The notes under the pieces: generated by a model
The model's input: the letters and a program-made list of their open reading frames with translations, nothing else
The model's database searches: none
What the model was told of the DNA's origin: nothing
Assembly: GCF_044324875.1 (NCBI RefSeq)
Contig: NZ_CP172188.1
Source of the DNA: Escherichia coli
GTDB taxonomy: Bacteria; Pseudomonadota; Gammaproteobacteria; Enterobacterales; Enterobacteriaceae
DNA: 64,000 bases
Direction: 5' to 3' (one strand)
Program-made: the position numbers and the translations under genes
Part shown: positions 1 through 64,000 of the stretch, piece after piece
Layout of the letters: every line of letters begins with the position of its first letter
Numbering within the stretch: the first letter of the stretch is position 1

Positions 1-307
1 GGTAGAAACCGTCGAGCAAATCAAGAAAGGCAATATTCCGGAAGGCTACATTGGCTACCGCCAGCTGGCGGCGAAATGCGGCCTGACTGAAGCCAAATGT
101 CGCAACCTTGTCAACGCTTACCGGATTCCCACCGATACACATGAGTTTTTAACTCCAGAGGGGGTATTGTCGCGTCGTTCCATCGTGGCCTTATCTCCCT
201 TCATGAATGCTTTTAACCGGATGATGTCGGAGGCTGAACACCGAGGAAAACGCTGGTATCACCCCAAAATGGGGCAATTCCAGGTGATCGGTTGGGGAGG
301 TGAGTGA
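1..307 (+). CDS. Rha-family antirepressor-like protein, 5'-truncated by window edge (Ant paralog lacking fused C-terminal domain)
   Basis: Frame 2 reads VETVEQIKKGNIPEGYIGYRQLAAKCGLTEAKCRNLVNAYRIPTDTHEFLTPEG..., closely matching the central part of the ORFs at 38647..39588 and 62385..63305; ends at TGA 305..307. Confidence 0.6.
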   Translation, partial: VETVEQIKKGNIPEGYIGYRQLAAKCGLTEAKCRNLVNAYRIPTDTHEFLTPEGVLSRRSIVALSPFMNAFNRMMSEAEHRGKRWYHPKMGQFQVIGWGGE

Positions 308-504
308 TGGACATCATGCAGGCGGTAAAAAAAATCAGGGAAGGACAGGCTGAAGTGTGCCGCCGTAAAGCATGGAGTGTTGGTGTATGGGCCTGGCCTG
401 ATAATTACTCTACTACCGGATGGTTTTGTATTAATGGACTCCAGATCCGGGAAGTTGATTTATCGACGGCTGATATAGTCGGTAATGATTGGATCGTGAC
501 TTGA
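304..504 (+). CDS. small DUF2829/Tad2-like domain protein, stand-alone version of the domain fused to Ant in the other two copies
   Basis: 66 aa; GTG 304 / ATG 307 overlaps upstream stop (TGATG); motifs CRRKAWSVGVWAWP and C-terminal GNDWIV resemble DUF2829 (R-x-x-W ... DW-E/I-V). Confidence 0.45.
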   Translation: MMDIMQAVKKIREGQAEVCRRKAWSVGVWAWPDNYSTTGWFCINGLQIREVDLSTADIVGNDWIVT

Positions 505-512
505 AGCGTGAT

Positions 513-538
513 GCCCCGGCCTGGCCGGGGCTTTTTTC
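513..538. terminator. rho-independent terminator hairpin GCCCCGGCCTGGCCGGGGC + T-run (bidirectional)
   Basis: Perfect GC stem followed by TTTTTT; same hairpin recurs after the other two ant copies (39597, 63314). Confidence 0.6.
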
Positions 539-1022
539 ATGCCTCATTAGTTGAGGTTGCTGCGTCTCCGACTGGTAACAGAGCGGTATTGCGTGGTTCG
601 CCAGCAGGCCAGCGATAGCCAGACACTCTTGATGTTGGGAATGCGCGAATATTAACCGCATCCCCCTGGTTCCCACCCAGGACAAGCAGATCGCCATTGG
701 CGCGGCGTCCGACAACGAAGCCTACGTGCCCACCGCCTACGCGGGTAAATACAACGATACATCCGTATGCCGGTGTATCTAATTTCTCGCCCCAATCCAG
801 ATAGGATTTTGCCGACTCAAATCTTGTTGAGCGGATGCCTACACGTTCCAGCATTGCACCGACAAATGCTGCGCACCACGGAGTTTCATCGTCTTTAATT
901 CCGCCGCGCTTGATGTCGCGCCAGAACTGAACGATTACAGGGTTGTGTTTAGCACCTTTTATTTCAGTCAGGCCAATGTGCTTACGGGCTTCAATTAGCC
1001 AGCGAGGTTCAATGTTTGCCAT
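537..1022 (-). CDS. putative cell-wall hydrolase, NlpC/P60-CHAP-like (TIGR02594-like)
   Basis: 161 aa; candidate Cys (PWCAAFVG) and His (GGGHVGFVVG) catalytic motifs; family assignment from memory. Confidence 0.45.
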   Translation of the reverse strand: MANIEPRWLIEARKHIGLTEIKGAKHNPVIVQFWRDIKRGGIKDDETPWCAAFVGAMLERVGIRSTRFESAKSYLDWGEKLDTPAYGCIVVFTRVGGGHVGFVVGRRANGDLLVLGGNQGDAVNIRAFPTSRVSGYRWPAGEPRNTALLPVGDAATSTNEA

Positions 1023-1097
1023 ATTTTTCTCCCGGTCATGGGTTAATAAGTAGGCAAACTATGGGGAGTATGTGATTTAGACGGTAGTATCGTCCCC

Positions 1098-4000
1098 GTG
1101 AAAATAACATTCTCCATACCCTCTCAACCGTACCGCATAGCGGATTTTTTACGGTTTAGAGGGGGTAATCCTTTGGATAAACTACTTCATTCAATCAGTG
1201 AAGCCTCCAGCTTAGGCGAACTGATTGAAATTGTTAGTCGGTTGCATAAATTACGTGCTGTTGCGACCTTTGGCGTTAAGAAAGTCGATGGTGTCAGCAT
1301 TCAAAAAACACGGCGGGCAGCAAACAACGCCGCAGTAGAGCTTCTTAATTCCCTTCCGCCCGGCTTCGATGGGGCGAAATTAACTGACGAACAACGTCAG
1401 ATTCTTGCCGGGTATACCGGTGAAGGCGGCCTGACAGATGGTGAGGGCAGCCAATACGAATACTACACACCACAGTTTATGGCTGAAGGTATATGGGATC
1501 TGTTTGCTGACTACGGTATTGATGGCGGGCACGTACTGGAACCATCAGCGGGCACAGGTATTTTCCAGGAGACAAAACGGCAGGGCATGATAATGACCAG
1601 CGCCGAACTATCTCCGATTTCCGGTCGAATAAACCAGCTTTTGCACCCGGAAGACGATGTGAATATCGGGGCGTTTGAGGCGCTGGCGGCGAAAGACGCA
1701 ATGTATGACCACGCTGTTGGTAACGTACCGTTTGGTGAAGGGCGTTCCGGCGTTGCCGGGCTTGATCCGGCATATGCAAACGAGAAGAACGTTGGCAATT
1801 ACTTTGTGCTGCGCACGATCGACAAGGTTAAGCCTGGTGGACTAATTGTATTGGTGGTGCCGAATGGCATGACCGATGGTACGAAATACAAAAAATTGCG
1901 CGATAAAGTCAGCCGTAAAGCGGAATTTTTGGGCGCACATCGTATGCCTTCTGGTACGTTCAGCGAATCCGGTACAGATACAGTGGTGGACGTATGGGTA
2001 TTGCGTAAACACCCGGAAACCTTCCTGGAGATGATCCCCGACACGGATGATGCAACGCTCAAGTCGGCAAACGTCCTTTGGGATACCTTCCTCAAAGGGA
2101 AATGGTTTACAACCGAAGGGAAGCGATTTGTTTACGGCGATATGGAGCGTACCAGCTTCCGCAATACCCTGGTGGTGAAAAAGGACGGTCGTGTATCCAA
2201 TGAGTCGATGAAAAACGCTCTATCGCGCCGCTTTGAAAGCCGCATTAATTGGGATTTGCTTGGCGTAACTACTCAGGCATGGCAGGGCGCGAAAGTGGGC
2301 GATAAACGCCTTGTAGGCGGCATCTGGCATGAGTTTGATGGCCTGAAATGGGTCAAGGACGCGACAACCAAATCCTCCGCGCTTGATGTAAATCGATATG
2401 GTGTTACGACGTTTGGTGATCTGCAGATCGCGTTTCAGTCAACAAATGGCATTCTGGCGTTGTCATGGGACCAGATATCGGCGATCGCGTCCGACTATCC
2501 GTCGGTTATCAGTGATGAAGTAGCGGCAATGATTCGCTTTGCTGGCAAGCAGAGAGAAAAAGACAGAGAACGCGTTATGCGCGGCGCACTGATAGGGCAG
2601 TTGATCAACAAGGCGCTTGATAAGCGTAATCTGGGGGAAAATGTTGATGATGAACTTGCTGATGCCGCGCGCCTGGCGGAAGCCGAAATTGCGAAGTATG
2701 GTCCGCCGCACGCGATTAAGCTGAATGGGATTGCTGAAGCTGGCGCTAAAAACTGGATGACTTTCACTGGCAACGTGAAACAGGACGGCTCTGCTTCTGA
2801 CCTCCTTGCTGGACGACTTGATGTAACGGATGGTGCTGCCGGTATTGACTTTACACGCCCGGAACAAGTTGTAACCCACCTTTTCAGTGACGTGGCACTT
2901 AATCCAATCACACTGGACGATTTTCGTGAGGCGTTTGCTGGCGAACTGCCAGAAGACGAAGATGCTGCTCTGGAATACCTGGCGAAATTTGATGATATCG
3001 CTATTGATGGGTATGGCTGCCTGCTGCCGATGGACCGCGCCACCAGCGGCGATATTGCAACCAAAACAGCATTGCTGGTGGGCTGGCGTGATGCGTCAAC
3101 AGGTGAGCAGAAAGCGAACTTTGAGCGTCAGTTGGCGAAAATCGAAGAGAAACGCATTTTCACGCCACTAAATAAAGTCACCGTTAATCTGAACGCCCGC
3201 TGGCTGGATCGCCGCTTGATAAAAGAGTTCCTGGCAGAGCAGGGCTATGACGAGTTTAAGTATACAGAACCCGACCTTAAGGTTGAGGACGGCATTCTGG
3301 TATCTCCGGACGATTACGAAGGTAAGGACGGGGTATTTACTGGCTATCAACTACGAACCGTAAACGGCAAAAACGGGAATGAGTTCAAGAAGGCCAACAA
3401 TAAAGACGGCTTCCTGAACCAGTTAGAAAACTACCTGAACGGCATTAAACCGCGTGGGCAGAACGCTAACGAGTACCTGGATAAGATTGCTCAACTGGAA
3501 ATTAGCTTCAACGACTGGTTACGCACTCACCCGCAGGCTGATCAGATAGCCCGCGACTATAACGACGCATTTAATGGCTTCATCCCGTTTACGCATTCTG
3601 ACGCACCGCTTGGCCTGGAGGGGATTAGTGGGAAGCGCATTCCTCTGACTTATCAGAATGAAGAAGTTCGGCGCTTGTCAGAAGATGGGCGCGGCATCAT
3701 GGGATTTGGTACCGGGCTGGGTAAAACCACGACCGCGCTTGCGCTTGAGGCGTATAACTTCGAAACAGGTCGCACTAAACGCACGTGTATTGTTGTTCCG
3801 AAGGCGGTTTATCAGAACTGGTATCACGAGGCACAGAGCTTCTACAGTGCTGATGCCTTCGCCAATATGATGTTTATCGGTCTGGATGAAGTTCGTGATG
3901 ACAGCGGAAATATTCTGACCGCGCCGGTGCTTGATGAAAATGGCGAACCACGCCTCGACAGTAACGGGCAGCCTCTTACCCGAAATGTTGTGAAAGAGTC

Positions 4001-7000
4001 CGCCAGCGCCGTTATCGTTCAGCGCATGAACATGATCCCGTCGTCAAATTGGCGAACGGTCATCATGACAAAAGAGCAATTCGCGTCTATCCCGCTACGA
4101 GAAGAAACCATTGAGGAAAACTCACAGCAAGCGGTCTTTAATGCTGTGGAAATGGGGCGTCTTGACCTGGCATCTGGCAAACACCGTGACGCGCAGAAGA
4201 AGAACAAGATTAAGGACCAGGCCGCAAATACCGGTACAACGAAGAAGCAGAATATCCCGTACTTTGAGGATATGAACTTCGATAGCGTAATTGCCGACGA
4301 AGGGCATAACTACCGCAACTCCTTTAGCGCCGGGCGCGAAGCGGGGCAACTGGCATATTTGCCTAACCCGGCAGTATCCAAAATGGCCCGCGACATGGCT
4401 GTAAAAGCTGCGTACATGATGAAACGCAACAACGGGCGTGGTGTGGTTATGCTGACGGCAACACCGCTGGTGAACAGCCCGATTGATGCTTTCAACATGC
4501 TGTCTACTGTCATTCCGCAGGAAGAGTGGATGCGCATGGGTATTGTTACGCCGGATGATTTCGTTCGCGTGTTCGGTAAAACAGCCACAGTTCAGGTTCA
4601 GAAAATTTCCGGTGAGGTGGAAGAGAAGCAGGGACTGGTGGGCTTCCAGAACCTGGATGGTCTGCGTGGTATTTTCCATCGCTGGACTACTCTGAAGACT
4701 GCTGCGGACGTCGGGGCGACGGTAAAAATCCCTGATATTGTCGAGAATACCTTGCAGATCCCGATGACAGGAGAGCAAGAGGCCATTTACGAAGAACTTC
4801 GTAAGCGTGCACAGGAGTTAAGTAGTAAAGATGCGCTGACGGTCGATGAAAACGGGCATATCACAAACGAAAAACCGGATGATTTCATCTTCTCCATCAT
4901 CCGCGACATGGATAAGGTTGCTATAGATCCTGATCTGTATGCCAGTGCGATTACATTCCAGTTCCCCGTTGAGCTTGCAGACAAGGTAAAAGCTATTGCT
5001 GATGCCCTGCCAAAAGTAGCTGGCGGTAAAGTGGCAGATGATGTAGACGAGGCCGAAGAAGATGGCGCTGGTGGGCTGGTCAGTACGCGTACCAGCAAGG
5101 TAGTGAAGACCACCTTTAGCGAACATCCGTCGCATGTTGAAATACGTGCTGGCATTGAACTGGAAGCTGAAATACTGAAGGCCATTGCGGCTGCCGGTAT
5201 TGATATGCAGCAGGTATCACACCCCATCCCGCCGAAGTATGCCGCGCTGATCGAAAACCTTCGTGAAGGTCTGAAGAACGGTAAACAAATCGTCTTCATT
5301 GATGAAAAAGCCCAGCACCAGAAGCTGCGCCGTATTATTGCCAGTGCACTGCAAATGCCGGAGCAGGAGATAGGCATTATCAATGCGACGACAGTTAGCC
5401 AGGCTGGCGGCGTCAAGCTGAAGAAGGTGAATAAGCCGACTGAACCTACGCCAAATAAAAACGGTGAATACAAAGAAGGTGCATGGGAAACCTACTACAG
5501 CAAACTTGCCCAATATGAGGATTATCTCTCAGCTAAAAATGATGCTGGCCTTGAGGGCATGGAAGGTATTGCCGCCGACTATAACGAAGGTCGCACGCGC
5601 ATCATAATCTGTAACAAGAAGGCTGAAGTAGGTATTAACTTGCACATCGGGACAACCGATATCCACCATCTGACACTACCCTGGACTCCTGCCAGTATCG
5701 ACCAACGTAATGGGCGCGGCGCTCGGGTAGGCTCACCACAAGAAAAGGTCAATGTTCACTACTATTGTGGCAAAGGCACATTTGATGACTTCCGTCTGGA
5801 TACGCTGAAACGTAAGAAGGACTGGATCAATATGGTGATGACCTCCGACATGTCAGAGATCGCCAATGGTGATGCGGATGACGCAGATGAACGCGCCATT
5901 ATGCTGGCGGCAAATCCGGAAGAACGCCGTGCAATCATGAGTCGTCAGGCGCAAGAGCGTGAAGAACGTCTGAAACTGAAAGCCCTACGCGAAGCCAATA
6001 ATGCTCTCGATAACTACCTGAAAGCGGCGAATGCTGCCGGGAAAGATATCGGCATGATGGAGACAGAACTGAAAAGCGCGATGGAGCAGGTAGAGCATTA
6101 CCAGCGCAATCTTGACGACCTGATTAAAGCGGGGACGAACAGGAACGGGCAGAAATATGTTCTGGAACAGTTGCGAGACTACAGAAAACGTGTGCGGGAG
6201 CTACGCTTTGCGATCACCAGAGCTAAAGACGCTGACACCGTTATGAAACGTTCTCGTGGTGATCTGGAACGTGCGATTAAAGCCGGGGTTCTGGAGCTTG
6301 ATGCCGATGTATTGCAGAACCCACAGGAGTATGTACGCACTGAGAAAAATATCTTGTTGCACAAGGGCAGCCATTATCGCGCGATCATCGATGAGAATCA
6401 CAATACGACAGCAATTGTTCGTGTTACCGCCATTGATGCGGAAAGGGGCGGGTGTACGTGCCGCATATCCTGGCTGGATGTGGCTAGTCGTTACTCTCGT
6501 TCTCCGGGGACGGCATTATTTTTGCCCTTTAACCTGATAATTGAATCGGTAACCTTTGAAGAGGGAGTTGCAGAATCGCGTGAAACAGCTGCACGTGGTG
6601 TTCAATGCCACCAGCTATCAACAACACTTACGCGCGATCAGTTCTATGATGCTATTCGCAATGGGGTAATGAATGTCACTGCCGGGAAGCCTAGTAGAGT
6701 ATGGGGCGGTGGTTCAGCTATTAAATACTGGGCTTATCGCACCGATGATGGTCAGATTGCACTGTCATCGGCTTATGATGGCGTAATAGGTCAAAAAATC
6801 GGGCGAGCATCGGATATAGCGCCTGAGCGGTGGATTTACCCTGATGGCAACGATGAGGCGCTGAAGCGTGAAGTGGCAAAAATACAAGCCAGTGATAACC
6901 CGCTGAATGTCGTGGACGGCGAGGGATTCCTCCAGGCATTGTATGGATATGATTACATCCAGGGAATGCAGGCATGGGGGTCACAGGCCACGATGGATGA

Positions 7001-8012
7001 TGTTTCCCAGGAGTTTGAAAACTGGATGGCAGGGCGTGGTTTGTCCGGTCGCTCACTTAATAAAGTTACTTCTGAAGATATTCTTAGCCTGTTCCGTAAA
7101 CCGTCCGGAGAAGGGCTGGAATCTTTCTGGAAGACCGTGGTGGCATACCGTTTATTCCAGGGCAGGATGAAAGCCTTTAGCAACACTGATGACATTGAAC
7201 GGATGTTTAATCAGGTGAAGGCCGCGAAAATTACGGCGAAAATTGAGAAAACACGAGCTGCGCTGGTGGCCTGGCGCGATGCATTGTTTGAGCAATATAA
7301 ATCACTCAGCGATGCCGATGGCTGGTCGGCATTGGAGCAGCTGGCTAATAATGGTGTCGATGGAGCGAAATTAGCCATTGTTCAGGCCGATAATCCTCTG
7401 GATTCGCCAGCAGCGCAGTGGATTAAGGTGGGGGCTGTCATCAATGCATTTGATGAAAAACACATTAGTAAGGACGATTTTGCTGATGCTGTTTCTGTTA
7501 ATCGCCTGGTAGAAATGGCTACCCGTCGCGCCCGTGAGTTGAAAGACGGCGACTATGTGAATGAGTTGCCGGATGCGCTCAAATCGGCAACGTGGCAGGA
7601 CTATGTATCGCTGAAAAACGGCGGGGCCACTGAATCAGAGATCGCGGAAAGGCTTGAGCAGGCTGAAAGCAAAAGAGAAGAGCAGGCGGCAGTGGCTGAA
7701 TCCAGAGCTGATGAAGCGGCGAATGATGACTATATCATTGTGGTTAATGATAAGCCGATTCGCGCTAAGGCGCGTGTTCGCGGGCGCTGGTGGAGCGTCA
7801 GCGAAGACGTTGGCGCGGTTTATCTCATTGCCGACCAGCCAGGTTCCTCGACAATACGGAACGCCAAAGACGCGATTAAGAAGATTGGCGGGCGTTTCTG
7901 GAATTTTGAAGCAAACCCGGTTGCTGATGTGAACTTTGACCGTCCGGCATGGATGGTATCTACGCGTTACTCGGTAGATGAACTGCGTAAAATAATCGCC
8001 GATGCGGCCTAA
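1098..8012 (+). CDS. darB: DarB-like giant antirestriction protein (N6-adenine DNA methyltransferase + SF2/SNF2-like helicase)
   Basis: 2304 aa single ORF; SAM-binding motif LEPSAGTGIF, catalytic-type motif NVPFG; helicase motifs GFGTGLGKTTT (Walker A), DEGHNYRN (DEAH-like), QRNGRGARVG (motif VI); size and domain order match phage P1 DarB. Confidence 0.8.
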   Translation: MKITFSIPSQPYRIADFLRFRGGNPLDKLLHSISEASSLGELIEIVSRLHKLRAVATFGVKKVDGVSIQKTRRAANNAAVELLNSLPPGFDGAKLTDEQRQILAGYTGEGGLTDGEGSQYEYYTPQFMAEGIWDLFADYGIDGGHVLEPSAGTGIFQETKRQGMIMTSAELSPISGRINQLLHPEDDVNIGAFEALAAKDAMYDHAVGNVPFGEGRSGVAGLDPAYANEKNVGNYFVLRTIDKVKPGGLIVLVVPNGMTDGTKYKKLRDKVSRKAEFLGAHRMPSGTFSESGTDTVVDVWVLRKHPETFLEMIPDTDDATLKSANVLWDTFLKGKWFTTEGKRFVYGDMERTSFRNTLVVKKDGRVSNESMKNALSRRFESRINWDLLGVTTQAWQGAKVGDKRLVGGIWHEFDGLKWVKDATTKSSALDVNRYGVTTFGDLQIAFQSTNGILALSWDQISAIASDYPSVISDEVAAMIRFAGKQREKDRERVMRGALIGQLINKALDKRNLGENVDDELADAARLAEAEIAKYGPPHAIKLNGIAEAGAKNWMTFTGNVKQDGSASDLLAGRLDVTDGAAGIDFTRPEQVVTHLFSDVALNPITLDDFREAFAGELPEDEDAALEYLAKFDDIAIDGYGCLLPMDRATSGDIATKTALLVGWRDASTGEQKANFERQLAKIEEKRIFTPLNKVTVNLNARWLDRRLIKEFLAEQGYDEFKYTEPDLKVEDGILVSPDDYEGKDGVFTGYQLRTVNGKNGNEFKKANNKDGFLNQLENYLNGIKPRGQNANEYLDKIAQLEISFNDWLRTHPQADQIARDYNDAFNGFIPFTHSDAPLGLEGISGKRIPLTYQNEEVRRLSEDGRGIMGFGTGLGKTTTALALEAYNFETGRTKRTCIVVPKAVYQNWYHEAQSFYSADAFANMMFIGLDEVRDDSGNILTAPVLDENGEPRLDSNGQPLTRNVVKESASAVIVQRMNMIPSSNWRTVIMTKEQFASIPLREETIEENSQQAVFNAVEMGRLDLASGKHRDAQKKNKIKDQAANTGTTKKQNIPYFEDMNFDSVIADEGHNYRNSFSAGREAGQLAYLPNPAVSKMARDMAVKAAYMMKRNNGRGVVMLTATPLVNSPIDAFNMLSTVIPQEEWMRMGIVTPDDFVRVFGKTATVQVQKISGEVEEKQGLVGFQNLDGLRGIFHRWTTLKTAADVGATVKIPDIVENTLQIPMTGEQEAIYEELRKRAQELSSKDALTVDENGHITNEKPDDFIFSIIRDMDKVAIDPDLYASAITFQFPVELADKVKAIADALPKVAGGKVADDVDEAEEDGAGGLVSTRTSKVVKTTFSEHPSHVEIRAGIELEAEILKAIAAAGIDMQQVSHPIPPKYAALIENLREGLKNGKQIVFIDEKAQHQKLRRIIASALQMPEQEIGIINATTVSQAGGVKLKKVNKPTEPTPNKNGEYKEGAWETYYSKLAQYEDYLSAKNDAGLEGMEGIAADYNEGRTRIIICNKKAEVGINLHIGTTDIHHLTLPWTPASIDQRNGRGARVGSPQEKVNVHYYCGKGTFDDFRLDTLKRKKDWINMVMTSDMSEIANGDADDADERAIMLAANPEERRAIMSRQAQEREERLKLKALREANNALDNYLKAANAAGKDIGMMETELKSAMEQVEHYQRNLDDLIKAGTNRNGQKYVLEQLRDYRKRVRELRFAITRAKDADTVMKRSRGDLERAIKAGVLELDADVLQNPQEYVRTEKNILLHKGSHYRAIIDENHNTTAIVRVTAIDAERGGCTCRISWLDVASRYSRSPGTALFLPFNLIIESVTFEEGVAESRETAARGVQCHQLSTTLTRDQFYDAIRNGVMNVTAGKPSRVWGGGSAIKYWAYRTDDGQIALSSAYDGVIGQKIGRASDIAPERWIYPDGNDEALKREVAKIQASDNPLNVVDGEGFLQALYGYDYIQGMQAWGSQATMDDVSQEFENWMAGRGLSGRSLNKVTSEDILSLFRKPSGEGLESFWKTVVAYRLFQGRMKAFSNTDDIERMFNQVKAAKITAKIEKTRAALVAWRDALFEQYKSLSDADGWSALEQLANNGVDGAKLAIVQADNPLDSPAAQWIKVGAVINAFDEKHISKDDFADAVSVNRLVEMATRRARELKDGDYVNELPDALKSATWQDYVSLKNGGATESEIAERLEQAESKREEQAAVAESRADEAANDDYIIVVNDKPIRAKARVRGRWWSVSEDVGAVYLIADQPGSSTIRNAKDAIKKIGGRFWNFEANPVADVNFDRPAWMVSTRYSVDELRKIIADAA

Positions 8013-8048
8013 CAGATAAGGAGCGGCCCCAACCGGGGCCGAATTTGA

Positions 8049-8483
8049 ATGACGACACTAATTGACACTGTAAAACCGACGGAATCCTACCTTGAGGAAA
8101 TCTTGCCGCAGGCACTCAATGGCAGGAGTGAAGAAGAATACCTGACAGTTTATCTTGATGGCATGGTAGAAAGGCTGAAGAAAAATCCACAGCTTTATCA
8201 CCTTTATGGTCCGTGGTGGCCCGCGCTCAAAACGATATTGCTGGAGCGCGGCGACATATCATTTGGACAAGTTGTAGATAGTGATGTGGCAGAGATCTAC
8301 AAAATGAGTCGCCCGGCGCTTACGGTTTTGGCTGGGCATCTGTATTCGAGCGATCGCCTGGAAAATGACGCGGTATACAATCCCGTTCATGCTCTGGAAG
8401 TCGCACCTTATGCTGATGATACAGAGCCATACGTGTACACAAGTTACGACGAGTCAATAGAGAAATATCGAATCATGGGGTAG
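8049..8483 (+). CDS. hypothetical protein
   Basis: 144-aa ORF, ATG start, co-directional and tightly spaced after darB. Confidence 0.5.
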   Translation: MTTLIDTVKPTESYLEEILPQALNGRSEEEYLTVYLDGMVERLKKNPQLYHLYGPWWPALKTILLERGDISFGQVVDSDVAEIYKMSRPALTVLAGHLYSSDRLENDAVYNPVHALEVAPYADDTEPYVYTSYDESIEKYRIMG

Positions 8484-8485
8484 CC

Positions 8486-8746
8486 ATGCGAAAGAATCGT
8501 AGGTTTACGGTCGAAGACCTAAAGGAATATTCCATATCGAAGGGGTATGTCCTTGAGTTTCACCGTTACAAGAAGGTTTTTACGCTGCGAAAAGCAGAAA
8601 ACCCAGCGAGCTGGAGCTGGGTATACTTCCCTCATACAGAAGACAAACTGGTAGAGCTTGTTGATGATTTAACCTATGAAGGGTGGTTGATCGCAATCGA
8701 CAAGACAATCACAGAAATATCCGAACCGGATAAAATAAACCTTTAA
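8486..8746 (+). CDS. hypothetical protein
   Basis: 86-aa ORF starting 3 nt after the previous stop. Confidence 0.5.
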   Translation: MRKNRRFTVEDLKEYSISKGYVLEFHRYKKVFTLRKAENPASWSWVYFPHTEDKLVELVDDLTYEGWLIAIDKTITEISEPDKINL

Positions 8747-8885
8747 AAATAACAAGTTGGGTAAATGCCATGCGATTTACCCTCCTTGTTGATTAAGGTC
8801 ACTTTTTACTCTAAAAGCAAATCCTACCTGTTGCATATAGCCCAGCCTTGAGTAGTATCTCTCTTGTTTTACAAATCTAACGCAG

Positions 8886-9377
8886 TTGTTATTATTTCGC
8901 TTATTTACTATCAATGGGTGTGTTAGAAAAATAGCGAGGAAAAGAAGGCGTCGCAGTGAATATTCTGAAACGTCCCCACATGCCGCAGCTCTCAGAGAAC
9001 TGGAGAAAAACCCAGATCTAATCAAAAGGAACCATGAGCATTACGAGCAGGTACGCGTCCTGGATTGGTTGTATCGCAATATGCGCTATGTGTATGAGCA
9101 TACACACGCCACTCCAAACGGCGGTCTGCGAGGCATAAGGACGGCAATAAAAATGGTGGCAGAGGGCCAAAAGAAGGGATATCCCGATCTTTCTATAGAC
9201 CTTGCTTGTGGGGGATACCACGGAATGCGCATTGAGATGAAACATGGGAGAAATCGCCTGACTCCCGAACAACTCGTCTGGATGACTCGCCTCACCGAAG
9301 CAGGTTACTACTGCTTTGAGGCGCGCAGTGCCGCTGAAGCCATAAAAGCTATCACGGAATATGTTTGTCTTGATTAA
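8886..9377 (+). CDS. VRR-NUC domain nuclease (PD-(D/E)XK family); true start uncertain (no in-frame ATG near 5' end, TTG/other likely)
   Basis: C-terminal region ...GYPDLSIDLACGGYHGMRIEMKHGRNRLTPEQLVWMTRLTEAGYY... fits the VRR-NUC pattern (G-x-PD ... E-x-K ... Q..W). Confidence 0.6.
   Translation: MLLFRLFTINGCVRKIARKRRRRSEYSETSPHAAALRELEKNPDLIKRNHEHYEQVRVLDWLYRNMRYVYEHTHATPNGGLRGIRTAIKMVAEGQKKGYPDLSIDLACGGYHGMRIEMKHGRNRLTPEQLVWMTRLTEAGYYCFEARSAAEAIKAITEYVCLD
8918..8934 (+). promoter_or_regulatory. operator-like motif copy (GTGTGTTAGAAAAATAG)
   Basis: Matches the recurrent TGTTAGAAAA core; lies at the 5' end of the VRR-NUC ORF. Confidence 0.45.
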
Positions 9378-9391
9378 ACGGAGAAATCGTT

Positions 9392-9592
9392 TTGCGTTTA
9401 CTTAACGTGGCTGAACTTATCCCTGCTGGTGCTAACGTTGTTGCTCGCCGTCGTTCCTGGCAGCAACCATTGTGTGTTGAGTTGTTGAAACACAGCAATG
9501 GAACAATAGAGGCTCGGAATATTGTCACTGGTGATAAGGTTCACATTACCCCGGAAAGTACAGGCGCTGATGATTGGGAGTTTGTACATTGA
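9392..9592 (+). CDS. small DUF2829/Tad2-like protein
   Basis: 66 aa, TTG start with GAGAAA RBS; VVARRRSWQQP ... ADDWEFVH. Confidence 0.4.
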   Translation: MRLLNVAELIPAGANVVARRRSWQQPLCVELLKHSNGTIEARNIVTGDKVHITPESTGADDWEFVH

Positions 9593-9888
9593 GCAAAAAA
9601 TATCATGTGAACCTGGCGTTTGCCGATGACGCCGGGAGGACGCGGAGCATTACGCTCAACACTGCCCGCAAGGTGGTAACAGCGCCTTTAATCCGGGAAG
9701 CACTCAGGGAGCTGGAAATGGGGGAGAACTCGACCCTTTTGTCGGTTAGTTGGTTAGGGAAAATGTCAGAGAAGGAATACGTAGACGGAGTTACTCCCAT
9801 GACAGCCATGAGGCTGCTTTCATTGCTGCAATGGGCTATCGTACCGGTATGCATCGTGTATTTTATCTACCAGGCAATGACACAATAA
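9574..9888 (+). CDS. hypothetical small protein with C-terminal transmembrane segment
   Basis: 104 aa; hydrophobic C-terminus LLSLLQWAIVPVCIVYFIY. Confidence 0.4.
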   Translation: MGVCTLSKKYHVNLAFADDAGRTRSITLNTARKVVTAPLIREALRELEMGENSTLLSVSWLGKMSEKEYVDGVTPMTAMRLLSLLQWAIVPVCIVYFIYQAMTQ

Positions 9889-9894
9889 CCGCTC

Positions 9895-9922
9895 AAAAAC
9901 CCGCCGATTAGCGGGTTTTTTG
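9895..9922 (+). terminator. rho-independent terminator
   Basis: AAAACCCGCCGATTAGCGGGTTTTTTG hairpin + T-run immediately after the 9574..9888 ORF. Confidence 0.7.
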
Positions 9923-9962
9923 TTTATCACATCTTTCGCTCTTGTTCTCATACTAATAAAAT

Positions 9963-9980
9963 ATGTTAGAAAACTAATTT
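9963..9980 (+). promoter_or_regulatory. operator-like motif copy (ATGTTAGAAAACTAATTT)
   Basis: Consensus copy directly upstream of the 10004..11212 CDS. Confidence 0.5.
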
Positions 9981-10003
9981 TGCAAAAAACAATGGGAACT
10001 GCA

Positions 10004-11212
10004 ATGAGTCAACAAACTGATACTTCTAATCTGGAAATCATCTCAGCCGCGATTGAAACGCTGCGGACACAGATCGCCCTTATTCAAAAGCGGAATCCGG
10101 GGGATGACCTGTCCAGACGGCTACATGAGAGCGTCATTGCCACTACTGATAACCTGGTCGCGGAGATCAACCAGCTACTTGAGGAAGGGACGGTTGATTA
10201 CAACAAGCTGGTGGATCAGTTTGAGGAATATCAACAAGCCGTTAATGATGGCTTGATCCGTTTTTCACAAGTCACAGGCGTATCAGCGACAGTTGAAAGT
10301 CTTGGCAATGCTGTTAATCAATTTGCCGCGAATATGCGTAGTGAGATCGGCAATCTGGAAGCGCGTCTTGAACAGGCAAACACACTGCGCAAATCCGCAG
10401 AAGCCGATTTGAGTCGTTACAAAAAAGACTATCCAGCCAGTCTGTCAAAACGACTGGATGTTGCGGAGAAGGATAACCGTGCGCTGAAAAGAGAGCGTCG
10501 GGAACTAAAAGAGCGTTTAACAGAGCTGAATCAGCAATGCATTAAGTATCAAGGCGAAGGCGTCACACTGCGTAAAAAGTTAGCAGCAGCGCAGAACATT
10601 ATTGAAACGCTGAAACGAGAGTGCTCACAGCTTGGTCATGATCTGAACCGCGCTTGTGGTATGGGACAAAGGCCAGAGACATTCCCGCTCATGTATGACG
10701 GGGTGGATGCTATTGCCTATATCCATGAGTACCCGCATGGTCTGGTTGCGGAGACTGGTCAGCGTGGTGAAGCTCTGTTGACGGCTAATTACCATCAACA
10801 AATTAGAACCAACCGCCTGCTGACGATGGATGTGATCCCATCAGTATGGGGAACGCCGCTTTACTATCGCCTGCCCGGCTTCGAAACGGACTGGAATACC
10901 GATATAGACGAATGCCTGGCAGATAAAATTATGGCGTACCTGGAGACTGATTTCCCGCGCCTGCATCGCCGGATTATGGACTCTAAGGATGCGCCGATCG
11001 ATGAATTGAAAATGCGCCCAGAGACGTTGGAAGCTATCAAACAGACTGCGTTTGATACCGTATTCAGCGTGGCCTGTATCCCAAGTAGTTTTCATGAAAG
11101 CATCCCCTTTATGCAGGGCGACCGTCGTCAAGAAATTATTGATGCCTGCCGGGTGTGGGCTAACGAATGGGACAAGAAGAATGGGGGCGTAGAAGATCTT
11201 TATGGGAAATAA
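10004..11212 (+). CDS. hypothetical protein with N-terminal coiled-coil region
   Basis: ORF 9920..11212; most likely start ATG 10004 (GGGAA RBS-like 7 nt upstream); heptad-like charged N-terminal third. Confidence 0.55.
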   Translation: MSQQTDTSNLEIISAAIETLRTQIALIQKRNPGDDLSRRLHESVIATTDNLVAEINQLLEEGTVDYNKLVDQFEEYQQAVNDGLIRFSQVTGVSATVESLGNAVNQFAANMRSEIGNLEARLEQANTLRKSAEADLSRYKKDYPASLSKRLDVAEKDNRALKRERRELKERLTELNQQCIKYQGEGVTLRKKLAAAQNIIETLKRECSQLGHDLNRACGMGQRPETFPLMYDGVDAIAYIHEYPHGLVAETGQRGEALLTANYHQQIRTNRLLTMDVIPSVWGTPLYYRLPGFETDWNTDIDECLADKIMAYLETDFPRLHRRIMDSKDAPIDELKMRPETLEAIKQTAFDTVFSVACIPSSFHESIPFMQGDRRQEIIDACRVWANEWDKKNGGVEDLYGK

Positions 11213-11213
11213 T

Positions 11214-11231
11214 ATGTTAGAAATCTAATTT
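11214..11231 (+). promoter_or_regulatory. operator-like motif copy (ATGTTAGAAATCTAATTT)
   Basis: Starts 2 nt after stop of the 10004..11212 CDS. Confidence 0.45.
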
Positions 11232-11368
11232 CATCAAACGAACATATTGATTGTGAGAGTAACTTAACTTAGAATTTTCCTTGCTGGTGGAGCGTTGCCA
11301 CATTTCGCTTGCTGGGCTTGATAGTCACTTATTGGTTGTTGTTCGCCCACCAGCAAATAACAAATTAA

Positions 11369-11385
11369 AGTGTTAGAAAATTACA
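11369..11385 (+). promoter_or_regulatory. operator-like motif copy (AGTGTTAGAAAATTACA)
   Basis: TGTTAGAAAA core at the start of the long non-coding tRNA region. Confidence 0.4.
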
Positions 11386-11967
11386 TGCATACAGGGACTC
11401 GCTTTGGCACCGAGCAAGCCAAAGTTCAGCAGGTTTAGTGCGTAAAGTGGTTTCAGAGAGAGCACTTTACGGAGTAAACAACAAGACATGTTGAGCCACG
11501 GAAGGTCTTTTTAAGATGTTCATTGATGATGGTCCGGCAGAGAGTAACGGGACTCGCCGCATCGAATCATCATCAATGCACATCCTCAACATTAAGGAGG
11601 CATAGGGATTTTTTTGTGGCGATTACCTTTTGCCCTAAGTCTCCTTAATGTTGCGGTAATGCACCTATGCGGATGCGGCCTTGCATTGTGTCTTGAAAGA
11701 ATGGGGTAAGGCCGGGGATATCCCCAGGGGGAGGCACCCCCGCTGCAACGAACAGCCACAGACGGCAGTCGAGTGATGGAAACGTGCAAAGACTTTAAAC
11801 CTCGTTACGGCTGGCGTGGCAAACGCGACAACCGAGACAGAGCGGTGACGGGCGGAGAGAGTGCCGCATCAAGAAAGAAGCCGACTTGTGATCCCTTTCT
11901 GCGGGCATTTGAAAGTGAATCCAGCTCAGGCAGTCGGCTTCTTTCTTGTGTGAGATGTAGCGTATTT

Positions 11968-11992
11968 GCCCATCTTCGGGTGGGCTTTTTTA
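11968..11992 (+). terminator. rho-independent terminator-like hairpin
   Basis: GCCCATCTTCGGGTGGGC followed by TTTTTT; no credible CDS upstream, so may terminate a non-coding transcript. Confidence 0.45.
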
Positions 11993-12451
11993 GGGTTTTC
12001 GTCATGGTTAGCGACTTTGCGGCGGTTTAGAACCCGACCATTAAAGTAAATGCAAACGATGATCTGATGATGGTAGCGGCCTAAGAAGCCTGACGCCACG
12101 GGGTATGAGTCGTCCCCCGTCAAAAAATCGACCGCAGAGTGTCCCCGTCTGTGTATTAGGGAACGGGGAGGCATAACAGGCAAGGGCGCTGGTGTGATTA
12201 ACCAGATGAATGAGAAGGGTCAGGTCTTTCTGGTCAGCGCCCTTACCTGTTACGTCCCTCCCGCGTAACAGCCATTGATTAATGGCTTTCTGGGATAACA
12301 TCCTACTACGGGTATATCCCGTCATGCTGAAGGCGCTAATCACGCTGGAAGCCAGGGTTGTGCATCCCCTGTTACCGAATTGCAGCCAGGGCGCGGTGCG
12401 CCGAAAAGCATACGGAGGTGGAAGCCCTCGCCGGAGACGTACCCGGCAAGT

Positions 12452-12528
12452 GATGGTGTAGCTCAGTAGGATAGAGCAGCAGCCTTCTAAGCTGTCGGTC
12501 GGTGGTTCGAATCCACCCACCATCGCCA
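12452..12528 (+). tRNA. tRNA-Arg (anticodon TCT)
   Basis: 77 nt; 7-bp acceptor stem GATGGTG/CACCATC, D-arm GCTC..GAGC, anticodon loop CTTCTAA, T-arm GGTGG TTCGAAT CCACC, encoded CCA. Confidence 0.9.
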
Positions 12529-12530
12529 AT

Positions 12531-12606
12531 GCCGGTTTAGCTCAGTTGGTAGAGCGCCTGCCTTGTAAGCAGGATGTCAGCGGTTCGAGTCCGTTAACCG
12601 GCACCA
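12531..12606 (+). tRNA. tRNA-Thr (anticodon TGT)
   Basis: 76 nt; acceptor GCCGGTT/AACCGGC, anticodon loop CTTGTAA, T-loop TTCGAGT, encoded CCA; P1 also carries a tRNA-Thr. Confidence 0.9.
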
Positions 12607-12608
12607 AC

Positions 12609-12694
12609 ACAACAGGTAAGGGTATTTTGCGACGTCGGAGATCGCCGTGCTTGGCAGAGGGTTCGAATCCCTACGAAGTACCCTTACCGTTGTG
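12609..12694 (+). other. tRNA-like remnant / structured element: 15-16 bp stem enclosing a T-loop-like GGTTCGAATCC
   Basis: ACAACAGGTAAGGGTA ... TACCCTTACCGTTGTG inverted repeat; no canonical D or anticodon arm identifiable. Confidence 0.25.
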
Positions 12695-13071
12695 ATGAAG
12701 TGCAGCTCTTTGAAGCAACCAGAAGATAAGCATCTGGCTTCACAACATAAACCGCAGGAACGACCAATAAACGGTAGTCCGTATGGAGAATACCCCGTTG
12801 AGGAAGAGGCCTGGCCGGAACCGTAACCGGCACTACAACGTTGAGAACACTGACGTAACGGGGTCATATCCCAATCTACGAATAAATGTTGCGTTGCAGC
12901 GTGACAACCAGTGTTCTCAACGTTGTGGTGGATTCGCAGACTGATGCGATAGCTTTCTTGGATGTTAGGGAAATGCGGCCGCAAACCTTCCCTTTCGCGA
13001 GCGGTGATCGTCCGTAGTCCTAATTGGCTGCACCGTATGCCGGAGATTCAGTACCGGCCACCACAACGGCC

Positions 13072-13158
13072 GGAGAGTAGGGAGCATGGTGCTCAAGCGG
13101 TCTTGAAAACCGTCCCATTGCGCAAGCGATGATGGTTCGATTCCATTACTCTCCGCCA
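13072..13158 (+). tRNA. atypical type-II (long variable arm) tRNA-like gene, anticodon possibly TGA (Ser-like); may be a pseudo-tRNA
   Basis: 87 nt; acceptor GGAGAGT/ACTCTCC, anticodon stem-loop GCGGT-CTTGAAA-ACCGT, T-arm GATGG TTCGATT CCATT, discriminator G + CCA; D-arm irregular. Confidence 0.4.
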
Positions 13159-13561
13159 TCGCAACGTTAAGAGTATTTGGCTAATTAAGCGAATGCCGGA
13201 AGCAGAACCGGATCAACAAATGCGTACAGGCGTCATCGCCGCCCAGCCAGCCAAGTGCTCTTACCATTGCGGTGAATGCGGCTAAGCGCACGCGGAACAG
13301 TTAAAACAATCCTGCTTACTAAACATCCCGGCGTTAATTGTTAACTGGTTAACGTCACCTGGAGGCACCAGGCACCGCAATCTAACAGCAATGGCGTTTT
13401 GTCTTAAAAGGTAGCTGCAAGTGATGGATTTTTGGGCCTTTGCCGATAAGAACCCTGGTTGGACATTTTTATTTCTGCTGGTGGTTGCATATGGGATCGA
13501 GCAAGCGGCAAAAGCCTTACGCGGTTCTGGCAAAAAGCGTAAGCGGAATTAACAGTAATCT

Positions 13562-13637
13562 GGCCCTTTAGCTCAGTGGTTAGAGCTGGCGACTCATAAT
13601 CGCACGGTCACCGGTTCAAGTCCGGTAGGGGCCACCA
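13562..13637 (+). tRNA. tRNA with CAT anticodon, most likely tRNA-Ile2 (lysidine type) rather than elongator Met
   Basis: 76 nt; GGCCCTT acceptor, anticodon loop CTCATAA, T-loop TTCAAGT; resembles enterobacterial ileX-type tRNA as I recall it; P1 also encodes a tRNA-Ile. Confidence 0.85.
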
Positions 13638-14090
13638 TATTTGGTTGTAACACGGCGTATGGCACATGCGTCGTTAGCGGTCTGGTGACGTTATAGGGGT
13701 TACCTTTTCCCCTAGCTCAGGCAACAAACCAGGTAGCCGGAATGTGCAAGCCCCGTTCATATCGTCGGACCGAGGACTCACCATCCTGGCGATTCGGTGT
13801 GACAGCCGGAAGAGTACGGCGCACAACAGGAAAAGGCGTTTAATTAACGTGAGCGCCGTTTCCGTTGTGGTAATTGCGGCTATGCGCTCGTGACGAAGCC
13901 ATTTTCATTCACTACGTTCTGATAAGTGACGTCGCCAGGAGTGGCTAACCTGGCAGGTGGAGTCACCACCGCCACAACTCCTTTCAATTCATCATATAGC
14001 CGCTCAGGCTGTAACCCTTAATTAATACGAAGTTTCGACATCTCTATCGGTTTAACCGAGGGATGGTCGCGCGTGTAAAAAGGAGACGTT

Positions 14091-14666
14091 ATGTTAACGG
14101 CGAACGATAACGCGTATGCAGAAGCAGATCTCATATTGAGTGACTTCATCGGTCAGCGGGAACGCTGGACACAAAAGCGAGAGGAACTTTATGCCTCGTT
14201 AGTTCGCAAAGGTGTCAACATTGAAACCGCTCAAAGCGGCGATATGACGGTAGTCAGTGTTGGATTACATGGTGTGAGCGTGTCCGCAGCCAATCATGAG
14301 CCATACGTAGCGTTATCCGAGTCGATGGCAAGGCTAATTAAGTTTCTGAAGCAAACAGAAGCCAATAATGTTTTCATCGCCAAAAAGAACATCAATTTTT
14401 CTGCCGCCATGTTCTGGATGATGAAGGGGCTGGATGCCCGCCGGGCATCATGGCCTAAAGGGAGCTATTTATCGATGTTCCGTGGCAGCATTGGCAGCAA
14501 AGAAAAGCTCTTCGAATTCTTGCCGGAAGAGGCATTCGATATTGTGGAAGGGTGCGATGTGATGGTTATGCCTCGCCTGGTAATGATGAATGGGGATTTA
14601 CAGGCGCAGACAGACTGGTTCGCAACTGGCGTGGATATTATCGCAACTGACTGGGAGGCATTCTGA
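14091..14666 (+). CDS. hypothetical protein with C-terminal DUF2829/Tad2-like domain
   Basis: 191 aa; C-terminal LDARRASWPKGSYL ... IIATDWEAF. Confidence 0.5.
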   Translation: MLTANDNAYAEADLILSDFIGQRERWTQKREELYASLVRKGVNIETAQSGDMTVVSVGLHGVSVSAANHEPYVALSESMARLIKFLKQTEANNVFIAKKNINFSAAMFWMMKGLDARRASWPKGSYLSMFRGSIGSKEKLFEFLPEEAFDIVEGCDVMVMPRLVMMNGDLQAQTDWFATGVDIIATDWEAF

Positions 14667-15058
14667 TGTACGAGACAACAAAATTAAGCATTCACGAAGT
14701 CTCCAACGTGGAGTGGAATATCGTCACCTGTAAGATTGTATCGTGTAATGCTGCGCGTACTGATGCAGGCCATAAGAGCACGATAACAGGCTACATGGTA
14801 ATGGCTTATAGGGGATTGAGAGTTCGCTTTATCTGGAAAGCTCGGCAATTGACACCATTCAGAGAGCCGTCAATGCCATTAGAGGTAGAACAGGATTATT
14901 TAAGCCTGCCGGAAATAGACGGTGCAACGCTGGTGGATTCTGATGGTCGTAAGGCTGATTTTGAAGTCAGCTTAAAGGTGGCGCAGGCCGTAATTAATAA
15001 CTCACGTGGTAAGTGGATCGCTAAGGTAAAACACGTCGTTCGCTTATCTCGCTGGTAG
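14666..15058 (+). CDS. hypothetical protein
   Basis: 130-aa ORF; start overlaps upstream stop (TGATG). Confidence 0.5.
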   Translation: MYETTKLSIHEVSNVEWNIVTCKIVSCNAARTDAGHKSTITGYMVMAYRGLRVRFIWKARQLTPFREPSMPLEVEQDYLSLPEIDGATLVDSDGRKADFEVSLKVAQAVINNSRGKWIAKVKHVVRLSRW

Positions 15059-15070
15059 TGTTAGATGAAT

Positions 15071-15089
15071 GGAATTAATTTTCTAATAT
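15071..15089 (-). promoter_or_regulatory. operator-like motif copy (reverse strand ATATTAGAAAATTAATTCC)
   Basis: 15 of 18 consensus positions; upstream of the Lpa-like candidate. Confidence 0.35.
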
Positions 15090-15166
15090 AACCAACTTTT
15101 TGCCAGTCTATACAGAAATAACATTCTCATTATCATCCCCTCGGTCATTTCCTGCCTGGGGGATTA

Positions 15167-15559
15167 ATGGAGCATATCAGCAGCGCAGAAATTGCGGATA
15201 TCATGATTAGGGCTGACTGCTATCTGACAGTCACCGAAATCACCACTCTAGCTAAAGAAAAATATCCTCACCTTCATGTTTCACGCGTAAGTGTAACCAA
15301 CATCATTCGGCATTTTGTGCGGTCAAGCCGAGCTATTTGTGAGCTTGATGATCGTGTTTACCCACGGAAATACTGGTTGCATGGCCTGAACGGATATCAG
15401 TTCAAGGTGCGCGGGCGCACGCCTGAATACGGTAGCTTACTGGTTAAAAACTGTAGCAGGAAATCAGTCGAACAGGCGCGAAAAGAGCAACGAGAGCTGG
15501 TGGACATGGCGAATAAGCTGTGGAATGCCGCCGTTAAAAAGCGTGGTGTTGCTTTATGA
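15167..15559 (+). CDS. candidate late-promoter activator (Lpa-like), by synteny only
   Basis: 130-aa basic protein immediately upstream of the terminase genes and preceded by an operator-like site, as for lpa in P1; no sequence-level confirmation. Confidence 0.3.
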   Translation: MEHISSAEIADIMIRADCYLTVTEITTLAKEKYPHLHVSRVSVTNIIRHFVRSSRAICELDDRVYPRKYWLHGLNGYQFKVRGRTPEYGSLLVKNCSRKSVEQARKEQRELVDMANKLWNAAVKKRGVAL

Positions 15560-16920
15560 GTCTGGTTAATTGGGAGGAGCACCGCGCCCGCTTTATAGCG
15601 TTGCGTGAAGAAAAAGGGATCACTGTAAAGGAATACTGTGAGGAGCATGGCCTTAGCTTCAATACAGCCAGAAAGCATCTCAATATGAAAAAAAATGAGG
15701 TGCGGTCGCAGGTGAAGACTACAAAAAAAAGCACCAAATCACCTGAAAAAAAACGGGCAGGAAGAGCAAAAAAAAGGCCAGAAGAGGGTACAGAAACAAC
15801 AAAATTTACAGAAACTGACAATTCACAGAGCGGAAGTTCTTTCCGGAGCATGCCGAGAAAGAAAACTTCGGATCATAAAAATAACGACAATAATAACAAT
15901 GAGATAAAAGAATCTGTCAGGAGATCATTGCGCGAAAAAATGGCGAAAATGATCCCCACCGAAGATAAATGCGCCTCAAAAATCGAGGGATCTTCAGCAA
16001 TGATCCCTGGCGGTGCTGTGCAGCGTGCCACGTTGCCCACTACGAGTGTGGCTCGCGACATGATGAAGAACGGCGCAGAAGAGCACCTGCGGTTAGCAAT
16101 TCAAATGGCGCAAGAACGCGCACTTCAGTACCAAAGCATTGTTGATCAGGAGGCCGAACGCCTACAGGCGGAGATAGACGCCCTGGGTGATGAACAGCCA
16201 GAAGGAATGCACCCTGGGCAGCGACTTCTCGGTCTAATCAGTGACGCGGCCTACTACATGAACGATTTTATCAGTAGGTTGGCAGCGATATATCAGTCCG
16301 AACAAAAGCTGCGACAGGGTGATGAAAAACTTCGTCAGGGTGCTCGCCAGCAAGCATTCAGAGAGGCCGAGGCCAGAGAAAAACTCGAATTAGCACGCCT
16401 ACAGGCCGAACAGCGTGGCAAAGAGATTGAATATCGCATTGGCGCTGACGCACGCGCAGCCAGAGTTATCGCCGCCGCTATACGTATGCGTGAGCGCGAG
16501 GAGCTGGATGATATCGGTGTTGCTGAATACATCGAGCGTCAGGGTGTCAGTGTCCCGGCTATCCTCGCGGCGCGCGCGGCGAAAGCTATCACTCTTCTCG
16601 AGCCTCCAGTTTCTGACATCAATGATGTTGATGATGAACAGCTGGACAAAGAAGCGAAGGAGTTTGCATCGCTTCAGGCTAACCATCCGCAATGGCTGGC
16701 AGAGCGCCGGGCGGATGTGGCAACCATTGTTGAAGATCTGGGGTGCGGAGATTACGACCACAATGGCGAGCGTAAGGCTGGGGAATTCGAGGCCAACGAC
16801 GAAGAGTTGGATATTGACCCTTCGGCTACGGCTGAAATTTACGGTGATTATGATGCATCAGACGCAGGATATGACGCCGGAGATGATGATATCGCGATAG
16901 AACCGCCGGAGGACGACTAA
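15556..16920 (+). CDS. terminase small subunit (PacA-like)
   Basis: 454 aa; N-terminal HTH-like region, Lys-rich linker, acidic C-terminus; overlaps large-subunit start (TAATG). Confidence 0.55.
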   Translation: MSLVNWEEHRARFIALREEKGITVKEYCEEHGLSFNTARKHLNMKKNEVRSQVKTTKKSTKSPEKKRAGRAKKRPEEGTETTKFTETDNSQSGSSFRSMPRKKTSDHKNNDNNNNEIKESVRRSLREKMAKMIPTEDKCASKIEGSSAMIPGGAVQRATLPTTSVARDMMKNGAEEHLRLAIQMAQERALQYQSIVDQEAERLQAEIDALGDEQPEGMHPGQRLLGLISDAAYYMNDFISRLAAIYQSEQKLRQGDEKLRQGARQQAFREAEAREKLELARLQAEQRGKEIEYRIGADARAARVIAAAIRMREREELDDIGVAEYIERQGVSVPAILAARAAKAITLLEPPVSDINDVDDEQLDKEAKEFASLQANHPQWLAERRADVATIVEDLGCGDYDHNGERKAGEFEANDEELDIDPSATAEIYGDYDASDAGYDAGDDDIAIEPPEDD

Positions 16921-18428
16921 TGGCTGGTGGGCGCAAGATTAAATGCGTCACCAGCGATCCACGCTGGCGCGATATGGTAATCAAATACCGCTACAACTTT
17001 ACCCAGGCTGTTGTTGATATTTTCGGGATGTTTCCCTCCCACCAGCAGCAGGAGATTATCCAGTCCGTACAGCAAAAAGGGAGCAGAACCACTGTTACTT
17101 CTGGTCACGGTACAGGGAAATCGTCGTTAACGGCTATGTTGTTGCTGATTTATTTGATTCTGTTCCCCGATGCCCGTGTCATCATTGTTGCTAACAAGAT
17201 AGGCCAGGTTAAAACAGGCGTATTCAAATACGTTAAACAGTATTGGGCGAATGCAGTTAAGCGTCACGGGTGGTTACAGACCTATTTTGTCCTGTCTGAC
17301 ACCATGTTTTATGAACGTTCCCGCAAAGGGATCTGGGAAGTTCTCTGCAAAGGTTATCGACTCGGTAACGAAGAAGCACTGGCGGGGGAGCACGCGGCAC
17401 ATTTGCTTCTAATTCTGGATGAAGCATCAGGTATATCTGATAAAGCGATCGGCGTAATGACTGGCGCTCTGACTGAAGAAGATAACCGAATGTTGATGCT
17501 ATCCCAGCCAACAAGGCCAAGTGGTTATTTCTACGATTCGCACCATTCTCAAGCTAAAACCCCAGACAACCCGAAAGGGATCTGGACAGCAATTGTTCTT
17601 AACTCAGAAGAATCACCGTTCGTCACACCACAATTCATCAGGCAGAAGCTTCTGGAATATGGCGGGCGCGATTCTATTGAGTACATGGTCAAGGTTCTTG
17701 GTCAGTTTCCTCGGGAGATTAACGGCTATTTGCTTGGTCGTGATGAATGCGATCGCGCTGCGCGGCGCAAGGTGTTGTTGGAGAAAAACTGGGGATGGGT
17801 GGCTACTGCTGACGTTGGTAACGGGCGAGACAAGTCAGTTCTTAATATCTGTAAAGTGTCTGGTCACCGGGAAAAGCGGCGTGTTGTTAACTTTAAGGTA
17901 ATGGAAATGCCAGGGACTATGGACCCGCTGGCTTTTGCTGACTTTATATACAACGAATGCACGCCGGATAAATACCCGAATATTACAATCGCGGTTGACG
18001 CAGACGGTTTTGGTTCAGATACCTGTGCGCAGCTGGTGCGCCGTGGGGCTAATCCGGTACGGATTCGGTGGGGGAAACCCATGTTTTCGAACAAAGACAA
18101 GGAGCGTTTTGTTAACCAGCGTGCCTACGCAAATATTATGGCTCGTGATGCCATAAAGTCAGGTCGTATGCGAATAGACAGCGACCCTAAAACGGCAGAG
18201 CAAGCGTCAAAAATCCCCTTTTTACTTAATGAAGAAGGGAAGATGGCGATGATGCGCAAGGAGCACATGCGGCAAAAGCTGAACATCAAATCACCTGACC
18301 GATGGGATACCTACTGCTTTACAATGCTGGTGGACTATGTTCCTGCTAATGAAGATATCGGCGCTGAAATGGCTACCTTCCGCGATCAGGTTCTTGCAGA
18401 TGTGGAAATGCCAGAGCTGGATATATAA
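16920..18428 (+). CDS. terminase large subunit (PacB-like; ATPase + nuclease)
   Basis: 502 aa; Walker A TSGHGTGKSS, Walker B LLLILDEASGISD, long C-terminal nuclease-type domain. Confidence 0.85.
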   Translation: MAGGRKIKCVTSDPRWRDMVIKYRYNFTQAVVDIFGMFPSHQQQEIIQSVQQKGSRTTVTSGHGTGKSSLTAMLLLIYLILFPDARVIIVANKIGQVKTGVFKYVKQYWANAVKRHGWLQTYFVLSDTMFYERSRKGIWEVLCKGYRLGNEEALAGEHAAHLLLILDEASGISDKAIGVMTGALTEEDNRMLMLSQPTRPSGYFYDSHHSQAKTPDNPKGIWTAIVLNSEESPFVTPQFIRQKLLEYGGRDSIEYMVKVLGQFPREINGYLLGRDECDRAARRKVLLEKNWGWVATADVGNGRDKSVLNICKVSGHREKRRVVNFKVMEMPGTMDPLAFADFIYNECTPDKYPNITIAVDADGFGSDTCAQLVRRGANPVRIRWGKPMFSNKDKERFVNQRAYANIMARDAIKSGRMRIDSDPKTAEQASKIPFLLNEEGKMAMMRKEHMRQKLNIKSPDRWDTYCFTMLVDYVPANEDIGAEMATFRDQVLADVEMPELDI

Positions 18429-18450
18429 AGCCCCGGCAATGCGGGGCTTG
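18429..18450. terminator. hairpin between convergent terminase and repressor-candidate genes
   Basis: AAGCCCCGGCAATGCGGGGCTT. Confidence 0.45.
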
Positions 18451-18453
18451 TGA

Positions 18454-19491
18454 TTACCAGAGTTTAGCGGCGTGCTGTGTTTGGGAGAAAGTGAACCCGT
18501 AACGTTCTTCTATGGTTTTACCGTATCTTTTCCGCGCGTCTGTCAGTTTTATGCCTGTCAGGTCATCTCCGGATGTCATCATTACGTCTAACAACTCCAG
18601 ATCCATTTTATTCAGTCGCGCCATCGCTTCGCGTGCTGTCTGTATTTTACGCTCAATGATATGGCGAATAGCCGGATCGGCTTCCTCAAGCATTTTGGCT
18701 GATTTGTTCTTTAAGCTCTCATTGCGGATGTCGATGTTTCGCAAGATGTATGACTTCGCAACATAGCTTGGTTGGTGTTTCTCCAGATCGCGAACGCGAT
18801 AGAGACTAAAGTCACCAAGCAGGCCGCAAGGTATCGACTCAACCCCAGAATAAATAGTAATGCTGCGACGTTCGCCGACATTATTAACAACGGGCACTGT
18901 GGTGTTCGGAAGTTTTGCGAACACTAAGGCTCCGTGTGCGCCTACCCTGAATCGTGACAGAGCATTGCTGCCTTCAATGTTTGTTGTAAGCACTACATCT
19001 GTGTATCCATCTTTGCGCGCCCGGTAAACTTCCCCTTCAGGTTCTGATGCGAAAAAACGGCGCTCTTCTTCAAGTGCACCAACAATCTGCGAAAATATCT
19101 TGTTTTTCAGGCTTTTCTTTATAATTGCATCATATTTTTTGAGCAGATTTTCGCGCGTAAATGAGCGGGTGGTGGTCGCGCTTTGCACAACAATATGCGT
19201 GCTTTGATTTGTGTCCTCGATAATGAATGGGATCGGAGAATATACAGACTCAACAATGTTAGACGCTTTGCCGTCAGCGTTACGGCACAAGTCAACAAAG
19301 GCTTTCCATTCTGTGAGGCACTTTTCAGCTTCTTCTAGCACATTCTGATCATGTGTTAGTGCAACATGGCGGAATTCCTCGCCGGCATAACTGGTATCAT
19401 GGAAAACAGAGTTTGCGACCACCAGCTCTTTCCACCGTTCAGCGGTTTGCAGGAACCGTTTGTACTCTTTCTCGATCGACTTCTTACTCAT
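18454..19491 (-). CDS. candidate C1-like master repressor (by position and operator cluster; sequence not confirmed)
   Basis: 345 aa; convergent with pacB as c1 is in P1; its upstream region 19504..19700 carries 2-3 operator-like motifs. Confidence 0.35.
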   Translation of the reverse strand: MSKKSIEKEYKRFLQTAERWKELVVANSVFHDTSYAGEEFRHVALTHDQNVLEEAEKCLTEWKAFVDLCRNADGKASNIVESVYSPIPFIIEDTNQSTHIVVQSATTTRSFTRENLLKKYDAIIKKSLKNKIFSQIVGALEEERRFFASEPEGEVYRARKDGYTDVVLTTNIEGSNALSRFRVGAHGALVFAKLPNTTVPVVNNVGERRSITIYSGVESIPCGLLGDFSLYRVRDLEKHQPSYVAKSYILRNIDIRNESLKNKSAKMLEEADPAIRHIIERKIQTAREAMARLNKMDLELLDVMMTSGDDLTGIKLTDARKRYGKTIEERYGFTFSQTQHAAKLW

Positions 19492-19503
19492 TATTCCTAC
19501 TCG

Positions 19504-19520
19504 ATTTAGTTTTCTAACAT
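19504..19520 (-). promoter_or_regulatory. operator-like motif copy (reverse strand ATGTTAGAAAACTAAAT)
   Basis: 13 nt upstream of the candidate repressor start codon. Confidence 0.5.
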
Positions 19521-19691
19521 AAAATTACTATGACAAATCTATGCCGAATAACAGGGTGAGTAAAGGATCAAGATGCATTTTTTTATCATCCAATTTAGAA
19601 AATTCTGCTTAAAAACTGCCAGGCATAACTTAAAGCCCACGCCAGCAATGCATTGCCCATCTGCGCGGAAAGGAAAAAAATTCCTAAGTTT

Positions 19692-19725
19692 CTAACTTTA
19701 GATAATTGGCATTATTTAAAGTTAG
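19692..19725. other. lox-like 34-bp recombination site (13-bp inverted arms, 8-bp spacer)
   Basis: CTAACTTTAGATA-ATTGGCAT-TATTTAAAGTTAG; arms differ at one position; 9 of 13 arm positions shared with loxP ATAACTTCGTATA; 150 bp upstream of the Cre-like gene. Confidence 0.55.
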
Positions 19726-19876
19726 GCTATAATTATGGGTAGATGATCAGTATTGACATCACTGAAAATACGTGCCTCGAATCAAAGGCTTGAATCTTGA
19801 AAATTAACTTATAGCTACCCTGTCATTTTTATATTTTTCGCGTAGCGTCATCTGTATATAGAGGTTAAATAGTTTC

Positions 19877-20905
19877 ATGAGTGAATTAATTATCTCTGGC
19901 AGCTCCGGTGGTTTTCTGCGCAACATTGGCAAAGAGTACCAGGAGGCCGCAGAAAACTTTATGCGGTTCATGAATGACCAGGGGGCTTACGCGCCGAATA
20001 CTTTGCGCGATCTCCGGTTAGTGTTTCACTCCTGGGCGAGATGGTGTCACGCTCGCCAGCTCGCCTGGTTCCCGATCTCACCAGAGATGGCCCGCGAGTA
20101 TTTTCTTCAGCTGCATGATGCTGATCTGGCTTCGACCACCATTGATAAGCACTACGCCATGCTTAACATGCTGCTTTCGCATTGTGGCCTTCCGCCACTT
20201 TCGGATGATAAAAGTGTTTCTCTGGCTATGCGGCGCATCCGGCGTGAAGCGGCAACTGAAAAAGGCGAACGAACAGGCCAGGCTATACCGCTGCGGTGGG
20301 ACGATCTGAAACTGCTCGACGTCCTGTTGTCCAGGTCAGAACGGCTGGTGGACCTGCGCAACCGGGCTTTTCTCTTTGTTGCATACAATACGCTGATGCG
20401 TATGTCGGAAATCTCGCGTATTCGTGTAGGAGATCTGGATCAAACAGGTGACACTGTCACGCTACATATTTCACACACGAAGACAATAACGACCGCCGCC
20501 GGGCTTGATAAGGTGCTTTCCCGTCGCACTACCGCTGTGCTGAATGACTGGCTGGATGTTTCCGGGCTTCGCGAACATCCTGACGCAGTGTTGTTCCCGC
20601 CGATACACCGTAGCAATAAGGCCAGGATCACGACAACGCCCCTTACTGCACCTGCAATGGAGAAAATATTCAGCGACGCCTGGGTGTTGCTGAATAAAAG
20701 AGATGCTACGCCAAACAAAGGAAGATACCGGACGTGGACCGGGCATAGTGCACGCGTCGGGGCCGCTATTGATATGGCTGAAAAGCAGGTGTCTATGGTG
20801 GAGATCATGCAGGAAGGAACCTGGAAGAAACCGGAAACACTTATGCGGTATCTTCGCCGTGGCGGCGTGTCTGTGGGGGCTAATAGCCGCCTGATGGATT
20901 CGTAA
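19877..20905 (+). CDS. cre: Cre-family tyrosine recombinase
   Basis: 342 aa; blocks resembling P1 Cre as recalled: MLNMLLSHCGLPPLSDDKSVSLAMRRIRRE, DLRNRAFLFVAYNTLMRMSEISRIRVGDL, WTGHSARVGAAIDMAEKQVSMVEIMQEGTWKKPETLMRYLR (R-H-R-Y region). Confidence 0.85.
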   Translation: MSELIISGSSGGFLRNIGKEYQEAAENFMRFMNDQGAYAPNTLRDLRLVFHSWARWCHARQLAWFPISPEMAREYFLQLHDADLASTTIDKHYAMLNMLLSHCGLPPLSDDKSVSLAMRRIRREAATEKGERTGQAIPLRWDDLKLLDVLLSRSERLVDLRNRAFLFVAYNTLMRMSEISRIRVGDLDQTGDTVTLHISHTKTITTAAGLDKVLSRRTTAVLNDWLDVSGLREHPDAVLFPPIHRSNKARITTTPLTAPAMEKIFSDAWVLLNKRDATPNKGRYRTWTGHSARVGAAIDMAEKQVSMVEIMQEGTWKKPETLMRYLRRGGVSVGANSRLMDS

Positions 20906-20922
20906 ATTAAAATTCTAACACA
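20905..20922 (-). promoter_or_regulatory. operator-like motif copy (reverse strand TGTGTTAGAATTTTAATT)
   Basis: Upstream of the 20979..24600 operon. Confidence 0.45.
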
Positions 20923-20978
20923 TCTTTTTAGATTAACGCCTTTGCTGTAAAGTACCCTCGCCTATTTAGGAGGGTGCT

Positions 20979-21323
20979 TTGCAGAGTCAAATCACGGAAT
21001 CAAGACGCTTCAAGGTGGATGGTTACACCGTAACCTTCGCCGCTGGTGTTAAGAACAGTCATGCTGTCGTTGTGTTCGGCATCATGACCGGGCTTGAGGC
21101 CGTCCCTGTGTTTACCCTCGAAAAAAACTGGCGAAATCTGGAGGAAGCAGAAAGCTACGTCCGGAAAGTAACCATCATTGCCGCCGAAAAACTCCTGGCC
21201 CACTATCAGGAAAATTATCGCACTATGGTCGAGAAGATTAATCTCGCTTTCACTCGCCCCACTACCGGCTTTATTGCACCGGATACTAATGCCGGTCGAT
21301 ATCCTGCAAGGGGGCGTCGGTGA
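20979..21323 (+). CDS. hypothetical protein
   Basis: 114 aa; TTG start with strong RBS TAGGAGGG. Confidence 0.45.
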   Translation: MQSQITESRRFKVDGYTVTFAAGVKNSHAVVVFGIMTGLEAVPVFTLEKNWRNLEEAESYVRKVTIIAAEKLLAHYQENYRTMVEKINLAFTRPTTGFIAPDTNAGRYPARGRR

Positions 21324-21796
21324 AAACTTATTACCCATCTCTGAATTGTTACCCGTCTTCCTATCCAGAATTATCCGGGAAGCTGTTAGCTCTATTAGCT
21401 AAAGCACCTACGGAATGGTTTAAGCCAGTCGTTATCAATCCACACTTCCTGGGGTACGGATCTGTTCGCACTCGTAACGAACTCAAAAACCTACTGGCGC
21501 ATGGATTCATTCGACACCGTGCCGGGAAAGGCTATCAGTTAGCGATTGCGCCAGAAGAGGCCGTGCGGCTATTCGCATATCGTGACAGCCAGACAAAAGC
21601 TCGGGTAATAGCTCAAATACTTCATAACGGCAGCACCTATGCCCGCCAGTTTGGCGGCGACACGTCGCAGTTCTTGCGGGCGGTGCGATCGCTGGAGGAG
21701 CAAGGAGTTATTGAAAGTTCCTGTCTTCCTGTTCCTACCGTTCCACATATCAAACGTCGGGTTTACACCTTCACGCAGAGAGCTAAAAAACAATGA
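21320..21796 (+). CDS. hypothetical protein
   Basis: 158 aa; GTG start overlapping upstream stop (GTGA). Confidence 0.45.
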   Translation: MKTYYPSLNCYPSSYPELSGKLLALLAKAPTEWFKPVVINPHFLGYGSVRTRNELKNLLAHGFIRHRAGKGYQLAIAPEEAVRLFAYRDSQTKARVIAQILHNGSTYARQFGGDTSQFLRAVRSLEEQGVIESSCLPVPTVPHIKRRVYTFTQRAKKQ

Positions 21797-22287
21797 TTTA
21801 CGTAAAAGTGAAACGCCTACATCCGGCAGCAAAACTTCCAGCTTATGCCACCTCCGGATCGGCGGCGATGGATTTTGAGGCTGTTGAAATAAAACCATGC
21901 GTCGATAGCAATGGTGCAATTTCCTCAAGCTGGTGGGTGTATACCGGACTGGCTATGGAGATCCCGCCCGGCTGGTGTCTGAAACTCTATCCGCGATCAG
22001 GATTGGGCTGCAAAAAACATACTCGCCTGGCTAACTGCGTAGGAATTATCGACTCCGATTATCGCGGCGAAATCATGGCAAAACTGATTACTGATCCAGG
22101 CGGGGAAGGCGTTTGTCTCAAGCCTGGAATGGCTGTCATGCAAGGAATTTTTGAGCGTGTTGAACAAGTCTCACTAGTCGAGGTTGAGGAACTCAACGAA
22201 ACGGAGCGTGGTGCTGGTGGCTTTGGTAGCACATCGGAAGGCCACTTTGAAATTAAGCGTTCACCGCTTCAGTACGAAAAGTTATAA
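21793..22287 (+). CDS. dut: dUTP diphosphatase (dUTPase) family protein
   Basis: 164 aa; motif YPRSGLG and motif G-x-ID-x-DYRGE (GIIDSDYRGE). Confidence 0.75.
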   Translation: MIYVKVKRLHPAAKLPAYATSGSAAMDFEAVEIKPCVDSNGAISSSWWVYTGLAMEIPPGWCLKLYPRSGLGCKKHTRLANCVGIIDSDYRGEIMAKLITDPGGEGVCLKPGMAVMQGIFERVEQVSLVEVEELNETERGAGGFGSTSEGHFEIKRSPLQYEKL

Positions 22288-22301
22288 GCAGAGAAAAGAC
22301 T

Positions 22302-22742
22302 ATGAATAACATGGCAACGAAAGAGCTTTTTAAGTTCCGTCCCAAATACAAAGCTCACAAAAAAAATGGAACCACGGTCATCATTACGGATGACAACGGC
22401 GTGATGATTAATCTTACCGGGAGCGTAACTATTTCTGCTGGTGGCATCACCACCCAGCAAGAAGAAATCGACCTTGAAGCAGCCGACTTTTCAGACGCGC
22501 TGATGTGGCTGAAGGAAGGCAAGAAAGTTGCTCGACGCGGGTGGAACGGCGAAAACCAATTCTGCTGGCTGGTTCCTGAAGGACAGTACCCGGCACGAAT
22601 GGAAGCCATTAAGGGATATTTCCCCGGCGACCTCGTTCCGTATGGTGCTTATTTCGCCTTAAAAAATGCACAAGGTGTAGTTGTTCCGTGGGTGCCTTCA
22701 GTTGGCGACCTGCTGGCCTGTGACTGGTTTGTTGTGGAGTGA
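22302..22742 (+). CDS. DUF2829/Tad2-like domain protein (candidate signalling-nucleotide sponge)
   Basis: 146 aa; C-terminal LMWLKEGKKVARRGWNGENQFCWLV ... PWVPSVGDLLACDWFVVE. Confidence 0.55.
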   Translation: MNNMATKELFKFRPKYKAHKKNGTTVIITDDNGVMINLTGSVTISAGGITTQQEEIDLEAADFSDALMWLKEGKKVARRGWNGENQFCWLVPEGQYPARMEAIKGYFPGDLVPYGAYFALKNAQGVVVPWVPSVGDLLACDWFVVE

Positions 22743-22748
22743 TTTGAC

Positions 22749-23516
22749 ATGGAAAGCACTAAAACAATTCAATACCGCTTGCGTAATGGCCTGCTGGTGG
22801 CTGTTAACGCCGACATGTCACTGCCGTTTGACACGATTGAACGCACTATCATGACGTATCTCGGCTTTAATGAAGAGCTGAATGAAGAGCATGGCGTAGC
22901 TATATGGAGTGATGCAGACAGCGGCGTTCGTCGTTACATCACCGCCAGGGGCAAAGACTACTCTCTGGAAGAACTGTTTGCCCTTGCGCAGTCTTTCGAA
23001 TGTGTAGCATTAGACCTGTTTAATGATCCTGCTATAGCGCAACGACTTATACGCGAGCTTGGGCTATCCGTTACACCAATTATATTTAAAAATGGCAGCC
23101 TGACTGGCACATGGCGCGTAGAACGCATCTCAAACTACCTTCCATATAACCGACAGTTAAATGGAGTAATCTCCGGCGTTAACCAGCCCGTAGCGTGTGA
23201 AAATGTAAACCTGGTTGTCGCTGTTTTGGCAACCGCATGTCGTGTTATCGGTTTGGCTAAACAGGCATTTATTCATTTCCCAAATGGTGCAGAAGGTAGC
23301 GCAGAGATTATCGCGTGTGATTTCGAATTTACCTGGATGCTACGCGAATATCTGGACCAAACAGTATTCCGTGCCGAAGAACTGGATATGTATATCACGT
23401 CAACGATTCCAGACGATGTGCGAGCTGAAGCAATCGCTACAGCCAGGGCGAAATGCCGTGCGGCGATTGCAGAACAGGCCAAAGAAGAAGTTAAGGAAGT
23501 GGCAGATGGCGACTAA
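22749..23516 (+). CDS. hypothetical protein
   Basis: 255-aa ORF in the same operon. Confidence 0.5.
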   Translation: MESTKTIQYRLRNGLLVAVNADMSLPFDTIERTIMTYLGFNEELNEEHGVAIWSDADSGVRRYITARGKDYSLEELFALAQSFECVALDLFNDPAIAQRLIRELGLSVTPIIFKNGSLTGTWRVERISNYLPYNRQLNGVISGVNQPVACENVNLVVAVLATACRVIGLAKQAFIHFPNGAEGSAEIIACDFEFTWMLREYLDQTVFRAEELDMYITSTIPDDVRAEAIATARAKCRAAIAEQAKEEVKEVADGD

Positions 23517-24600
23517 GAGCAATATTTATAAAGATCCGCGCTGGCTGTCGCTGGTGGAGAAATATAAAGACAATTGGGTACTGGCAGCAAAAGAATTGTT
23601 TGATATTGATTTAAGCCACCAGCAACAACAAATTGTTGAAGCTATACAGCCCAATAATGCAAAAGCTACTGTCACCACTCCGTATGGGATCGGACGACCG
23701 CAAGTGCTTGCTGTTATTAGTACCCTTTATACGATTATGTATCCTGATTCCCGGACAGTAATTGTTTATCCAAAATCAAATGTTTGCAAAAGAGGAATTG
23801 TTGCATATGTGTGGCAATGTTGGGAGGCATTGCTGAAAAAACAACCTTTTATCATTGAGTATTTTAAGGTCGGTGATAGCGGTCTGATGTTCAATGAATT
23901 TTGGGGAATGTGCTTTTGTAACTTCCGCCTTAACTATGAAGATAGCATTGCAGGTCACTACGCCGACCATCTTTTATTCATTATTGTGGATTCCGCACAT
24001 ATCAGCGATCGGGCATACAGCATTGTGTGGGCAAGCATGACTAGTGGTGATTCACGCATATTGCTCACTTCAATTCCGTCACCAGAGGAAATAGGCTTTT
24101 TTTATGATTCACATCATGGACGTGCTTTAGCTGAAGATAATCCGAGTGGTGTATATAAAGCCATTAAGCTGAGTGCGGAGGATTCACCATTTATTACCCA
24201 AGAATATCTTGATCATTTTGCCGAAAGGTATGGCGGGCGAAATAGTGATGACTATCGTCGTATGATTCTTGGTGAGTTCCCTGGTATTAGGGAGGCTGTT
24301 CTTGAATCAGATATGCCGAAGACAATGCGCTTTTCGATGCCTGATGGTAGTGAATGGACAATACCATTACGAGTGATAGCCCGGCATCATGCGCAGCACC
24401 ACGCCAAAAAACATGGCGTCACGACATTAGAATGGTTGAAATCGCACACCATTCCACTCTTCACTGCAGATCACAATGCTATCGTTGAGTGGGCAAAAAC
24501 AATTCCGTGGGAGAATGTCGCTGAATACGCCCACATGCTAAAACCGCCGAAAGACAGGCAAGAAATTAGCTGGCTGACAGCAGAAAAAATCATTGAGTGA
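23506..24600 (+). CDS. terminase-large-subunit ATPase-domain paralog with degenerate Walker motifs and no nuclease domain
   Basis: 364 aa from ATG 23506 (RBS AAGGAAG); aligns to PacB-like 16920..18428 (DPRW..KY, SHQQQ, YDSHH, DNP, YGGR, FPG) but Walker A GHGTGKS becomes PYGIGRP and Walker B ILDEAS becomes IIVDSA. Confidence 0.65.
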   Translation: MATKSNIYKDPRWLSLVEKYKDNWVLAAKELFDIDLSHQQQQIVEAIQPNNAKATVTTPYGIGRPQVLAVISTLYTIMYPDSRTVIVYPKSNVCKRGIVAYVWQCWEALLKKQPFIIEYFKVGDSGLMFNEFWGMCFCNFRLNYEDSIAGHYADHLLFIIVDSAHISDRAYSIVWASMTSGDSRILLTSIPSPEEIGFFYDSHHGRALAEDNPSGVYKAIKLSAEDSPFITQEYLDHFAERYGGRNSDDYRRMILGEFPGIREAVLESDMPKTMRFSMPDGSEWTIPLRVIARHHAQHHAKKHGVTTLEWLKSHTIPLFTADHNAIVEWAKTIPWENVAEYAHMLKPPKDRQEISWLTAEKIIE

Positions 24601-24606
24601 TAGTAA

Positions 24607-24636
24607 GAAGCCCGCCTGGTTGAGCGGGCTTCTTTT
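24607..24636. terminator. hairpin terminator between convergent genes
   Basis: GAAGCCCGCCTGGTTGAGCGGGCTTCTTTTC. Confidence 0.6.
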
Positions 24637-25016
24637 CAAATATTGGAACCATATAGTTCACGTAGTTTTTTCGCTACTGAAGATACGGGGATTTCACCAG
24701 TTGCAGCCCCCACTGCAAGCTCCACCAGCACGGGATCATCATATACCTGTATACCGTTACGGCGTAGAAATAGCAGCGCACTGTTTAGCGCGGTACGCTT
24801 ATTGGCATCATTGAATATATGCCCTCTCGCCGTAGCCACCAGGTAGGTGGCGGAGACTTCGAAAAGGTCGGTGATCTCTTCGTAGGCAACTCTGGCCTGA
24901 ACTCTCCCGATAATGGCCTCTGCCCTACCCGGATCTGACATTCCCGGCAGGCCGCCGTAGCGGCTTATATTCGCATCATGAAGCGCAATAAGTTCTTCCG
25001 GTGATATATGCCTCAT
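24636..25016 (-). CDS. doc: Doc toxin (Fic-family kinase) of the phd-doc addiction module
   Basis: 126 aa [40 protein letters not shown]...; essentially the P1 Doc sequence as I recall it. Confidence 0.93.
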
Positions 25017-25237
25017 TATCGGTTAACCAGTTCCTTGTTGGTGGAGTCCAGGGTGTCAAACAGGGATGCAAATTCGGCATCCAGCGCCGCTTTTTTGTAG
25101 GCTTCAAAAGTAGCCTTGCTGACAATTACTGCTGGCTCACGGCCTCTGCGGGTGATTTCAACCTCTTCCCCGGCTTCAACATTGTTGAGCACTTCAGAAA
25201 GGTTGCCACGCGCGGTACGGAAGTTAATGGATTGCAT
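25016..25237 (-). CDS. phd: Phd antitoxin
   Basis: 73 aa from second Met: [49 protein letters not shown]...; overlaps doc start. Confidence 0.93.
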
Positions 25238-25309
25238 AAACACCTCGTGTACTCGTTATGTGTACACAATTATAAACTTCACAGGCATAAAGCACCAGCA
25301 CTTTGCAGC

Positions 25310-25699
25310 TTAAATAACCGGACAATCATCAAATTCCCCACTTCGGGCATCATTGATGACATGAGTGATCACACCAAAAACAGCATTACTGCCCGTGTAT
25401 CCATCGTCATCTACTGGTAACGCCTCTTTCTTCCCGGTGCTTAAGTCCTCCAGGTGCTGGCGCGGATACTTCCTGTATCTCTTTATGCGATATTCACCCT
25501 CCATAGCGCACACAAGCAGAGAACCATCAACCGGAGTAAGCGAGGAATCAACCACCAGCAAAGCACCCTGCAATATTCCCTCACGGTGATGGCTATCAGC
25601 TGCCCGCATGAAGTAGGTCGCTGAAGGATGTCTAATTATCTGCTGATCAAGAGAAATTCGGCTTTCAACATAATCCGCCGCAGGAGAAGGGAAGCCCAT
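25310..25699 (-). CDS. humD: HumD (UmuD'-like, LexA/S24 peptidase family)
   Basis: 129 aa; FPSPAADYVESRISLDQQIIRHPSATYF ... AVFGVITHVIN parallels UmuD. Confidence 0.75.
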   Translation of the reverse strand: MGFPSPAADYVESRISLDQQIIRHPSATYFMRAADSHHREGILQGALLVVDSSLTPVDGSLLVCAMEGEYRIKRYRKYPRQHLEDLSTGKKEALPVDDDGYTGSNAVFGVITHVINDARSGEFDDCPVI

Positions 25700-25717
25700 A
25701 GCGTTTTACCTCAATGA

Positions 25718-25737
25718 TACTGTTTATTCATACAGTA
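25718..25737. promoter_or_regulatory. LexA box (SOS operator) in the humD promoter
   Basis: TACTGTTTATTCATACAGTA = CTGT-N8-ACAG palindrome about 20 nt upstream of the humD start. Confidence 0.7.
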
Positions 25738-25822
25738 TACATTGAAAAGGCATAGTTTGTGAAAGCGGGGTTTGTAGGCGCGCCACGCTGGGGGCTAATC
25801 ACATTTCTCCCCCATCTTGCCG

Positions 25823-26074
25823 TTATTTTTTTGGTGCATCCTCGTTCTGATACACCGGATCGCTCCCTTTTGGCAACTGGAGGCTTAACTGCCGGTAGTG
25901 CCGTAGCCGTTCCATGAAATAGGCGCGCAGGTTTTCCGGTTGCTCACGGGCCACCTGCTCTGCAATCACAGGTATATTCAGCCGTTCTTTGTAAGCAACG
26001 CCGCTGGCGGCAAGGTCTACGTTCACCTTGTCTCGCTCTTCCTGGCTTTTAGCTGCTATATTTCGATCTGACAC
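25823..26074 (-). CDS. hot: Hot (homolog of DNA polymerase III theta subunit)
   Basis: 83 aa; [43 protein letters not shown] parallels E. coli HolE. Confidence 0.75.
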
Positions 26075-26106
26075 AAGAAACCTCCAGGAGTTAGTGGATC
26101 AGGCAC

Positions 26107-26457
26107 ATGCACAATAACGTTCTCAATGTTAGCCGTTCAATTCAGACAATCAGAGACTGCACCAGTGTGGTGGCATCAATCCCATTGCGAAACAGCATAG
26201 ACGAACTGCAAATTCGTGTATTGAATCCGAATCAGGCTAATAAGCAATTGCGCTTTATTTTGACGCTGAAAAGTGAAACAGAGGGGATAAAGCACAGCGT
26301 AAAAGTGTTTTCTGAGGCCATTCTGCTTAATGGGAAGCTCCGGCATCTGGTAAGGCCAGAACGTCAATATCCTGACGTCCTGGCGCGTGAAAAAGACCTT
26401 CTTTCTGAAGTTCAGGATAGGGTGATCGATTTCGTCAAATGCTATCCCCTGCATTGA
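26107..26457 (+). CDS. hypothetical protein
   Basis: 116-aa ORF, ATG start. Confidence 0.4.
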   Translation: MHNNVLNVSRSIQTIRDCTSVVASIPLRNSIDELQIRVLNPNQANKQLRFILTLKSETEGIKHSVKVFSEAILLNGKLRHLVRPERQYPDVLAREKDLLSEVQDRVIDFVKCYPLH

Positions 26458-26726
26458 GGGCAGGTGTTCCCTTCCGCAAAGTAGGGAAAACTGCTATCAA
26501 GTTCATCACACCATCTGCGATGGTCGTAGCACCAAAACGCCTCCCACGGCGCACGGAAATACTTCATCCACCAGGACACCCGATCAGGTATATCTGCTGG
26601 TGGCAGTTCTTCTGGCAATAATTTGCCTGATAATTCCCTTTCCGCCCGCGACAGCATTTTTTTGAGGCTCGCGTTCTCTTTTTCAAGCTCATCTACGCGC
26701 ACCTGTAATTCAGCTTTCGTTGGCAT
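26442..26726 (-). CDS. hypothetical protein (start set at internal Met)
   Basis: ORF 26442..26807; likely start MPTKAELQ...; short coiled-coil then Cys/Trp-rich C-terminus. Confidence 0.35.
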   Translation of the reverse strand: MPTKAELQVRVDELEKENASLKKMLSRAERELSGKLLPEELPPADIPDRVSWWMKYFRAPWEAFWCYDHRRWCDELDSSFPYFAEGNTCPQCRG

Positions 26727-27582
26727 GGTCCGCCTCATGCTTTTCAGCCACCAGCGGCAATAAAGCCCTGGCCATCTTATGAACCAATAATGCATCAATA
26801 ATGCCAAGCGTATGCCCCGGCTTAATGTTTAATGCCGCCTCAAGGTGACACCTTTCCAAGCCACTTTTCTCGGCTTGTTTATGATGATCTGGTGTAATAA
26901 CGTCGCCCAAAACACGGCTAATTCTTTCTCGTAATTGCTGGGTGCCCGCACACTTGATCGCTGTATCGTGGAGACGGTTAACCAGTTCGCGATAAACATG
27001 CGGTTTAATGCGGATACGTTCACCGGTGACGCCCTTTCCTGGCACTGGCACCGAACTATCCGGAATATCCGGATAGTTGCCAGCCAGTCTACGCAAAACA
27101 GCCTTAATTGCATCAATACGGTCATCATCAACTTTTTCTACAATATTGGAATTTAAATACTTCGAAGCCTTGCTATGCCAATCGCTGGTTTTAGGGTCTT
27201 GTCCATCCATCAAACGCCAAGCTTCAGCGATTAACTCATAGCCAGTAACAGTGGCTTCCTGCGCATCACCAATCAGTTGTGTGATCTCTCTTTCAAGCAT
27301 GCTTAGAGCGTTAGGCATTGGTTTTTCTTCCGGTACTACTGGAACGGGGGGAGCGGCGTAGACCTCAATAATTCCATTATCAATAGGCCATTCTCCATCC
27401 TTGAGGTAGTCACTTGTGCCGTCAACTTGCTGTTCTGCAATGTGGAATGCACCTATTGGTTTTGCTTCCAGCGATGCCAGAGCAATTTCATAAGCACGGC
27501 GCTCAATATTGTCTCTCACATCCAGGCTACCTATGCGCTCTTTGATTTCTTTAATCAGTTCTTTGTCGGTTAAAGTGGTCAT
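26710..27582 (-). CDS. hypothetical protein; shares a module with the IS-disrupted gene at 36077..36796
   Basis: 290 aa; segment LHDTAIKCAGTQQLRERISRVL matches LRDVAIECHGTDQLRARLSNTL in 36077..36796. Confidence 0.5.
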   Translation of the reverse strand: MTTLTDKELIKEIKERIGSLDVRDNIERRAYEIALASLEAKPIGAFHIAEQQVDGTSDYLKDGEWPIDNGIIEVYAAPPVPVVPEEKPMPNALSMLEREITQLIGDAQEATVTGYELIAEAWRLMDGQDPKTSDWHSKASKYLNSNIVEKVDDDRIDAIKAVLRRLAGNYPDIPDSSVPVPGKGVTGERIRIKPHVYRELVNRLHDTAIKCAGTQQLRERISRVLGDVITPDHHKQAEKSGLERCHLEAALNIKPGHTLGIIDALLVHKMARALLPLVAEKHEADHANES

Positions 27583-27896
27583 TTGTTAATCCTCAAAACT
27601 TTATGCCCGGGCGCAAAAGCACGCGTTTTGTCTTTGCTTATTCGCCAGCCATCCTTGCGCGCCTCTTTTGCACAGCCAGCCCATGACGTACCGATATACT
27701 CACCGAAGTCTGGTGATTGATATTTACCATTTGTACACTGGCGACAATCACAGTAGAGATGCATGGTGTAACTTGCGGCAATAGCCATATCAGGCTCCTT
27801 TAGTGCGCAAGTGGTTTTTCCAGCGGTTTTGCGCCGCGCTGCGCTTATCTTTGATTCCCTCTCTGGCAATTCCAGAAAATGAAAACAACACCACAC
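27579..27896 (-). CDS. hypothetical Cys-rich protein
   Basis: 105 aa; YCDCRQC and WAGC motifs. Confidence 0.4.
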   Translation of the reverse strand: MWCCFHFLELPERESKISAARRKTAGKTTCALKEPDMAIAASYTMHLYCDCRQCTNGKYQSPDFGEYIGTSWAGCAKEARKDGWRISKDKTRAFAPGHKVLRINK

Positions 27897-28326
27897 AGCG
27901 ATTGCTAACTCTCAACCACTGGCTGGGATAGCAAAGTCTGTATACACGGGAGATAAGCATCTTAGCTTTACGGTTTTTCATCGCACTGCGTACCCCTTCT
28001 CTCGTCTGTTACGCGATGTGGTGGGTTTATAGTTAAATGCGAATACCACCCTACCAAACATGCCGATCACCGCCCGTTTGTGATTGCTGATTGGTAGCTT
28101 CTCGTACCCCGTCGAACGCGATAAAAGAAGTAATTTTGCTTTACGGTTTTTCATCGTTTTGCTCTCCTGCGTCTCTTTGCTGCTCGTCGTGCCGCTGCAA
28201 TACCGGTATGGCGGCGCTTTGGTGCCGGGATGATGTTGTCAGCCATCAGTACATGCGGCTTTGCAATTAGCGCAGAAGCCCAAAAACGAGTCGGGTATGG
28301 TAATAAACCGATAAACGCGACACGCA

Positions 28327-29037
28327 TTACGCACCTCCTTTGATGCGAATGCCTGCGGCGCGTGGCACATTAACTTCCACGATGCGCACTGTTGGTTTGT
28401 ACATCTCAATCGCTGTCAGCCAGTCAGCTCCTGTCATGCGCTTTTCCGCATCGCCATTAGTCCACTTAACCGGTACACCAATAGACTTCATCGCGATTTC
28501 TATTTCCCCGGCGATGGCGCTTTTTCCGCAACCAGTAAAACCAGATACAACGACAAGAACTTCGCCTTTGGCTGGTTTTATTTCCCGTGCTTCCTGCCCT
28601 GATTTGCGCAGCAAAACAGCGTACTTTAATGCGTCCTGGGCTTTCTGAAATTTCAGTGCATAGTCAGTGGCGATTTTCTCCAGTTCAGCAATACGCTTAC
28701 TCCCATCCGAGATAACACCTTCGTAATACTCACGCTGCTCGTTGAGTTTTGATTTTGCCAACTCCAGTTGTTTTGTTAGTTCCGCAATACGGCAAACATC
28801 GTTGATACGCGTTTCCTCTAATGCGTTGATCTCATCCAGCAGCGCCAGCACGGTAGCCGGATTGGCTGCGGCGATGAATTCAGCATCACGAGATTCGTTT
28901 TCACTGAACACCATAGCTATTTGCTCATGGTTTATGCCGTCAGTGGAGTAAATCTCATCGTCGAATTCAACAGCCCACTTACCTTTCGTAGCCTTCTCTG
29001 CCGCCTCACGCAGTGCCTGATAGTCAATCTTGCTCAC
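28327..29037 (-). CDS. Ea22/Ead-like family protein (paralog 1)
   Basis: 236 aa; N-terminus MSKIDYQALREAAEKATKGKW typical of lambdoid Ea22-like proteins. Confidence 0.6.
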   Translation of the reverse strand: MSKIDYQALREAAEKATKGKWAVEFDDEIYSTDGINHEQIAMVFSENESRDAEFIAAANPATVLALLDEINALEETRINDVCRIAELTKQLELAKSKLNEQREYYEGVISDGSKRIAELEKIATDYALKFQKAQDALKYAVLLRKSGQEAREIKPAKGEVLVVVSGFTGCGKSAIAGEIEIAMKSIGVPVKWTNGDAEKRMTGADWLTAIEMYKPTVRIVEVNVPRAAGIRIKGGA

Positions 29038-29714
29038 TGGTTGCCTCCTTTGCGAAGCTGGGCAGCAAAGTCAACTAACCACTCAGTCATTTCAACCTTC
29101 CCTACCAGGTCTGAACCAGGGTGCATACAGCAATCACTCTGCACCGCTTTGAAATCCTTATACTCATATTCTTGGGCCACCAGATTTTTTGCAGCTTCTA
29201 TAGCAGCATCCACCCCCTGCGCCCGGACTTCAGCCAGGAAAGCATCAGTGGTTGGCGTTTCAGGTATCTGTCTCCTCATCCGTTCTATTGCATGATTGAA
29301 CCCGAAGTCTTCCGCGAGAGATACGTCATCCATATTGTCATTGTCATCCTCAATATCCCGTGATTCTGGAATTGCAGACTTTATTCCCGCATTCTCCGCT
29401 GCCAGCGCCGCGCACTTGGCTTCAAGAGCGGCAACCACTTCCTGATGGTCTTTGTACTTAACGTATGAGCCGGAGATGTCATCACCTTCGGTGTTTAGCC
29501 ATGCGTCATTGCAATTCACTGCGTAGGTTCTGATGCTGATGCTCTCCCGCCCCTGACAGACGCCAGGCCAGTCAATAAAGTATCCGCAATGCCTACCCTC
29601 AGACGTGCGCGCAGGATAAATGCCGTTATGACCCGGCAAAATATATGCTACCCATTCATCTTGCGTTGCCTGTTCCGCCGCCTCGCGCAGTTCTTGATAG
29701 TTAATTTTGCTCAC
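29034..29714 (-). CDS. Ea22/Ead-like family protein (paralog 2, mosaic)
   Basis: 226 aa; N-terminus MSKINYQELREAAEQATQDEW; C-terminal module [17 protein letters not shown]...QLRKGGNQ shared with 32990..33757. Confidence 0.6.
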   Translation of the reverse strand: MSKINYQELREAAEQATQDEWVAYILPGHNGIYPARTSEGRHCGYFIDWPGVCQGRESISIRTYAVNCNDAWLNTEGDDISGSYVKYKDHQEVVAALEAKCAALAAENAGIKSAIPESRDIEDDNDNMDDVSLAEDFGFNHAIERMRRQIPETPTTDAFLAEVRAQGVDAAIEAAKNLVAQEYEYKDFKAVQSDCCMHPGSDLVGKVEMTEWLVDFAAQLRKGGNQ

Positions 29715-30402
29715 TGGTTGCCCCCTGAATACGCTTAAACTCGATTACCCACACCCAAGGATTAGCGTTCCAACTATCTTCGCCATAAATTGATTTCCAT
29801 AGGCTACGGAAACTTGGGTAATGCTTATCGCCAATGAGGGTCGATTCTGTTGGTGCGCCCTCAGCCCTTGCATCGCATTCGCTGATATCGTTCAACCGCT
29901 CAACGCGCACGTTGGTAATTTCCAGAAGAATGCGCGATGCCCAGCGCGGCATGTGAATTGATGGACACCACCCGCCATCAAATTTTTCATTCACAGTGTG
30001 AGGTTTCCAGTCGGCATCATCGGGTATCGACCACAAGCCGTAATCACCCGGCTTTTGCTCACAACTGGCCCGATAAATCCTTGCTGCGTTCTTCTCATCG
30101 CCACGACAAAGGTTGTCGTTCCAGTCCACACTGCAACCATCCTCATTGCCTAATATCGCCCACGCCTCACGGACCCATATGCGATCACCAACGTTACCGA
30201 ACGGGCATAAACCATGTTCAGGCGCATCCATAACGTGGGTATAGACACCATTGCGTTTCTTTGTCGGTTTACGGATAACCAGGCAGTTATCGGCCCTGAC
30301 ATTTTTTACAGGTCGGCGAGTCTGCGTCTTCCTTCCTTCGAGGATGGCCCTGACCATCTCATCGTTAAAAATCATCCCGCATTCTTTCATTTTTTGATCC
30401 AC
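29701..30402 (-). CDS. hypothetical phage protein, possibly ASCH-domain-like
   Basis: N-terminal MIFNDEMVRAILEGRKTQTRRP resembles ASCH-type proteins; from memory only. Confidence 0.35.
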   Translation of the reverse strand: MDQKMKECGMIFNDEMVRAILEGRKTQTRRPVKNVRADNCLVIRKPTKKRNGVYTHVMDAPEHGLCPFGNVGDRIWVREAWAILGNEDGCSVDWNDNLCRGDEKNAARIYRASCEQKPGDYGLWSIPDDADWKPHTVNEKFDGGWCPSIHMPRWASRILLEITNVRVERLNDISECDARAEGAPTESTLIGDKHYPSFRSLWKSIYGEDSWNANPWVWVIEFKRIQGATSEQN

Positions 30403-30406
30403 CTCA

Positions 30407-31402
30407 TCAGTTATTGAAAGTGATCACTCCGCGCTCGATGGCGAAGTCAAAAAGCTGGTTAGCGGCTACGTAAAGGCGTATGCCATGTGCTTTTTCCCAT
30501 GCCCGGACATCGTTTTCTGCGCTTCTGGCGCAGTCATCGCAAAGAGGAACAGCCCAGCGGTCGTGTTCGTTTAACGAGCGGGCGCGGTATATGAACGGGT
30601 GGTTAACTTTGCCACCGCATCCGATGCACGGACGAGAAACCACAAACCGGAGATAAGCCGGGCTTTTACCGAGGACCGCTTTTGGTCGGCGCATATAAAG
30701 CAGGCCGGAATCCTCATCTACAGACAGGTTGACGATCTGCTCTGCGGTTATGTCCACCAGCTCGCGGGTACTGTGCTCCCAGGTGATATCTGATTCTTTC
30801 AGCGTACCGGTAGGGATTTCAGTTTTTGGCTGACAAAATGCAATGCGACCGGCTTCATCTGGCAGCTCATCTTTCAGATTCCGGCGAATGGCCCAAAAAG
30901 TGAGTTCAACCATGCTCAGATCGCGTTCTGGCGGTAGTTTTAACTCGCTCGCAGCCCAGTTCATAACCCAGTTGGCACGATTCAGGGATAACTGGTCGTC
31001 CAGCTTGCTGTACCCCTTCATCATGTATTCCGCATCATGCTTCCAGCACAGGCGAACGGCAGAGCCGTTATAGAAATGAGTGGTTAGCTGGTGGCTGCAA
31101 TCGCGCTTATCGTGCGCCTGGCAATCGTGGATATTGGAACTTACCCAATGAACAAGCGAATCTTCACCGCCCAACGCGTTAAATACGCGCTCGCTTTGAA
31201 AAAACGGTTTCAGAGACTGGTTGGCAACCAGCGAATAATTCAGATCCACTACGCCATCTGGCGTGTTTTCAGCCTGTTCACGCGGAAGTGGGGAGATAAT
31301 GAAACGGCGACCTACGCCAATGTAGTTACTGGTGGGCTTGTCTACCGGAAAGACAGCCACACCAGCTCCGTTTACGAAATGAGGTGTGATTATTGCACTC
31401 AT
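30407..31402 (-). CDS. hypothetical protein with C-terminal Cys-cluster (zinc-binding) motif, DUF968-like
   Basis: 331 aa; C-terminal RPCIGCGGK ... VPLCDDCAR. Confidence 0.45.
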   Translation of the reverse strand: MSAIITPHFVNGAGVAVFPVDKPTSNYIGVGRRFIISPLPREQAENTPDGVVDLNYSLVANQSLKPFFQSERVFNALGGEDSLVHWVSSNIHDCQAHDKRDCSHQLTTHFYNGSAVRLCWKHDAEYMMKGYSKLDDQLSLNRANWVMNWAASELKLPPERDLSMVELTFWAIRRNLKDELPDEAGRIAFCQPKTEIPTGTLKESDITWEHSTRELVDITAEQIVNLSVDEDSGLLYMRRPKAVLGKSPAYLRFVVSRPCIGCGGKVNHPFIYRARSLNEHDRWAVPLCDDCARSAENDVRAWEKAHGIRLYVAANQLFDFAIERGVITFNN

Positions 31403-31443
31403 AATGTATACCGACTCTGTTTTGTTCCGAGCGGTAAAATAAT

Positions 31444-31477
31444 ATGTTAGAAAACTAAAATCAATGTTCTAACACAT
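31444..31477. promoter_or_regulatory. paired (inverted) operator-like motifs
   Basis: ATGTTAGAAAACTAAAATCAATGTTCTAACACAT: TGTTAGAA ... TTCTAACA inverted halves; upstream of the 30407..31402 gene. Confidence 0.5.
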
Positions 31478-31499
31478 TTTGAGTGCGTAAATGATTTGA

Positions 31500-32192
31500 T
31501 CAGACTTTAAGCTGTCCTCCCTTCACCTGCATTAGCGTCAGATTTCCGCAAAAAACCGCGCCCGTGTCTATGTAGTGCTGATTCCAGTATGCTTTTGGTC
31601 TTCGTACCGGTGTGTGCCCAAAGATAAAGCGATCTGCGCCTGTGATTTCTCCACCAATGCCATCTATCGAATCACCGACGCGACTGCGCGACCAGACAAC
31701 ATCAAAAAGCGACACATCCTTACCGAACTGGTACTCTCCACCTGGATAGTCGGCATGGGCTATAACGATAGTTTCATGCCCGGTGTTCAGCTCAATGATA
31801 TAGGGCAGACGCTTTACCAGCTCCACCAGCGCCCTGGCTAATATTTCCTGATCAGTGTCCAGCATGAAGAACCATTGACCGCCATTCATTAGCCAGTTAT
31901 TCACATTGCCTGCGGGACTTAACGCATCGATCATTAATCGCTCGTGGTTTCCCATAACCGACCGAAACCAGGGCATCTGCAATAGCTCCAGGCATTCAAC
32001 ATTTTCGGCGCCGCGATCGATAAGGTCGCCAACCGATATCAGTAAATCCTGTGTCGGGTCAAAATCCACACGATGGAGTTCATTCATAAGTAGGGTGTAG
32101 CAACCGTGCAAATCACCAATAACCCATATGTTTCTGTAGCCTGAACCATCAATACGGCTATATAAATTCACTTCATGCAGAGCCTGGATCAT
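31500..32192 (-). CDS. Ser/Thr protein phosphatase (lambda PPase / calcineurin-like metallophosphatase)
   Basis: Motifs GDLHG, GDLIDRG, GNHE; ATG overlaps upstream stop (ATGA). Confidence 0.85.
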
Positions 32193-32500
32193 GCGGCAAC
32201 CTTCTCCCGCAGCCAGATACAAACTGGACCATCTTCAGTGTCATGAATAGAGCCAACAAACCAGCCTTCACCCTCTGGTCGCTCCGGTTCCCAGGCGGCA
32301 ATATCGGGACCAGCTGCGTCCAGATCAAAATCATCTTCATCCATACTGCGAATAGTCCACTGAAGATTATTTTCCTTCATCCAGGCGTCAAATTCCTCAG
32401 TGGATATATATTCACGACCTGCGCAAAACTTTTCATACTCCGGATGTGTCCAGCAGCCATATTCATCACGTTCTACCGGCATTTCTTTAATGATGCTCAC
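32189..32500 (-). CDS. hypothetical protein
   Basis: 103-aa ORF in the same minus-strand gene array. Confidence 0.45.
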
Positions 32501-32721
32501 TCTTCATCCTCCAAGTCGGCAACGGCATCCATCACATCAGAACCGCGAATAACCTCAAAAGCACGGCAGGCCATTTCAAACACCTGTTGTTCTTGCGGAT
32601 GCGGTGACTCCCAATACTTAAAACCAGGTCGATGCTCGTAACCCATCATGGAATAAAAATCGCCAGCAAGTTCAATCGCGGCATCAACAAGTTCGCGATT
32701 TGTCATCGTCTGTTCTGTCAT
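32497..32721 (-). CDS. hypothetical protein
   Basis: 74-aa ORF, overlapping stop/start with neighbours. Confidence 0.4.
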   Translation of the reverse strand: MTEQTMTNRELVDAAIELAGDFYSMMGYEHRPGFKYWESPHPQEQQVFEMACRAFEVIRGSDVMDAVADLEDEE

Positions 32722-32993
32722 TTGGTTTTCTCCTGTCTGAACATCACTATCATCAGGTCGCCTTTTGTCGCTATCCTCGCTGTTGTGCCTGGTTCAATGC
32801 GGCTAAGTTCAAATGCGTCATAGAACGCCTCCAACGCTTTCTGGCGTTTTTCCTGTTTGCGGCGCTTTCCCCACTGCTTTAGAAAAACAGAGGCCGCCCA
32901 CTTCCCCGCACTGAACATGATGTAAAACCAACCGAGAAGTGCCAGACCGGTATTTAGGAGCGTATCGATCGTTATTGTCGTGTCGATATTCAC
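32718..32993 (-). CDS. hypothetical small membrane protein
   Basis: 91 aa; hydrophobic N-terminal segment GLALLGWFYIMFSAGKWAA. Confidence 0.4.
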   Translation of the reverse strand: MNIDTTITIDTLLNTGLALLGWFYIMFSAGKWAASVFLKQWGKRRKQEKRQKALEAFYDAFELSRIEPGTTARIATKGDLMIVMFRQEKTK

Positions 32994-33757
32994 TGGTTGC
33001 CTCCTTTGCGAAGCTGGTCGGCGAACAAACGTACACCAGACGCTTCACTGCGTAGAAACTTAACGGCATAATCAAAACCACCTCGTTCTGCGTCGTCTGC
33101 TGCGTTGTCGAGGTTATCTGCGTACATCTCTACCCCCTGCGCACGCACTTCAGCCAGGAAAGCGTCGGTGGCTGGGGTTTCAACACGGATGCTGTCGCGC
33201 AAGATGAAAAATGCATTGAGCATTCCTGTCTCTGGCACTTCATCCTGATGCTTCTCATACGCATCAAGAGCCTTCATCATCTCAGCTCCGAATGGTTGAG
33301 GGTGCACAGACTTCAGCTCCGCATTCTCCGCCGCCAGCACCACGCGTTCGCTCTCCAGTTCTGCAATGCGCTGTTTTGCGGCATCAAGTTCAATCGATAA
33401 TTTTTCCAACTGCTCTTTATGCTTCTTGTATTCCTGATATGCGTGCCAAGACTGACCTTTGCGCACACTATCCGTGATATCAGTAATCTGTTCTGGTGTT
33501 AGCGTGGTCAGTGGCTGTGCTGGGAAAATCAGCACTTTCCCGGAATCCCAATCAAAACCAGCGTGAATTGACTGAACCTCAACTGAAGGTGTTGAACCAA
33601 TGCTGCCAGGCGAATGAACAACGATCGTTACATCCATATCGCGACGATGGCTGTGGTTGTTGGACAAAATACGATTCACCAACTCAGAAAATTTGGAAAA
33701 TTTCATGCTGATTCCCTTTGCTCTTCCTGGATAATGTTGTTGCAATCTTTCACGCAC
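32990..33757 (-). CDS. Ea22-like family protein (paralog 3, mosaic)
   Basis: C-terminal [17 protein letters not shown] ... QLRKGGNQ shared with 29034..29714; coiled-coil middle. Confidence 0.55.
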
Positions 33758-34065
33758 TCGTTGCAGATGAAAACGTTGTCCCCGGCAATTAACTTTTTAA
33801 CGGTGTGCTGGGATTTGTTGCAGAAGCTGCAATAAAGCGTTGGACTGGCTGATACGGATGGTGCGCCAGATGTCAGCCGCGCGATGTCGTTCTTGCGACG
33901 CAATATCACACGGCTGCACTCGACCAGCATCTCCGGGGATATCTCCTCCTCCGTAGCGAGCGTTTCTAATCGTTCGAGTATGTGGAAGGCTTTTTCCTGG
34001 GTAATCCTGGGTAATTCAGCGTTACGCTCTGCCAGTTGTGCGGGCGTTAAACCTTCAGACTTCAT
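33703..34065 (-). CDS. protein with ClpX-type N-terminal zinc-binding-domain homology (stand-alone ZBD)
   Basis: 120 aa; C-terminal [39 protein letters not shown] parallels ClpX [39 protein letters not shown]. Confidence 0.6.
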
Positions 34066-34372
34066 ACACTCTCCTTTCGAAATAAACGTACTGATTAATC
34101 ATGCCCAGGGGCATTTCGAGTTTTTCCGCGATCTCACGGCGGGGAACACCACACTGATGAAGCTGCCGTGCCAGTTCTATATCGCTCTGCCGGTATTTGG
34201 CTGACGGATGAAAGTCACCTTTCAGAATCATTCTGATCCCCAGTTCCCGCGCTTTAGTCCTGACAGCATCTCCGGTACGCCCGATCAGCCTCCCTATACT
34301 CTCGACTGTCATAGTTCCGGCACACTGGCGGAGTATCATGATTTCTGCCCTTCTCCATCCCCGCCATCTCAC
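34055..34372 (-). CDS. putative HTH DNA-binding protein
   Basis: 105 aa; two HTH-like segments ([24 protein letters not shown]; [22 protein letters not shown]). Confidence 0.4.
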
Positions 34373-34519
34373 GCTGACATCCTCTTAGACATAAACTCAA
34401 CAAAACGAACTGCATCTTCAGAAACAACGCCGCATGACTTCAGCGAAAAACCGCCGAGAACCCTCGCCCAATGCGGGCGGGGAGGAAAGGCGGAAAAGCC
34501 CGAAGGGCTTTAAAAAAAA

Positions 34520-34945
34520 TCATTCCGGCGTTGACTGGTTTTGAACGTAAGCCCTGAGTGTTTCAATCGTTGCTCCTCCGGTACTACATGCAAAGTAGGC
34601 TCTCGACCAAAGCAAGCCTGTTTTGCTCTGTGTTCGTAAATGTGTGTTTTGTTGACGTAGCAGACGTGACGATACTGATTTCAAATTATTCACCATTACG
34701 CTGACTGCCAGCTTTGGCGGATAGGCAACCAGTAGATGTACATGATCTGCTTCTCCATCCATTTCAAGAATTTCGCATTCAAGTTTTGCAGCAGCGGAAC
34801 AAAAAGCTTCCCGTAGTTGCTCTATCATGCAGCCGTCAAAAAGTTTTCTGCGGTATTTTGTAGTGAAAATTAAATGCACAACGAGCTTACTCACGCTGTG
34901 ACGTTTCCGAAGGAATCCCTCAAGGGATTCATGCTGTTCGCTCAA
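34520..34945 (-). CDS. tnpA: IS200/IS605 transposase TnpA (HUH Y1)
   Basis: 141 aa; HUH motif DHVHLLV and catalytic Tyr region SRAYFACSTGG. Confidence 0.9.
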   Translation of the reverse strand: MSEQHESLEGFLRKRHSVSKLVVHLIFTTKYRRKLFDGCMIEQLREAFCSAAAKLECEILEMDGEADHVHLLVAYPPKLAVSVMVNNLKSVSSRLLRQQNTHLRTQSKTGLLWSRAYFACSTGGATIETLRAYVQNQSTPE

Positions 34946-35001
34946 TTGAAAAAACGCCTCAATTTGTTAAAATGATTGAATAATATCAATGAGCGCTGAG
35001 T

Positions 35002-36180
35002 ATGTTAAGAGCGACAAAAGTACGCATATATCCCACTACTGAACAGGCTGAGTATCTCAATGCCCAGTTCGGTGCGGTACGTTTTGCGTACAATAAAGCT
35101 CTTCACATCAAAAAACATGCTTACCAGCGATACGGGGTGAATTTAAGTCCGCGCAAAGATTTAAAGCCGTTGCTGTCTATAGCGAAGAAGTCCCGTAAGT
35201 ATGCCTGGCTCAAAGAGTTTGATTCAATGGCATTGCAACAGGCAGTAATTAATCTTGATGCGGCATTTTCCAACTTTTTTAATCCGAAGCTGAAAGCACG
35301 GTTCCCGACGTTTAAACGTAAACACGGGAGACAATCGAGCTATCACTGCACCGGAATCAAGGTGCTGGATGATGCCATTAAGATCCCTAAACTGAATCTG
35401 CCGATAAAGGCGCGTATACACCGTGTAATTACGGGAAAAGTAACGAGCATAACAATTACTCGCAATGCCGCTGGGGAATATCACGCATCCATCCTTTGTG
35501 ATGACGGTATTCCCGCGCCAGAGAAACCCACGTATCTGGAAGAAGAAAAGATTACTGGTGTGGACATGGGATTAACAGATTATGCCATCAAATCGGATGG
35601 TAATAAGGTTGGTAATCCTCGTCATCTCATCAATGCCAGTCGTAATCTGCGACGCAAACAAAAAGCGTTATCCCGCAAGCAAAAGGGAAGCGCGAACCGT
35701 AAAAAGGCCAGAATCCGTCTGGCAGCGTTACACGAACGGGTGGCTAATGCCCGTGCTGATTTTCAACACAAGCTCTCTCGTGCAATTGTTGACGAAAACC
35801 AAGCGGTAATTGTCGAGACGCTGAAAACAGCCAACATGATGAAAAACCACAATCTGGCAAGAGCGATAGGTGATGCAGGCTGGCATAGCTTCATCACAAA
35901 GCTGGAGTACAAGGCAGCGGAAAAAGGCGTTCACCTGGTAAAACTCGACCAGTGGTTTGCCAGTTCGAAAACGTGCCATTGTTGTGGTTACAAAATGCCG
36001 GAAATGCCGCTTCATAAACGCATCTGGCGATGCCCTGAATGTGGAGCAGAGCACGACCGCGATATCAATGCGGCGCTCAATATCCGGCAAAAAGGAATAC
36101 TGGAACTAAAGGCGGCGGGACTCGTCGTTTCTGTCCATGGAGGCCAGCGTAAATCCGTCGAACAGACGGTAGCGGCCTGA
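35002..36180 (+). CDS. tnpB: TnpB (OrfB; RNA-guided RuvC-like endonuclease)
   Basis: 392 aa; N-terminal MLRATKVRIYPTTEQAEYLNAQFGAVRFAYNKAL; C-terminal zinc finger CHCCGYK...CPECG and RuvC-III-like DRDINAALNI. Confidence 0.9.
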   Translation: MLRATKVRIYPTTEQAEYLNAQFGAVRFAYNKALHIKKHAYQRYGVNLSPRKDLKPLLSIAKKSRKYAWLKEFDSMALQQAVINLDAAFSNFFNPKLKARFPTFKRKHGRQSSYHCTGIKVLDDAIKIPKLNLPIKARIHRVITGKVTSITITRNAAGEYHASILCDDGIPAPEKPTYLEEEKITGVDMGLTDYAIKSDGNKVGNPRHLINASRNLRRKQKALSRKQKGSANRKKARIRLAALHERVANARADFQHKLSRAIVDENQAVIVETLKTANMMKNHNLARAIGDAGWHSFITKLEYKAAEKGVHLVKLDQWFASSKTCHCCGYKMPEMPLHKRIWRCPECGAEHDRDINAALNIRQKGILELKAAGLVVSVHGGQRKSVEQTVAA

Positions 36181-36796
36181 GAAGTGGGAAGCCTCGCCCG
36201 ACAGGGCGGGGAGCAGTCACATAATTCATTGCGTCATTAGGTAGCGGATTAGTTGGTTCGGCATTTGCCAGGGATTGAGATAAACGCGTGATTAATTTGA
36301 CCATTCTCCGCTGCCGGAGGTTGTATCCTTCAGCTAAAGACAGGTAACTGGAAAGGGTATTGCTTAAGCGGGCGCGAAGCTGATCCGTGCCGTGACATTC
36401 AATAGCAACATCACGTAACGCATCGACCAGTTCACGGTAAAGATGCGCTGCCATTCTGCAATCTGTGTCAGATGGTGCTTCATAAATTACCGTCAACCCC
36501 AGTTTTTCAGCCAGAGCGTGTTCTGCACGTGCTCCTGCGGACACATCCCATCCCTTAAGCAGATAGATCGCATCAGCAGAACGCACCATTGCCAGGCAAA
36601 TATCCATGTATTCACTCTGGCAAAGGCCACCAGGTAACACAGCTGGATTCAGAACGATATGCCCTTCAGACATCAGCTCGCTCGCTTTCGCATTAAACGC
36701 CGCACGGTTGTAGTCTGGATAACCAGTCATCGGCCCCGCGATGTAAATTTTCAAAACACGTTTCACCATCAAAATTTCCCCAAAATCGTGACGCAA
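36077..36796 (-). pseudogene. DUF4406 / nucleoside 2-deoxyribosyltransferase-like gene with 3' end replaced by IS sequence
   Basis: N-terminal KIYIAGPMTGYPDYN Rossmann-like motif; the last ~50 codons (below ~36226) read into the IS right end. Confidence 0.45.
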
Positions 36797-36961
36797 AACA
36801 TAAGCACTGCGAAAAGCTCAATACCAAGCTCAAGTAGCGCCAACGCCCCGAAAAACAACACATAGAACAGGCCAATCTCATTCACAGATGGCTGGTGGAT
36901 CGCACTTAAAGCTATAAGCATCATGTCCTCCAAACAGTTATCAGGAATGATATTAATGTTT

Positions 36962-36992
36962 TGTGTTAGAAAATCAATTTTGAATATCTAAC
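36962..36992. promoter_or_regulatory. operator-like motif pair upstream of ref
   Basis: TGTGTTAGAAAATCAATTTTG plus inverted ATATCTAAC; 50-80 nt upstream of ref. Confidence 0.5.
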
Positions 36993-37041
36993 TGTTTTGA
37001 TCAATCATAGAAAAATAGCTGAAAAGTAAGAGGCAGCCATC

Positions 37042-37620
37042 ATGCAGAAACAGAGCTATTGGGAGAAACAGAGACAAAAAGCCATGCAAAAATTGGCTGA
37101 CCCAGCCTGGCGAGAGGAACAAAGGGCAAAGCGCCTTCAACAAGCTCAACGCCAGCAGCAGCGAGCGAGAGAAAAAGCCGCATCGCCTGAATATCGGCAA
37201 AAGAAAATTGAAAAAGCAAAGCAATATGAACAGCGGAGAAAAGATAAAGCTGTATCCGCTCCGCCCAAAAAAACACGCACGTCACGCGGCCTGAAGGGCA
37301 GATCACTCACAGCCGATGAACGCCGGATACAGACCGCTATCGGTACTCTCCCCTGCATTGCCTGCCATATTCACGGGCAACATAGCCCAGTGGTATCCCT
37401 GCACCATATCTTCGGGAGAACGGCAGAGAACGCACATAAATATGTCCTCCCTTTGTGTAAATGGCACCACCAGTACGCAGCGCCAGCCGAGGTCCGAGAA
37501 CAATATCCCTGGCTGGTCCCTGTTCATGCTGATGGAAAAATAGGCGGAAAAGCAGATTTCATACGGCACAATGCCGATGAAATGGCGTTGTATCAGATGG
37601 CGATTGAATTAATAAATTAG
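37042..37620 (+). CDS. ref: Ref recombination-enhancement HNH-family endonuclease
   Basis: 192 aa; basic N-terminus then SRGLKGRSLTADERRIQTAIGTLPCIACHIHG ... CKWHHQYAAPAEVREQYPWLVPVHADG, matching P1 Ref as I recall it. Confidence 0.85.
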   Translation: MQKQSYWEKQRQKAMQKLADPAWREEQRAKRLQQAQRQQQRAREKAASPEYRQKKIEKAKQYEQRRKDKAVSAPPKKTRTSRGLKGRSLTADERRIQTAIGTLPCIACHIHGQHSPVVSLHHIFGRTAENAHKYVLPLCKWHHQYAAPAEVREQYPWLVPVHADGKIGGKADFIRHNADEMALYQMAIELIN

Positions 37621-37631
37621 TTTTCTAACAT
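37611..37631 (-). promoter_or_regulatory. operator-like motif copy (reverse strand ATGTTAGAAAACTAATTTATT); candidate control site for the downstream immunity module
   Basis: Overlaps the ref stop codon; consensus copy. Confidence 0.5.
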
Positions 37632-37951
37632 TTTAAGTTGAATTGTAAATTTCTCCGATGTACATTCACTACCGATTGGCACACCGGTCAACTTTTTGAG
37701 ACAAACTGTTTAGTTTTTCGTATTATTGCCCCCGCCATACCTATGGCGGTGCAATATAGGTGGCTGAAAAGCCCCCGTTGACTCACGGTGTTCCAGCCTT
37801 TATTGCGCCGCCACCAGACCGTGGAACAGTCGATGGCGGCTCCGAAAGCAAGGAGTCACTACACTATGAACAACTACAGTCTTTTCCCATCACTCGTCGT
37901 CCACCACTCACGCGATAATCTGCATTCTTTATTCGCGCTGGGGGAGTCAAA

Positions 37952-38119
37952 ATGACTGTTCGCTACCTCAACTTTCAAATCAAGAACATTACTGGCGGTT
38001 GCTATGACTGGTTTGTCACTCTCGGAAAAGAAGTGATTACCGGGAAGCTGGATGAAGTGAAAGCTAAAGCAATGGCCTACGCCTGCAAGCAAGCCCGGAA
38101 GAAATCCGCCAAAGCATAA
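37952..38119 (+). CDS. possible small protein (55 aa)
   Basis: ATG with GGGGGAG RBS 7 nt upstream; below the ORF-track size cutoff. Confidence 0.3.
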   Translation: MTVRYLNFQIKNITGGCYDWFVTLGKEVITGKLDEVKAKAMAYACKQARKKSAKA

Positions 38120-38139
38120 AATACTGACTGTTGCGCCCT

Positions 38140-38430
38140 GGCATTATCGTGGGGTATATTTCTACGGCACCTTAGAAAAACGGGTGCCGGGATTGGAACC
38201 CCGGATAATGCAAAAGGCGACACAGACGCCGAAAGCGTCTTTTCTTGTGTCATGCCATCGCACAGCCATACGTAGCGTTTAGCTCAGAGATCAATGGTAG
38301 TGCTGGCTGGGCTGCCGAAAGGCAGGCCGGTTCCCTTTTGCGCCGGTAGTTCCAACCCAGTCAGTGCTACCGCCATTGAGATTGGAACCTCACGCGGTAG
38401 CTCCTTAAATTAGCAAAAGGAGGCTGCCAA
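38140..38430 (+). ncRNA. candidate c4-like antisense RNA / leader region of immunity module A
   Basis: Structured leader upstream of the icd-like gene: direct repeats GATTGGAACC (38192, 38383) and a partly complementary GTTCCAACC (38346); hairpin GACGCCGAAAGCGTC + T-run near 38223. Confidence 0.3.
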
Positions 38431-38431
38431 T

Positions 38432-38647
38432 ATGGCTACTATCCCTACCCCAACTCATTCTGAATTTATCTGGCGTTTCTATTCCTGCCAAAAACACCTG
38501 TATATCTGCGTCATGGCTGCAACCGAAGCAGAAGCTCGTTCATACCTTCCTGAAGAACCCTGCATTTTTGCCGCACGCTTCACTCTTGATGCGATGGAGA
38601 TCCTCAATTACTGGAATCTGCCAATGAACTGCGTGGAGGTGCACTGA
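38432..38647 (+). CDS. Icd-like small protein (module A)
   Basis: 71 aa; paralog of 62161..62385 (shared SEFIWRF, QKH, AATE-EARS); stop overlaps ant start (TGATG) as for icd-ant coupling in P1. Confidence 0.5.
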   Translation: MATIPTPTHSEFIWRFYSCQKHLYICVMAATEAEARSYLPEEPCIFAARFTLDAMEILNYWNLPMNCVEVH

Positions 38648-39588
38648 TGAATCTGTCCATCTCTCAAAAAGCGACAATGACCAGCATTGAGATCGCGGAA
38701 CTGGTAGGAAGTCGCCAAGATAGTGTGAAGAGAACTATCGAAACACTGGCTAAAAAGAGTGTGATCCAATTTCCACAATCTGTGGAAATTGAAAATAAAC
38801 AATCAGTTGGCCCTCGTCGATTTTCCAAGGCTTACATCTTTGAAGGCGAACAAGGCAAGCGCGATAGTATCATTGTCGTCGCACAGCTCTCTCCGGAATT
38901 CACCGCCCGGCTGGTGGACCGCTGGCGCGAACTGGAGAATGCCAGGGGACCGTTAAAATCAAAAGCCGAAATCCTGGCTGAAATGGCGCAAATGCATCTT
39001 GAGCATGAACGCCGGATCAACGCCGTAAATGCCCAGGTAGCCGAGGTATCAGCACAAGTATCGATGGTCGCTGAAACACTCGAGCAAATAAAGAAAGGCA
39101 ATATGCCGGAAGGCTACATTGGCTACCGCCAGCTGGCGGCGAAATGCGGCCTGACTGAAGCCAAATGTCGCAACCTGGTTAACGCTTACCGGATACCCAC
39201 TGATACGCATGAGTTTTTGACTCCCGACGGTTTGCTTGCGCGACGCTCAATTGTGGCCCTGGCCCCCTTCCGGAAAGCCTTTAAGCAGGTTATGTCGGAG
39301 GCAGAACCACGCAACAAACGCTGGTATCATCCAAAGATGGGGATGTTTCAGGCAATCCACCATCCTGTGCCTGAAAGTCCAAAGGCAAACCTGTCGTTGC
39401 ATACCGCCAGAGAGAGGATTAAAACAGGGTATGCAATCGTATGCCGTCGAGCATCTTGGCCTGAAGGTGTATGGGTATGGCCCGAAGGTGGATCACGAAA
39501 GCACTGGCGCACTATCCGGGATGGGAAAATCCATGCGATTGATTTAGCTCCAGAGGATGTTGTTGCTACGGACTGGATTGTTAGTTAA
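38647..39588 (+). CDS. antirepressor-like protein: Rha-family N-terminal domain fused to DUF2829/Tad2-like C-terminal domain (module A)
   Basis: 313 aa; N-terminal MTSIEIAELVGSRQDSVKRTIE; C-terminal CRRASWPEGVWVWPEGG ... DLAPEDVVATDWIVS. Confidence 0.65.
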   Translation: MNLSISQKATMTSIEIAELVGSRQDSVKRTIETLAKKSVIQFPQSVEIENKQSVGPRRFSKAYIFEGEQGKRDSIIVVAQLSPEFTARLVDRWRELENARGPLKSKAEILAEMAQMHLEHERRINAVNAQVAEVSAQVSMVAETLEQIKKGNMPEGYIGYRQLAAKCGLTEAKCRNLVNAYRIPTDTHEFLTPDGLLARRSIVALAPFRKAFKQVMSEAEPRNKRWYHPKMGMFQAIHHPVPESPKANLSLHTARERIKTGYAIVCRRASWPEGVWVWPEGGSRKHWRTIRDGKIHAIDLAPEDVVATDWIVS

Positions 39589-39596
39589 TTACTGTT

Positions 39597-39620
39597 GCCC
39601 CGGCCTGTCCGGGGCTTTAA
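39597..39620 (+). terminator. rho-independent terminator
   Basis: GCCCCGGCCTGTCCGGGGCTTT. Confidence 0.6.
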
Positions 39621-39647
39621 CTACTAAATAACCGGATTCTCCGCACG

Positions 39648-39932
39648 ATGAAGAAAATAGATTTCACTTACTCTGCTGCCACAATCCAGCGACGTTTCAG
39701 TCTCATAAGGGAAGTGGAACTATCAAAAAACTGGTATCAAATTCTACTGGATGAAGAGTTTTCACTGATGGTTATAGCAGAAAAATTGGCTATGCCGAAT
39801 GACCGGCACAAGGTCATAGCCAGCCTGGATCTGGTGACAAACAGATACTGGGAATCCGAGGAACTACTTGAAGTTGGCTTGATACGCGAGATGATAGAAC
39901 AGGCTGTTCCCCTCCACTTACAGCAACCATAA
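39648..39932 (+). CDS. hypothetical protein
   Basis: 94-aa ORF, ATG start. Confidence 0.4.
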   Translation: MKKIDFTYSAATIQRRFSLIREVELSKNWYQILLDEEFSLMVIAEKLAMPNDRHKVIASLDLVTNRYWESEELLEVGLIREMIEQAVPLHLQQP

Positions 39933-40068
39933 TTGAAAGGTCTTAACGATAGTCTGCCACGAATAGTTACTTTCACTGCCTAAAGTTATTTAATTGCATT
40001 ACAAAGTGTAAATTAGTAACATTAGAATCTCACACAGCACTATAACTATATGTTTTTTATGTAAAAGG

Positions 40069-40428
40069 ATGATAATCGTGGCTACTAAAATTAAACTTGA
40101 AAACCCTCAAACTGGCGAATCAATCACCGGTTTTTATGGTTTTTCCTGGACTACATTCTTGTTTGGTGCTTTTCCAGCTTTGTTCAGGAAAGACTTTATA
40201 ACTTTTATTGGGGTATTCGTAGTGATGCTGATACTGGCATTCCTCACAGCCGGAATTGGCCCGTGGATTGCCTCATTTATCTGGGCGTTCATGTATAATA
40301 AATATTTCACCGTAAATAAGATAAAACAAGGCTTCATTTTTGCTGGTTCTCACACAGAAAATGAGTTGGCTGCTAGCAAGCTAGGATTGTCATTAAATCA
40401 AAACAACTGCAAAACTATTACCGAGTAA
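40069..40428 (+). CDS. small integral membrane protein
   Basis: 119 aa with two hydrophobic helices; AT-rich locus. Confidence 0.5.
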   Translation: MIIVATKIKLENPQTGESITGFYGFSWTTFLFGAFPALFRKDFITFIGVFVVMLILAFLTAGIGPWIASFIWAFMYNKYFTVNKIKQGFIFAGSHTENELAASKLGLSLNQNNCKTITE

Positions 40429-40468
40429 TAGCCAAAAAGCAGGCTTAATAGTAAGCCTGCTATGTCAA

Positions 40469-41290
40469 TCACGAATCTCTCTGACAATTCAGAAACATAA
40501 ACGCCCGCTTGTCTGTTAAATCCGTAACATAATACTCTCTCATGCCTGTAGGTTTTATTCTACGAGCATATACAAACTTATGAACTGGTTGTTTTTCCCC
40601 ATAACTTACATCAGTCCTAAATTCATCAACCACGCTACCATCTTTTTCGACTTCCTTCCTCACCAGCTTATTTTCTAATGCTGGCTTTAATTCGTCCATG
40701 CCACTAAAAGCATCCTGGCCTGTACTATTGCCTCGATTTCCGCGCGGCAAATCCCAGGAGAAATAAGTGCCATAGTCAGTAATCACACGATCCCAGACTC
40801 CGGTATCCCCCATATAGTTAGAGCGCTTTCCATTGTAGGTTACAGCCACTTTACAGGAGTACGTTTCTTCATTCCCTCCAGCCTTACTCGCTGTGGTTGC
40901 AGGGATATTTTGGATAGATGCGCTTACGTCATCTTGCGTTAATTCCTCAACTGGAGCAAATTCATATATGGGTGTGCCGAGGCTATTTAAATATAACTTA
41001 TATCTAACCCTAAGCGCACTTCCATCTGAGAATTCATACGTTCCCAGGCATTGGAGCTTATTTTTTTCTCTTATCTCATTGATCTGATAATAAGCATCAA
41101 TTACAGAGATTGCTTCCTGATCGTCCTTCAGCAGTTCATTATAATCATCAATTAACATCTGTCTGGTTTTAGGGGCATTGCAGTCAATTTTGCTAAAATC
41201 ATAAGCAAAGGCAAATGTGGGAACAGAGAGAGCAACAACAGTAGCAAGTATTGTTGAGGAACATCTTTTTCCATTTTTTATAAAAAACAT
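40469..41290 (-). CDS. secreted (signal-peptide) protein of unknown function
   Basis: Start ATG 41290 with GGAG RBS; N-terminal signal-like STILATVVALSVPTFAFA; AT-rich. Confidence 0.5.
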   Translation of the reverse strand: MFFIKNGKRCSSTILATVVALSVPTFAFAYDFSKIDCNAPKTRQMLIDDYNELLKDDQEAISVIDAYYQINEIREKNKLQCLGTYEFSDGSALRVRYKLYLNSLGTPIYEFAPVEELTQDDVSASIQNIPATTASKAGGNEETYSCKVAVTYNGKRSNYMGDTGVWDRVITDYGTYFSWDLPRGNRGNSTGQDAFSGMDELKPALENKLVRKEVEKDGSVVDEFRTDVSYGEKQPVHKFVYARRIKPTGMREYYVTDLTDKRAFMFLNCQRDS

Positions 41291-41530
41291 TTCATTAACT
41301 CCATACTTTACCATCTTAGCCGCGAGCGCGGTCCCTAAAACCATTAACTTCACTGCACCGTTCCTTCATGCAATCAAAATGACTTTTATGTTATAAAAAT
41401 AATCAGCCAAATCAACATGATTTAGGCCAAATGCGTATTCCGCTCTATTCGATCACGGATTGGCATCGAAGTCCGATCAGCGATTCGCATCCATTCGATC
41501 AACCGGGAACTTAACTTTTTCTACCGCTTT

Positions 41531-42286
41531 TTAACGCGTTTTTTCGCTGCTTTCCACTACCGGGGGATTTTTCCTCAGTGACTCTCCCTGAAGGACCACT
41601 CGGTGTGAGTTATGTACCAGTCTGTCCAGGATGGCATCTGCTGTTGTTGGGTTCTCCATCAGACCATGCCATTTATCTACCGGGAACTGGCTTACCACTA
41701 TCGTGCTGCTTTGTCCGTAACGATCCTCTATGAGCTCCAGAAGGTCATTACACTGGGCGTTACTTAACTGTTCCAGCCCCAGATCGTCCAGGATTAGAAC
41801 CTGTATTTTTTGCAACTGTTTCAGATATTTCAGCCAGCTGCCATCAACACGTCCCTGAGCCAGTTGTTCCAGTAATCGCCCGGTTCTACAGTACCGGACG
41901 CTGTGTTTCTGTCGACATGCCTGTTCGCCCAGCGCATTGGCTATCCAGCTCTTGCCACATCCTGTCGGACCGGTTATCAGCAGGTTTTTCCTGTGGGTTA
42001 TGTAGTGGCCGTTCAGCAGTTCTCTCATCTGTTCAGCCCGCAGACCTCTTGAGGCCGGATAGCGCAGCCCTTCCGGTGTTGCCTGGTATTTCAGGCCGGC
42101 ATTTTTTCTCAACCGTGCCACACGGCTGTTTTCCCTGCTCAGAAGCTCGTCATCAACCAGCAGCGTCAGCCTTTCCTCGAACGACAGTTCGTCGTAGGTC
42201 TGAGGCGTTTCCCGCTGCCGTATCAGGCTCCCGGCCATCGCCGGGAGTTTCAGTTGGGTCAGTTTGTTTAACAGGTTATCACTCAT
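41531..42286 (-). CDS. istB: IS21 helper ATPase IstB
   Basis: Walker A LLITGPTGCGKS, Walker B VLILDDLG; start set at MSDNLL. Confidence 0.88.
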   Translation of the reverse strand: MSDNLLNKLTQLKLPAMAGSLIRQRETPQTYDELSFEERLTLLVDDELLSRENSRVARLRKNAGLKYQATPEGLRYPASRGLRAEQMRELLNGHYITHRKNLLITGPTGCGKSWIANALGEQACRQKHSVRYCRTGRLLEQLAQGRVDGSWLKYLKQLQKIQVLILDDLGLEQLSNAQCNDLLELIEDRYGQSSTIVVSQFPVDKWHGLMENPTTADAILDRLVHNSHRVVLQGESLRKNPPVVESSEKTR

Positions 42287-42302
42287 ACTGTTGTTCCTTC
42301 TG

Positions 42303-43838
42303 TCAGTGGTAGTAGCCCGGACCACGCAGGTTTTCATGCTCTGAAGCATATGCCGGATGTTGTTCGCCCTGGCGGGATAATGGAAGCTCCAGGTTCTCCC
42401 GATGGTGACGCAGCAGATTGTCGATAAAGCGTCTGTCAGGGGCGTTATAGTGCAGGGCAACGTAACAGGCCTTTTCCAGCCGTTCCGGGCCGTATTTTTT
42501 CTGAAGTGCCAGCAGCCCCAGAACTGCACGATAAGCCAGTTCCGGATGGGGTTTTGCCTTCAGCATGGATTCAACCACCCGGCCTGTGGACGGGCCCGTA
42601 CGTTTTCCCTGCTCGATCAGGCGTTCCGGTGTCCATGTCCCGTGCTGCCGGTGGCGCTCTGGCATGTGAAGCGGATTGGTTGTGTGTTTATATTCATGTG
42701 TGCTGCGCGGATGTTGCGCCACACACTGCCCCTTGTGCCAGAGCTGTACCACCGACTGCCCCGCCTTCAGTGACAGACGCTGACCGACCAGTTCGTGTGG
42801 AACGGAGTACCAGTGACGGGCATATTCAACGTGGTAGTCAGGGCCAACCTTCACAGCTTTGTATTCCGTGTATTCATAAGGTGCCAGAGGCAGCGGAGAG
42901 AGTGCTGGCGCATCCAGTATGCGGAAGCGTTCTGCACGGGTTTGATTGCCGTACCCCTTCATTGGCCGGTTATTCATGTCTGTCAGTAACTCCCTAAGGC
43001 GCGCATTCAGCGCCCTGAGCGTGTGGAAGGTTTCATTACGGATGCGGGCAAGAAGCCATCGTTCAACGATGAGGACGCCGTTTTCTGCTTTTGGTTTATC
43101 TTTAGGTTTGCGTGGTCGGGCCGGGATGATAACCGTGCCATAGTGCTCAGCCAGTGCCTGATAACTGTCGTTGATGACAGGCTCATATCGATCGGCCTTT
43201 TTCACTGCGCTTCTGAGGTTATCGGGGATGAGCAGCTTCGGTACGCCGCCCAGGAAGGTCAGGCAACGGCTGTGGGCATTTAACCATGACATCATGTCCT
43301 GACCTTCGCACGCTTCAACGTAGGTATAGTTGGACGCCCCCATTACGGCCACGAAGATTGCCACGCGGCGTATCTCACCGGTGTCCGGATTAATAACAGG
43401 AACCGTAGGACCACAGAAGTCGATAAAAAGCTTTTCGCCGGCACGATGCTCCTGGCGCATGGAGAGACGTCGCGTTTTTTTCCACTCCCGGTAGCAACGG
43501 CAGAAGTGCGAGTATCCCATCGCTTTGTTACCCGCCTGTGCCTTGTATTCCATCCACAACAGTTGCCGCGTCACACCTGGTTTTCTCATTTCCGTATCGA
43601 AGTACAACATGTCAGGCATTACAAGCTCTGATGCAAAGGTGTCTTTGGGCGGAAAAATGAGTTTCTCCAGCGTGTCATGGGATATATCAGCAGGTAATGG
43701 CCATGACAGAGAAGAGGCTTTGAAGCGGGCAAGAACCTCAAAAACGGTTGAGGCGCTGATGTGTAACGTCAGTCCGATACAACGGTTAGTCAGCTTCTTG
43801 TCGAACTTGAGCTGAAGGATCTTAAAACAGGTTTCCAT
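42303..43838 (-). CDS. istA: IS21 transposase IstA
   Basis: 511 aa from METCFKIL; N-terminal HTH and DDE-type core. Confidence 0.85.
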   Translation of the reverse strand: METCFKILQLKFDKKLTNRCIGLTLHISASTVFEVLARFKASSLSWPLPADISHDTLEKLIFPPKDTFASELVMPDMLYFDTEMRKPGVTRQLLWMEYKAQAGNKAMGYSHFCRCYREWKKTRRLSMRQEHRAGEKLFIDFCGPTVPVINPDTGEIRRVAIFVAVMGASNYTYVEACEGQDMMSWLNAHSRCLTFLGGVPKLLIPDNLRSAVKKADRYEPVINDSYQALAEHYGTVIIPARPRKPKDKPKAENGVLIVERWLLARIRNETFHTLRALNARLRELLTDMNNRPMKGYGNQTRAERFRILDAPALSPLPLAPYEYTEYKAVKVGPDYHVEYARHWYSVPHELVGQRLSLKAGQSVVQLWHKGQCVAQHPRSTHEYKHTTNPLHMPERHRQHGTWTPERLIEQGKRTGPSTGRVVESMLKAKPHPELAYRAVLGLLALQKKYGPERLEKACYVALHYNAPDRRFIDNLLRHHRENLELPLSRQGEQHPAYASEHENLRGPGYYH

Positions 43839-43941
43839 AGTGCTCCTGGATTTTCTCTTTCTGGACATTGACGTCTCCACTGGTTTAAACACGGCAATGG
43901 AGACTGTGGTGAAAAGAGTTAATTCCCGGAGTGACTGGCAG

Positions 43942-44060
43942 GATGCCAATCAATGATCGGAAGCATGCCAAATCGTGATCGATTGTGATGCCAAACTGTG
44001 ATCGGAGATGGATGCCAAATCATGATCGATTCGAATGCCAAACTGCGATCGATTCAGATG
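43942..44060. repeat. five tandem ~23-bp repeats at the IS21-family end
   Basis: GATGCCAATCAATGATCGG / CATGCCAAATCGTGATCG / GATGCCAAACTGTGATCGG / GATGCCAAATCATGATCG / AATGCCAAACTGCGATCG. Confidence 0.7.
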
Positions 44061-44281
44061 CCATTTTGCAGCCAAATTTCTGTCAAAAAATAAAATCCAC
44101 AAAAAGTGGTTGACACTATTTTGGAAATCACAAACTGCACATAATCCATCGCGCTAACGGCTCCCGTTGAAGGTTCTTTTGACGATTAACTTTCAGCCGA
44201 AGCGCGGTAGGGAGTCATAACGCCAAAGCAGGCCGCCATGTGCGGCCTTTTTTTGTATCCGTCATCCGTGGAGGAAGGACA

Positions 44282-44935
44282 ATGGAAAAGATCGCAATAT
44301 TCAGCCTGACCACCAGCAAGCCTCAAATGCTCACTGCAATACTGAAAGACGGTGCTCTCATTATTAACGAAGTAAAACCCCTTCCCGCGTCAGCATTGGA
44401 GCAAAAGCAAAAAATTCCTCCAGCTATAGCAGCCCTGCGGAAAAGCAAATTTAAGGTACTGGTAGACGAAATTACGCCAACGATCTCCGCTGGCACCGGA
44501 GCAAGCCAGGTTACTCTCAAGACCCGTCATGCCGATGGCAGAGCAGCAATCATCGTCGGGATGGAAAGATACAGAGAGTTAAAACTCCAGAAGCTATTAT
44601 CCCTGCCGCAAAATAACAAAGGTGCTTTCGAAATCCCTGACTCCATCGTTGACACCGAATACAACGGTAACGGAGAAGAAGTCTACCGGGTGAACTGGCA
44701 GGATATCAGGCCGGAACATATTCTGATGGTCCTGTGTTGCTACGCGACCGTATACCACAACGTTGCCAGTGCAGATTACGTAGAGCAGATGACCGGCACA
44801 GTCGAGAAAGAGCAAAAAACAGGCATACTCGCTTCGTTCCTGTCCATTATTGGGCATGAAAAAGTTGAAGCAGGCACCTCCCAGCCAAAGTCACTGGCTG
44901 GGAAAGAAGTTGATGAAGATACCGTGATACTTTGA
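44282..44935 (+). CDS. hypothetical protein
   Basis: ORF 44240..44935; start set at MEKIAIF. Confidence 0.45.
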   Translation: MEKIAIFSLTTSKPQMLTAILKDGALIINEVKPLPASALEQKQKIPPAIAALRKSKFKVLVDEITPTISAGTGASQVTLKTRHADGRAAIIVGMERYRELKLQKLLSLPQNNKGAFEIPDSIVDTEYNGNGEEVYRVNWQDIRPEHILMVLCCYATVYHNVASADYVEQMTGTVEKEQKTGILASFLSIIGHEKVEAGTSQPKSLAGKEVDEDTVIL

Positions 44936-45271
44936 TCACATTAGTAGCTTTGTTAACTCCCTCAATACCAGGTAGAAGAGTAACAAAAACACTGACGTGG
45001 ATACCTGCTGAGTTAAAGAAGCACTAATGAATTTATTCAATAAATCAATCAGCTTATTAAAAATATTCATCTTTTCGAATCCATTCGATCGGTAAATAAC
45101 ACCCAGCTCACTATCGAGCTGGTCCACGCCTTAAGATTAATGAAAGTCACTTGTTGACAGTCAATAAATTCCAGGGTGGCGAAAAAACTCTGTCTATACG
45201 GATAGTGCTTGCATTTTACTCTTTCTGCGTGTAGCGTATATACACAGGTTGCACGCACGAATGGAATTATT

Positions 45272-45553
45272 TTGATTAAGTCATTTCGCCATAAAGGGCT
45301 TGAACGCTTTTTCAAGACAGGTTCAACCGCAGGCATTCAGGCCAAACATGCGGTTAAGCTACGCATTCAATTGACTGCGCTTAATACAGCTAAACGCCCG
45401 GACGATATGTCTGCGCCTGGATGGGAATTGCACCCTCTAAAGGGGGCGGACCTTAAAGGTCACTGGGCAATATCGGTAAACGGTAACTGGCGACTTACCT
45501 TCCGATTTGAAGGAGAAGACGCAATTCTAGTTGACTATCAGGATTATCATTGA
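45272..45553 (+). CDS. higB: HigB-family toxin (RelE/ParE superfamily, killer-protein type)
   Basis: TTG start; [13 protein letters not shown] ... WELHPLKG ... [21 protein letters not shown]. Confidence 0.75.
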
Positions 45554-45561
45554 GGAACACT

Positions 45562-45843
45562 ATGAGTCGTATGCATAATCCCGCGCATCCAGGCGCGGTT
45601 CTTCGTGAATATTTGGGAGACATGTCAGTCACAGACGCCGCTGCGGCATTAGGCATTACTCGCACGGCGCTTTCCCGAATTCTGAATGAAAAAGCAGGTA
45701 TATCTGCTGATATGGCACTTCGTCTGGAGTCCGCTCTTGGAACCAGTGCCGAAATGTGGACCGGTATGCAATCCCAGTATGAGCTTTGGGTTGCTTCGCA
45801 AACCACTCGCCCAAACATCCGTCCATTATTTTTCCACGCATAA
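45562..45843 (+). CDS. higA: HigA-family antitoxin (XRE HTH)
   Basis: GAGGA RBS; [44 protein letters not shown]. Confidence 0.75.
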
Positions 45844-45935
45844 TTTCACAGCGTCACCAGGCCTGGTGACGCTGCTTTCTCGCATTTCACACCCTGCATA
45901 CAGTTTTCCCCAGGTTATGACTGAGGGGCTTTGTT

Positions 45936-46265
45936 ATGGGCTATAGCAGACTCGACGATAGGTACATTGAAGACGATATTTTTCGTGCGCTGTTTCACCA
46001 GGAAATGATTAAGCGGGTATCGGAGTATCACTCTGATAATTTCCAGTACACGATAAAGATTGATGAAGTATATCGTTCAGACCTTGCAGCCTACAGGGCG
46101 TATGGCAATGCAGATTTGCGCTGGGTATTCCGGGTGCTGGTGGGCCATGAGTCAGAAATGGAAGAAATGCCCGCCGGGACCACGTTAACTCTTCCTGATG
46201 TGGCATGGCTGAGGAATAAGATCCGTGATTACGCGAGCGCGGAACCGGAGATAGAAAATGCCTGA
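45936..46265 (+). CDS. hypothetical protein
   Basis: 109-aa ORF. Confidence 0.4.
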   Translation: MGYSRLDDRYIEDDIFRALFHQEMIKRVSEYHSDNFQYTIKIDEVYRSDLAAYRAYGNADLRWVFRVLVGHESEMEEMPAGTTLTLPDVAWLRNKIRDYASAEPEIENA

Positions 46266-47448
46266 TTTCCTGAAAAACCAGGACGGGCGCTATATCACTG
46301 ACGGCCTGTCCTCTAAGGACTTCACGCGTTTATTCGACCTTATCAGGAAAGAACAAACCCGTAAGCGCCGGCAAGCTCACCGGACGCTGACGCCAGGTAG
46401 ACTGAGGAACAAATCCGCCGAAGATATTCTCAAGTTAGGGAAGAAAAAAGGCGGCACGTTCTTCACGCGAGACGACCTGAAAGGTTTCGAAAAGCTACGG
46501 AGTAAAACGCGCGAAAAATATGACAGCAAGACGGCTGGCATCACATACGCCCAGCTGGTGGCATCCAGCCAGGCAATCGATATTAAGCGTGCAAATAACG
46601 CCGTGGATGACGGATCTGGTATCAAAAGAGCTACACCCGTATCTCTTCGCCACAATGTGATTAATATCCGCGTAGAAGCATCGGATATATCCGTCCACCA
46701 GCACCATATCGTCCGGATACGCTTTGAAGAATGGGATCAGATGGTTGATGATATCGCAGAAGACGATAAATCAGCTCTCAAAATCACTAAATCACTGTGC
46801 GCCGGGCGAGTGTCTTTCGATTGTGACTGTGGTCGTCATCAATACTGGTATCGTTACATCGCCACTGCGGGTAACTTTGCCCTGGCACCGCCAAAAGAAT
46901 ACGCCTATCCAAAAGTTCGCAACCCGAAGCTGCAAGGCGTCGCCTGTAAACACGTGATCCACTCAATGACGCGGTTACAGTCCGCCAGTTGGCAAATGAG
47001 TATTGCTCGTGCGCTACAAAAGGCTGCAACGCAAATTGCATTTGGTGACGATCGCCGCCGTACAACCAAACACTTCTCAAAAGAAGACGAGAAGGAGTTT
47101 AATCGCAATCGTAGCAGTAAAACAAACGTTGAAGCCGCCAAACGCGAATGGAGGCTCTATCAGAAGCGCCAGGCAGCTTTAAGTACAAAACTGGCAAAGG
47201 ACAACGGCAATATCGACAAGCTACGTGACCAATTGACCAGGGCCAGAAAGTTGTCAGACGCACAGAAAAAACGGGCGGCTGCAAAAGAAGCGGCCTTGCA
47301 ACGTGAGAAACAGAAAAATAAGGAACTTCAGCAACGCCTTGCCGATCAGTTCGCACTGAAGAAGCAGGCGTTCATTGATGCGCTTGTCATGGCTGGAACA
47401 CCACCAGCACAAGCTGAAAAAATGTTCATGGAGTACATAAAAAATTAA
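46258..47448 (+). CDS. hypothetical protein with SWIM-like zinc-finger motif and basic coiled-coil C-terminus
   Basis: 396 aa; C-x-C ... C-x-H pattern in FDCDCGRHQYW ... ACKHVIH. Confidence 0.45.
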   Translation: MPDFLKNQDGRYITDGLSSKDFTRLFDLIRKEQTRKRRQAHRTLTPGRLRNKSAEDILKLGKKKGGTFFTRDDLKGFEKLRSKTREKYDSKTAGITYAQLVASSQAIDIKRANNAVDDGSGIKRATPVSLRHNVINIRVEASDISVHQHHIVRIRFEEWDQMVDDIAEDDKSALKITKSLCAGRVSFDCDCGRHQYWYRYIATAGNFALAPPKEYAYPKVRNPKLQGVACKHVIHSMTRLQSASWQMSIARALQKAATQIAFGDDRRRTTKHFSKEDEKEFNRNRSSKTNVEAAKREWRLYQKRQAALSTKLAKDNGNIDKLRDQLTRARKLSDAQKKRAAAKEAALQREKQKNKELQQRLADQFALKKQAFIDALVMAGTPPAQAEKMFMEYIKN

Positions 47449-47459
47449 CAAAGGTGGGT

Positions 47460-48200
47460 TTATCCCACCTTTTTATTAGCATCGCATTTAATTTTTTCAA
47501 GTGAATCAGAAAGCTTTGAGAGAATCTCCTCAAGTGTCTCCCTGTCATTTGTATCACCCGAACGAAAAGATGAGTTTTTCACGGCAGTAAAAAATTCATA
47601 AAAATCATCCAACGAATTTAAGCTCTCACCTTTCTCTCTATATAATTTAATAACATGACGGATATCGCTATCCACACATTCAATCTGTTCCCTAACTTCT
47701 TCTACCTTTCTTTTTAATGATTCATGTTCTTCTTTTTCTTTTTCAAGACGCTCTTCAACGTCTTTCCGTTTCTTAGTAAGATCATTAATGTCTCTGTTAA
47801 TTTTTCTTACTTGTTCTTTTTTGTCTTCAATTTTATCTATCTCTCTCAATTTAGCGTATATTGTGCCAGTCACCATAGAAATTAGTAAAGTTAACATTGG
47901 GGCTAATATTGAAGCCACAACACCATAAATAAAAGGCAAGACAAAATGAGCTACGAATGAGGGTACAAAAACATTCCCAAATAATGGAATCTTTTCCCCA
48001 ACAAACACCATAGATAATGTATACATAACATCATCTTTTGACTTCAACAATATAAATATATCTCGCCAGTTAGAAATTAAAAATGAAATAAAAATGTAGG
48101 CAAAAACCTTATTAAACAACTTATCTTTTACAGCATCTTCTATCAGATTTTGGGCGGATGATTTTTCATTTTCCTTTTCTATTGATGAATCAGTGCTCAT
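47460..48200 (-). CDS. membrane protein with cytoplasmic coiled-coil domain (AT-rich cargo)
   Basis: 246 aa; transmembrane stretches (FAYIFISFLISNW; FVAHFVLPFIYGVVASILAPMLTLLISMV) then E/K-rich heptad region. Confidence 0.5.
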   Translation of the reverse strand: MSTDSSIEKENEKSSAQNLIEDAVKDKLFNKVFAYIFISFLISNWRDIFILLKSKDDVMYTLSMVFVGEKIPLFGNVFVPSFVAHFVLPFIYGVVASILAPMLTLLISMVTGTIYAKLREIDKIEDKKEQVRKINRDINDLTKKRKDVEERLEKEKEEHESLKRKVEEVREQIECVDSDIRHVIKLYREKGESLNSLDDFYEFFTAVKNSSFRSGDTNDRETLEEILSKLSDSLEKIKCDANKKVG

Positions 48201-48260
48201 ATAATCACCAAATATTTAAACCTTGATTTTATGTAAAATCGGCCCTCCAGACTGCCAAAC

Positions 48261-48641
48261 TTAAACACCAACTAGGCTTTCAAGAGGAATGCCAAACTGG
48301 GAATGTAAACGACGAATCATAGGTAACGTTAAATTTCGTGTCCCATTTAGCACTTCGTAAACACGATTTGACTTACCAATCGCCGGTTCCAGATCCTTCA
48401 CGGTCAACCCTTGCTATTCCATACGGGATTTAATGGCTTCAATAGGTGATGGCGGCTCAATTGGGTAATGTTTTTTCTCGTACTCCTCAATGAGAAGACA
48501 CATAACCTCCAAGAAATTACCTTCCGGGGTGTTCGTTTCCGGTTCGTTATCGAACATCGGTTCTACCGCACGCAGTGCGGCCTCATAATCTTGTTCTGTA
48601 CGGATAGTTTTAATGTTCATTAATTCCAAAGGAAAGCCCAC
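48261..48641 (-). pseudogene. HigA-type antitoxin homolog interrupted by an in-frame amber codon
   Basis: N-terminal part (48414..48641) then TAG at 48414..48416, same frame continues QGLTVKDLEPAIGKSNRVYEVLNGTRNLTLPMIRRLHSQFGIPLESL (HTH), parallel to E. coli HigA LTLSDLPEIGSKSMVSRVLSGKRKLTLEHAKKLATRFGISPALF. Confidence 0.5.
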
Positions 48642-48676
48642 TTGTTAAGTGGGCTTTTTGTATGTGTTTTACTATA

Positions 48677-49015
48677 TCAGGCTGCTTTTTTATTCAGGTT
48701 CCGCTGAGAAATAAATTTTTCAGCAGTATTGATACGACTTAACTCTTCCTGAACGCGCATGTCATTTTCGACTTCCCACAGGTCTACTGCGGTCTGGAGA
48801 TTAATCCAAAAATCTACAGAAGTATCGAATGCTTTTGCCAGGCGATATGCCATATCCATCGTTAGCTTACGATTATTATTAACAAGAGCACTTACGGTGT
48901 TACGATGAACATGAAGTATTTCTGCTAACTCGTTGATCTTCAGCTCTAACGGCTCCAGGTATTCGTACAGCAGGATATCACCTACGGTCGTCGGTTTTCT
49001 GGTTGCCTGTTTCAT
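48677..49015 (-). CDS. higA: HigA-family antitoxin (XRE HTH)
   Basis: VGDILLYEYLEPLELKINELAEILHVHRNTVSALVNNNRKLTMDMAYRLAKAF. Confidence 0.75.
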   Translation of the reverse strand: MKQATRKPTTVGDILLYEYLEPLELKINELAEILHVHRNTVSALVNNNRKLTMDMAYRLAKAFDTSVDFWINLQTAVDLWEVENDMRVQEELSRINTAEKFISQRNLNKKAA

Positions 49016-49085
49016 TTTTTGCCCTTACTAGCGTGCGTATTAAGTGGACTCTGGTCAGAACCCGGTCCGTAACCGGGTATCTGTT

Positions 49086-49388
49086 TTAGTATTTGTGAGG
49101 GTCGAGATACAAGTCCTCGGCCTTTCCGTTAACCCACTTAAAAATTAACCTATATTGCTTATTCACCCTTACTGATGAATAGCCATTTAGCTTCCCTGAC
49201 AGTTCCTCATACCGATTACCTGGTGGTGATCTTAAATCCTTACAGGTAGTTGCGGCATTGATAATGTCCAACTTCCGTGACAATGTCATATGAATATCAG
49301 GAGGTATCTTTCTATGTGGTGTTGAAAATTCAAAAAAATCATCAAGCCACGCATCCCTGAAATCCTTTATGTTAATTTTTTTGGTCAT
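49086..49388 (-). CDS. higB: HigB-family toxin (RelE/ParE superfamily)
   Basis: DLRSPPGNRYEELSGKLNGYSSVRVNKQYRLIFKWVNGKAEDLYLDPHKY. Confidence 0.75.
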   Translation of the reverse strand: MTKKINIKDFRDAWLDDFFEFSTPHRKIPPDIHMTLSRKLDIINAATTCKDLRSPPGNRYEELSGKLNGYSSVRVNKQYRLIFKWVNGKAEDLYLDPHKY

Positions 49389-49550
49389 TAGTCATTTGAT
49401 CCTCCGTGATGATTACCGAATGCCATAACTATAGCGCACTGTTGCACTGTGCGCAAGTGCATTTTATGAATTCCCCCTCCTTCATCCAAAATCACAATCT
49501 CCCGAAAATCTTCCTTTCGATACCTGACAGATCGACCTTTGAGGATGCTT

Positions 49551-50342
49551 ATGGGCCGTTTTGACGAATGGTTTGCTGACGATGCAAACCTGGCAAGTAA
49601 GGAGTCAGAACATGACAGCACGCAGAGAGAAACGCCAGCACCGATTGAAGCGAATGCAGGAGGCGCGCCGGAACATGGCAATACCGGTTCGGATTCATTC
49701 AGCATTCTGGAAGAGCAACCCGCCGCCAAAGCTGATAGCCATGATAATTTTGCTGATAGCAACGGTGGCCTTACTTCGGATGCTGGCGAATCAGATATAG
49801 CCATACTTCCATCTTCCCTGGCTGGCAGAGAACCGACTCCACAGTTAAAAGCACGCTATAACGGGCATAAAGCCTTTAACGACCAAATCCGCGCAGACTG
49901 GATGCTGATTATTGAATCCAGCCCAGACGCGTTTCAGGCTCTCTTATATCGACCAGATGTTGGCACATATGGGGTAGTCAGCGACGAAACAGGAGAAGAG
50001 TCATTCACCGAACTGGATAACAACCAACGCGAACTGACTTACCAGGAACCTGAAATCGTTTATGTGCTGGATAACCCTGACGGGCGTGACTCTTTCCATG
50101 CGATTGACGCAGACGGTGAGCAGGATGGCTTAACCGATGATGTTCTGATTCTGCGTATTGCAGCAAATAACGTCCCCGTCGGCTCAATTCTTGAATGGAA
50201 TGAAGAGATGGTAAACGGCGTAGCGCGCCGCTGGTGGTACGTGCACCGTATTTTTAGCTACGGCACACAGCATGTTGGTTCGCTTTACTACTGCATACCT
50301 GCCAGGAATTTTGATACGACTCAAAACGGAGTGATCGAATGA
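49551..50342 (+). CDS. hypothetical protein, possibly virion/baseplate-associated
   Basis: ORF 49539..50342 with start at MGRFDEW (GAGGATG RBS); first of four overlapping genes ending in a gpV-like spike. Confidence 0.4.
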   Translation: MGRFDEWFADDANLASKESEHDSTQRETPAPIEANAGGAPEHGNTGSDSFSILEEQPAAKADSHDNFADSNGGLTSDAGESDIAILPSSLAGREPTPQLKARYNGHKAFNDQIRADWMLIIESSPDAFQALLYRPDVGTYGVVSDETGEESFTELDNNQRELTYQEPEIVYVLDNPDGRDSFHAIDADGEQDGLTDDVLILRIAANNVPVGSILEWNEEMVNGVARRWWYVHRIFSYGTQHVGSLYYCIPARNFDTTQNGVIE

Positions 50343-51106
50343 CTTCAAATAAAACCCTCCTGGCGCGAACAGGTGAATGGCAAACCTCACGCACAGGAAA
50401 ATTCCAGACCACGGGCTTTGAAAACGTGGATAACGCGTTTGCGACGCTAATCAGCAACATTTTTTCTGATATCTTACTGGTGGCCCCCGCGCCGGAAGAA
50501 AAACGCTTTGCGTCATTCCTGAATCGTCCACCAGCAGAGCGTGTCTATGTGGCCCGTTTCGACAATGCGATCGAGTTTCTTAAAGCAGTTCGTCGCGCAA
50601 ATGCCGGGCAAGGGAGAAAACCTGAAAACCAGAACATTAACCGGGATGCTCTCCCCCTGGTCAATATCTCACGCAATATGGATATCAATTATATCAACGA
50701 TGATCAGCAGATTGACCGCAAAAAAGTAGCCAGTTTTTGCGAACCGGATACCGGAATGCCTTTAGCAGAACTGGAATACACCCAGGCCATTCTGACGTAT
50801 GACGTTACGTTAATGGCAACTGATAAAGCGACCATGAGTCTGATGTGTAATTCGCTGGGCGCACGGCTTCGCCTGATGACAGGTACACAATTTGAAGCAA
50901 CCACTCACCTTGTTCGTGTCCCGGTCCCGCTGATTAGCTCGATACAGGATGCCAAAGAAGTCGGCTTTACGGATGTTTCAGCACCAATTGGAGAAGAGCG
51001 TATTTATGCCACACAAGCGCCGATAAGTGTGATTGCAGACGTGATCACAGCATGGGAGTTGGACGCAAAACGTATTATTACCGAAACCTCGATATCTATG
51101 GGGTGA
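50339..51106 (+). CDS. hypothetical protein, possibly baseplate-associated
   Basis: 255 aa; ATGA overlap with upstream gene. Confidence 0.4.
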   Translation: MTSNKTLLARTGEWQTSRTGKFQTTGFENVDNAFATLISNIFSDILLVAPAPEEKRFASFLNRPPAERVYVARFDNAIEFLKAVRRANAGQGRKPENQNINRDALPLVNISRNMDINYINDDQQIDRKKVASFCEPDTGMPLAELEYTQAILTYDVTLMATDKATMSLMCNSLGARLRLMTGTQFEATTHLVRVPVPLISSIQDAKEVGFTDVSAPIGEERIYATQAPISVIADVITAWELDAKRIITETSISMG

Positions 51107-51109
51107 TAA

Positions 51110-52090
51110 GTGGCCCAGGAGTTACAACAATATTTTCTACAGTCAGTGCTCATTAACGATAACAAAGTGCCACGAGACTGGATTTTTACCGCAGTATATG
51201 TAGAAAAAACCAGCCTCAAAGCCCCTTTGCTAAAACTGGAAATTCATGACGCTACCGGCACCGTAATTGATGACTGGAAAGCCAAATACGGTGCATCGCT
51301 GGTGGCTGAAATGGGCGATCCAAACGGTAATGCAGGCACTTTTAAAACAGATTTCTTTGTTACGTCTGCAATGCTGGCTGGTGATGTTGTTACCGTTATT
51401 GCTGTCAGTGAAGACGTGCGCAGGTTTAAGATCCCCTCCCCGCGCACAAATTTACATACCAACAAAACACCAGACGCTATATTCAAGGCATATTCCGGCA
51501 AGCTTAAAATTACCAGCAGCGTGCTAAAACGCGCAGTTACATATCATCTGAATGCCGGTGACAAACCGTCAAAAATGCTTTCGGAGATAGCGCGAGACAA
51601 AGGTGCATTATGTTGGGTATGCCGGGGGGAATTTAACTTTTACACCCTGGATGATCTGATGAAGCAAACGCCATCATTTACCTACGAGGGGAATAACCCT
51701 AAAGCAGAATACACTTTGTCCAAAATGCGCCTACTCCAACAGGAACATGCGACAACAGCAAAGAATCAATATCGTTTTGTTGGGTATTCCATGACCGATG
51801 GCTACGTCGAATATGGCGATAGCTCACTCCCAGTGCGTTATATATCCGACTCTGATATGGAAACTCTTCGCAATATGCAGCTGTCTCTCGTCCCCAAAAT
51901 GGATATAGAAGTCGCAGGCAATCCGGATATAAAACCGGGAATGGTAATAGAGATTATCGTATACCGCTATGACCAGGAAAACCGCATTGATGAATCAATG
52001 CCCCGCAAGCTGATAGTAAAAAATGTTGCGCACTTTGAAGACCGCGTAGGCTACACAACACGAATGATATTAGGAGTGCCGAACAAATGA
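51110..52090 (+). CDS. putative baseplate hub (gpD / gp27-like) protein
   Basis: 326 aa immediately upstream of the gpV-like spike; assignment by position and size. Confidence 0.35.
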   Translation: MAQELQQYFLQSVLINDNKVPRDWIFTAVYVEKTSLKAPLLKLEIHDATGTVIDDWKAKYGASLVAEMGDPNGNAGTFKTDFFVTSAMLAGDVVTVIAVSEDVRRFKIPSPRTNLHTNKTPDAIFKAYSGKLKITSSVLKRAVTYHLNAGDKPSKMLSEIARDKGALCWVCRGEFNFYTLDDLMKQTPSFTYEGNNPKAEYTLSKMRLLQQEHATTAKNQYRFVGYSMTDGYVEYGDSSLPVRYISDSDMETLRNMQLSLVPKMDIEVAGNPDIKPGMVIEIIVYRYDQENRIDESMPRKLIVKNVAHFEDRVGYTTRMILGVPNK

Positions 52091-52740
52091 AGCGTAGAGC
52101 GCAAATTGTTGGAACTGTGCACCCGGCAGGGCTTATGCGTGCTCAGGTCCGTGTTTTACCAGACTGGAATGGCGTTCCTGATGACGATCTACCCTGGGCA
52201 GAATACCTGTTACCCATAGGTAACGCGTTTGTACCTACAGTAAAAGGCGACCTGGTATGGGTAGAGTTTCCTTATCTGGATGTTAATGGTCGAATTGATA
52301 CCAGACGCCCAATGATAGTTGGCGCAGCTCAGGATGCGCCTGGCGGAGTACCAAACGTCGCGCCGGAGGCGTCAGGCAATGGTAGCGGCTGGACGCCACC
52401 AGAAGTAGACGGAGCGCCTCCCCGCCCGCAATTTTCGGCGACAAAAGATTTCGTGATTCACCGCAACAATGTGCTCGAAGTGCGAACGGCTGGCGGTGGA
52501 TATGAAATAGCGAATACGGCAGCAGGCTCAAGGATTGGAATGAATGAATCAGGGCAGATATACATCATTGGTCCGGCTGATGTAGTAGTGAATGCGGGAG
52601 GGAGTGTTAACGTCAAATCAGCCGATAACATCAGCGTTAATGGCAAAAACATTACTGTGACAGCCGACGAAAATATTGATTTCAAGGCTGGAGGCACCTT
52701 CCAGGCTATCGCAAGCAACTTTGATTTCAAGAAGGGATAG
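52087..52740 (+). CDS. baseplate spike protein (gpV / Mu gp45-like OB-fold)
   Basis: N-terminal GTVHPAGLMRAQVRVLPDWNGVPDDDLPWAEYLLPIGNAFVPTVKGDLVWVEFPYLDVNG resembles gpV family. Confidence 0.55.
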   Translation: MKRRAQIVGTVHPAGLMRAQVRVLPDWNGVPDDDLPWAEYLLPIGNAFVPTVKGDLVWVEFPYLDVNGRIDTRRPMIVGAAQDAPGGVPNVAPEASGNGSGWTPPEVDGAPPRPQFSATKDFVIHRNNVLEVRTAGGGYEIANTAAGSRIGMNESGQIYIIGPADVVVNAGGSVNVKSADNISVNGKNITVTADENIDFKAGGTFQAIASNFDFKKG

Positions 52741-52750
52741 AAAACACATC

Positions 52751-52792
52751 CAATTGTGTTAGATAATTGAACAGAATTTTCTAACACAATTG
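52751..52792. promoter_or_regulatory. palindromic operator-like site upstream of rdgC
   Basis: CAATTGTGTTAGA ... TCTAACACAATTG, perfect 13-bp inverted arms. Confidence 0.6.
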
Positions 52793-52799
52793 GTGAAAC

Positions 52800-53705
52800 A
52801 TGAGATCAGTCGCTTTCAAAAACATCTTCATCTATCGTCTTTCACGTGAAGTTAACTGGAGTGCCGCAGAAGTATCCGATGCTCTTAGCAAATTCGTGTT
52901 TACTCCTTGCGGTTCTCAGGACACAGCTAAAGTCGGTTGGACACCTGTTCTTGGTGACAACCTCACCCATGAATACCAGGGTTTTCTGCTAATACAGCAT
53001 AAGCGAGAAGAAAAAATTCTCCCCTCGCAGGTGCTCAAGGAAGAGTTGCAGAAAAAAGTCCTGAAACTCGAAGAAGAGCAAGCCCGCAAGCTGAAGAAAA
53101 CGGAAAGAGACAGTCTTAAAGATGAAGTCCTGCATTCCCTTTTGCCTCGCGCGTTCACGAGAAAATCACTCGCCAAAATCCTGATCGACCGCAGCAACCA
53201 TCTGGTATTCGTTGAGGCAAGCAGCGCCAAAAAGGCAGAGGACCAGCTGGCTTTATTGCGAAAATCGCTCGGCAGCCTGCCTGTCATTCCATTCACACCA
53301 CGCGAACCGCTGGAAATTACAATGACCGAGTGGTTTAAAAACGGCTTCCCTGCCGGATTTACAGCAGGTGAAGACGCCACATTAAAGGGTCTGCTCGATA
53401 ATGGTGGTGCCGTTCGCTGCAACAAAGTTGATCTACAGTCCGACGAGATTATGTCTCACATTGAGGCGGGGAAAGTAGCTACGACCGTTGCAATTAACTG
53501 GATGGAACGCGCGTCGTTCAGAGTCAACGATGATATGAGTATCAAAGCCCTGACATTCTGTGATGATCTCTATGACCAGAACGACGATATCGACCGGGAG
53601 GATGTAGCACAACGATTTGATGCTGATTTCGTGCTCTTTACGGGCGAATTATCTGCACTGTTTAACGCGCTGGTGGAGGCCATTGGCGGTGAAGCAGAAC
53701 GATAA
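52800..53705 (+). CDS. rdgC: RdgC recombination-associated protein
   Basis: 301 aa; near-colinear with E. coli RdgC ([61 protein letters not shown]). Confidence 0.9.
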
Positions 53706-53718
53706 TAACCGACAGCTT

Positions 53719-54369
53719 GTTGTGAGTCTTTGTGATTTTACGGGGGCAATGGTTGCCCCCTGGCTGGAATACGGTGTCGATGCCGCTATCGTCGATCCAC
53801 AGCACTTATCGACCAGTGACGAGCGGATGCAATCAGGTGCCGTTCTGACGCGTATTAGTGCGATCATCGATAGCGATGAAGTATACGCTTTTCTTCGTAA
53901 GAATTTGCAGCGCATCGTGTTTCTGGCCGGGTTCCCACCGTGTACTGACCTGGCTGTTTCCGGCGCGCGCTGGTTTTCTGACAAGGCTAATAAAGATCCG
54001 GTTTTCCAGTTCAAAGCAATGCAGGTTGTCTGGCAGTGTTACGACATTGCAAAGATGATTGGTTGCCCGTACATGATTGAAAACCCGGTCAGCCAAATAT
54101 CGACATTCTGGCGTAAACCTGATCACATCTTCCATCCTTACCACTTCACTGCATATTGCAAGGAAGACAATTACACCAAAAAAACATGCCTCTGGAGCGG
54201 GCAAGGCTTTGTCATGCCTGATGCCCTAATGGACGAATCATTAGGCAAGCCAGATAACAGAATCCATACCGCGCCACCTGGACCTGAAAGGGCTAATTTT
54301 CGAAGTGCTACTCCGCATGGATTCGCAAAGGCAGTTTTCGAAGCGAATAAGGGGGTGCTCTATGAGTAA
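53719..54369 (+). CDS. compact C5-cytosine-methyltransferase-like protein (start uncertain, GTG/TTG near 53719)
   Basis: Motif-IV-like FLAGFPPCTDLAVSGA (Pro-Cys) and motif-VI-like IENPV; no clear target-recognition domain. Confidence 0.4.
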   Translation, partial: VVSLCDFTGAMVAPWLEYGVDAAIVDPQHLSTSDERMQSGAVLTRISAIIDSDEVYAFLRKNLQRIVFLAGFPPCTDLAVSGARWFSDKANKDPVFQFKAMQVVWQCYDIAKMIGCPYMIENPVSQISTFWRKPDHIFHPYHFTAYCKEDNYTKKTCLWSGQGFVMPDALMDESLGKPDNRIHTAPPGPERANFRSATPHGFAKAVFEANKGVLYE

Positions 54370-55267
54370 ATCTATAGCAAGCATAGCCATAGAAAAACAG
54401 GATACGATGGCTGAAATTAGCTATATGCGCACCATTCGGACTCAGGATGAATATGAGCGCCCGATCTTCAAATGGGTAGGCGGTAAATTCTCAGAGTTGC
54501 CTACAGTGCTTGAGCATCTACCACACGGCAAGCGGTTAATAGAACCATTCGTTGGTGGCGGTTCCGTATTTACAAATGCAGGATTTCGCCACAACCTGCT
54601 TAATGATATTAACGGTGACCTGATTAACTTCTATCAGACATTGCAGCGAGAAGGACATTCGCTCGTCACGCTGTCATATAGTTTTTTCCAAAATTACAAC
54701 AACGCTGACGCTTACCTCGAAGTGCGTGAGGCATTTAACAGAGGAAAGTATGACCAGCTACATCATGCTGCCGCCTTTTTGTACCTTAATCGGCACTGTT
54801 TTAATGGCGTAACGCGGTACAACCAAAATGGCGAGTTCAACGTGGGGTATGGCAAATACAAAGCGCCCTACTTCCCACATGCAGAGATGGAGGCATTTTT
54901 GGCTGATGACGTACTCAAAAACACGTCCTTTGTATCAGGTGACTTTGCTGGCGTCATCGAGGCGGCTGGTGAAGGCGATGTGATTTTTTGCGATCCGCCG
55001 TATGAACCGCTGCCGGATACAGAAGGGTTTACCAGTTATTCAGGAAATAGCTTCCGTTTCGACGAACAGAAACGGCTGGTATCTCTATTGGTGGAAGCCC
55101 ACCAGCGCGGCGCTAAGGTAGTGATAACAAATAGTGGTGCGCCAAACATCCGTGAACTATATGAAGGAAACGGGTTTAAAGTACATCATATGGCAGCCAG
55201 ACGGTCGGTTTCCTGCAAGGCGTCAACACGTGTAGTTGCTAACGATATAATTGCAATAATGAAGTAA
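54362..55267 (+). CDS. dam: DNA adenine methyltransferase (Dam family)
   Basis: FKWVGGK ... EPFVGGGSVF (SAM binding) and catalytic DPPY; overlaps upstream gene by 8 nt. Confidence 0.85.
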   Translation: MSKSIASIAIEKQDTMAEISYMRTIRTQDEYERPIFKWVGGKFSELPTVLEHLPHGKRLIEPFVGGGSVFTNAGFRHNLLNDINGDLINFYQTLQREGHSLVTLSYSFFQNYNNADAYLEVREAFNRGKYDQLHHAAAFLYLNRHCFNGVTRYNQNGEFNVGYGKYKAPYFPHAEMEAFLADDVLKNTSFVSGDFAGVIEAAGEGDVIFCDPPYEPLPDTEGFTSYSGNSFRFDEQKRLVSLLVEAHQRGAKVVITNSGAPNIRELYEGNGFKVHHMAARRSVSCKASTRVVANDIIAIMK

Positions 55268-55297
55268 AAAACGCCGCAGTAGCGGCGTTTACTTTTT
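55266..55297. terminator. bidirectional rho-independent terminator between dam and glnS
   Basis: AAAAACGCCGCAGTAGCGGCGTTTACTTTTTC. Confidence 0.7.
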
Positions 55298-55315
55298 CAT
55301 GTGGCGAAATACCTA

Positions 55316-56977
55316 TTAACCTAACTTCGCCCAGGTATCACGCAGCCCAACGGTGCGGTTAAATACCGGTTTTTCCGCCGTAGAATGGCGGCTATCGAGG
55401 CAGAAGTAACCTTCACGCTCAAACTGGAATGCTTTACCCGCAACCGCATCTTTCAGCGACGGTTCAGCAAAGCCCTGTTTGATCACCAGCGATTCCGGGT
55501 TAATCACCGACAGGAAATCATCCGCAGCACCTGGGTTAGGCACGCTGAACAGACGATCGTACAGGCGGATTTCAACCGGCAGCGCATGTGCCGCGCTCAC
55601 CCAGTGAATAACGCCTTTCACTTTACGACCATCTGCCGGATCTTTGCTTAAGGTGTCGGCGTCATAAGTACAGAAGATGGTGGTGATATTGCCTTCGGCA
55701 TCTTTCTCCACGCGTTCAGCCTTAATGACGTAAGCATTACGCAGACGCACTTCTTTACCCAGCACCAGACGTTTGTACTGCTTGTTAGCTTCTTCGCGGA
55801 AATCGGCGCGGTCGATCCAAATCTCACCGCTAAACGGCACCTGACGGCTACCCATTTCCGGTTTGTTCGGATGGTTCGGCATGGTGACCATTTCGCCTTC
55901 GCCCTGGTAGTTTTCGATAACCAGTTTCACCGGATCGATAACCGCCATTGCGCGCGGCGCATTTTCGTTGAGATCTTCACGGATGCAGGATTCCAGCGAC
56001 GCCATCTCAATGGTGTTGTCCTGCTTGGTCACGCCGATGCGTTTGCAGAACTCACGAATAGAAGCCGCAGTGTAACCACGACGACGCAGACCGGAAATGG
56101 TCGGCATACGCGGGTCATCCCAGCCTTCAACGTGTTTGTCGGTCACCAGCAGGTTCAGCTTACGCTTGGACATCACGGTGTATTCCAGATTCAGGCGCGA
56201 GAATTCGTACTGGCGCGGGTGAACAGGAATGGTGATGTTGTCCAGCACCCAGTCGTACAGGCGACGGTTGTCCTGGAACTCAAGCGTACACAGAGAGTGC
56301 GTAATACCTTCCAGCGCATCGCTGATGCAATGGGTGAAGTCGTACATCGGGTAGATGCACCACTTGTTGCCAGTCTGGTGGTGTTCAGCAAATTTAATGC
56401 GGTACAGCACCGGATCGCGCATTACGATAAATGGCGACGCCATGTCGATTTTCGCACGCAGGCAGGCTTTACCTTCTTCAAAACCACCGGCACGCATTTT
56501 TTCGAACAGCGCCAGGTTCTCTTCAACGCTGCGATCGCGGTACGGGCTGTTTTTACCCGGCTGCGTCAGGGTGCCGCGGTATTCGCGGATCTGTTCCGGC
56601 GTCAGTTCGTCAACATACGCCAGGCCTTTGTTGATCAGTTCAACAGCATAGGCGTGGAGCTGATCAAAATAATCGGAGGAGTAACGGATGTTGCCAGACC
56701 AGTGAAAACCTAACCATTCAACGTCGTTTTTAATCGACTCGACGTACTCGATATCTTCTTTTACCGGGTTAGTGTCGTCGAAACGCAGGTTGCACTGGCC
56801 TTTATAGTCCTGGGCGATCCCGAAGTTCAGGCAGATAGATTTCGCATGACCAATATGCAGATAGCCATTCGGTTCCGGCGGGAAACGGGTATGTACTGTG
56901 GTGTGCTTACCACTGGCCAGATCTTCATCGATGATCTGACGAATAAAGTTAGTCGGGCGGGCTTCTGCCTCACTCAT
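55316..56977 (-). CDS. glnS: glutaminyl-tRNA synthetase
   Basis: 553 aa; class I HIGH (HIGHAKS) and KMSKS-type (VMSKRK) motifs; essentially colinear with enterobacterial GlnRS. Confidence 0.95.
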
Positions 56978-57168
56978 TGTGGATTCCTCAAAGCGTAAAC
57001 AACGTATAACAGCGTATGATCTTATAAGCCGAATAGGCTGACAACCACTAGTTGATTAGAAATTGCTTTCTATCGTTATTTCAATAATGAGCTTTTTCAT
57101 TAAGCCCACTTTTGCGCATAAGTAAATTAATGACAAATGGTACACAATTGGAACCAAAAAGGATGTAA

Positions 57169-57201
57169 AGGTGCACCAAATTAGTGGTGTATTGGTGCAC
57201 C
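57169..57201. repeat. palindrome GGTGCACCAA-N13-TTGGTGCACC
   Basis: Perfect 10-bp inverted arms downstream of the parG-like gene / upstream of glnS; adjacent TTGGAACCA-type motifs. Confidence 0.5.
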
Positions 57202-57245
57202 TTTGGTTCAAGACTTTTTAAGTTCTAAAACCAACCTGAAAGACT

Positions 57246-57533
57246 TTATTTTGCTTCCTCAGACTCCGCTAACATGAGGATAGCATGGCGGATCATATTC
57301 AATTTGCTACGATTATGCTTTTTACTTAACGCATCAAGTACCTGGTACTCGTATTCATTGAAACCAACACGAATAGATTTAAAATCACGTGGAGCGTCCT
57401 TATCGAGCACTTTGTTGTCTTCTGGTTGCTCACCCGGCACCAAATCAGCCTTACTTGCAAAATCCTCAATTCGGCGTTCAAGATCGGGGTCTTTTACTTC
57501 GGGGGCTTTTACCGATTTACGAGGCTTAATCAC
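57246..57533 (-). CDS. ParG-like ribbon-helix-helix partition protein
   Basis: 95 aa; C-terminal RHH-like SIRVGFNEYEYQVLDALSKKHNRSKLNMIRHAILML; start overlaps ParF-like stop. Confidence 0.5.
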   Translation of the reverse strand: MIKPRKSVKAPEVKDPDLERRIEDFASKADLVPGEQPEDNKVLDKDAPRDFKSIRVGFNEYEYQVLDALSKKHNRSKLNMIRHAILMLAESEEAK

Positions 57534-58167
57534 TTAATAACTCCTTAACCAACATCTGGATTTCACCTTTAGCTTTCCCGTTGTCCATCTCAACAACGCC
57601 CTTCCCTTCAGCCATGCAATCGCGGTAAACCTTACGATCACGAATGATGGTTTTCAGCAACTTCAGTTGCGGATATTCAGCCAGGTACTCTTTGGCCTCA
57701 TTGGTTTCATTCACAACCGGATTGGATGGGGCCATTGTTAAGACTGCGAACGCCTTAATGCTAGGATTAGGCATCAGGTCCAAAGCCTCTTCAAACACTT
57801 CAACAAAGTGTGCCAGCGTGTCTAAATCTGGTTGAGATGGTCTGAATGGGACCAACACAATATCTGCAGCGGTTATGCCTGTACGCATCTCTTTGCTATC
57901 GCGCCCGGCTGTATCAACAACTACAAATTCATAACGCTTATCCAGATCGAGAAGTGTTTCTCGAATATTACCAAACTTCTGGACACAATGAATTACAGGA
58001 GAAACCTCTGCCGTGTTACGGTCAGCGGCCCAGCGGGCAGCTGTTCCTTGCTTGTCTGCATCTAGTAACACTACATCCTTATTTTCGCGGGCAAGCTCCG
58101 CACAGATGTTTACGCTTGTGGTTGATTTTCCACAGCCACCTTTTTGGCTGACTACCAATATAATCAT
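57526..58167 (-). CDS. ParA/ParF-family partition ATPase
   Basis: 213 aa; deviant Walker A VVSQKGGCGKST and motif LLDADKQG. Confidence 0.8.
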   Translation of the reverse strand: MIILVVSQKGGCGKSTTSVNICAELARENKDVVLLDADKQGTAARWAADRNTAEVSPVIHCVQKFGNIRETLLDLDKRYEFVVVDTAGRDSKEMRTGITAADIVLVPFRPSQPDLDTLAHFVEVFEEALDLMPNPSIKAFAVLTMAPSNPVVNETNEAKEYLAEYPQLKLLKTIIRDRKVYRDCMAEGKGVVEMDNGKAKGEIQMLVKELLSD

Positions 58168-58189
58168 ATCCGTTCCTCGGTGTTATTTT

Positions 58190-58406
58190 GGTATCAAACT
58201 GGTTCCAAACAGAAGCCTTATTGATGCGGTTTTGGCTCTATAGTGGAGTCATTATGCTTTGCAAAAGTATAACACTAATCATTCTAAATTTGCCCTCTGT
58301 TGCATCCTGTTTAACACGAAATCAGCACTAAATTGGAACCAGATACAAAGCAGCACCATAACAACACCGTTTTGGTACTAAAAGAGCACCAAACTAGAAC
58401 CATAAC
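58190..58406. repeat. repeat-rich putative centromere/operator region of the ParF/ParG module
   Basis: CAAACTGGTTCCAAAC, TAAATTGGAACCAGATAC, AAACTAGAACCATAAC and related copies. Confidence 0.45.
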
Positions 58407-58452
58407 GGTATAAAAAAGGCTGCAAATTGCAGCCTTTGAAGATGTAGATTGG

Positions 58453-58824
58453 TTAATCAGGGAGTGAGTTTGCCAAATTCTGAGCAGAGCGGCTTTTCGG
58501 AACGCCTGGTTTTTTTACATCCTCTGAGACAGAGGTTTTTCCTTCAGTAGGTTCCCGAACTTCATGCGAAATTTCAAGAAACGAAACCAGCATTTTTCTG
58601 ATCACTTCAGAGCTATTATCACCGGATAAAAGCGATGCCAACATGGGAGGTAATCTGCTATCAACCTCGCCAAGAGCGATACCTGCAAGCATCGCAGTGC
58701 GCACCATATCATTGCGATCACTTAATGGATGGGCCTCAATTTTTGCCACAGCATATTGCTCACTGGCGTAAGCGTTAAGATCTGAACGAAGATAAAACAT
58801 TATTTTTCGACGTTCTTTAGACAT
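58453..58824 (-). CDS. parR: ParR-like centromere-binding protein
   Basis: 123 aa immediately downstream of parM; hairpin terminator follows at 58410..58436. Confidence 0.5.
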   Translation of the reverse strand: MSKERRKIMFYLRSDLNAYASEQYAVAKIEAHPLSDRNDMVRTAMLAGIALGEVDSRLPPMLASLLSGDNSSEVIRKMLVSFLEISHEVREPTEGKTSVSEDVKKPGVPKSRSAQNLANSLPD

Positions 58825-58834
58825 GGCAACCTCA

Positions 58835-59794
58835 TCAACCGATAGATTTTAGACCATATACAAGAGCAAGTTGTGGATCATCAGCAACGAAAAACCTATC
58901 GTCACGAATGTTTACCTGCTCACGGATAGCATCAGCAACAAGCGGCGCGCCGCCACCAATTACCATAACATGTGTGTATCCTTTGAAATCACTGATCACA
59001 TCCAGTACGCGTGTACGGAGTCGCTCTATGCTTGACGAAATGGCTTTCTTAACATCATCAATAGCAGACGGATCGTTAATATTGTCGGTCAGATAATCCT
59101 CATCATCTCGATTAATGATTAATTGATCGACGTTATAATTAGAGGTTTCGGTATTAGCTTTTGCAAGTGCCTGTCTGACCTCTTTAGTTACCAGCGAAAC
59201 GCCGAGATTAGAATCGCCAAATACGCGAGAAACGGCGGTCATTTGCCCGGCAACCATCGACACATCCAGAGTAGTCCCGCCAAGATCAACAATAAGCACA
59301 GAATGCGCTGGCACAAGGCTGTCGCACAGACCGATCCCTGCGGGTATTGACTCCGGGCGCACAGTCACTTTTTTGATAGTAAAAACCTGACCTTTGTTAA
59401 GGGTGACTGGTCGCATCAGGCTGGCCTTTTTCCGCTCAATATTTTTCATGTTGTATTGTGCGTCGTCGTCATAAAACTCTGCCAGTGGCAACGTGACTAC
59501 TATTTCCACTTCTTGAGGCTCAATGCCACTTGTAAGCAGGGCATGATGAACAGCAAGCACATTAAGCGGGCTGTATTGCCATTCAACGTTATTCGTTGGC
59601 AGAGCATCCGGCGAGATCAAGTCATATGAATATTTTTCGTCATCAATGATGTAGTTAAACGTTTTTCCTGCGCCAAATGTGGCGGACCATCCACGTTTAA
59701 AACTGTTCGGGCAGATATGGGTTCGAGTTTCCCCGTCTTGTTCCCACAGCATTTTGATATTGGTAGAACCATCGTCGATAAAAATGCGCATCAT
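58835..59794 (-). CDS. parM: ParM/StbA actin-like segregation ATPase
   Basis: Start MMRIFIDDGSTNIK (GGAG RBS); blocks SPNSF, VHHALLTSG, IVDLGGTTLDVS, GDSNLGVSLVT, YTHVMVIGGGA match R1 StbA as recalled. Confidence 0.85.
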   Translation of the reverse strand: MMRIFIDDGSTNIKMLWEQDGETRTHICPNSFKRGWSATFGAGKTFNYIIDDEKYSYDLISPDALPTNNVEWQYSPLNVLAVHHALLTSGIEPQEVEIVVTLPLAEFYDDDAQYNMKNIERKKASLMRPVTLNKGQVFTIKKVTVRPESIPAGIGLCDSLVPAHSVLIVDLGGTTLDVSMVAGQMTAVSRVFGDSNLGVSLVTKEVRQALAKANTETSNYNVDQLIINRDDEDYLTDNINDPSAIDDVKKAISSSIERLRTRVLDVISDFKGYTHVMVIGGGAPLVADAIREQVNIRDDRFFVADDPQLALVYGLKSIG

Positions 59795-59890
59795 ATTGCT
59801 CCACTTCTGAGACACATTTGAGAAAGAATTGAATCTTATATGAGAAAACAAAATAAAACCAGAAGTTGAGAGAGCAAAAAGCACCAGATT

Positions 59891-59956
59891 TGAGACAAAC
59901 CAGAGACAAACCAGAGACAAACTAGAGACACACTAGAGACAAGTATGAGAAACAAG
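59891..59956. repeat. parC-like centromere: five to six tandem 11-bp iterons
   Basis: TGAGACAAACC AGAGACAAACC AGAGACAAACT AGAGACACACT AGAGACAAGTA upstream of parM. Confidence 0.65.
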
Positions 59957-60013
59957 AAATCTTAAGAGTGAAAATCACAAAGTGGAGAAGATTTAAGAAA
60001 AAGGAGGTGTTAG

Positions 60014-60298
60014 ATGAGTGCAATAGCGACCTGTGACACAGTTTGTTCCGGTCATGGAGGATTCCCTCCGCGACCTGTAGCAGAAACAGTTTCCTGGTTT
60101 ACCGTAAATGGAAAGCCAGTTGTTGTAGATGGTGCCATGTTTCCCAGTCACACTGACGGTAACAGTGCACATCCAGGGGCAGCTGTATCGACGCGAGTAT
60201 GGTTTTCGATAGGTGGAAAGGGAGTTGTCTGTGTAGGCGATCCGCTTTCTTGTGGTTCTGTTATCGCCAACGGCGAGGATATTTTTCAGGTTGCATAA
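60014..60298 (+). CDS. PAAR-like spike-tip protein
   Basis: 94 aa, Cys/Gly-rich with HPGAAV and repeated G-x-V segments; my reading of the printed sequence around 60013-60061 differs from the ORF track by one base, track coordinates used. Confidence 0.45.
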   Translation: MSAIATCDTVCSGHGGFPPRPVAETVSWFTVNGKPVVVDGAMFPSHTDGNSAHPGAAVSTRVWFSIGGKGVVCVGDPLSCGSVIANGEDIFQVA

Positions 60299-61104
60299 TG
60301 CTTGATTCAATAGGTGAAGTTAAAGCCTTCAAAATTCTGTCAGATGCCGGTATCTCTACACCAGAATCTATAACCATAAGCCGGGCAGCTTCTGTAAAAG
60401 CCTCATCGCTCGCCAGCGCCATACAGGGAATAGTTCACGCCGATAAAACCTATCCTGATTCTGTTTCGGCCTGGACTACTCAATTGCTTGGCTTTTCTGA
60501 ACAGCTCAATGAGGCCAGCAAAGCGTCTTCATCACTGGCTGATTCTCTTTCCCCATACACCAAGCCATCAGAGCTGTTACAGATGAAGATTGGCTGGGAA
60601 TGCTACGCAAAAGGTAACGAGCTGACCCCCATACCTGCTTTCGCCCTTGTTGAGGGAATGGGGAATGTTTCCATTCCGCAATCTCTAACGGACGCATTGA
60701 CGGCGCTAAAACTTGATGCTCTGAAAACCGCCATGAACGCCATTAACGCAAAAATTGAAGCTGCCGGAAGTGCTGGTGGTGGTGAAAGCAATGGTGGACA
60801 GGGTGGTGCTGGGGGCGCTCAGGCTCCAGTCATTACTCAGGATGAAATTGATGCTTTACGGGAAGCAGTGACAGCCGCCGAAGTTTTACTCTCCGAAATT
60901 AACTCAGCAAGTGAGGGTGTCGTAGCCCTTACAGGTCGCATTAAAACGTCAACCACTCAGGCAACCAAAGGTTTAGAGAACGCTGTCGCCATCACGTTAA
61001 CTGGTTCTCTACTGGATGATGCAGTAATGAGTCCGGCAATCAGTTTAATCATGCCACAAGGCGTTATTGATGCGCTCCAAAAGAACACCAAAAAGGAACC
61101 ATAG
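60298..61104 (+). CDS. hypothetical protein (start at MLDSIGE, TAATG overlap with PAAR-like gene)
   Basis: ORF 60199..61104; Gly-rich linker GSAGGGESNGGQGGAGGAQAP. Confidence 0.45.
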   Translation: MLDSIGEVKAFKILSDAGISTPESITISRAASVKASSLASAIQGIVHADKTYPDSVSAWTTQLLGFSEQLNEASKASSSLADSLSPYTKPSELLQMKIGWECYAKGNELTPIPAFALVEGMGNVSIPQSLTDALTALKLDALKTAMNAINAKIEAAGSAGGGESNGGQGGAGGAQAPVITQDEIDALREAVTAAEVLLSEINSASEGVVALTGRIKTSTTQATKGLENAVAITLTGSLLDDAVMSPAISLIMPQGVIDALQKNTKKEP

Positions 61105-61159
61105 AAACACCACTTAGGCACACAAAAGGATGTATATTGGTACATGTTTAACACCAAAA

Positions 61160-61633
61160 ATGAACCTGAAGAGGATGGTTTTGAAAAAGATAATTTTGAT
61201 TGTAATTGCGCTTTTAGCCATTTCTGGAATTTACCGAACAACGACGGCAGTTATCGAACACATCAGGTATGTCCGATCGCTTGAAGACTCAAAATCACAA
61301 CTGGAAAGCACGAACAACACGCTTTCTACCGCATTACAGTTAAGTGAGAACGCTCGCTCAGCCATGCTGACCGAAAACGAAAGAATTAAAGCACTGGAAA
61401 AGGAGTACCAGCGCAAAACAGCAGAACTGAATGCCAACCTAATCAAACAACGAGAGGAAAGCCAGAATGAAATCACTCGCCTTGAAAATGCGTTGCGCCG
61501 TGCTGGGATTAACGATGTGCGTGTGCCTGATGACGTTATCAGGATGCAGCGGGAACGGGCAAAAGCCATCAACCAGCGTGCCAGTGAAAATTACCGTAGA
61601 AGCCACCAGCAAGCCGCAGGCAAATCTGATTGA
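61160..61633 (+). CDS. i-spanin (Rz-like): N-terminal TM anchor + periplasmic coiled-coil
   Basis: ORF 61130..61633; KKIILIVIALLAISGIY then coiled-coil. Confidence 0.6.
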   Translation: MNLKRMVLKKIILIVIALLAISGIYRTTTAVIEHIRYVRSLEDSKSQLESTNNTLSTALQLSENARSAMLTENERIKALEKEYQRKTAELNANLIKQREESQNEITRLENALRRAGINDVRVPDDVIRMQRERAKAINQRASENYRRSHQQAAGKSD

Positions 61634-61793
61634 TTACTCCCCTTGTTTAGTGCCAGAGGACACGCCAGTGCTGTTAAACAAGTATCCGACATACGCTGAA
61701 CAGTTATTCAGCACGATCGACGAATGCAACCAACGAAACGCACTGAATAACCAAAGAAACAGGGAGATTTGGGAAGGGAAGGGGCGGCAGTGA
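61467..61793 (+). CDS. o-spanin (Rz1-like lipoprotein), overlapping the i-spanin in the +1 frame
   Basis: Lipobox LTMCVCLMTLSGCSG; starts inside the i-spanin gene and extends past its stop. Confidence 0.6.
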   Translation: MKSLALKMRCAVLGLTMCVCLMTLSGCSGNGQKPSTSVPVKITVEATSKPQANLIDYSPCLVPEDTPVLLNKYPTYAEQLFSTIDECNQRNALNNQRNREIWEGKGRQ

Positions 61794-61820
61794 GCTTCAC
61801 AAAATCTATATAGCTATTTT

Positions 61821-61838
61821 ATGTTAGAAAAATAATTT
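61821..61838 (+). promoter_or_regulatory. operator-like motif copy (ATGTTAGAAAAATAATTT), candidate control site of immunity module B
   Basis: Consensus copy ~100 nt upstream of the c4-like leader. Confidence 0.5.
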
Positions 61839-61899
61839 GAATTTTCGAACATAAACAATAAAATAAATCATCAAAAATTTGATGTTGATCTTCCATGTT

Positions 61900-62160
61900 T
61901 TCAGGCTTATATTCACGCCGTTGCAGCAAATTCTGCGACCGGGTTTAGCAGCCTGAATGTACATGCGGACAACCGCAGATATCCGATATTGCGGTATTTT
62001 TGTGTCCGTAAAACCATGTTACGCCCGAATTATGGTGGGGCGTGATGGGGAGGCTTCGGCCTGCTGGTTTCATGTACGCCAGTCTGCTAACCCCGTCACG
62101 TCCTGCCACCCGTTTAGCAGCGGGTAGCAGGTTGTTAAACCTGTACATGAGGCCGTAACT
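61900..62160 (+). ncRNA. candidate c4-like antisense RNA locus of immunity module B
   Basis: Paired elements a=TTTAGCAG and b=GTACATG occur at 61945/61958 and again at 62112/62141; complements (CATGTAC at 62066, CTGCTAA at 62085) lie between in reversed order. Confidence 0.35.
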
Positions 62161-62385
62161 ATGGTTAATGCCAATCCTTGCTCACGTCCAGAATTCATCT
62201 GGCGTTTTCACTCCCTGCAAAAACACTGCGATCACTTCGCAATTGCCGCAACTGAAAAAGAAGCCCGTTCTCTGATCCCTGATCAGTATGGTGTTCTTAC
62301 TGGTCGTTTCTCTACTTCCCCACAACCAAACACTAATCCCTGGTATCGCAATATTACCAATCCCGGAATTGCGGAGGCACACTGA
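62161..62385 (+). CDS. Icd-like small protein (module B)
   Basis: 74 aa; paralog of 38432..38647; stop overlaps ant start (TGATG). Confidence 0.5.
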   Translation: MVNANPCSRPEFIWRFHSLQKHCDHFAIAATEKEARSLIPDQYGVLTGRFSTSPQPNTNPWYRNITNPGIAEAH

Positions 62386-63305
62386 TGGATATCTGCATTC
62401 TTGAAAAGCCATCAATGACCAGCATTGAGATCGCGGAGCTGGTGGGAAGTCGTCCAGATAACGTAAAAATATCAATAGAGCGCCTGGCTAAATCTGGAGT
62501 TATTCAACTTCCTGCATTGCAGGTTTTCGAAAAAATCAATAACTTAGGACTACGCCGTAGTGTCGAGGCTTACGTCTTCGAAGGCGAGCAAGGCAAACGA
62601 GACAGCATTATTGTCGTTGCGCAGCTCTCTCCCGAATTCACCGCCCGGCTGGTGGACCGCTGGCGCGAACTGGAAGAACAAGTACGCCAGCCGTTGACCG
62701 AAATAGAGATGATCGCCGCAATGGCTGCAAATGCAGTTCAGCAGCAAAAGCGGCTTCATGTTGTTGAGTCAAAGGTTAGCCAGGTTGCTGAAACCGTCGA
62801 GCAGATCAAGAAGGGCAACATGCCAGAAGGTTACATTGGCTACCGCCAGCTGGCGGCGAAATGTGGCCTGACTGAAGCCAAATGTCGCAACCTGGTTAAC
62901 GCTTTCCGGATTCCCACCGATACGCATGAGTTTTTAACTCCAGATGGTTTGCTTGCGCGACGCTCCATTGTGGCCCTGGCCCCCTTCCGGAAAGCCTTTA
63001 AGCAGGTGATGTCGGAGGCAGAACCACGCAACAAACGCTGGTATCATCCGAAGATGGGGCTGTTTCAGGCAATCCATCATCCTGTGCCTGAAAGCCCAAA
63101 GGATAATCTGTCACTACATACCGTCAGAGAGAAGATCAGGACTGGATACGCAACAGTGTGTCGTCGTTCTTCCTGGCCTGAAGGTATATGGGTGTGGCCC
63201 GAAGGTGGATCACGAAAGCACTGGCGCACTATCCGGGACGGGAAAATCCATGCTATTGATTTAGCGCCAGAGGATATTGTTGCTACGGACTGGATTGTTA
63301 GTTAA
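62385..63305 (+). CDS. antirepressor-like protein: Rha-family N-terminal domain fused to DUF2829/Tad2-like domain (module B)
   Basis: 306 aa; N-terminal 60 aa and middle linker differ from module A, C-terminal 200 aa nearly identical. Confidence 0.65.
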   Translation: MDICILEKPSMTSIEIAELVGSRPDNVKISIERLAKSGVIQLPALQVFEKINNLGLRRSVEAYVFEGEQGKRDSIIVVAQLSPEFTARLVDRWRELEEQVRQPLTEIEMIAAMAANAVQQQKRLHVVESKVSQVAETVEQIKKGNMPEGYIGYRQLAAKCGLTEAKCRNLVNAFRIPTDTHEFLTPDGLLARRSIVALAPFRKAFKQVMSEAEPRNKRWYHPKMGLFQAIHHPVPESPKDNLSLHTVREKIRTGYATVCRRSSWPEGIWVWPEGGSRKHWRTIRDGKIHAIDLAPEDIVATDWIVS

Positions 63306-63313
63306 TTACTGTT

Positions 63314-63336
63314 GCCCCGGCCTGTCCGGGGCTTTC
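63314..63336. terminator. terminator hairpin
   Basis: GCCCCGGCCTGTCCGGGGCTTTCG. Confidence 0.55.
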
Positions 63337-63340
63337 GTGA

Positions 63341-63745
63341 CTAAAAATCTGTTCGCTGTCGCCATGCGTTTTTTAACTCAGGAATATCCGCCATTTCAAT
63401 TAACTTGCGAAGTCCAGCACTGACTTTCCCATTGCCAACCATAGCAAGCCAATCTCTTACAGCTTTCGGCATGTAGAGCGTTGCAGTTACCGGCTCTTCA
63501 ACCCTGGCAGGACATCCGCATACAGGCCATTTAATTGATTCCATAACTTCGGATGCCGGGGTGAGGGCGGGGACATTGAGTATATCTCTACCAGAAAACT
63601 GGATAACGATCCGTTCAGCGAGCGAGAGTATCTCACTTTCGGCAAGAATTGATGCCAACTGCGCCTCAACAAGAAAGCGACTTGTTGTGTTCAGAGAGTG
63701 GCTCTTAGCGCCATTTTTATACGAAACAAAGATTCGATACGCCAT
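63341..63745 (-). CDS. hypothetical protein
   Basis: 134-aa ORF; operator-like motif just upstream of its start. Confidence 0.45.
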   Translation of the reverse strand: MAYRIFVSYKNGAKSHSLNTTSRFLVEAQLASILAESEILSLAERIVIQFSGRDILNVPALTPASEVMESIKWPVCGCPARVEEPVTATLYMPKAVRDWLAMVGNGKVSAGLRKLIEMADIPELKNAWRQRTDF

Positions 63746-63758
63746 AACTCTAATGATT

Positions 63759-63778
63759 TGTGTTAGAAAACTAAAATT
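63759..63778 (+). promoter_or_regulatory. operator-like motif copy (TGTGTTAGAAAACTAAAATT)
   Basis: 14 nt upstream of the 63341..63745 start. Confidence 0.5.
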
Positions 63779-64000
63779 AAATCACATAACAACATGTGTG
63801 TTAATAGATTTTATTTTACTAAACCTATTGACTAAATCACAAAGTAGGTATTGTTAGCCCGTCAAAAGAACCTTCACGCCGCGCCCGAATTTAGGGCTTA
63901 ACCGTGAATAAAAACATTCAGCCAGCTCGTGATCGCGAGCGCGAGATTATGAATCGGGCGGCAAGCGTCATGGCTATGACCGTCGATCCGACCACCGATG

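Follow-up and report, generated by a model that had tools for sequence, protein, structure and literature searches.

The DNA analysed here comes from a D6-like phage-plasmid and very probably (we put it at roughly 0.85) carries a double partition locus in tandem, in which two mechanistically unrelated cassettes lie on the same strand with a terminator between them. To judge from their genes and repeats, these are unrelated, self-contained segregation cassettes, one of type II (ParM/ParR with parC) and one of type Ib (a small ParA with a ribbon–helix–helix (RHH) protein), each with repeats of its own, as a preliminary description of the same DNA had proposed. All the features in that description were found at or close to the positions it gave. 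All four genes (parM, parR, parA and a gene for a 95-aa protein) are on the minus strand of the window, by which we mean the whole 64-kb stretch that was analysed (Table 1). The pairing of a type II system with a type I system that has an RHH ParB is a known arrangement already present on other plasmids, nearly a thousand of them (971 in PLSDB; PMC13245405), and the locus leaves the understanding of partition mechanisms unchanged.

Table 1. Positions of genes, candidate centromeres and regulatory elements of the tandem partition locus in the window.
Feature	Position	Strand	Description
parC distal cluster	59892–59957	−	six tandem 11-bp iterons; nTTGTCTCnnn on the gene strand, GAGACAAACCA type on the plus strand
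parC proximal cluster	59809–59852	−	about four degenerate 11-bp units; GAGACACATTT, GAGAAAGAATT, GAATCTTATAT and GAGAAAACAAA on the plus strand
parM	58835–59797	−	actin-like segregation ATPase, 318–320 aa
parR	58453–58824	−	predicted type II centromere-binding adaptor, 123 aa
Intrinsic terminator 3′ of parR	58412–58434	−	GGCTGCAAATTGCAGCC stem–loop, then U-tract on the minus strand
Upstream array	58270–58401	−	candidate centromere; about 12 direct hexamer boxes with 5-bp AT-rich spacers, 11-bp period; GGTTCT, GGTGCT, AGTACC, GGTGTT, GGTGCT, GTATCT / GGTTCC, AGTGCT, CGTGTT, GGATGC ... AGTGTT
Candidate extended −10 element of the parA operon	58266–58274	−	TGTTATACT
Three inverted boxes in the leader	58179–58206	−	candidate operator; GGAACC, GATACC, AACACC at 11-bp spacing
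parA	57526–58167	−	small Walker-type (type Ib) partition ATPase, 213 aa
RHH gene	57246–57533	−	candidate centromere-binding protein, 95 aa; GTG start
Downstream array	57135–57216	−	TGAACC, TGCACC, GGTGCA, ACATCC, GGTTCC, TGTACC
Palindrome in downstream array	arms 57167–57179 and 57192–57204		13-nt arms, 100% complementary, separated by 12 nt
Third, distal array	61082–61166	.	AACACC, GGAACC, AACACC, GGCACA, ..., TGGTAC, AACACC, TGAACC; 11-bp spacing

The window is a D6-like (P1-related) phage-plasmid rather than P1, the element named in the preliminary description: orf58–62 of phage D6 match it at 89% DNA identity, and matches to it were found in 131 plasmids of rep_cluster_1704. That description had also held that the P1 partition machinery was replaced and duplicated here. 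Replacement is apt insofar as a search of D6 found no P1-type parA, parB or parS, but the cassettes are not at the P1 par position: they sit between upfC and glnS/dmt, with repA about 11 kb away in D6, whereas P1 has the order parS–parB–parA–repA between gene 23 and upfA. Duplication is the wrong word, because the two NTPases are unrelated (one of actin fold, the other a Walker ATPase), so that these are two acquisitions. The tandem locus would account for the inheritance of D6-like phage-plasmids, which are often found in E. coli, Salmonella and Shigella (with about 130 records of plasmids in this analysis), without P1 ParA, ParB and parS. Phage D6 shares the four genes and their order (orf58–orf61, GenBank MF356679), with type Ib proteins 100% identical to those of the window. 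StbA, StbB and a 'possible ParA partitioning function' are already named in its annotation, which calls the product of orf61 no more than hypothetical and marks no centromeres.

An actin-fold ParM, a small ParR and tandem repeats directly 5′ of parM mark the first cassette as type II. ParM has both ParM domains (Pfam StbA_N, 4e-69; ParM C-terminal domain, 9e-56) and is 54% identical to R1 ParM in the available structures (E = 1e-110) and 42% identical to pB171 ParM; in the D6 annotation the gene starts at the second ATG, equivalent to position 59791. Directly 3′ of parM, after a gap of 10 nt, parR encodes a protein that matches Pfam Plasmid_stab_B (2.9e-13), the pB171 ParR/StbB structure 2jd3 (E = 3.9e-7) and a PHROG 'partition protein' (9e-50). 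The centromere of tandem 11-bp repeats that had been described for this system was recovered by Tandem Repeats Finder (59892–59942, period 11, 4.6 copies, 92% matches, score 81, unit GAGACAAACCA), and by eye the array comprises six units and reaches 59957. These distal iterons are presumed to be ParR-binding sites 5′ of the parM promoter. The proximal cluster lies between the presumed promoter gap (59853–59891), in which a consensus scan found no promoter, and the parM ribosome-binding site. The same scan detected no sigma-70 consensus promoter for either operon. This second iteron cluster had been overlooked in the preliminary description, as had the operator-proximal inverted boxes and the third array at 61082–61166, which lies beyond the coordinates given there. 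The terminator splits the parMR operon from the parA operon, and its hairpin, which the consensus scan did not list, is kept in all D6-like relatives.

Comparison with R1 parMRC, as had been suggested at the outset, bore out the relationship of the ParM proteins: the gene order parC–parM–parR is the same, and in both systems the 11-bp direct repeats of the centromere form two clusters, with a short gap between them, immediately 5′ of parM. R1 parC has 5 + 5 iterons in two clusters around the promoter, whereas the iterons here number 6 + ~4, the proximal ones being degenerate, and the only detectable similarities of ParR are to Pfam Plasmid_stab_B and to the structure of pB171 ParR.

The second cassette has an ATPase of the type Ib ParA kind, within the range of ~200–220 aa, without an N-terminal HTH domain and with a deviant Walker A motif (KGGCGKST). 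It matches the Pfam models AAA_31, CbiA, MipZ and VirC1 and the NCBIfam model NF041546 ('ParA family partition ATPase', ParA_partition; 7e-48), with 162.8 bits against an equivalog cutoff of 180 bits, making it a near relative and not an equivalog by that model; matches to the P1/F-type models SopA and RepA were confined to fragments. Full-length alignments were obtained with both pB171 par2 ParA (214 aa; 43% identity, E = 5e-59, 172 bits) and TP228 ParF (206 aa; 29% identity, E = 1.5e-18, 70 bits), ParF being the best match among solved structures. The label 'ParF/ParG-like' used in the preliminary description is apt at the level of class, but the ATPase resembles pB171 par2 ParA far more than ParF, and the small protein has no detectable sequence similarity to ParG. 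Membership in the TP228 ParF/ParG family proper was rejected on these scores (70 bits for ParF against 172 bits for pB171 ParA) and for want of any ParG match in Pfam or the PDB.

The small gene begins with a GTG that overlaps the parA stop codon, sharing 8 nt with the end of parA. In its product, a basic N-terminal tail (MIKPRK), of which K3 and R5 are invariant across the family, is joined by a linker to a predicted C-terminal RHH domain (residues ~52–93). The protein itself has no match in Pfam, NCBIfam or the PDB and no detectable sequence similarity to ParG (ParG entries of Pfam and the PDB included) or to pB171 ParB; it belongs to PHROG 9169 ('unknown function') and gives a weak match to an Arc-like repressor (1.8e-4). 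Its family comprises 199 clusters, and RHH models of Pfam were found among the members (NikA-like in 26/85, RHH_1 in 25/85), with the family profile matching RHH proteins of the PDB at E = 0.07–0.2 only. An AF2 (AlphaFold) model of the protein as an artificial linked dimer contains the β-α-α unit twice, with a domain pLDDT above 93 and a pTM of 0.76, and its best Foldseek matches are F TraY and single-chain Arc (probability 0.99–1.0, E-values of ~0.01); in the monomer model the N-terminal half is of low confidence. We predict with high confidence that the protein forms a C-terminal RHH dimer, and the RHH-like character it had been given from the outset stands. So far neither the family of this RHH protein nor its box motif appears to have been described, and the analysis offers a probable function and a DNA motif for a family listed as unknown (PHROG 9169; 'hypothetical protein' in both RefSeq and D6).

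Arrays of short repeats adjoin the parA operon and overlap its candidate promoter, as expected of a type Ib system. The TGGAACCA-type repeats that had been placed at 58190–58406 were confirmed: base autocorrelation at lag 11 in the parA upstream region gave z = 6.6 against shuffles (4.3–5.9 in the upstream regions of diverged relatives). A box matrix has the consensus WWTTGGTRCYA, and with a matrix trained only on diverged relatives no 200-bp window in the 64 kb was as dense as 58181–58380, which holds 10 matches against 0.68 expected. In a phased-run test the region filled 6/7 slots over the upstream array and 5/7 slots at 58167–58243, the run that includes the leader boxes between the parA promoter and the ribosome-binding site; among 30 shuffles, five slots were reached once and six never. 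The candidate extended −10 element overlaps the final box of the upstream array. A TG-preceded (T/C)TATACT is kept in 7/7 D6-like upstream regions whose flanks differ, and we infer that TGTTATACT is a promoter element of the parA operon that the consensus scan did not pick up.

The repeats downstream of the RHH gene, also described before, are present but weaker. Within the window they fill 4/7 phased slots, a level that shuffles often reach, and with a matrix from seven loci they form the second densest 200-bp window; in each of the relatives L003–L006 they rank among the top three phased runs, and first in three of these relatives, with a matrix trained elsewhere. They lie outside the captured host glnS segment. 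The palindrome among them had been credited with a 10-bp arm, which is the core of the 13-nt arms found here, and the region folds as RNA at −31 kcal/mol (z = −3.4). The downstream array is a candidate for a second centromere, a terminator hairpin or both. The distal array, 2.9 kb away, emerged as a runner-up in window-wide scans and covers the end of upfB and the region just 5′ of the next gene (probable start 61181). It too fills 4/7 slots in the window, a level that shuffles reach, and it is kept in six of six D6-like relatives, its boxes persisting in L003 and L005 despite a different sequence; with a matrix not trained on the distal array, it is a top-3 phased run in L003–L006, filling 6/7 slots in L003 and L005. 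Support for the downstream and distal arrays comes from their conservation in relatives and not from the statistics of the window.

We consider it very improbable that the TGGAACCA-type repeats are AT-rich intergenic noise next to an ordinary terminator hairpin and bind no protein. The loose hexamer pattern is indeed common, with several other 150-bp windows also holding 10 matches, the downstream array is within the shuffle range, and a palindrome that folds stably as RNA could simply be a terminator. Against noise stand the strong 11-bp periodicity 5′ of parA in the window and in every diverged relative and the retention of the boxes where spacers and flanks diverge, and matrices trained on one set of loci recover the arrays in the other. 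The motif also recurs in distant plasmids of all four other genera examined (Rahnella, Aeromonas, Arsenophonus and Serratia), 5′ of parA in 4/4 and 3′ of the small gene in 3/4.

Together, the upstream and distal arrays bracket the whole parMRC cassette along with upfC and upfB. The RHH protein might, as a tentative idea, bridge or loop ~3–4 kb through the three arrays, or co-regulate the gene after upfB. In both cases the two partition systems would be functionally linked, and the phage-plasmid would have a tandem-locus counterpart of the regulatory cross-talk known from pB171 or a small global regulator of the omega kind. It seems quite improbable, on the other hand, that the ParA/RHH pair does not serve segregation primarily, with the RHH protein acting as a local regulator of its own operon, of the gene after upfB and perhaps of glnS, and the ParA-like protein as its partner, in the manner of global regulators of the omega or KorB type. 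Such a role would fit a third array that stands immediately 5′ of an unrelated gene and is conserved in relatives, the three boxes in the parA leader and the fact that RHH proteins are typically repressors. Yet known type Ib systems combine regulation with centromere function (TP228 OF and parH; PMC3130281), the ATPase is homologous over its full length to pB171 ParA, whose role in partition is proven, and arrays of ~12 boxes exceed the needs of an operator. In plasmids of Rahnella and Aeromonas, moreover, the same parA–RHH gene pair sits beside a replication-initiator gene, and in an Arsenophonus plasmid such a gene is ~1.3 kb away.

If both cassettes work in partition, ParR dimers would bind the 11-bp iterons of parC cooperatively, six of them 5′ and about four 3′ of the promoter, and the resulting complex would repress the parMR operon and capture the ends of ParM–ATP filaments, whose growth would push sister plasmids apart. 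An indirect hint of such coupling is that the C-terminal tail of ParR is kept although the remainder of the protein diverges. Dimers of the 95-aa protein would coat the arrays of TTGGTRCC-type boxes at 11-bp spacing, with the basic N-terminal tail stimulating the ATPase of nucleoid-bound ParA, and this type Ib cassette may position plasmid copies along the nucleoid and autoregulate its own operon. The analysis itself shows homology, a predicted fold, the repeat architecture with its statistics, conservation and purifying selection; that the proteins bind DNA, repress their operons and stimulate the ATPase, and that each cassette in fact stabilises the plasmid, is what we infer.

The closest analogue of the tandem locus is the double par locus of pB171 (par1 of type II, par2 of type Ib) and not TP228. 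In both, an actin-type and a small Walker-type system are directly adjacent, and the NTPases correspond (43% identity between ParA and par2 ParA, 42% between ParM and par1 ParM). The pB171 operons are divergent and share parC1, whereas those of the window are in tandem on the minus strand with a terminator at 58412–58434, and no shared central centromere or operator between divergent operons was found here. Type Ib repeat arrays lie both 5′ and 3′ of the operon, as do parC1 and parC2 (PMC7602700). The boxes here are of the sequence TTGGTRCC, unlike the repeats seen in the pB171-type locus, which are TCATAC/TCACAC-like; in addition, the RHH protein lacks sequence similarity to ParB, and the third, distal array is present here.

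TP228 parFGH, the other comparison suggested at the outset, proved more remote. [quoted passage not shown] The boxes and spacers of parH are 4 bp + 4 bp, however, against 6-bp boxes with 5-bp spacers (11-bp period) here, the downstream and distal arrays are additional, ParF is only 29% identical to ParA, and ParG has no match. The type Ib systems pSM19035 delta/omega and pESBL ParAB likewise combine a centromere-binding protein with multiple separate short-repeat arrays. Omega, which has three parS sites, acts as a global regulator. The proteins of both systems are unrelated in sequence to those here, and the pESBL box is the octamer GATAACAA; pESBL ParB, of ~100 aa, was likewise a formerly unannotated 'hypothetical protein', and its arrays lie 5′ and 3′ of the operon (PMC7602700).

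The four-gene order is shared by phage D6 and about 130 plasmids, and the genes are intact and in the same order in every relative inspected. Purifying selection is strong on both NTPase genes and the RHH gene (dN/dS 0.01–0.08), with values of 0.01–0.04 for parM, 0.02–0.03 for parA and 0.05–0.08 for the RHH gene. We regard it as unlikely that, of two cassettes that are both of the partition type by ancestry, only one ordinarily segregates the plasmid while the other serves as a conditional backup (depending on host, temperature or growth rate) or mainly in incompatibility or competition with co-resident plasmids. Unequal contributions of par systems have been described for the double-par plasmids SCP1, R27 and Shigella pINV (PMC13245405), and selection on incompatibility specificity would yield the pattern seen in the window, where parR/parC evolves fast and is swapped between lineages (ParR is 59–62% identical to the D6 type, ParM 93%). 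The intact genes and the strength of purifying selection on both NTPases and the RHH gene argue, however, that both cassettes serve somewhere in the life cycle.

Within the locus, parR/parC is the part that evolves very fast and is swapped between lineages. As a mosaic, the window joins a D6-type type Ib module to a pEC361_3-type parMRC; compared with D6 itself, it carries another variant of parR/parC, with ParR 62% identical and a different iteron sequence (TTGTCTC core). This fast evolution and the mosaicism of modules suggest that partition specificity, and therefore incompatibility, is shuffled among D6-like elements, which would bear on the coexistence of phage-plasmids. Even so divergent a ParR retains the C-terminal tail (...NLANSLPD) of the D6-type protein.

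The preliminary description had placed two different partition systems side by side in this DNA. All four minus-strand genes (parM, parR, a ParA-like gene and a gene for a 95-aa protein) were present in the ORF list, and the period-11 array and the palindrome were likewise found; the coordinates and the description of the region are correct. The observation is confirmed and its interpretation is right in substance, with corrections to how the ATPase and the relation to P1 were worded; the function of both cassettes is one that we infer.

Coordinates and properties of the features in and around the two partition cassettes
Feature	Position	Strand	Remarks
Downstream array	57135-57216		TGAACC, TGCACC, GGTGCA, ACATCC, GGTTCC, TGTACC
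Palindrome	arms 57167-57179 and 57192-57204		13 nt each, perfect; two inverted boxes of the downstream array
95-aa gene	57246-57533	-	GTG start overlaps ParA stop
ParA-like gene	57526-58167	-	213 aa; deviant Walker A KGGCGKST
parR terminator	58412-58434		3' of parR; hairpin GGCTGCAAATTGCAGCC + U-tract; kept in all relatives
parR	58453-58824	-	Pfam Plasmid_stab_B (2.9e-13)
parM	58835-59797	-	both ParM Pfam domains (4e-69, 9e-56)
parC period-11 array	59892-59942		Tandem Repeats Finder: 4.6 copies, 92% matches, unit GAGACAAACCA
upfC	60014-60298		PAAR protein
Third array	61082-61166		11-bp box spacing; last upfB codons to just upstream of next gene

Over 3 kb, the region is 89% identical to orf58-orf62 of Escherichia phage D6, and it matches 131 PLSDB plasmids of around 90 kb from Escherichia, Salmonella, Shigella and Enterobacter, 129 of which are non-mobilizable and every inspected one of which is of type rep_cluster_1704. 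By the D6 match and these rep_cluster_1704 plasmids, the element is a D6-like, P1-related phage-plasmid and not P1 itself. The GenBank notes of D6 describe orf58 and orf59 as 'StbA/StbB type plasmid stability proteins', orf60 as having a 'possible ParA partitioning function' and orf61 as hypothetical, and the partition genes of a Salmonella D6-like plasmid have been given as 'cop, parA, stbB and parM' (PMC6799933). P1 has the order parS-parB-parA-incA-repA-oriR between gene 23 and upfA. P1-type parA/parB genes were found nowhere in the D6 genome, and in this sense the suggestion that the P1 partition machinery has been replaced is acceptable, but the replacement is not in place: the cassettes of the window lie between upfC and glnS/dmt, and in D6 repA is approximately 11 kb away from the par cassettes. 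The further suggestion that the machinery has been duplicated is wrong, because the two systems are unrelated.

The ParM of the type II cassette matches the R1 ParM structures with E = 1e-110 and 54% identity and is 42% identical to pB171 ParM, and its ParR matches the pB171 ParR structure 2jd3 (3.9e-7). In gene orientation, the parC array comprises six units, TTGTTTCTCAT, ACTTGTCTCTA, GTGTGTCTCTA, GTTTGTCTCTG (twice) and GTTTGTCTCAA, followed after a gap of around 39 bp by about four degenerate units that keep the same 11-bp register and end at the ribosome-binding site GGAG. R1 parC has a similar layout, its iterons falling into two clusters on either side of a short gap. The conserved hairpin and U-tract after parR set parMR apart as a separate transcription unit. 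In a consensus promoter scan neither operon received a credible promoter, and the parR terminator was also missed, so promoter assignments are drawn from conservation; a search for Rfam RNA families across 56.9-60.1 kb found none.

The ATPase of the second cassette matches ParA/MinD-type Pfam families and scores 162.8 bits against the NCBIfam model 'ParA family partition ATPase', just below its 180-bit cutoff. Its best solved structure is TP228 ParF (1.5e-18, 29% identity). The par2 ParA of a pB171-type double par locus, found by a search with the pB171 ParR sequence, is 43% identical over the full length (E = 5e-59), which makes pB171 par2 ParA, not ParF, the closest characterised relative. 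Kinship of the ParA-like pair with pESBL ParAB was rejected, the pESBL box motif being different (GATAACAA).

The 95-aa protein on its own had no useful match in Pfam, NCBIfam or the PDB, nor did a profile of 11 of its relatives match anything in the PDB. In PHROGs it belongs to family 9169, of 'unknown function', with a weak match to an Arc-like repressor (1.8e-4, residues 53-94). A word-indexed homologue search returned near-identical proteins only; an exhaustive profile search yielded a family of 199 clusters, mostly 75-100 aa long, among 85 members of which NikA-like and RHH_1 Pfam matches were seen in 26/85 and 25/85, respectively. The best PDB matches of the family profile were the ribbon-helix-helix (RHH) proteins HP0222 and CopG, at E = 0.07-0.2 only. 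The AlphaFold monomer was poor (pTM 0.33), with two C-terminal helices visible, and gave no significant Foldseek match. In its place we modelled two copies of the C-terminal domain connected through a Gly-Ser linker, using a paired alignment (32 homologues). This linked dimer was predicted to fold as beta-alpha-alpha twice, with domain pLDDT above 93 and pTM 0.76, and its top Foldseek matches were the tandem-RHH chains of the F relaxosome, which from our reading of the structure entry we take to be TraY, and single-chain Arc (probability 0.99-1.0, TM up to 0.68).

Homologues of the RHH protein with 46-53% identity are encoded behind a homologous ParA on plasmids of Rahnella, Aeromonas, Arsenophonus and Serratia, and a replication-initiator gene flanks the pair in Rahnella and Aeromonas and lies around 1.3 kb off in Arsenophonus. 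K3 and R5 of the N-terminus, MIKPRK, are invariant in the close family; type Ib partners have their ParA-activating tail at this position, and by analogy the segment may play that role. No similarity to pB171 ParB or ParG was detectable (pB171 ParB was compared with the family by BLASTP and hhalign); mutual sequence dissimilarity is usual among type Ib partner proteins (PMC3074162; PMC7602700). Towards its 5' end, the RHH gene also has 15 bp imperfectly duplicated in tandem (TCGGGGGCTTTTACT, 1.9 copies, 57484-57512); the repeat lies where the flexible N-terminal tail is encoded and is probably incidental.

Beyond the parR terminator, the intergenic region is filled with candidate sites for this protein, hexamers separated by 5-bp AT-rich spacers. 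In gene orientation, the first boxes read GGTTCT, GGTGCT, AGTACC, GGTGTT, GGTGCT and GTATCT, and after a 6-bp phase shift there follow GGTTCC, AGTGCT, CGTGTT, GGATGC, AGGGCA and so on to AGTGTT. The last upstream box shares bases with TGTTATACT, which resembles an extended -10 element and is kept in 7/7 D6-like loci, and around 60 bp past this element, before the ribosome-binding site, are three inverted boxes (GGAACC, GATACC, AACACC) at 11-bp spacing. The lag-11 autocorrelation z was 6.6 in the window, 4.3-5.9 in five diverged D6-like relatives and 3.3 in an Aeromonas plasmid, and an iteratively built matrix gave the consensus WWTTGGTRCYA.

A loose hexamer regular expression was rejected as a box detector for being unspecific, several unrelated windows scoring equally; its place was taken by weight matrices whose training loci did not overlap, combined with a phased-run statistic. 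As a guard against circularity, one matrix was trained only on the loci of four further D6-like relatives (L003-L006), in which parA is 86-93% identical to that of the window and the intergenic regions are much more diverged. With this matrix, no other 200-bp window of the 64 kb had as many hits as 58181-58380 (10, where 0.68 were expected), and the phased runs there had 6/7 and 5/7 slots filled; the phased-run maximum in 30 block shuffles was 3-5, with 5 reached once.

The downstream array is believable despite having only 4/7 phased slots filled in the window, a value often reached by shuffles, because the relatives without glnS (L005, L006 and L002, which is pEC361_3) have a different downstream sequence that again carries 8-10 boxes, then a clean terminator, and because a matrix trained on the window, D6 and pEC361_3 placed the downstream arrays of L003-L006 within the top three phased runs of each locus, and at the very top in three of the four. 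The stable RNA fold of the palindrome (-31 kcal/mol, z = -3.4) suggests that it may double as a terminator. A small ORF at 57056-57211, which has no family match and overlaps the downstream array, was rejected as a gene.

The third array was repeatedly the runner-up in window-wide box scans. Its sequence reads AACACC-aaaaa-GGAACC-ataga-AACACC-actta-GGCACA-...-TGGTAC-atgttt-AACACC-aaaaa-TGAACC, and the gene after upfB, with a probable start at 61181 by alignment with D6 orf55, codes for a small protein that has a hydrophobic segment at its N-terminus. The array is present in 6/6 relatives, including L003 and L005, where the sequence differs and eight boxes persist. A matrix not trained there filled 6/7 phased slots in L003 and L005 and placed the array among the top three runs in 4/4 loci. 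We regard it as a third region that the RHH protein probably binds, and it may act as a centromere or as an operator.

A type II system paired with an RHH type I system is known from the classic double par locus of pB171, and a 2026 survey recorded this combination for 971 PLSDB plasmids (PMC13245405). Arrays on both sides of a type Ib operon, like the upstream and downstream arrays here, occur in pB171, pSM19035 and pESBL (PMC7602700), and the short boxes of TP228 parH/OF are, as in the window, both direct and inverted and set apart by AT-rich spacers (PMC3130281). Particular to the window are a tandem arrangement in place of a divergent one, the TTGGTRCC box of 6+5 bp, an RHH family that lacks annotation, and the distal array, for none of which a description was found within a limited coverage of the literature.

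Against the six relatives, and counting unsaturated dS only, dN/dS was 0.01-0.04 for parM, 0.02-0.03 for parA and 0.05-0.08 for the RHH gene. ParR is only 59-62% identical to D6-type ParR while ParM stays at 93% (its dS against D6 is saturated), and the iteron core is GTCTC in the window versus TTCTCA/ATCTCA in D6. The ParR pattern would fit a conserved ParM-contacting tail on changing DNA-binding specificity. Its last dozen or so residues are conserved (...SAQNLANSLPD versus D6-type ...SARNLADSLPD); divergence from the D6 type is strong in the centre of the protein, in C-proximal stretches and in parts of the DNA-binding region at the N-terminus. Both type Ib proteins match their D6 counterparts at 100% identity, and the downstream intergenic region has 1 difference from D6 in 268 bp, with glnS beyond in both, whereas in parM (99%), parR (84%) and the upstream box region it is pEC361_3 that the window resembles, D6 being far (ParR 62%). 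By these comparisons, 57000-59990 is a mosaic of D6-like and pEC361_3-like parts, which suggests recombination between the two cassettes with rapid turnover of parR/parC specificity; the pattern would fit recombination and a pressure to diversify partition specificity.

The type Ib cassette is followed directly, on its own strand, by a full-length glnS (553 aa, 55316-56977), a host housekeeping gene captured by the phage-plasmid. Its DNA is 96-97% identical to chromosomal glnS, which virtually all of 5,426 E. coli genomes have, and homology extends around 70-90 bp upstream of the gene, up to about 57045-57065. The gene is present in D6 (orf62), L003 and L004 and absent from L002, L005 and L006. 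Elsewhere in the window, C4 antisense RNA (Rfam RF01695) occurs at 38290-38377 and 62028-62113 (+), within regions 38167-38377 and 61907-62113 (+) that have isrK at one and an a1/b1 target element at the other, and an antirepressor-like ORF (62385-63305) follows the second locus. The two C4 loci mark two immunity-type regions, consistent with the two icd/antirepressor pairs of D6. Finally, Rfam matched three tRNA genes in 12452-12603 and 13562-13634 (+), the counterpart place in D6 holding tRNA-Ser, tRNA-Thr and tRNA-Asn.

Follow-up and report, generated by a model that had tools for sequence, protein, structure and literature searches.

An overlapped gene pair predicted to encode a two-component spanin in a D6-like phage-plasmid of the P1 family

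Near one end of the analyzed DNA of Escherichia coli, two partly overlapping open reading frames raise the question of whether they form an i-spanin/o-spanin pair and, if so, whether this pair points to a lysis module. The window, i.e., the whole stretch of DNA that was analyzed, is 64,000 nucleotides long. The segment carrying the two genes was found to share 99.1% nucleotide identity with Escherichia phage D6, a plasmid prophage of the P1 family, and 121–123 PLSDB plasmids from Escherichia, Salmonella, Shigella and Enterobacter matched it. In addition, a comparison with 5,426 complete genomes of E. coli revealed the pair in 100, on a plasmid each time. Judging by sequence comparison, the source of the window is a D6-like phage-plasmid of the P1 family. 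The two genes and their overlap are located as follows:

61181–61633, + strand: i-spanin gene, 150 aa from a conserved TTG start, supported by PHROG matches, dN/dS and AlphaFold2 helices
61467–61793, + strand: o-spanin gene, encoding a 108-aa precursor and an 82-aa mature protein starting from Cys27
61467–61633, + strand: dual-coding overlap of 167 nt, encoding the C-terminal 55 residues of the i-spanin together with the o-spanin signal peptide, its lipobox and the initial 29 residues of the mature protein

The pair is very probably a two-component overlapped spanin of a D6-like phage-plasmid of the P1 family and a diverged orthologue of the P1 genes ppfA and mlp. We infer its spanin function from architecture, homology and synteny. 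The original prediction had described an overlapped i-spanin/o-spanin pair and called it expected biology; both statements hold, since both frames are open and selected, the proteins match PHROG spanin families, and the synteny and register are those of P1 ppfA/mlp. Thus, it appears to be an ordinary overlapped spanin, orthologous to the P1 pair. The i-spanin matched phrog_214 (7.6e-16) and phrog_89 (1.8e-7), and the o-spanin matched phrog_456 (2.6e-5) and phrog_30284 (6.8e-4), the latter being the P1 Mlp family; all of these are designated 'Rz-like spanin'. The Enterobacter homologue of the o-spanin matched phrog_30284 at 5.4e-8. Neither protein matched any Pfam family at E ≤ 0.01, the lambda-type Rz/Rz1 models included.

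In the P1 genome, ppfA (140 aa, P1_gp064) and mlp (110 aa, P1_gp063), which are predicted spanin genes, are located in the order upfC-upfB-ppfA-mlp, and the order upfC-upfB-pair is common to P1, D6, the window and related plasmids. The mlp gene lies in the +1 frame relative to ppfA with an overlap of 167 nt as annotated, the same as in the window pair. P1 Mlp and the window o-spanin have 31% identity (E = 1e-8) and share LTLSGCSG and C-x-x-P-E, while PpfA and the window i-spanin have 21% identity end-to-end (E = 0.039) and share A-G...P-x-D-x-x-R-x-x-R-E. PpfA also matched phrog_89 (5e-25) and phrog_214 (6e-5), both of which were matched by the window i-spanin. A tblastn search with both window proteins against 50,697 phage records (E ≤ 1e-3) revealed D6 alone and no P1 match; the homology with P1 rests on synteny, pairwise BLASTP and PHROG profiles. 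The codons of the window lipobox overlie V-I-R-M-Q of the conserved i-frame motif PDDVIRMQRE, and the P1 lipobox overlies TQRLL of PpfA (PADTQRLLRE), i.e., the same alignment columns. Since the same aligned i-spanin motif lies under the lipobox in both phages, the window pair and P1 ppfA/mlp are, by this comparison, diverged orthologues; the retained lipobox register also argues that the two genes were inherited as an overlapped unit while their proteins diverged. The pairs differ in the length of the anchor (15 residues in the window i-spanin and 20 in PpfA, the first helix being longer in the window protein), in the number of periplasmic cysteine residues (two in the window o-spanin and one in Mlp), in the position of the lipobox cysteine (27 and 40, respectively) and in the downstream neighbor (an immI module in the window and upfA in P1). 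The window/D6 pair and the P1 pair are alike in being unlinked to holin and endolysin genes.

The surroundings of the pair in the window include the following features:

60014–60298, + strand: PAAR/UpfC-like gene, directly upstream of and co-oriented with the spanin pair
60298–61104, + strand: UpfB-like gene, between the PAAR/UpfC-like gene and the spanin pair and co-oriented with them
61907–61959: c4-a1b1 of an immI-type module, downstream
62028–62113: C4 RNA of the immI-type module, downstream
62161–62385: ORF in the icd position of the immI-type module, downstream
62385–63305: Ant/Rha-like ORF of the immI-type module, downstream
537–1022, − strand: CHAP-domain hydrolase gene, counterpart of D6_16, 60 kb from the spanin pair

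Farther upstream, on the opposite strand, the partition genes stbA/parM and stbB are located. The CHAP hydrolase gene is the sole other lysis-type gene within the window, and in the D6 map the holin/antiholin genes lydA/lydB lie ~24 kb from the spanin pair, which places them beyond the window. Location in a lysis cassette is typical of two-component spanins but is not obligatory. A location together with holin and endolysin genes was not found here, the neighbors being the PAAR and UpfB genes, stbA/B and the immI module. No neighbor of the pair is a lysis gene, and the proposal that it serves as a marker for the lysis module is therefore incorrect. The lysis genes of the D6-like element are dispersed, as in P1. 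The PAAR/UpfC-like and UpfB-like genes probably share a transcription unit with the spanin pair. A sigma-70 scan revealed zero sites 5' of either the PAAR gene or the spanin pair, or between the upstream genes and the pair, and a scan for terminator-like sites found none directly past the o-spanin stop codon. The P1-type late-promoter pattern taken from the annotated LP23 (AAGTGACTT-N4-TANNNT, with no more than two mismatches) gave 6 matches versus 4.6 expected, with zero matches near the operon.

This setting allows another reading, in which both genes encode real envelope proteins that serve superinfection exclusion, lysogenic conversion (of the Cor, Llp or Bor type) or a function linked to PAAR/UpfB and the tail tip, and not lysis. 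The pair is strung together with the PAAR and UpfB genes far from the holin and hydrolase genes, and no late promoter was found for it. In P1, CRISPRi knock-down of mlp and ppfA did not reduce plating, and lambda Rz scored as essential in the same study (PMC10695390). Spanin function in the P1/D6 lineage is itself a prediction, ppfA and mlp being described as the predicted spanin genes of P1, of unverified function and in an unlinked operon (PMC9025707, citing Summer et al. 2007). However, lysis in shaken laboratory cultures can proceed without spanins, and a scattered layout of lysis genes is normal for P1 (PMC9025707); a lipoprotein gene in the +1 frame overlapping the gene of a type II helical membrane protein is a spanin signature, and both proteins match several PHROG spanin families. 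A non-lysis role of the two envelope proteins therefore seems unlikely. We consider it quite improbable, too, that the P1/D6-type pair is not, or not only, a lysis spanin and takes part in another envelope step, e.g., phage exclusion or entry assistance; such a non-lysis or additional role is suggested because the pair travels with PAAR-UpfB and not with holin/endolysin genes and because its P1 counterparts are dispensable for plating. Note that the plating of the P1 knock-downs, the absence of an adjacent holin or endolysin gene and the promoter scans weigh against the spanin reading as a whole.

As for the upstream gene of the predicted spanin pair, two features are important for its start and membrane topology:

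61168–61175, + strand: Shine–Dalgarno-like sequence GAAGAGGA, 6 nt 5' of TTG 61181
61190–61234, + strand: codons of the hydrophobic anchor, IILIVIALLAISGIY, 15 uncharged residues with KK before and R after

The i-frame ORF contains 150–157 codons and ends with the stop codon at 61633; its in-frame start codons are ATG 61130, ATG 61160, ATG 61175 and TTG 61181. None of the three ATG codons is conserved, and those at 61160 and 61175 are missing from several homologues. GAGG or GGAGG was found 6 nt 5' of a TTG or GTG codon at the position of 61181 in 8/8 loci, including the Enterobacter plasmid, and D6 orf55 is annotated from the TTG equivalent to 61181. Thus, the i-spanin start initially placed at 61160 should be moved to the conserved TTG 61181 with its Shine–Dalgarno sequence. 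From this codon, the N-terminus of the protein reads MKKIILIVIALLAISGIYRTTT... The hydropathy of the anchor peaks at 2.9, and its length and flanks are conserved among the homologues. The part of the protein past the anchor comprises 133 polar residues, is rich in Arg, Glu and Ala and contains zero cysteine residues. The small residues of a signal peptidase I site are not conserved (S is changed to Y in L009, and L008 has FAG). The N-terminus is therefore predicted to be a signal-anchor with an N-in/C-out orientation, and the proposed membrane anchoring of the i-spanin is supported by the uncharged stretch, its conserved KK/R flanks and the unconserved signal peptidase I motif, with the note that a stretch of 15 residues is short.

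Alternatively, the upstream protein could be released into the periplasm after cleavage of a Sec signal peptide, without a membrane anchor, and then the pair could not bridge the two membranes. The original P1 label 'possible periplasmic function' would agree with this, and the 15-residue stretch ends with A-I-S-G, which looks like a signal peptidase I site. However, the small residues at −3/−1 vary among the homologues (AIY in L009, FAG in L008, ACF in P0022), the corresponding stretch of P1 PpfA is 20 residues long, and in the AlphaFold2 model one unbroken helix runs from the anchor into the periplasmic domain. A secreted protein is very unlikely here, and the signal-anchor of an i-spanin is retained as the preferred reading.

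Modeling of the i-spanin using AlphaFold2, based on an alignment of 7 seq­uences led to a model with helices at residues 2–109 and 119–149 and a break at residues 110–118 (AGINDVRVP), with a mean pLDDT of 84.8. In the model, the anchor is followed by ~90 helical residues, the break of 9 residues and another helix of ~30 residues. This layout matches that of lambda Rz, in which a linker connects two helical segments (PMC6139136). In a heptad register, L/I/V/M/A/Y residues occupied 14/26 a/d positions, and 50/500 shuffled sequences reached the best-window score in this crude test. A profile search against the PDB revealed weak coiled-coil look-alikes, with ZapB at E = 0.0075. Of the coiled-coil i-spanin that had been proposed, the long helices are well supported by the model, but the coiled coil is not established, the crude heptad test being suggestive but not significant. 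More than 120 i-spanins are known to be without a coiled-coil prediction (Kongari et al., PMC6139136).

The downstream gene contains two features that define it as a putative lipoprotein gene:

61452–61458, + strand: Shine–Dalgarno-like sequence GAGAGGA, 9 nt 5' of the o-spanin ATG, within i-spanin codons
61536–61547, + strand: lipobox TTA TCA GGA TGC (L-S-G-C), residues 24–27, with Cys27 predicted to be lipidated and Ser at +2

The ATG codon of the o-spanin is kept in all loci, and GAGG, GGAGG or AGGAG is located upstream of it in 8/8 loci. The N-terminus of the protein, MKSLALKMRCAVLGLTMCVCLMTLSG|CSGNG, contains a basic n-region (K2, K7), an uncharged h-region and the lipobox L-S-G-C. It satisfies both the [LVI][ASTVI][GAS]C consensus and a PROSITE PS51257-type rule (the 6 residues preceding the box uncharged, Cys at position 15–35, K/R in the first 7 residues). 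LSGC and the following SG are invariant in the alignment of homologues, P1 Mlp included. Thus, the predicted LSGC lipobox is upheld. At +2, all close homologues have Ser and a single distant relative has Asn; Asp never occurs there. In Lol sorting, lipoproteins with no Asp at +2 go to the outer membrane. The mature o-spanin contains two conserved cysteine residues, C60 and C87, and its combination with a cysteine-free i-spanin (0 and 2) is the most frequent cysteine pattern in a catalogue of 526 spanins (PMC6139136). An AlphaFold2 construct in which the periplasmic part of the i-spanin was fused through a linker to the mature o-spanin was used for secondary structure only. In this construct, the first ~26 residues of the mature o-spanin were disordered (pLDDT <50), the last ~35 were helical (pLDDT 71–86), and the helix-break-helix pattern of the i-spanin was repeated.

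Relative to the i-spanin ORF, the o-spanin ORF is shifted to the +1 frame ((61467 − 61160) mod 3 = 1) and runs 160 nt past the i-spanin stop codon. Together with the 167-nt overlap, this agrees with the original prediction of a lipoprotein ORF beginning within the i-spanin gene and continuing past its stop codon. Homologous loci from the phage D6 and seven plasmids (93% to ~70% nucleotide identity) were compared; one locus, L010 (pSa1423-90k), was left out, as it has frameshifts throughout the region and is probably of low sequence quality. Both frames were open over their full length in 7/7 non-degraded homologues, including the Enterobacter plasmid copy, the nucleotide identity of which is 44–72% per segment. 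The dN/dS values were estimated for the window against four plasmid homologues with 77–94% nucleotide identity. In the i-only segment, dN/dS was 0.18–0.22 for the i frame and 0.96–4.6 for the other two frames; in the o-only segment, it was 0.06–0.22 for the o frame and 0.4–3.7 for the other two frames. Relative to L005, the nucleotide identity was 0.90 in the overlap and 0.83 and 0.77 in the flanks, and dS in the two overlap frames was ~0.2, compared with 0.52 and 1.9 in the flanks. The raised identity and lowered dS of the overlap are a dual-coding signature, and therefore the lipoprotein ORF is regarded as a real gene. By these comparisons, both frames are intact and under purifying selection in homologues down to ~50% protein identity. 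That the +1-frame ORF is a chance open frame and no gene, as its absence from the inspected RefSeq PGAP records, the shortened D6 version without a signal peptide and the small number of protein clusters might suggest, is effectively refuted by its own-frame dN/dS beyond the overlap, by the frame, ATG, Shine–Dalgarno sequence, lipobox and two cysteine residues kept to ~51% protein identity, by the recognizable similarity reaching as far as P1 Mlp and by the documented fact that overlapped o-spanins routinely escape gene callers (PMC6139136).

If the pair acts as a spanin, the i-spanin and the o-spanin would be made from one mRNA, probably together with the upstream PAAR and UpfB genes. The i-spanin would be inserted in the inner membrane with its N-terminus in and its C-terminus out, and the o-spanin would be exported, lipidated at Cys27 and cut by signal peptidase II. 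The Lol system would then carry the o-spanin to the inner leaflet of the outer membrane, a destination predicted because there is no Asp at +2. A disordered tether of ~26 residues rich in Ser, Thr and Pro, followed by the C-terminal part with the two cysteine residues and the predicted helix, could reach the C-terminal region of the i-spanin. The complex, bound by the C-terminal parts of both proteins, would cross the periplasm through the murein mesh. Once a LydA-like holin, whose gene lies beyond the window, and a peptidoglycan hydrolase have destroyed the wall, the freed complexes may collapse and fuse the inner and outer membranes, so that the last barrier to release would be gone.

The closest relative of the pair is orf55/orf54 of the phage D6 (MF356679), the locus having 99.1% nucleotide identity, with the i-spanin 100% and the o-spanin 98% identical. 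D6 orf54 is annotated from a GTG corresponding to window position 61578, and the signal peptide and lipobox are thereby lost. Homology with D6 stops at window position 61784; the o-spanin ends with ...GRQ* in the window and with ...GDQGS* in D6, and different genes follow downstream. The prototype of overlapped spanins is LysB/LysC of the phage P2. There, the o-spanin gene begins within the i-spanin gene in the +1 frame and continues past its end, and the pair is part of the lysis cassette. The window pair shares this architecture but, unlike the P2 pair, is not located in a lysis cassette. Lambda Rz/Rz1 belongs to the same functional class, in which a helical type II protein of the inner membrane is paired with an outer-membrane lipoprotein encoded in the +1 frame. 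However, Rz1 is wholly embedded in Rz and the two genes adjoin S and R, whereas the window o-spanin gene is overlapped and not embedded. Mature Rz1 has ~40 aa, ~25% Pro and no predicted structure, whereas the mature window o-spanin has 82 aa, 9% Pro and a predicted C-terminal helix. Lambda Rz contains periplasmic cysteine and the window i-spanin does not. The cysteine pattern of T4 PseT.3/PseT.2 (0 and 2) is the same as that of the window pair, but the T4 genes are separated and the window genes overlap. The long, low-proline o-spanin, the 15-residue anchor, the absence of a Pfam match and the heptad test were also counted against the spanin reading.

A search of 5.8 billion proteins with the i-spanin revealed 18 clusters, mostly 81–100% identical and a few at 48–49%; nearly all of them are named 'hypothetical', and 'Lysis protein' occurs once as a UniRef name. 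The o-spanin search revealed 6 clusters, and a profile search of 1.84 billion representatives revealed 26. Many of the profile matches are N-terminally truncated gene calls, and the full-length ones contain LSGC and the conserved cysteine motifs. The lipobox, Ser at +2 and the two cysteine residues are kept out to the Enterobacter and metagenomic relatives. Two profile matches, P0028 (a 1142-aa repeat protein) and P0025 (a PpfA::Mlp fusion ORF), are artefacts by their sequences. The o-spanin gene was left out by RefSeq PGAP in every record inspected, and in the GenBank record of D6 both genes are 'hypothetical' and spanins are not mentioned. The missing or shortened o-spanin annotation is an example of the gene-caller bias described by Kongari et al. 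(PMC6139136). Among the papers searched, none tied D6-like elements to spanins.

The main value of the locus is therefore in annotation: the pair is labeled 'hypothetical', and the lipoprotein gene is missing (RefSeq PGAP) or cut (D6 orf54). Recognition of the predicted spanin would complete the lysis set of the D6 group by adding it to the holin/antiholin and the CHAP hydrolase. The locus also shows that the linkage of upfC-upfB with the predicted spanin genes, as well as the scattering of lysis genes seen in P1, is ancestral to the P1/D6 group. The pair is also a clean example of an overlap register kept while both proteins diverged to 21–31% identity. The current understanding of spanins is unchanged by it, as this is ordinary biology. 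An antisense ORF at 61231–61572 (113 aa) was dismissed as the usual stop-poor antisense frame of a gene rich in Glu, Lys and Leu codons.

The 3' end of the predicted o-spanin gene (61467–61793, plus strand), which overlaps the i-spanin gene (61181–61633, plus strand), is a mosaic recombination junction (61784–61793). The homology of the window to Escherichia phage D6 (MF356679) and to approximately 110 of the 121 PLSDB plasmids matching the spanin locus ends at position 61784, within the final three codons of the o-spanin gene, and the sequence downstream of the junction is common to approximately 11 plasmids. The o-spanin C-terminus is ...EGKGRQ* in the window, whereas that of the D6 type is ...EGKGDQGS*.

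On its 3' side, the o-spanin stop codon is directly abutted by an immI-type immunity module (61796–63305), which D6 does not contain at the corresponding position. The following features were found in this module:

61796–61913, three sigma-70-like sites
61907–61959, c4-a1b1 targets (Rfam)
62028–62113, C4 antisense RNA (71.7 bits)
62161–62385, 74-aa ORF in the icd position, matching no Pfam family
62385–63305, Ant/Rha-like ORF

A further immI-like unit was revealed at 38167–39588, which brings the number of C4 loci of the element in the window to at least two. This unit includes:

38167–38245, isrK-type RNA
38290–38377, C4 antisense RNA (76.7 bits)
38647–39588, 313-aa ORF, probably the counterpart of the D6_82 anti-repressor

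PAAR/UpfC-like and UpfB-like genes constantly accompany the spanin pair, in P1 and D6 as well as in related plasmids. The products of these two genes in the window are:

within 60014–61104, UpfC-like PAAR-motif protein, 94 aa (Pfam PAAR_motif, 28 bits; phrog_281)
within 60014–61104, UpfB-like protein of a function-unknown family, 268 aa (phrog_1559)

The PAAR gene is separated from the stbA/parM gene (minus strand) by about five 11-bp tandem repeats (CCAGAGACAAA / CTAGAGACAMA; 59890–59945), which resemble a centromere of the parC type together with the promoter of the StbA/StbB partition system.

Among the representative proteins, the profile search also matched P0025, a 193-aa predicted protein on a P1-like contig, in which the N-terminal 85 residues of PpfA, the P1 i-spanin counterpart, are fused in frame to full-length Mlp, the o-spanin counterpart; on reading its sequence, this match was judged an artefact.

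Two other ORFs of the window have D6 counterparts:

537–1022, minus strand, CHAP-domain peptidoglycan hydrolase, 161 aa (D6_16 counterpart)
55316–56977, minus strand, 553-aa ORF (D6_62 counterpart by position)

The CHAP-domain protein, in which no signal or SAR sequence was found, had its best match in the C-terminal portion of a baseplate-hub/tail-lysozyme PHROG, its matches to endolysin PHROGs being only weak; it is a candidate endolysin or else a virion-associated enzyme. D6_62 is annotated as a glutaminyl-tRNA synthetase in the D6 record, which already notes this unusual phage-plasmid cargo.

Follow-up and report, generated by a model that had tools for sequence, protein, structure and literature searches.

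Positions 61821-63336 of the 64-kb stretch of DNA analysed here (the window) hold a well-preserved copy of the immI switch of P1, P7 and D6, referred to below as module B; it adds one more case to a system already known and leaves unchanged the understanding of its mechanism, which was established in P1 and P7 during the 1990s. We put the probability that the whole module is a functional immI-type switch within a D6-like plasmid prophage at roughly 0.88. The features that mark a D6-like immI are present together: c4, icd, a Roi-like ant, an operator motif of the D6 type and a D6-like backbone, the 25 kb ending in module B matching D6-like plasmids of Escherichia coli and Salmonella at 95-96% identity, with 77-81% of the length covered. 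A sequence-only reading of this DNA had proposed a P1 immI-like layout of operator, c4, icd and ant. The layout is borne out by the leader, which aligns base for base with the annotated immI leaders of P1 and P7; from P51b into icd (61900-62272) nucleotide identity to the P1 and P7 immI regions is about 88%, and when the P1 features P51b, a1, b1, C4, a2, b2 and the icd ATG are transferred column by column, they land on equivalent sequence. As for the parts named, c4, icd and a repeated operator motif are present, but the operator is not that of P1 and the ant product is unrelated to P1 Ant1/2.

The upstream end of the module carries a palindromic operator-like site, GTTAGAAAAATAATTTGAATTTTCGAAC (61823-61850, + strand), that matches GTTAGA-N16-TCTAAC. 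With at most one mismatch allowed, five copies of this pattern occur in the window against 0.14 expected; the half-site motif TGTTAGAAAANTAATTT is found 14 times against 0.75 expected, one copy lying directly upstream of the gene for the window's very distant C1 homologue (18781-19473, - strand; 20% identity, E 8e-6). The P1 operator consensus ATTGCTCTAATAAATTT has no match in the 64-kb window with up to three mismatches, and the idea that P1 Op51 itself is conserved was dropped because of this; the other, dispersed motif takes the position equivalent to that of the P1 C1 operator. The operator claimed earlier thus stands as a real, over-represented repeated motif and falls as a P1 operator: it is of the D6 type, not Op51. 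Of the related loci, 22 carry a D6-type motif upstream of c4 and 83 carry the P1-type operator there. Judged by its sequence, 61823-61850 is probably the binding site of a C1-type repressor of the prophage.

Two promoter-like sites follow on the + strand. A consensus scan places the upstream one (TTGAAT, 16-nt spacer, TAAAAT) at 61837-61864, with its -35 hexamer inside the operator, the same geometry as that of P1 P2c4/P51a with Op51. The second (TTGATC, 17-nt spacer, TATATT; 61885-61913) was called by the scan and by alignment with P1, where its hexamers coincide with the annotated -35 and -10, making it the positional homologue of P1c4/P51b; its transcript is expected to start at about 61920. 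Matches to the promoter consensus are not significant by count (four found, 2.6 expected), nor is the promoter and terminator scan as a whole (four found, 2.6 and 2.5 expected), and the two putative promoters draw their support mainly from the alignment with the P1 annotation.

The leader is matched by two Rfam models on the + strand. The c4-a1b1 motif (RF03163), which covers the leader with a1 and b1, matches 61907-61959 over model positions 1-53 of 53 with 53.5 bits (E 1.1e-10; gathering threshold 46.7 bits), and the C4 antisense RNA (RF01695) matches 62028-62113 over model positions 1-87 of 87 with 71.7 bits (E 5.3e-12; gathering threshold 45 bits), so the covariance-model search that had been suggested as a check for c4 comes out positive with both. 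Within the leader, a1, TTTAGCAG, lies at 61944-61951 (pairing part 61945-61951) and b1, GTACATG, at 61959-61965, each as an exact match on the + strand. The predicted mature C4 is a 77-nt RNA at 62034-62110 (+ strand), its ends transferred from the P1 misc_RNA annotation, with a minimum free energy of -44.9 kcal/mol (z -4.88). The recognition element b', UCAUGUAC (62070-62077, + strand), sits in a 9-nt hairpin loop with a mean unpaired probability of 0.75, and its 7-nt core CATGTAC (CAUGUAC in the RNA; 62071-62077) is found once in the 64-kb window; a', CTGCTAA (CUGCUAA; 62084-62090, + strand), occupies a 7-nt single-stranded junction with a mean unpaired probability of 0.85. Both are unpaired in the minimum-energy and centroid folds alike, and the predicted structure is that of a stable C4 that presents its two recognition elements. 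Seven differences separate this RNA from P1 C4: b' accounts for four, a' for two and a stem for one, where G-C replaces G-U; the remainder of the body, both ends included, is that of P1. The 5' end of P1 C4 is cut by RNase P. By analogy with P1, C4 of module B would be expressed and processed, and excised as a stable 77-nt RNA that acts in trans.

Downstream of C4, and also on the + strand, the target site a2 (TTTAGCAG; 62113-62120, pairing part 62114-62120) is an exact match, and b2 (GTACATGA; 62143-62150) overlaps the icd Shine-Dalgarno sequence GAGG at 62149-62152, which is separated from the icd ATG by 8 nt. The order along the leader is a1-b1, b'-a', a2-b2, and the short elements that had been picked out by eye, with their complements in reversed order between them, are all in place, including the 7-nt b2 copy GTACATG at 62143-62149. 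Their lengths need adjustment. The a pairing is 7 nt (TTAGCAG with CTGCTAA), CTGCTAAA being absent, and the b'-b2 pairing is longer than had been described, at 8 nt (UCAUGUAC at 62070-62077 with GUACAUGA at 62143-62150). In 5000 dinucleotide-preserving shuffles of 61920-62165, a single 7-mer triple of the forward/reverse-complement/forward kind arose in 46, and two distinct triples arose in none (0/5000), so that the complementarity exceeds chance, as the shuffled control had been meant to decide. The cognate b'-b2 duplex of module B is predicted at -11.7 kcal/mol, against -1.8 to -7.9 kcal/mol for non-cognate b pairings; overall, cognate b duplexes lie at -11 to -12 kcal/mol and non-cognate ones at -8 kcal/mol or weaker.

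Covariation among related loci supports the same pairings. An exact 28-nt C4 core was used to gather 116 stretches from viral_contigs, of which 114 are full-length loci, with 36 distinct sequences available for covariation; because the loci were collected by an exact match to the core, that core is invariant and the sample consists of close relatives. Exact complements stand at a1, b1, a2 and b2 in 114/114 full-length loci, across 11 (b', a') combinations. In the 36 distinct sequences, b'-b2 is paired in 99.7% of cells with compensatory changes at 6 of 8 pairs, a'-a2 is 100% paired with such changes at 2 of 7, b1-b' is 100% paired (6 of 7) and a1-a' is 100% paired (2 of 7). When the partners are slid out of register, pairing drops to 25-52% from 99.7-100%. 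Variable columns are concentrated in the elements (24/42, against 14/193 elsewhere; p 2.6e-12). The population code comprises six b types and two a types, with 11 of the 12 combinations seen; module B combines a P7-type a with b = GUACAUG, a code that differs from those of P1, P7 and D6 and is common to five other viral contigs. Taken with the two Rfam matches above threshold and the unpaired a' and b', this covariation supports the C4-type antisense RNA of the sequence-only reading.

The same leader could in principle be read as a cis-only device, an attenuator in which a' and b' pair with a2/b2 or a1/b1 within one unprocessed transcript and no trans-acting RNA is made. In its favour, a'-a2 and b'-b2 are nested with each other and one molecule could accommodate both pairings; the 250-nt full leader has a stable predicted fold (-112 kcal/mol); and at the homologous isrK locus of Gifsy-1, translation is controlled by alternative structures of a single molecule (PMC4825925). 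We nevertheless regard this as highly improbable: outside the recognition elements the C4 body is that of P1 C4, the P1 RNA is annotated and cited as a processed 77-base trans-acting RNA, and the minimum-energy structure of the leader has C4 folded by itself, with a2 and b2 in separate small hairpins.

The two reading frames of the operon are present as claimed, and the Icd-like product is a family member. The icd-like gene (62161-62385, + strand; 74 aa) matches NCBIfam NF033153 phage_ICD_like with 40 bits (cut-off 25) and PHROG 1426 with E 5.7e-39, and its product shares 100% identity with D6 Icd and 57% with P1 Icd. Its stop codon shares one base with the ATG of ant (TGATG at 62383-62387), with GGAGG at 62373-62377 upstream of the ant start; from its sequence this overlap is recognizable as a translational coupling arrangement. 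The ant gene (62385-63305, + strand) encodes a Roi/Rha-type protein of 306 aa that matches PHROG 63 'anti-repressor Ant' with E 3.1e-64. Over residues 11-98 it shares 72-86% identity with Roi from HK022 and Stx phages, 230 residues align with D6 Ant at 86% identity, the C-terminal part is 47% identical to D6 orf17, and identity to the paralogue in module A, the second immI-type module of the window (38167-39588), is 76%. The match to Pfam Phage_pRha is weak (E 0.002), the Pfam Rha and HTH matches are sub-threshold, and NCBIfam gives no match. Related proteins are variously labelled 'Rha family transcriptional regulator', 'DNA-binding protein Roi', 'KilA' and 'anti-repressor'. The earlier identification of ant needs qualifying: a gene is present in the ant position, but its Roi/Rha-type product has no detectable similarity to P1 Ant1/2 (BLASTP against Ant1, E 0.5). 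The operon ends in a terminator-like hairpin, GCCCCGG-CCUGU-CCGGGGC followed by UUU (63314-63335, + strand; hairpin proper 63314-63332), called by its fold (-16.7 kcal/mol, z -3.3); the same hairpin also follows the ant gene of module A, and the consensus scan missed the one at 63314-63332 because its U tract is short.

What suggests an antirepressor role for Ant is the position of its gene and the labels of its relatives in databases. The RNA switch may work as described while the Roi/Rha-type protein, instead of antagonizing the C1-type repressor, binds DNA as a regulator with a different role in lytic growth; this reading bears on the final step of the main explanation alone, and we consider it possible, though unlikely. 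It would fit the lack of similarity to P1 Ant1, an N-terminal 90 residues that constitute a Roi/Rha DNA-binding domain, and the mixed annotations of the relatives, none of which has a solved structure (a sequence search of the PDB returned spurious matches only). An antirepressor is favoured instead by the PHROG 63 label (E 3e-64), by the location of the gene in the exact position of P1 ant under the same control by C4 and icd, and by Gifsy-1 anrP, which lies downstream of a homologous leader and drives prophage induction.

Elements, fold, homology, covariation and the overlap of icd with ant are all observed in module B itself, and we propose that they work together as follows. Transcription would start at two promoters, the upstream one overlapping the operator of a C1-type repressor and the downstream one being the counterpart of P51b. 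The leader transcript would hold the 77-nt, tRNA-acceptor-like structured C4 (62034-62110), whose P1 counterpart is cut out, and the RNA, once free, would expose b' UCAUGUAC in its hairpin loop and keep a' CUGCUAA single-stranded in a junction, from which they could pair in trans with a2 and b2 of operon transcripts. Since b2 overlaps the icd Shine-Dalgarno sequence, icd would go untranslated, and since ant starts on the icd stop codon, ant would go untranslated too. Rho-dependent polarity is part of immI control in P1, where an early stop of transcription adds to the translational block, and the same may hold here. Neither the cell-division inhibitor Icd nor the Roi/Rha-type 'Ant' would thus be expressed in a lysogen, and an incoming phage that shares the a/b code would likewise be repressed. 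RNA processing, action in trans, the translational block with polarity, the binding of repressor to operator and the antirepressor activity of the third product would all follow the precedent of P1.

The presence of module A raises the question of whether module B is a duplicate, redundant or in decay, whose complementarities are inherited relics. The window does hold two paralogous modules with Ant proteins 76% identical, and no identical copy of module B was found in phage, plasmid and E. coli genome collections, where the best public match has 93.8% identity over 74% of the query. Yet neither ORF is disrupted, the six recognition elements all match perfectly, the promoter hexamers are conserved with P1, and modules A and B have different, mutually non-complementary a/b codes, as expected of two independently working switches rather than of decay; we give the duplicate explanation very little credence. 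Module A is orthogonal to module B, and the functional switch proposed above is the reading retained here.

A further suggestion concerns the a1/b1 leader, which may be a third working RNA part and not a passive duplicate of the target. Between b1 and C4 lies a terminator-like hairpin, CCGCAGAUAUCCGAUAUUGCGG followed by UAUUUUUGU (61972-62003, + strand; -8.6 kcal/mol, z -2.4), which is conserved in P1 and D6, has a competing hairpin at 61964-61977, and occupies the position of the IsrK terminator in module A and Gifsy-1. Because a1/b1 covary with C4 as fully as a2/b2 do, because this hairpin follows them, and given the precedent of Gifsy-1 IsrK, module B could be a three-RNA switch. In one version an a1b1 RNA of about 80 nt could act as an anti-antisense RNA that titrates C4; in the other, pairing of C4 at a1/b1 could set read-through into c4-icd-ant. 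We hold the idea to be doubtful; if true, it would place a three-RNA switch within a population-wide a/b code, one that lets two orthogonal modules coexist in a single prophage.

These assignments allow both module B and the paralogous module at 38.2-39.6 kb to be annotated as immI-type antisense immunity modules of a D6-like plasmid prophage, with exact coordinates for RNA and targets. Variation in the otherwise conserved leader falls almost wholly in two short recognition elements, each of which is present in three matched copies, and the at least 11 combinations offer a ready set of predicted orthogonal RNA repressor/target pairs. Many P1- and D6-like phage-plasmids bear resistance genes, and the element sequences allow a simple prediction of immI-type immunity groups among such phage-plasmids.

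Compared with known systems, module B shares with immI of P1 and P7 the operator over the upstream promoter, the second promoter, a1-b1, C4, a2-b2, icd and the next gene, a C4 of 77 nt whose loop carries b' and whose junction carries a', the placement of b2 at the icd ribosome-binding site and the overlap of icd with the following gene. In P1, C4 RNA represses Ant synthesis, and C1 and C4 together control the c4-icd-ant operon (PMC8546580, PMC8198154). The a element of P7 is identical to that of module B, whereas b is GUACAUG in module B, GUUAGUG in P1 and GAUUGUG in P7; the P1 operator consensus is unrelated in sequence, the third gene encodes Ant1/Ant2 in P1 and a Roi/Rha-type protein without an internal second start product here, and the neighbours differ, with spanin-like genes upstream and no kilA-repL downstream. 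We know of no activator role for a1/b1 in P1-type modules, whereas the short leader RNA of Gifsy-1 is a trans-acting activator. The Gifsy-1 isrK-orf45(STnc1160)-anrP locus of Salmonella resembles module B in its leader small RNA with a terminator, its processed RNA of about 80 nt complementary to the leader RNA and its short ORF, whose translation is coupled to that of an antirepressor-like gene; its terminated leader RNA, IsrK, turns translation on in trans (PMC4825925). The Rfam isrK model is matched by module A directly, while module B matches c4-a1b1 instead. The CI RNA of satellite phage P4, with seqA and seqC, works similarly, a likeness of mechanism: a small RNA is processed from its own operon's leader and pairs with complementary sites up- and downstream of itself (PMC4825925), although the reported outcome is premature transcription termination and not a block of the ribosome-binding site. 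The closest relative of module B is c4-icd-ant of D6 (NC_050154, gp108 and gp109), which is 89.7% identical over the module B stretch 61874-63069 and has the same type of operator motif. Its recognition elements differ (a = UUGACAG, b = ACUUACG), its module is located after repL, and the single 306-aa Ant of module B spans both D6 Ant and D6 orf17.

Module B, the unit at about 61821-63336, had been proposed to mirror the P1 immI operon, with a C4-type RNA drawn from its leader, and the analysis supports this immI-type reading. An Rfam scan of the whole window gave two matches in the module B region: the C4 antisense RNA (RF01695) at 62028-62113, scoring 71.7 bits (threshold 45), and the c4-a1b1 motif (RF03163) at 61907-61959, scoring 53.5 bits (threshold 46.7). 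By megablast, the best-matching phage genome is D6 (89.7% identical over 61874-63069), followed by P7, P1 and relatives with 87-91% identity over 61900-62272, a stretch that extends from promoter P51b into icd, covering its first half. The annotated leaders of P1, P7 and D6 were aligned to the window and the P1 features transferred column by column, which places P51b at 61885-61913 (TTGATC, 17 nt, TATATT), a predicted C4 of 77 nt at 62034-62110 and the icd ATG at 62161, and puts P1 a1, b1, a2 and b2 on the very elements picked out in the sequence-only reading. Departures of the predicted C4 from that of P1 are confined to four b' positions, two a' positions and one stem pair, where G-U has become G-C. 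The predicted RNA has a folding energy of -44.9 kcal/mol (z -4.88), which none of 200 shuffles equals; b' occupies a hairpin loop of 9 nt, and a' makes up the 7-nt junction.

All six elements lie where they had been placed. a1 and a2 (TTTAGCAG, 61944-61951 and 62113-62120), b1 and b2 (GTACATG, 61959-61965 and 62143-62149) and a' (CTGCTAA, 62084-62090) are exact matches, and b' (CATGTAC, 62071-62077) occurs only once in the 64-kb window. Their complementarity stands as claimed, except that the a pairing, with CTGCTAAA absent, extends over 7 nt instead of 8, and that b' and b2 pair over 8 nt (UCAUGUAC with GUACAUGA). Among 5000 shuffles of 61920-62165 that preserve dinucleotides, 46 contained one forward/complement/forward 7-mer triple and none contained two distinct ones; the complementarity, which might have proved no better than in shuffled controls, therefore exceeds chance. 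A 6-nt palindrome, UGUACA, lies inside the target sites of module B's b type (61958-61963 and 62142-62147), so b1 and b2 could pair with each other, also between two transcripts; the self-complementary tetramers CAUG and GUAC also occur within b', and the other b types are without this property.

The a element of the window is that of P7 (UUAGCAG), whereas P1 and D6 share UUGACAG; each of the four has a b element of its own, and within each phage b1, b' and b2 change together. Scanning IMG/VR with the invariant 28-nt C4 core retrieved 116 stretches, with 114 loci having full flanks, and in all 114 exact complements of the locus's own a' and b' occur both upstream and downstream. The full-flank loci display six b' types (CACAAUC, CACUAAC, CGUAAGU, CAUGUAC, CAUUCGU and CACAAGU) and two a' types (CUGCUAA and CUGUCAA; loci L004-L119) in 11 of 12 combinations, a combinatorial C4 recognition code of which we found no description in the searchable literature. 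In an alignment of 36 distinct sequences (A3), both sides have changed in 6 of 8 pairs of the b'-b2 helix (99.7% of cells paired), 2 of 7 of a'-a2, 6 of 7 of b1-b' and 2 of 7 of a1-a' (100% of cells paired in each of these three), and sliding the partner by 1-3 columns leaves merely 25-52% of cells paired. Variable columns make up 24 of 42 in the elements against 14 of 193 elsewhere (Fisher p 2.6e-12), 28 of those 193 being held invariant by the search pattern itself. Duplex energies fit a specificity code: among modules B and A, P1, P7 and D6, cognate b'-b2 pairing yields -11 to -12 kcal/mol, non-cognate pairing -8 or weaker. The combination found in the window, b' CAUGUAC with a' CUGCUAA, is common to five IMG/VR contigs, so the code is not unique to this element; twelve further contigs carry b' CAUGUAC with the other a'. 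The sole exception to the matching is L024 (4687-4921, minus strand), in which b' CAUUCGU and a matching b1 are accompanied by a P1-type b2, GUUAGUG. This is the pattern expected from a single crossover between two types, which predicts a target that C4 could no longer repress; the mismatch lies near the contig end, and an assembly chimera is possible.

The icd-like gene (62161-62385, plus strand; 74 aa) encodes a protein that matches D6 Icd at 100% identity and P1 Icd at 57%, and that passes the NCBIfam model phage_ICD_like (40 bits, cut-off 25). The icd TGA and the ant ATG overlap by one base (TGATG, 62383-62387) and GGAGG stands eight bases upstream of that ATG, which is the layout required for translational coupling. 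Following the P1 model, the leader would be transcribed and C4 cut out of the transcript, whereupon its b' loop and a' junction would pair in trans with b2 and a2, blocking the icd ribosome-binding site and keeping the coupled ant gene silent. In P1, C4 is processed by RNase P and Rho-dependent polarity operates within icd.

Ant (62385-63305, plus strand; 306 aa) matches PHROG 63, 'anti-repressor Ant' (E 3e-64), and gives only a weak Phage_pRha match in Pfam. The Roi/Rha DNA-binding domain of lambdoid phages occupies residues 11-98, and no similarity to P1 Ant1 is detectable (E 0.5); the name therefore denotes a positional analogue with a database label, not an orthologue of P1 ant1/ant2, and the product is a putative antirepressor. 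A solved structure was found for none of its relatives. The single ORF of the window spans what in D6 (L001:4510-5414) are two ORFs: Ant, of 235 aa (86% identity), and orf17, of 65 aa (47% identity; PHROG 7385). The D6 gene may be a split version. In module A, too, the paralogue is one ORF. The unit ends in a GC-rich hairpin whose U tract is short (63314-63335, -16.7 kcal/mol), and an identical hairpin lies 3' of the module A ant paralogue. Converging on the module B terminator is a 134-aa ORF (63341-63745, minus strand; PHROG 7830, E 8e-79), whose promoter-like site (63842-63813, minus strand) adjoins an operator-like motif copy at 63761-63777; a divergent ORF starts at about 63905 and runs past the window end.

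The leader contains a terminator-like hairpin with a U-run behind it (61972-62003, -8.6 kcal/mol), placed downstream of b1 and ahead of C4, and a competing hairpin lies upstream (61964-61977). Hairpin and U-run are kept in P1 and D6, and the hairpin has the same position as the IsrK terminator of Gifsy-1. There, the isrK leader RNA, ending at the equivalent terminator, activates translation of a downstream antirepressor-like gene in trans; its sequence complements that of a processed ~80-nt RNA located at the C4 position (PMC4825925). The hairpins at 61964-62003 suggest that the leader either gives a short a1b1 RNA or is controlled by attenuation. Since a1/b1 covary with C4 as fully as a2/b2, they are under selection, and they may titrate C4 or mediate feedback on read-through.

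The operator assigned to module B is supported as a site, but its sequence is not that of P1: nothing in the window fits the P1 C1 operator consensus, even with three mismatches allowed, and 61822-61838 (TGTTAGAAAAATAATTT) is instead a copy of a dispersed operator-like motif, RTGTTAGAAAAYTAATTT. This motif has 14 copies in the window against 0.75 expected (at 9964, 11215, 11371, 15072, 19503, 20904, 31445, 31458, 36964, 37614, 41389, 52770, 61822 and 63761), and its full-form palindrome, GTTAGA-N16-TCTAAC, has five against 0.14 expected, one of them at 61823-61850. The copy at 19503-19519 lies just upstream of the sole window ORF resembling P1 C1, a distant homologue (18781-19473, minus strand; 20% identity, E 8e-6), and the 14 copies are probably the regulon of a D6-type C1 repressor. 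Module B has a promoter-like site (61837-61864; TTGAAT, 16 nt, TAAAAT) whose -35 hexamer is overlapped by the motif; this is the geometry of Op51 over P51a in P1, and we infer that a repressor, presumably of different specificity, binds there. Upstream of c4 in related loci, the D6-type motif occurs in 22 and the P1-type operator in 83.

An overlapping gene pair just upstream of module B (61130-61633 and 61467-61793, plus strand) looks like an i-spanin/o-spanin pair: one ORF (167 aa) has an N-terminal hydrophobic segment, the second, read in another frame, is lipoprotein-like (108 aa, …LSGCSG), and both match Rz-like spanin families of PHROG. Three tRNA genes on the plus strand (12452-12525, 12531-12603 and 13562-13634; Rfam) are of a kind typical of P1- and D6-like phage-plasmids. 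The paralogous module A (38167-39588, plus strand) comprises an Rfam match to the isrK of Gifsy-1 (38167-38245), a C4 match (38290-38377, 76.7 bits in Rfam), an Icd-like ORF of 71 aa (38432-38647) and an Ant of 313 aa (38647-39588) sharing 76% identity with its module B counterpart, all on the plus strand. Its recognition code (a1/a2 AUUGGAAC, b1/b2 GCAAAAGG, b' CCUUUUGC and a' GUUCCAA, with b2 overlapping AAGGAGG) is unrelated to that of module B, and duplex energies predict no cross-talk between the two. A second c4/icd region in D6-like plasmids has already been reported (PMC6799933).

The 25 kb ending in module B are 95-96% identical to D6-like E. coli and Salmonella plasmids over 77-81% of their length, and phage, plasmid and complete E. 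coli genome records hold no identical module B, the best match covering 74% of the query at 93.8% identity. Module B would be unsurprising to a specialist: it is a D6-type immI module that combines a P7-type a element with a b element lacking in P1, P7 and D6.
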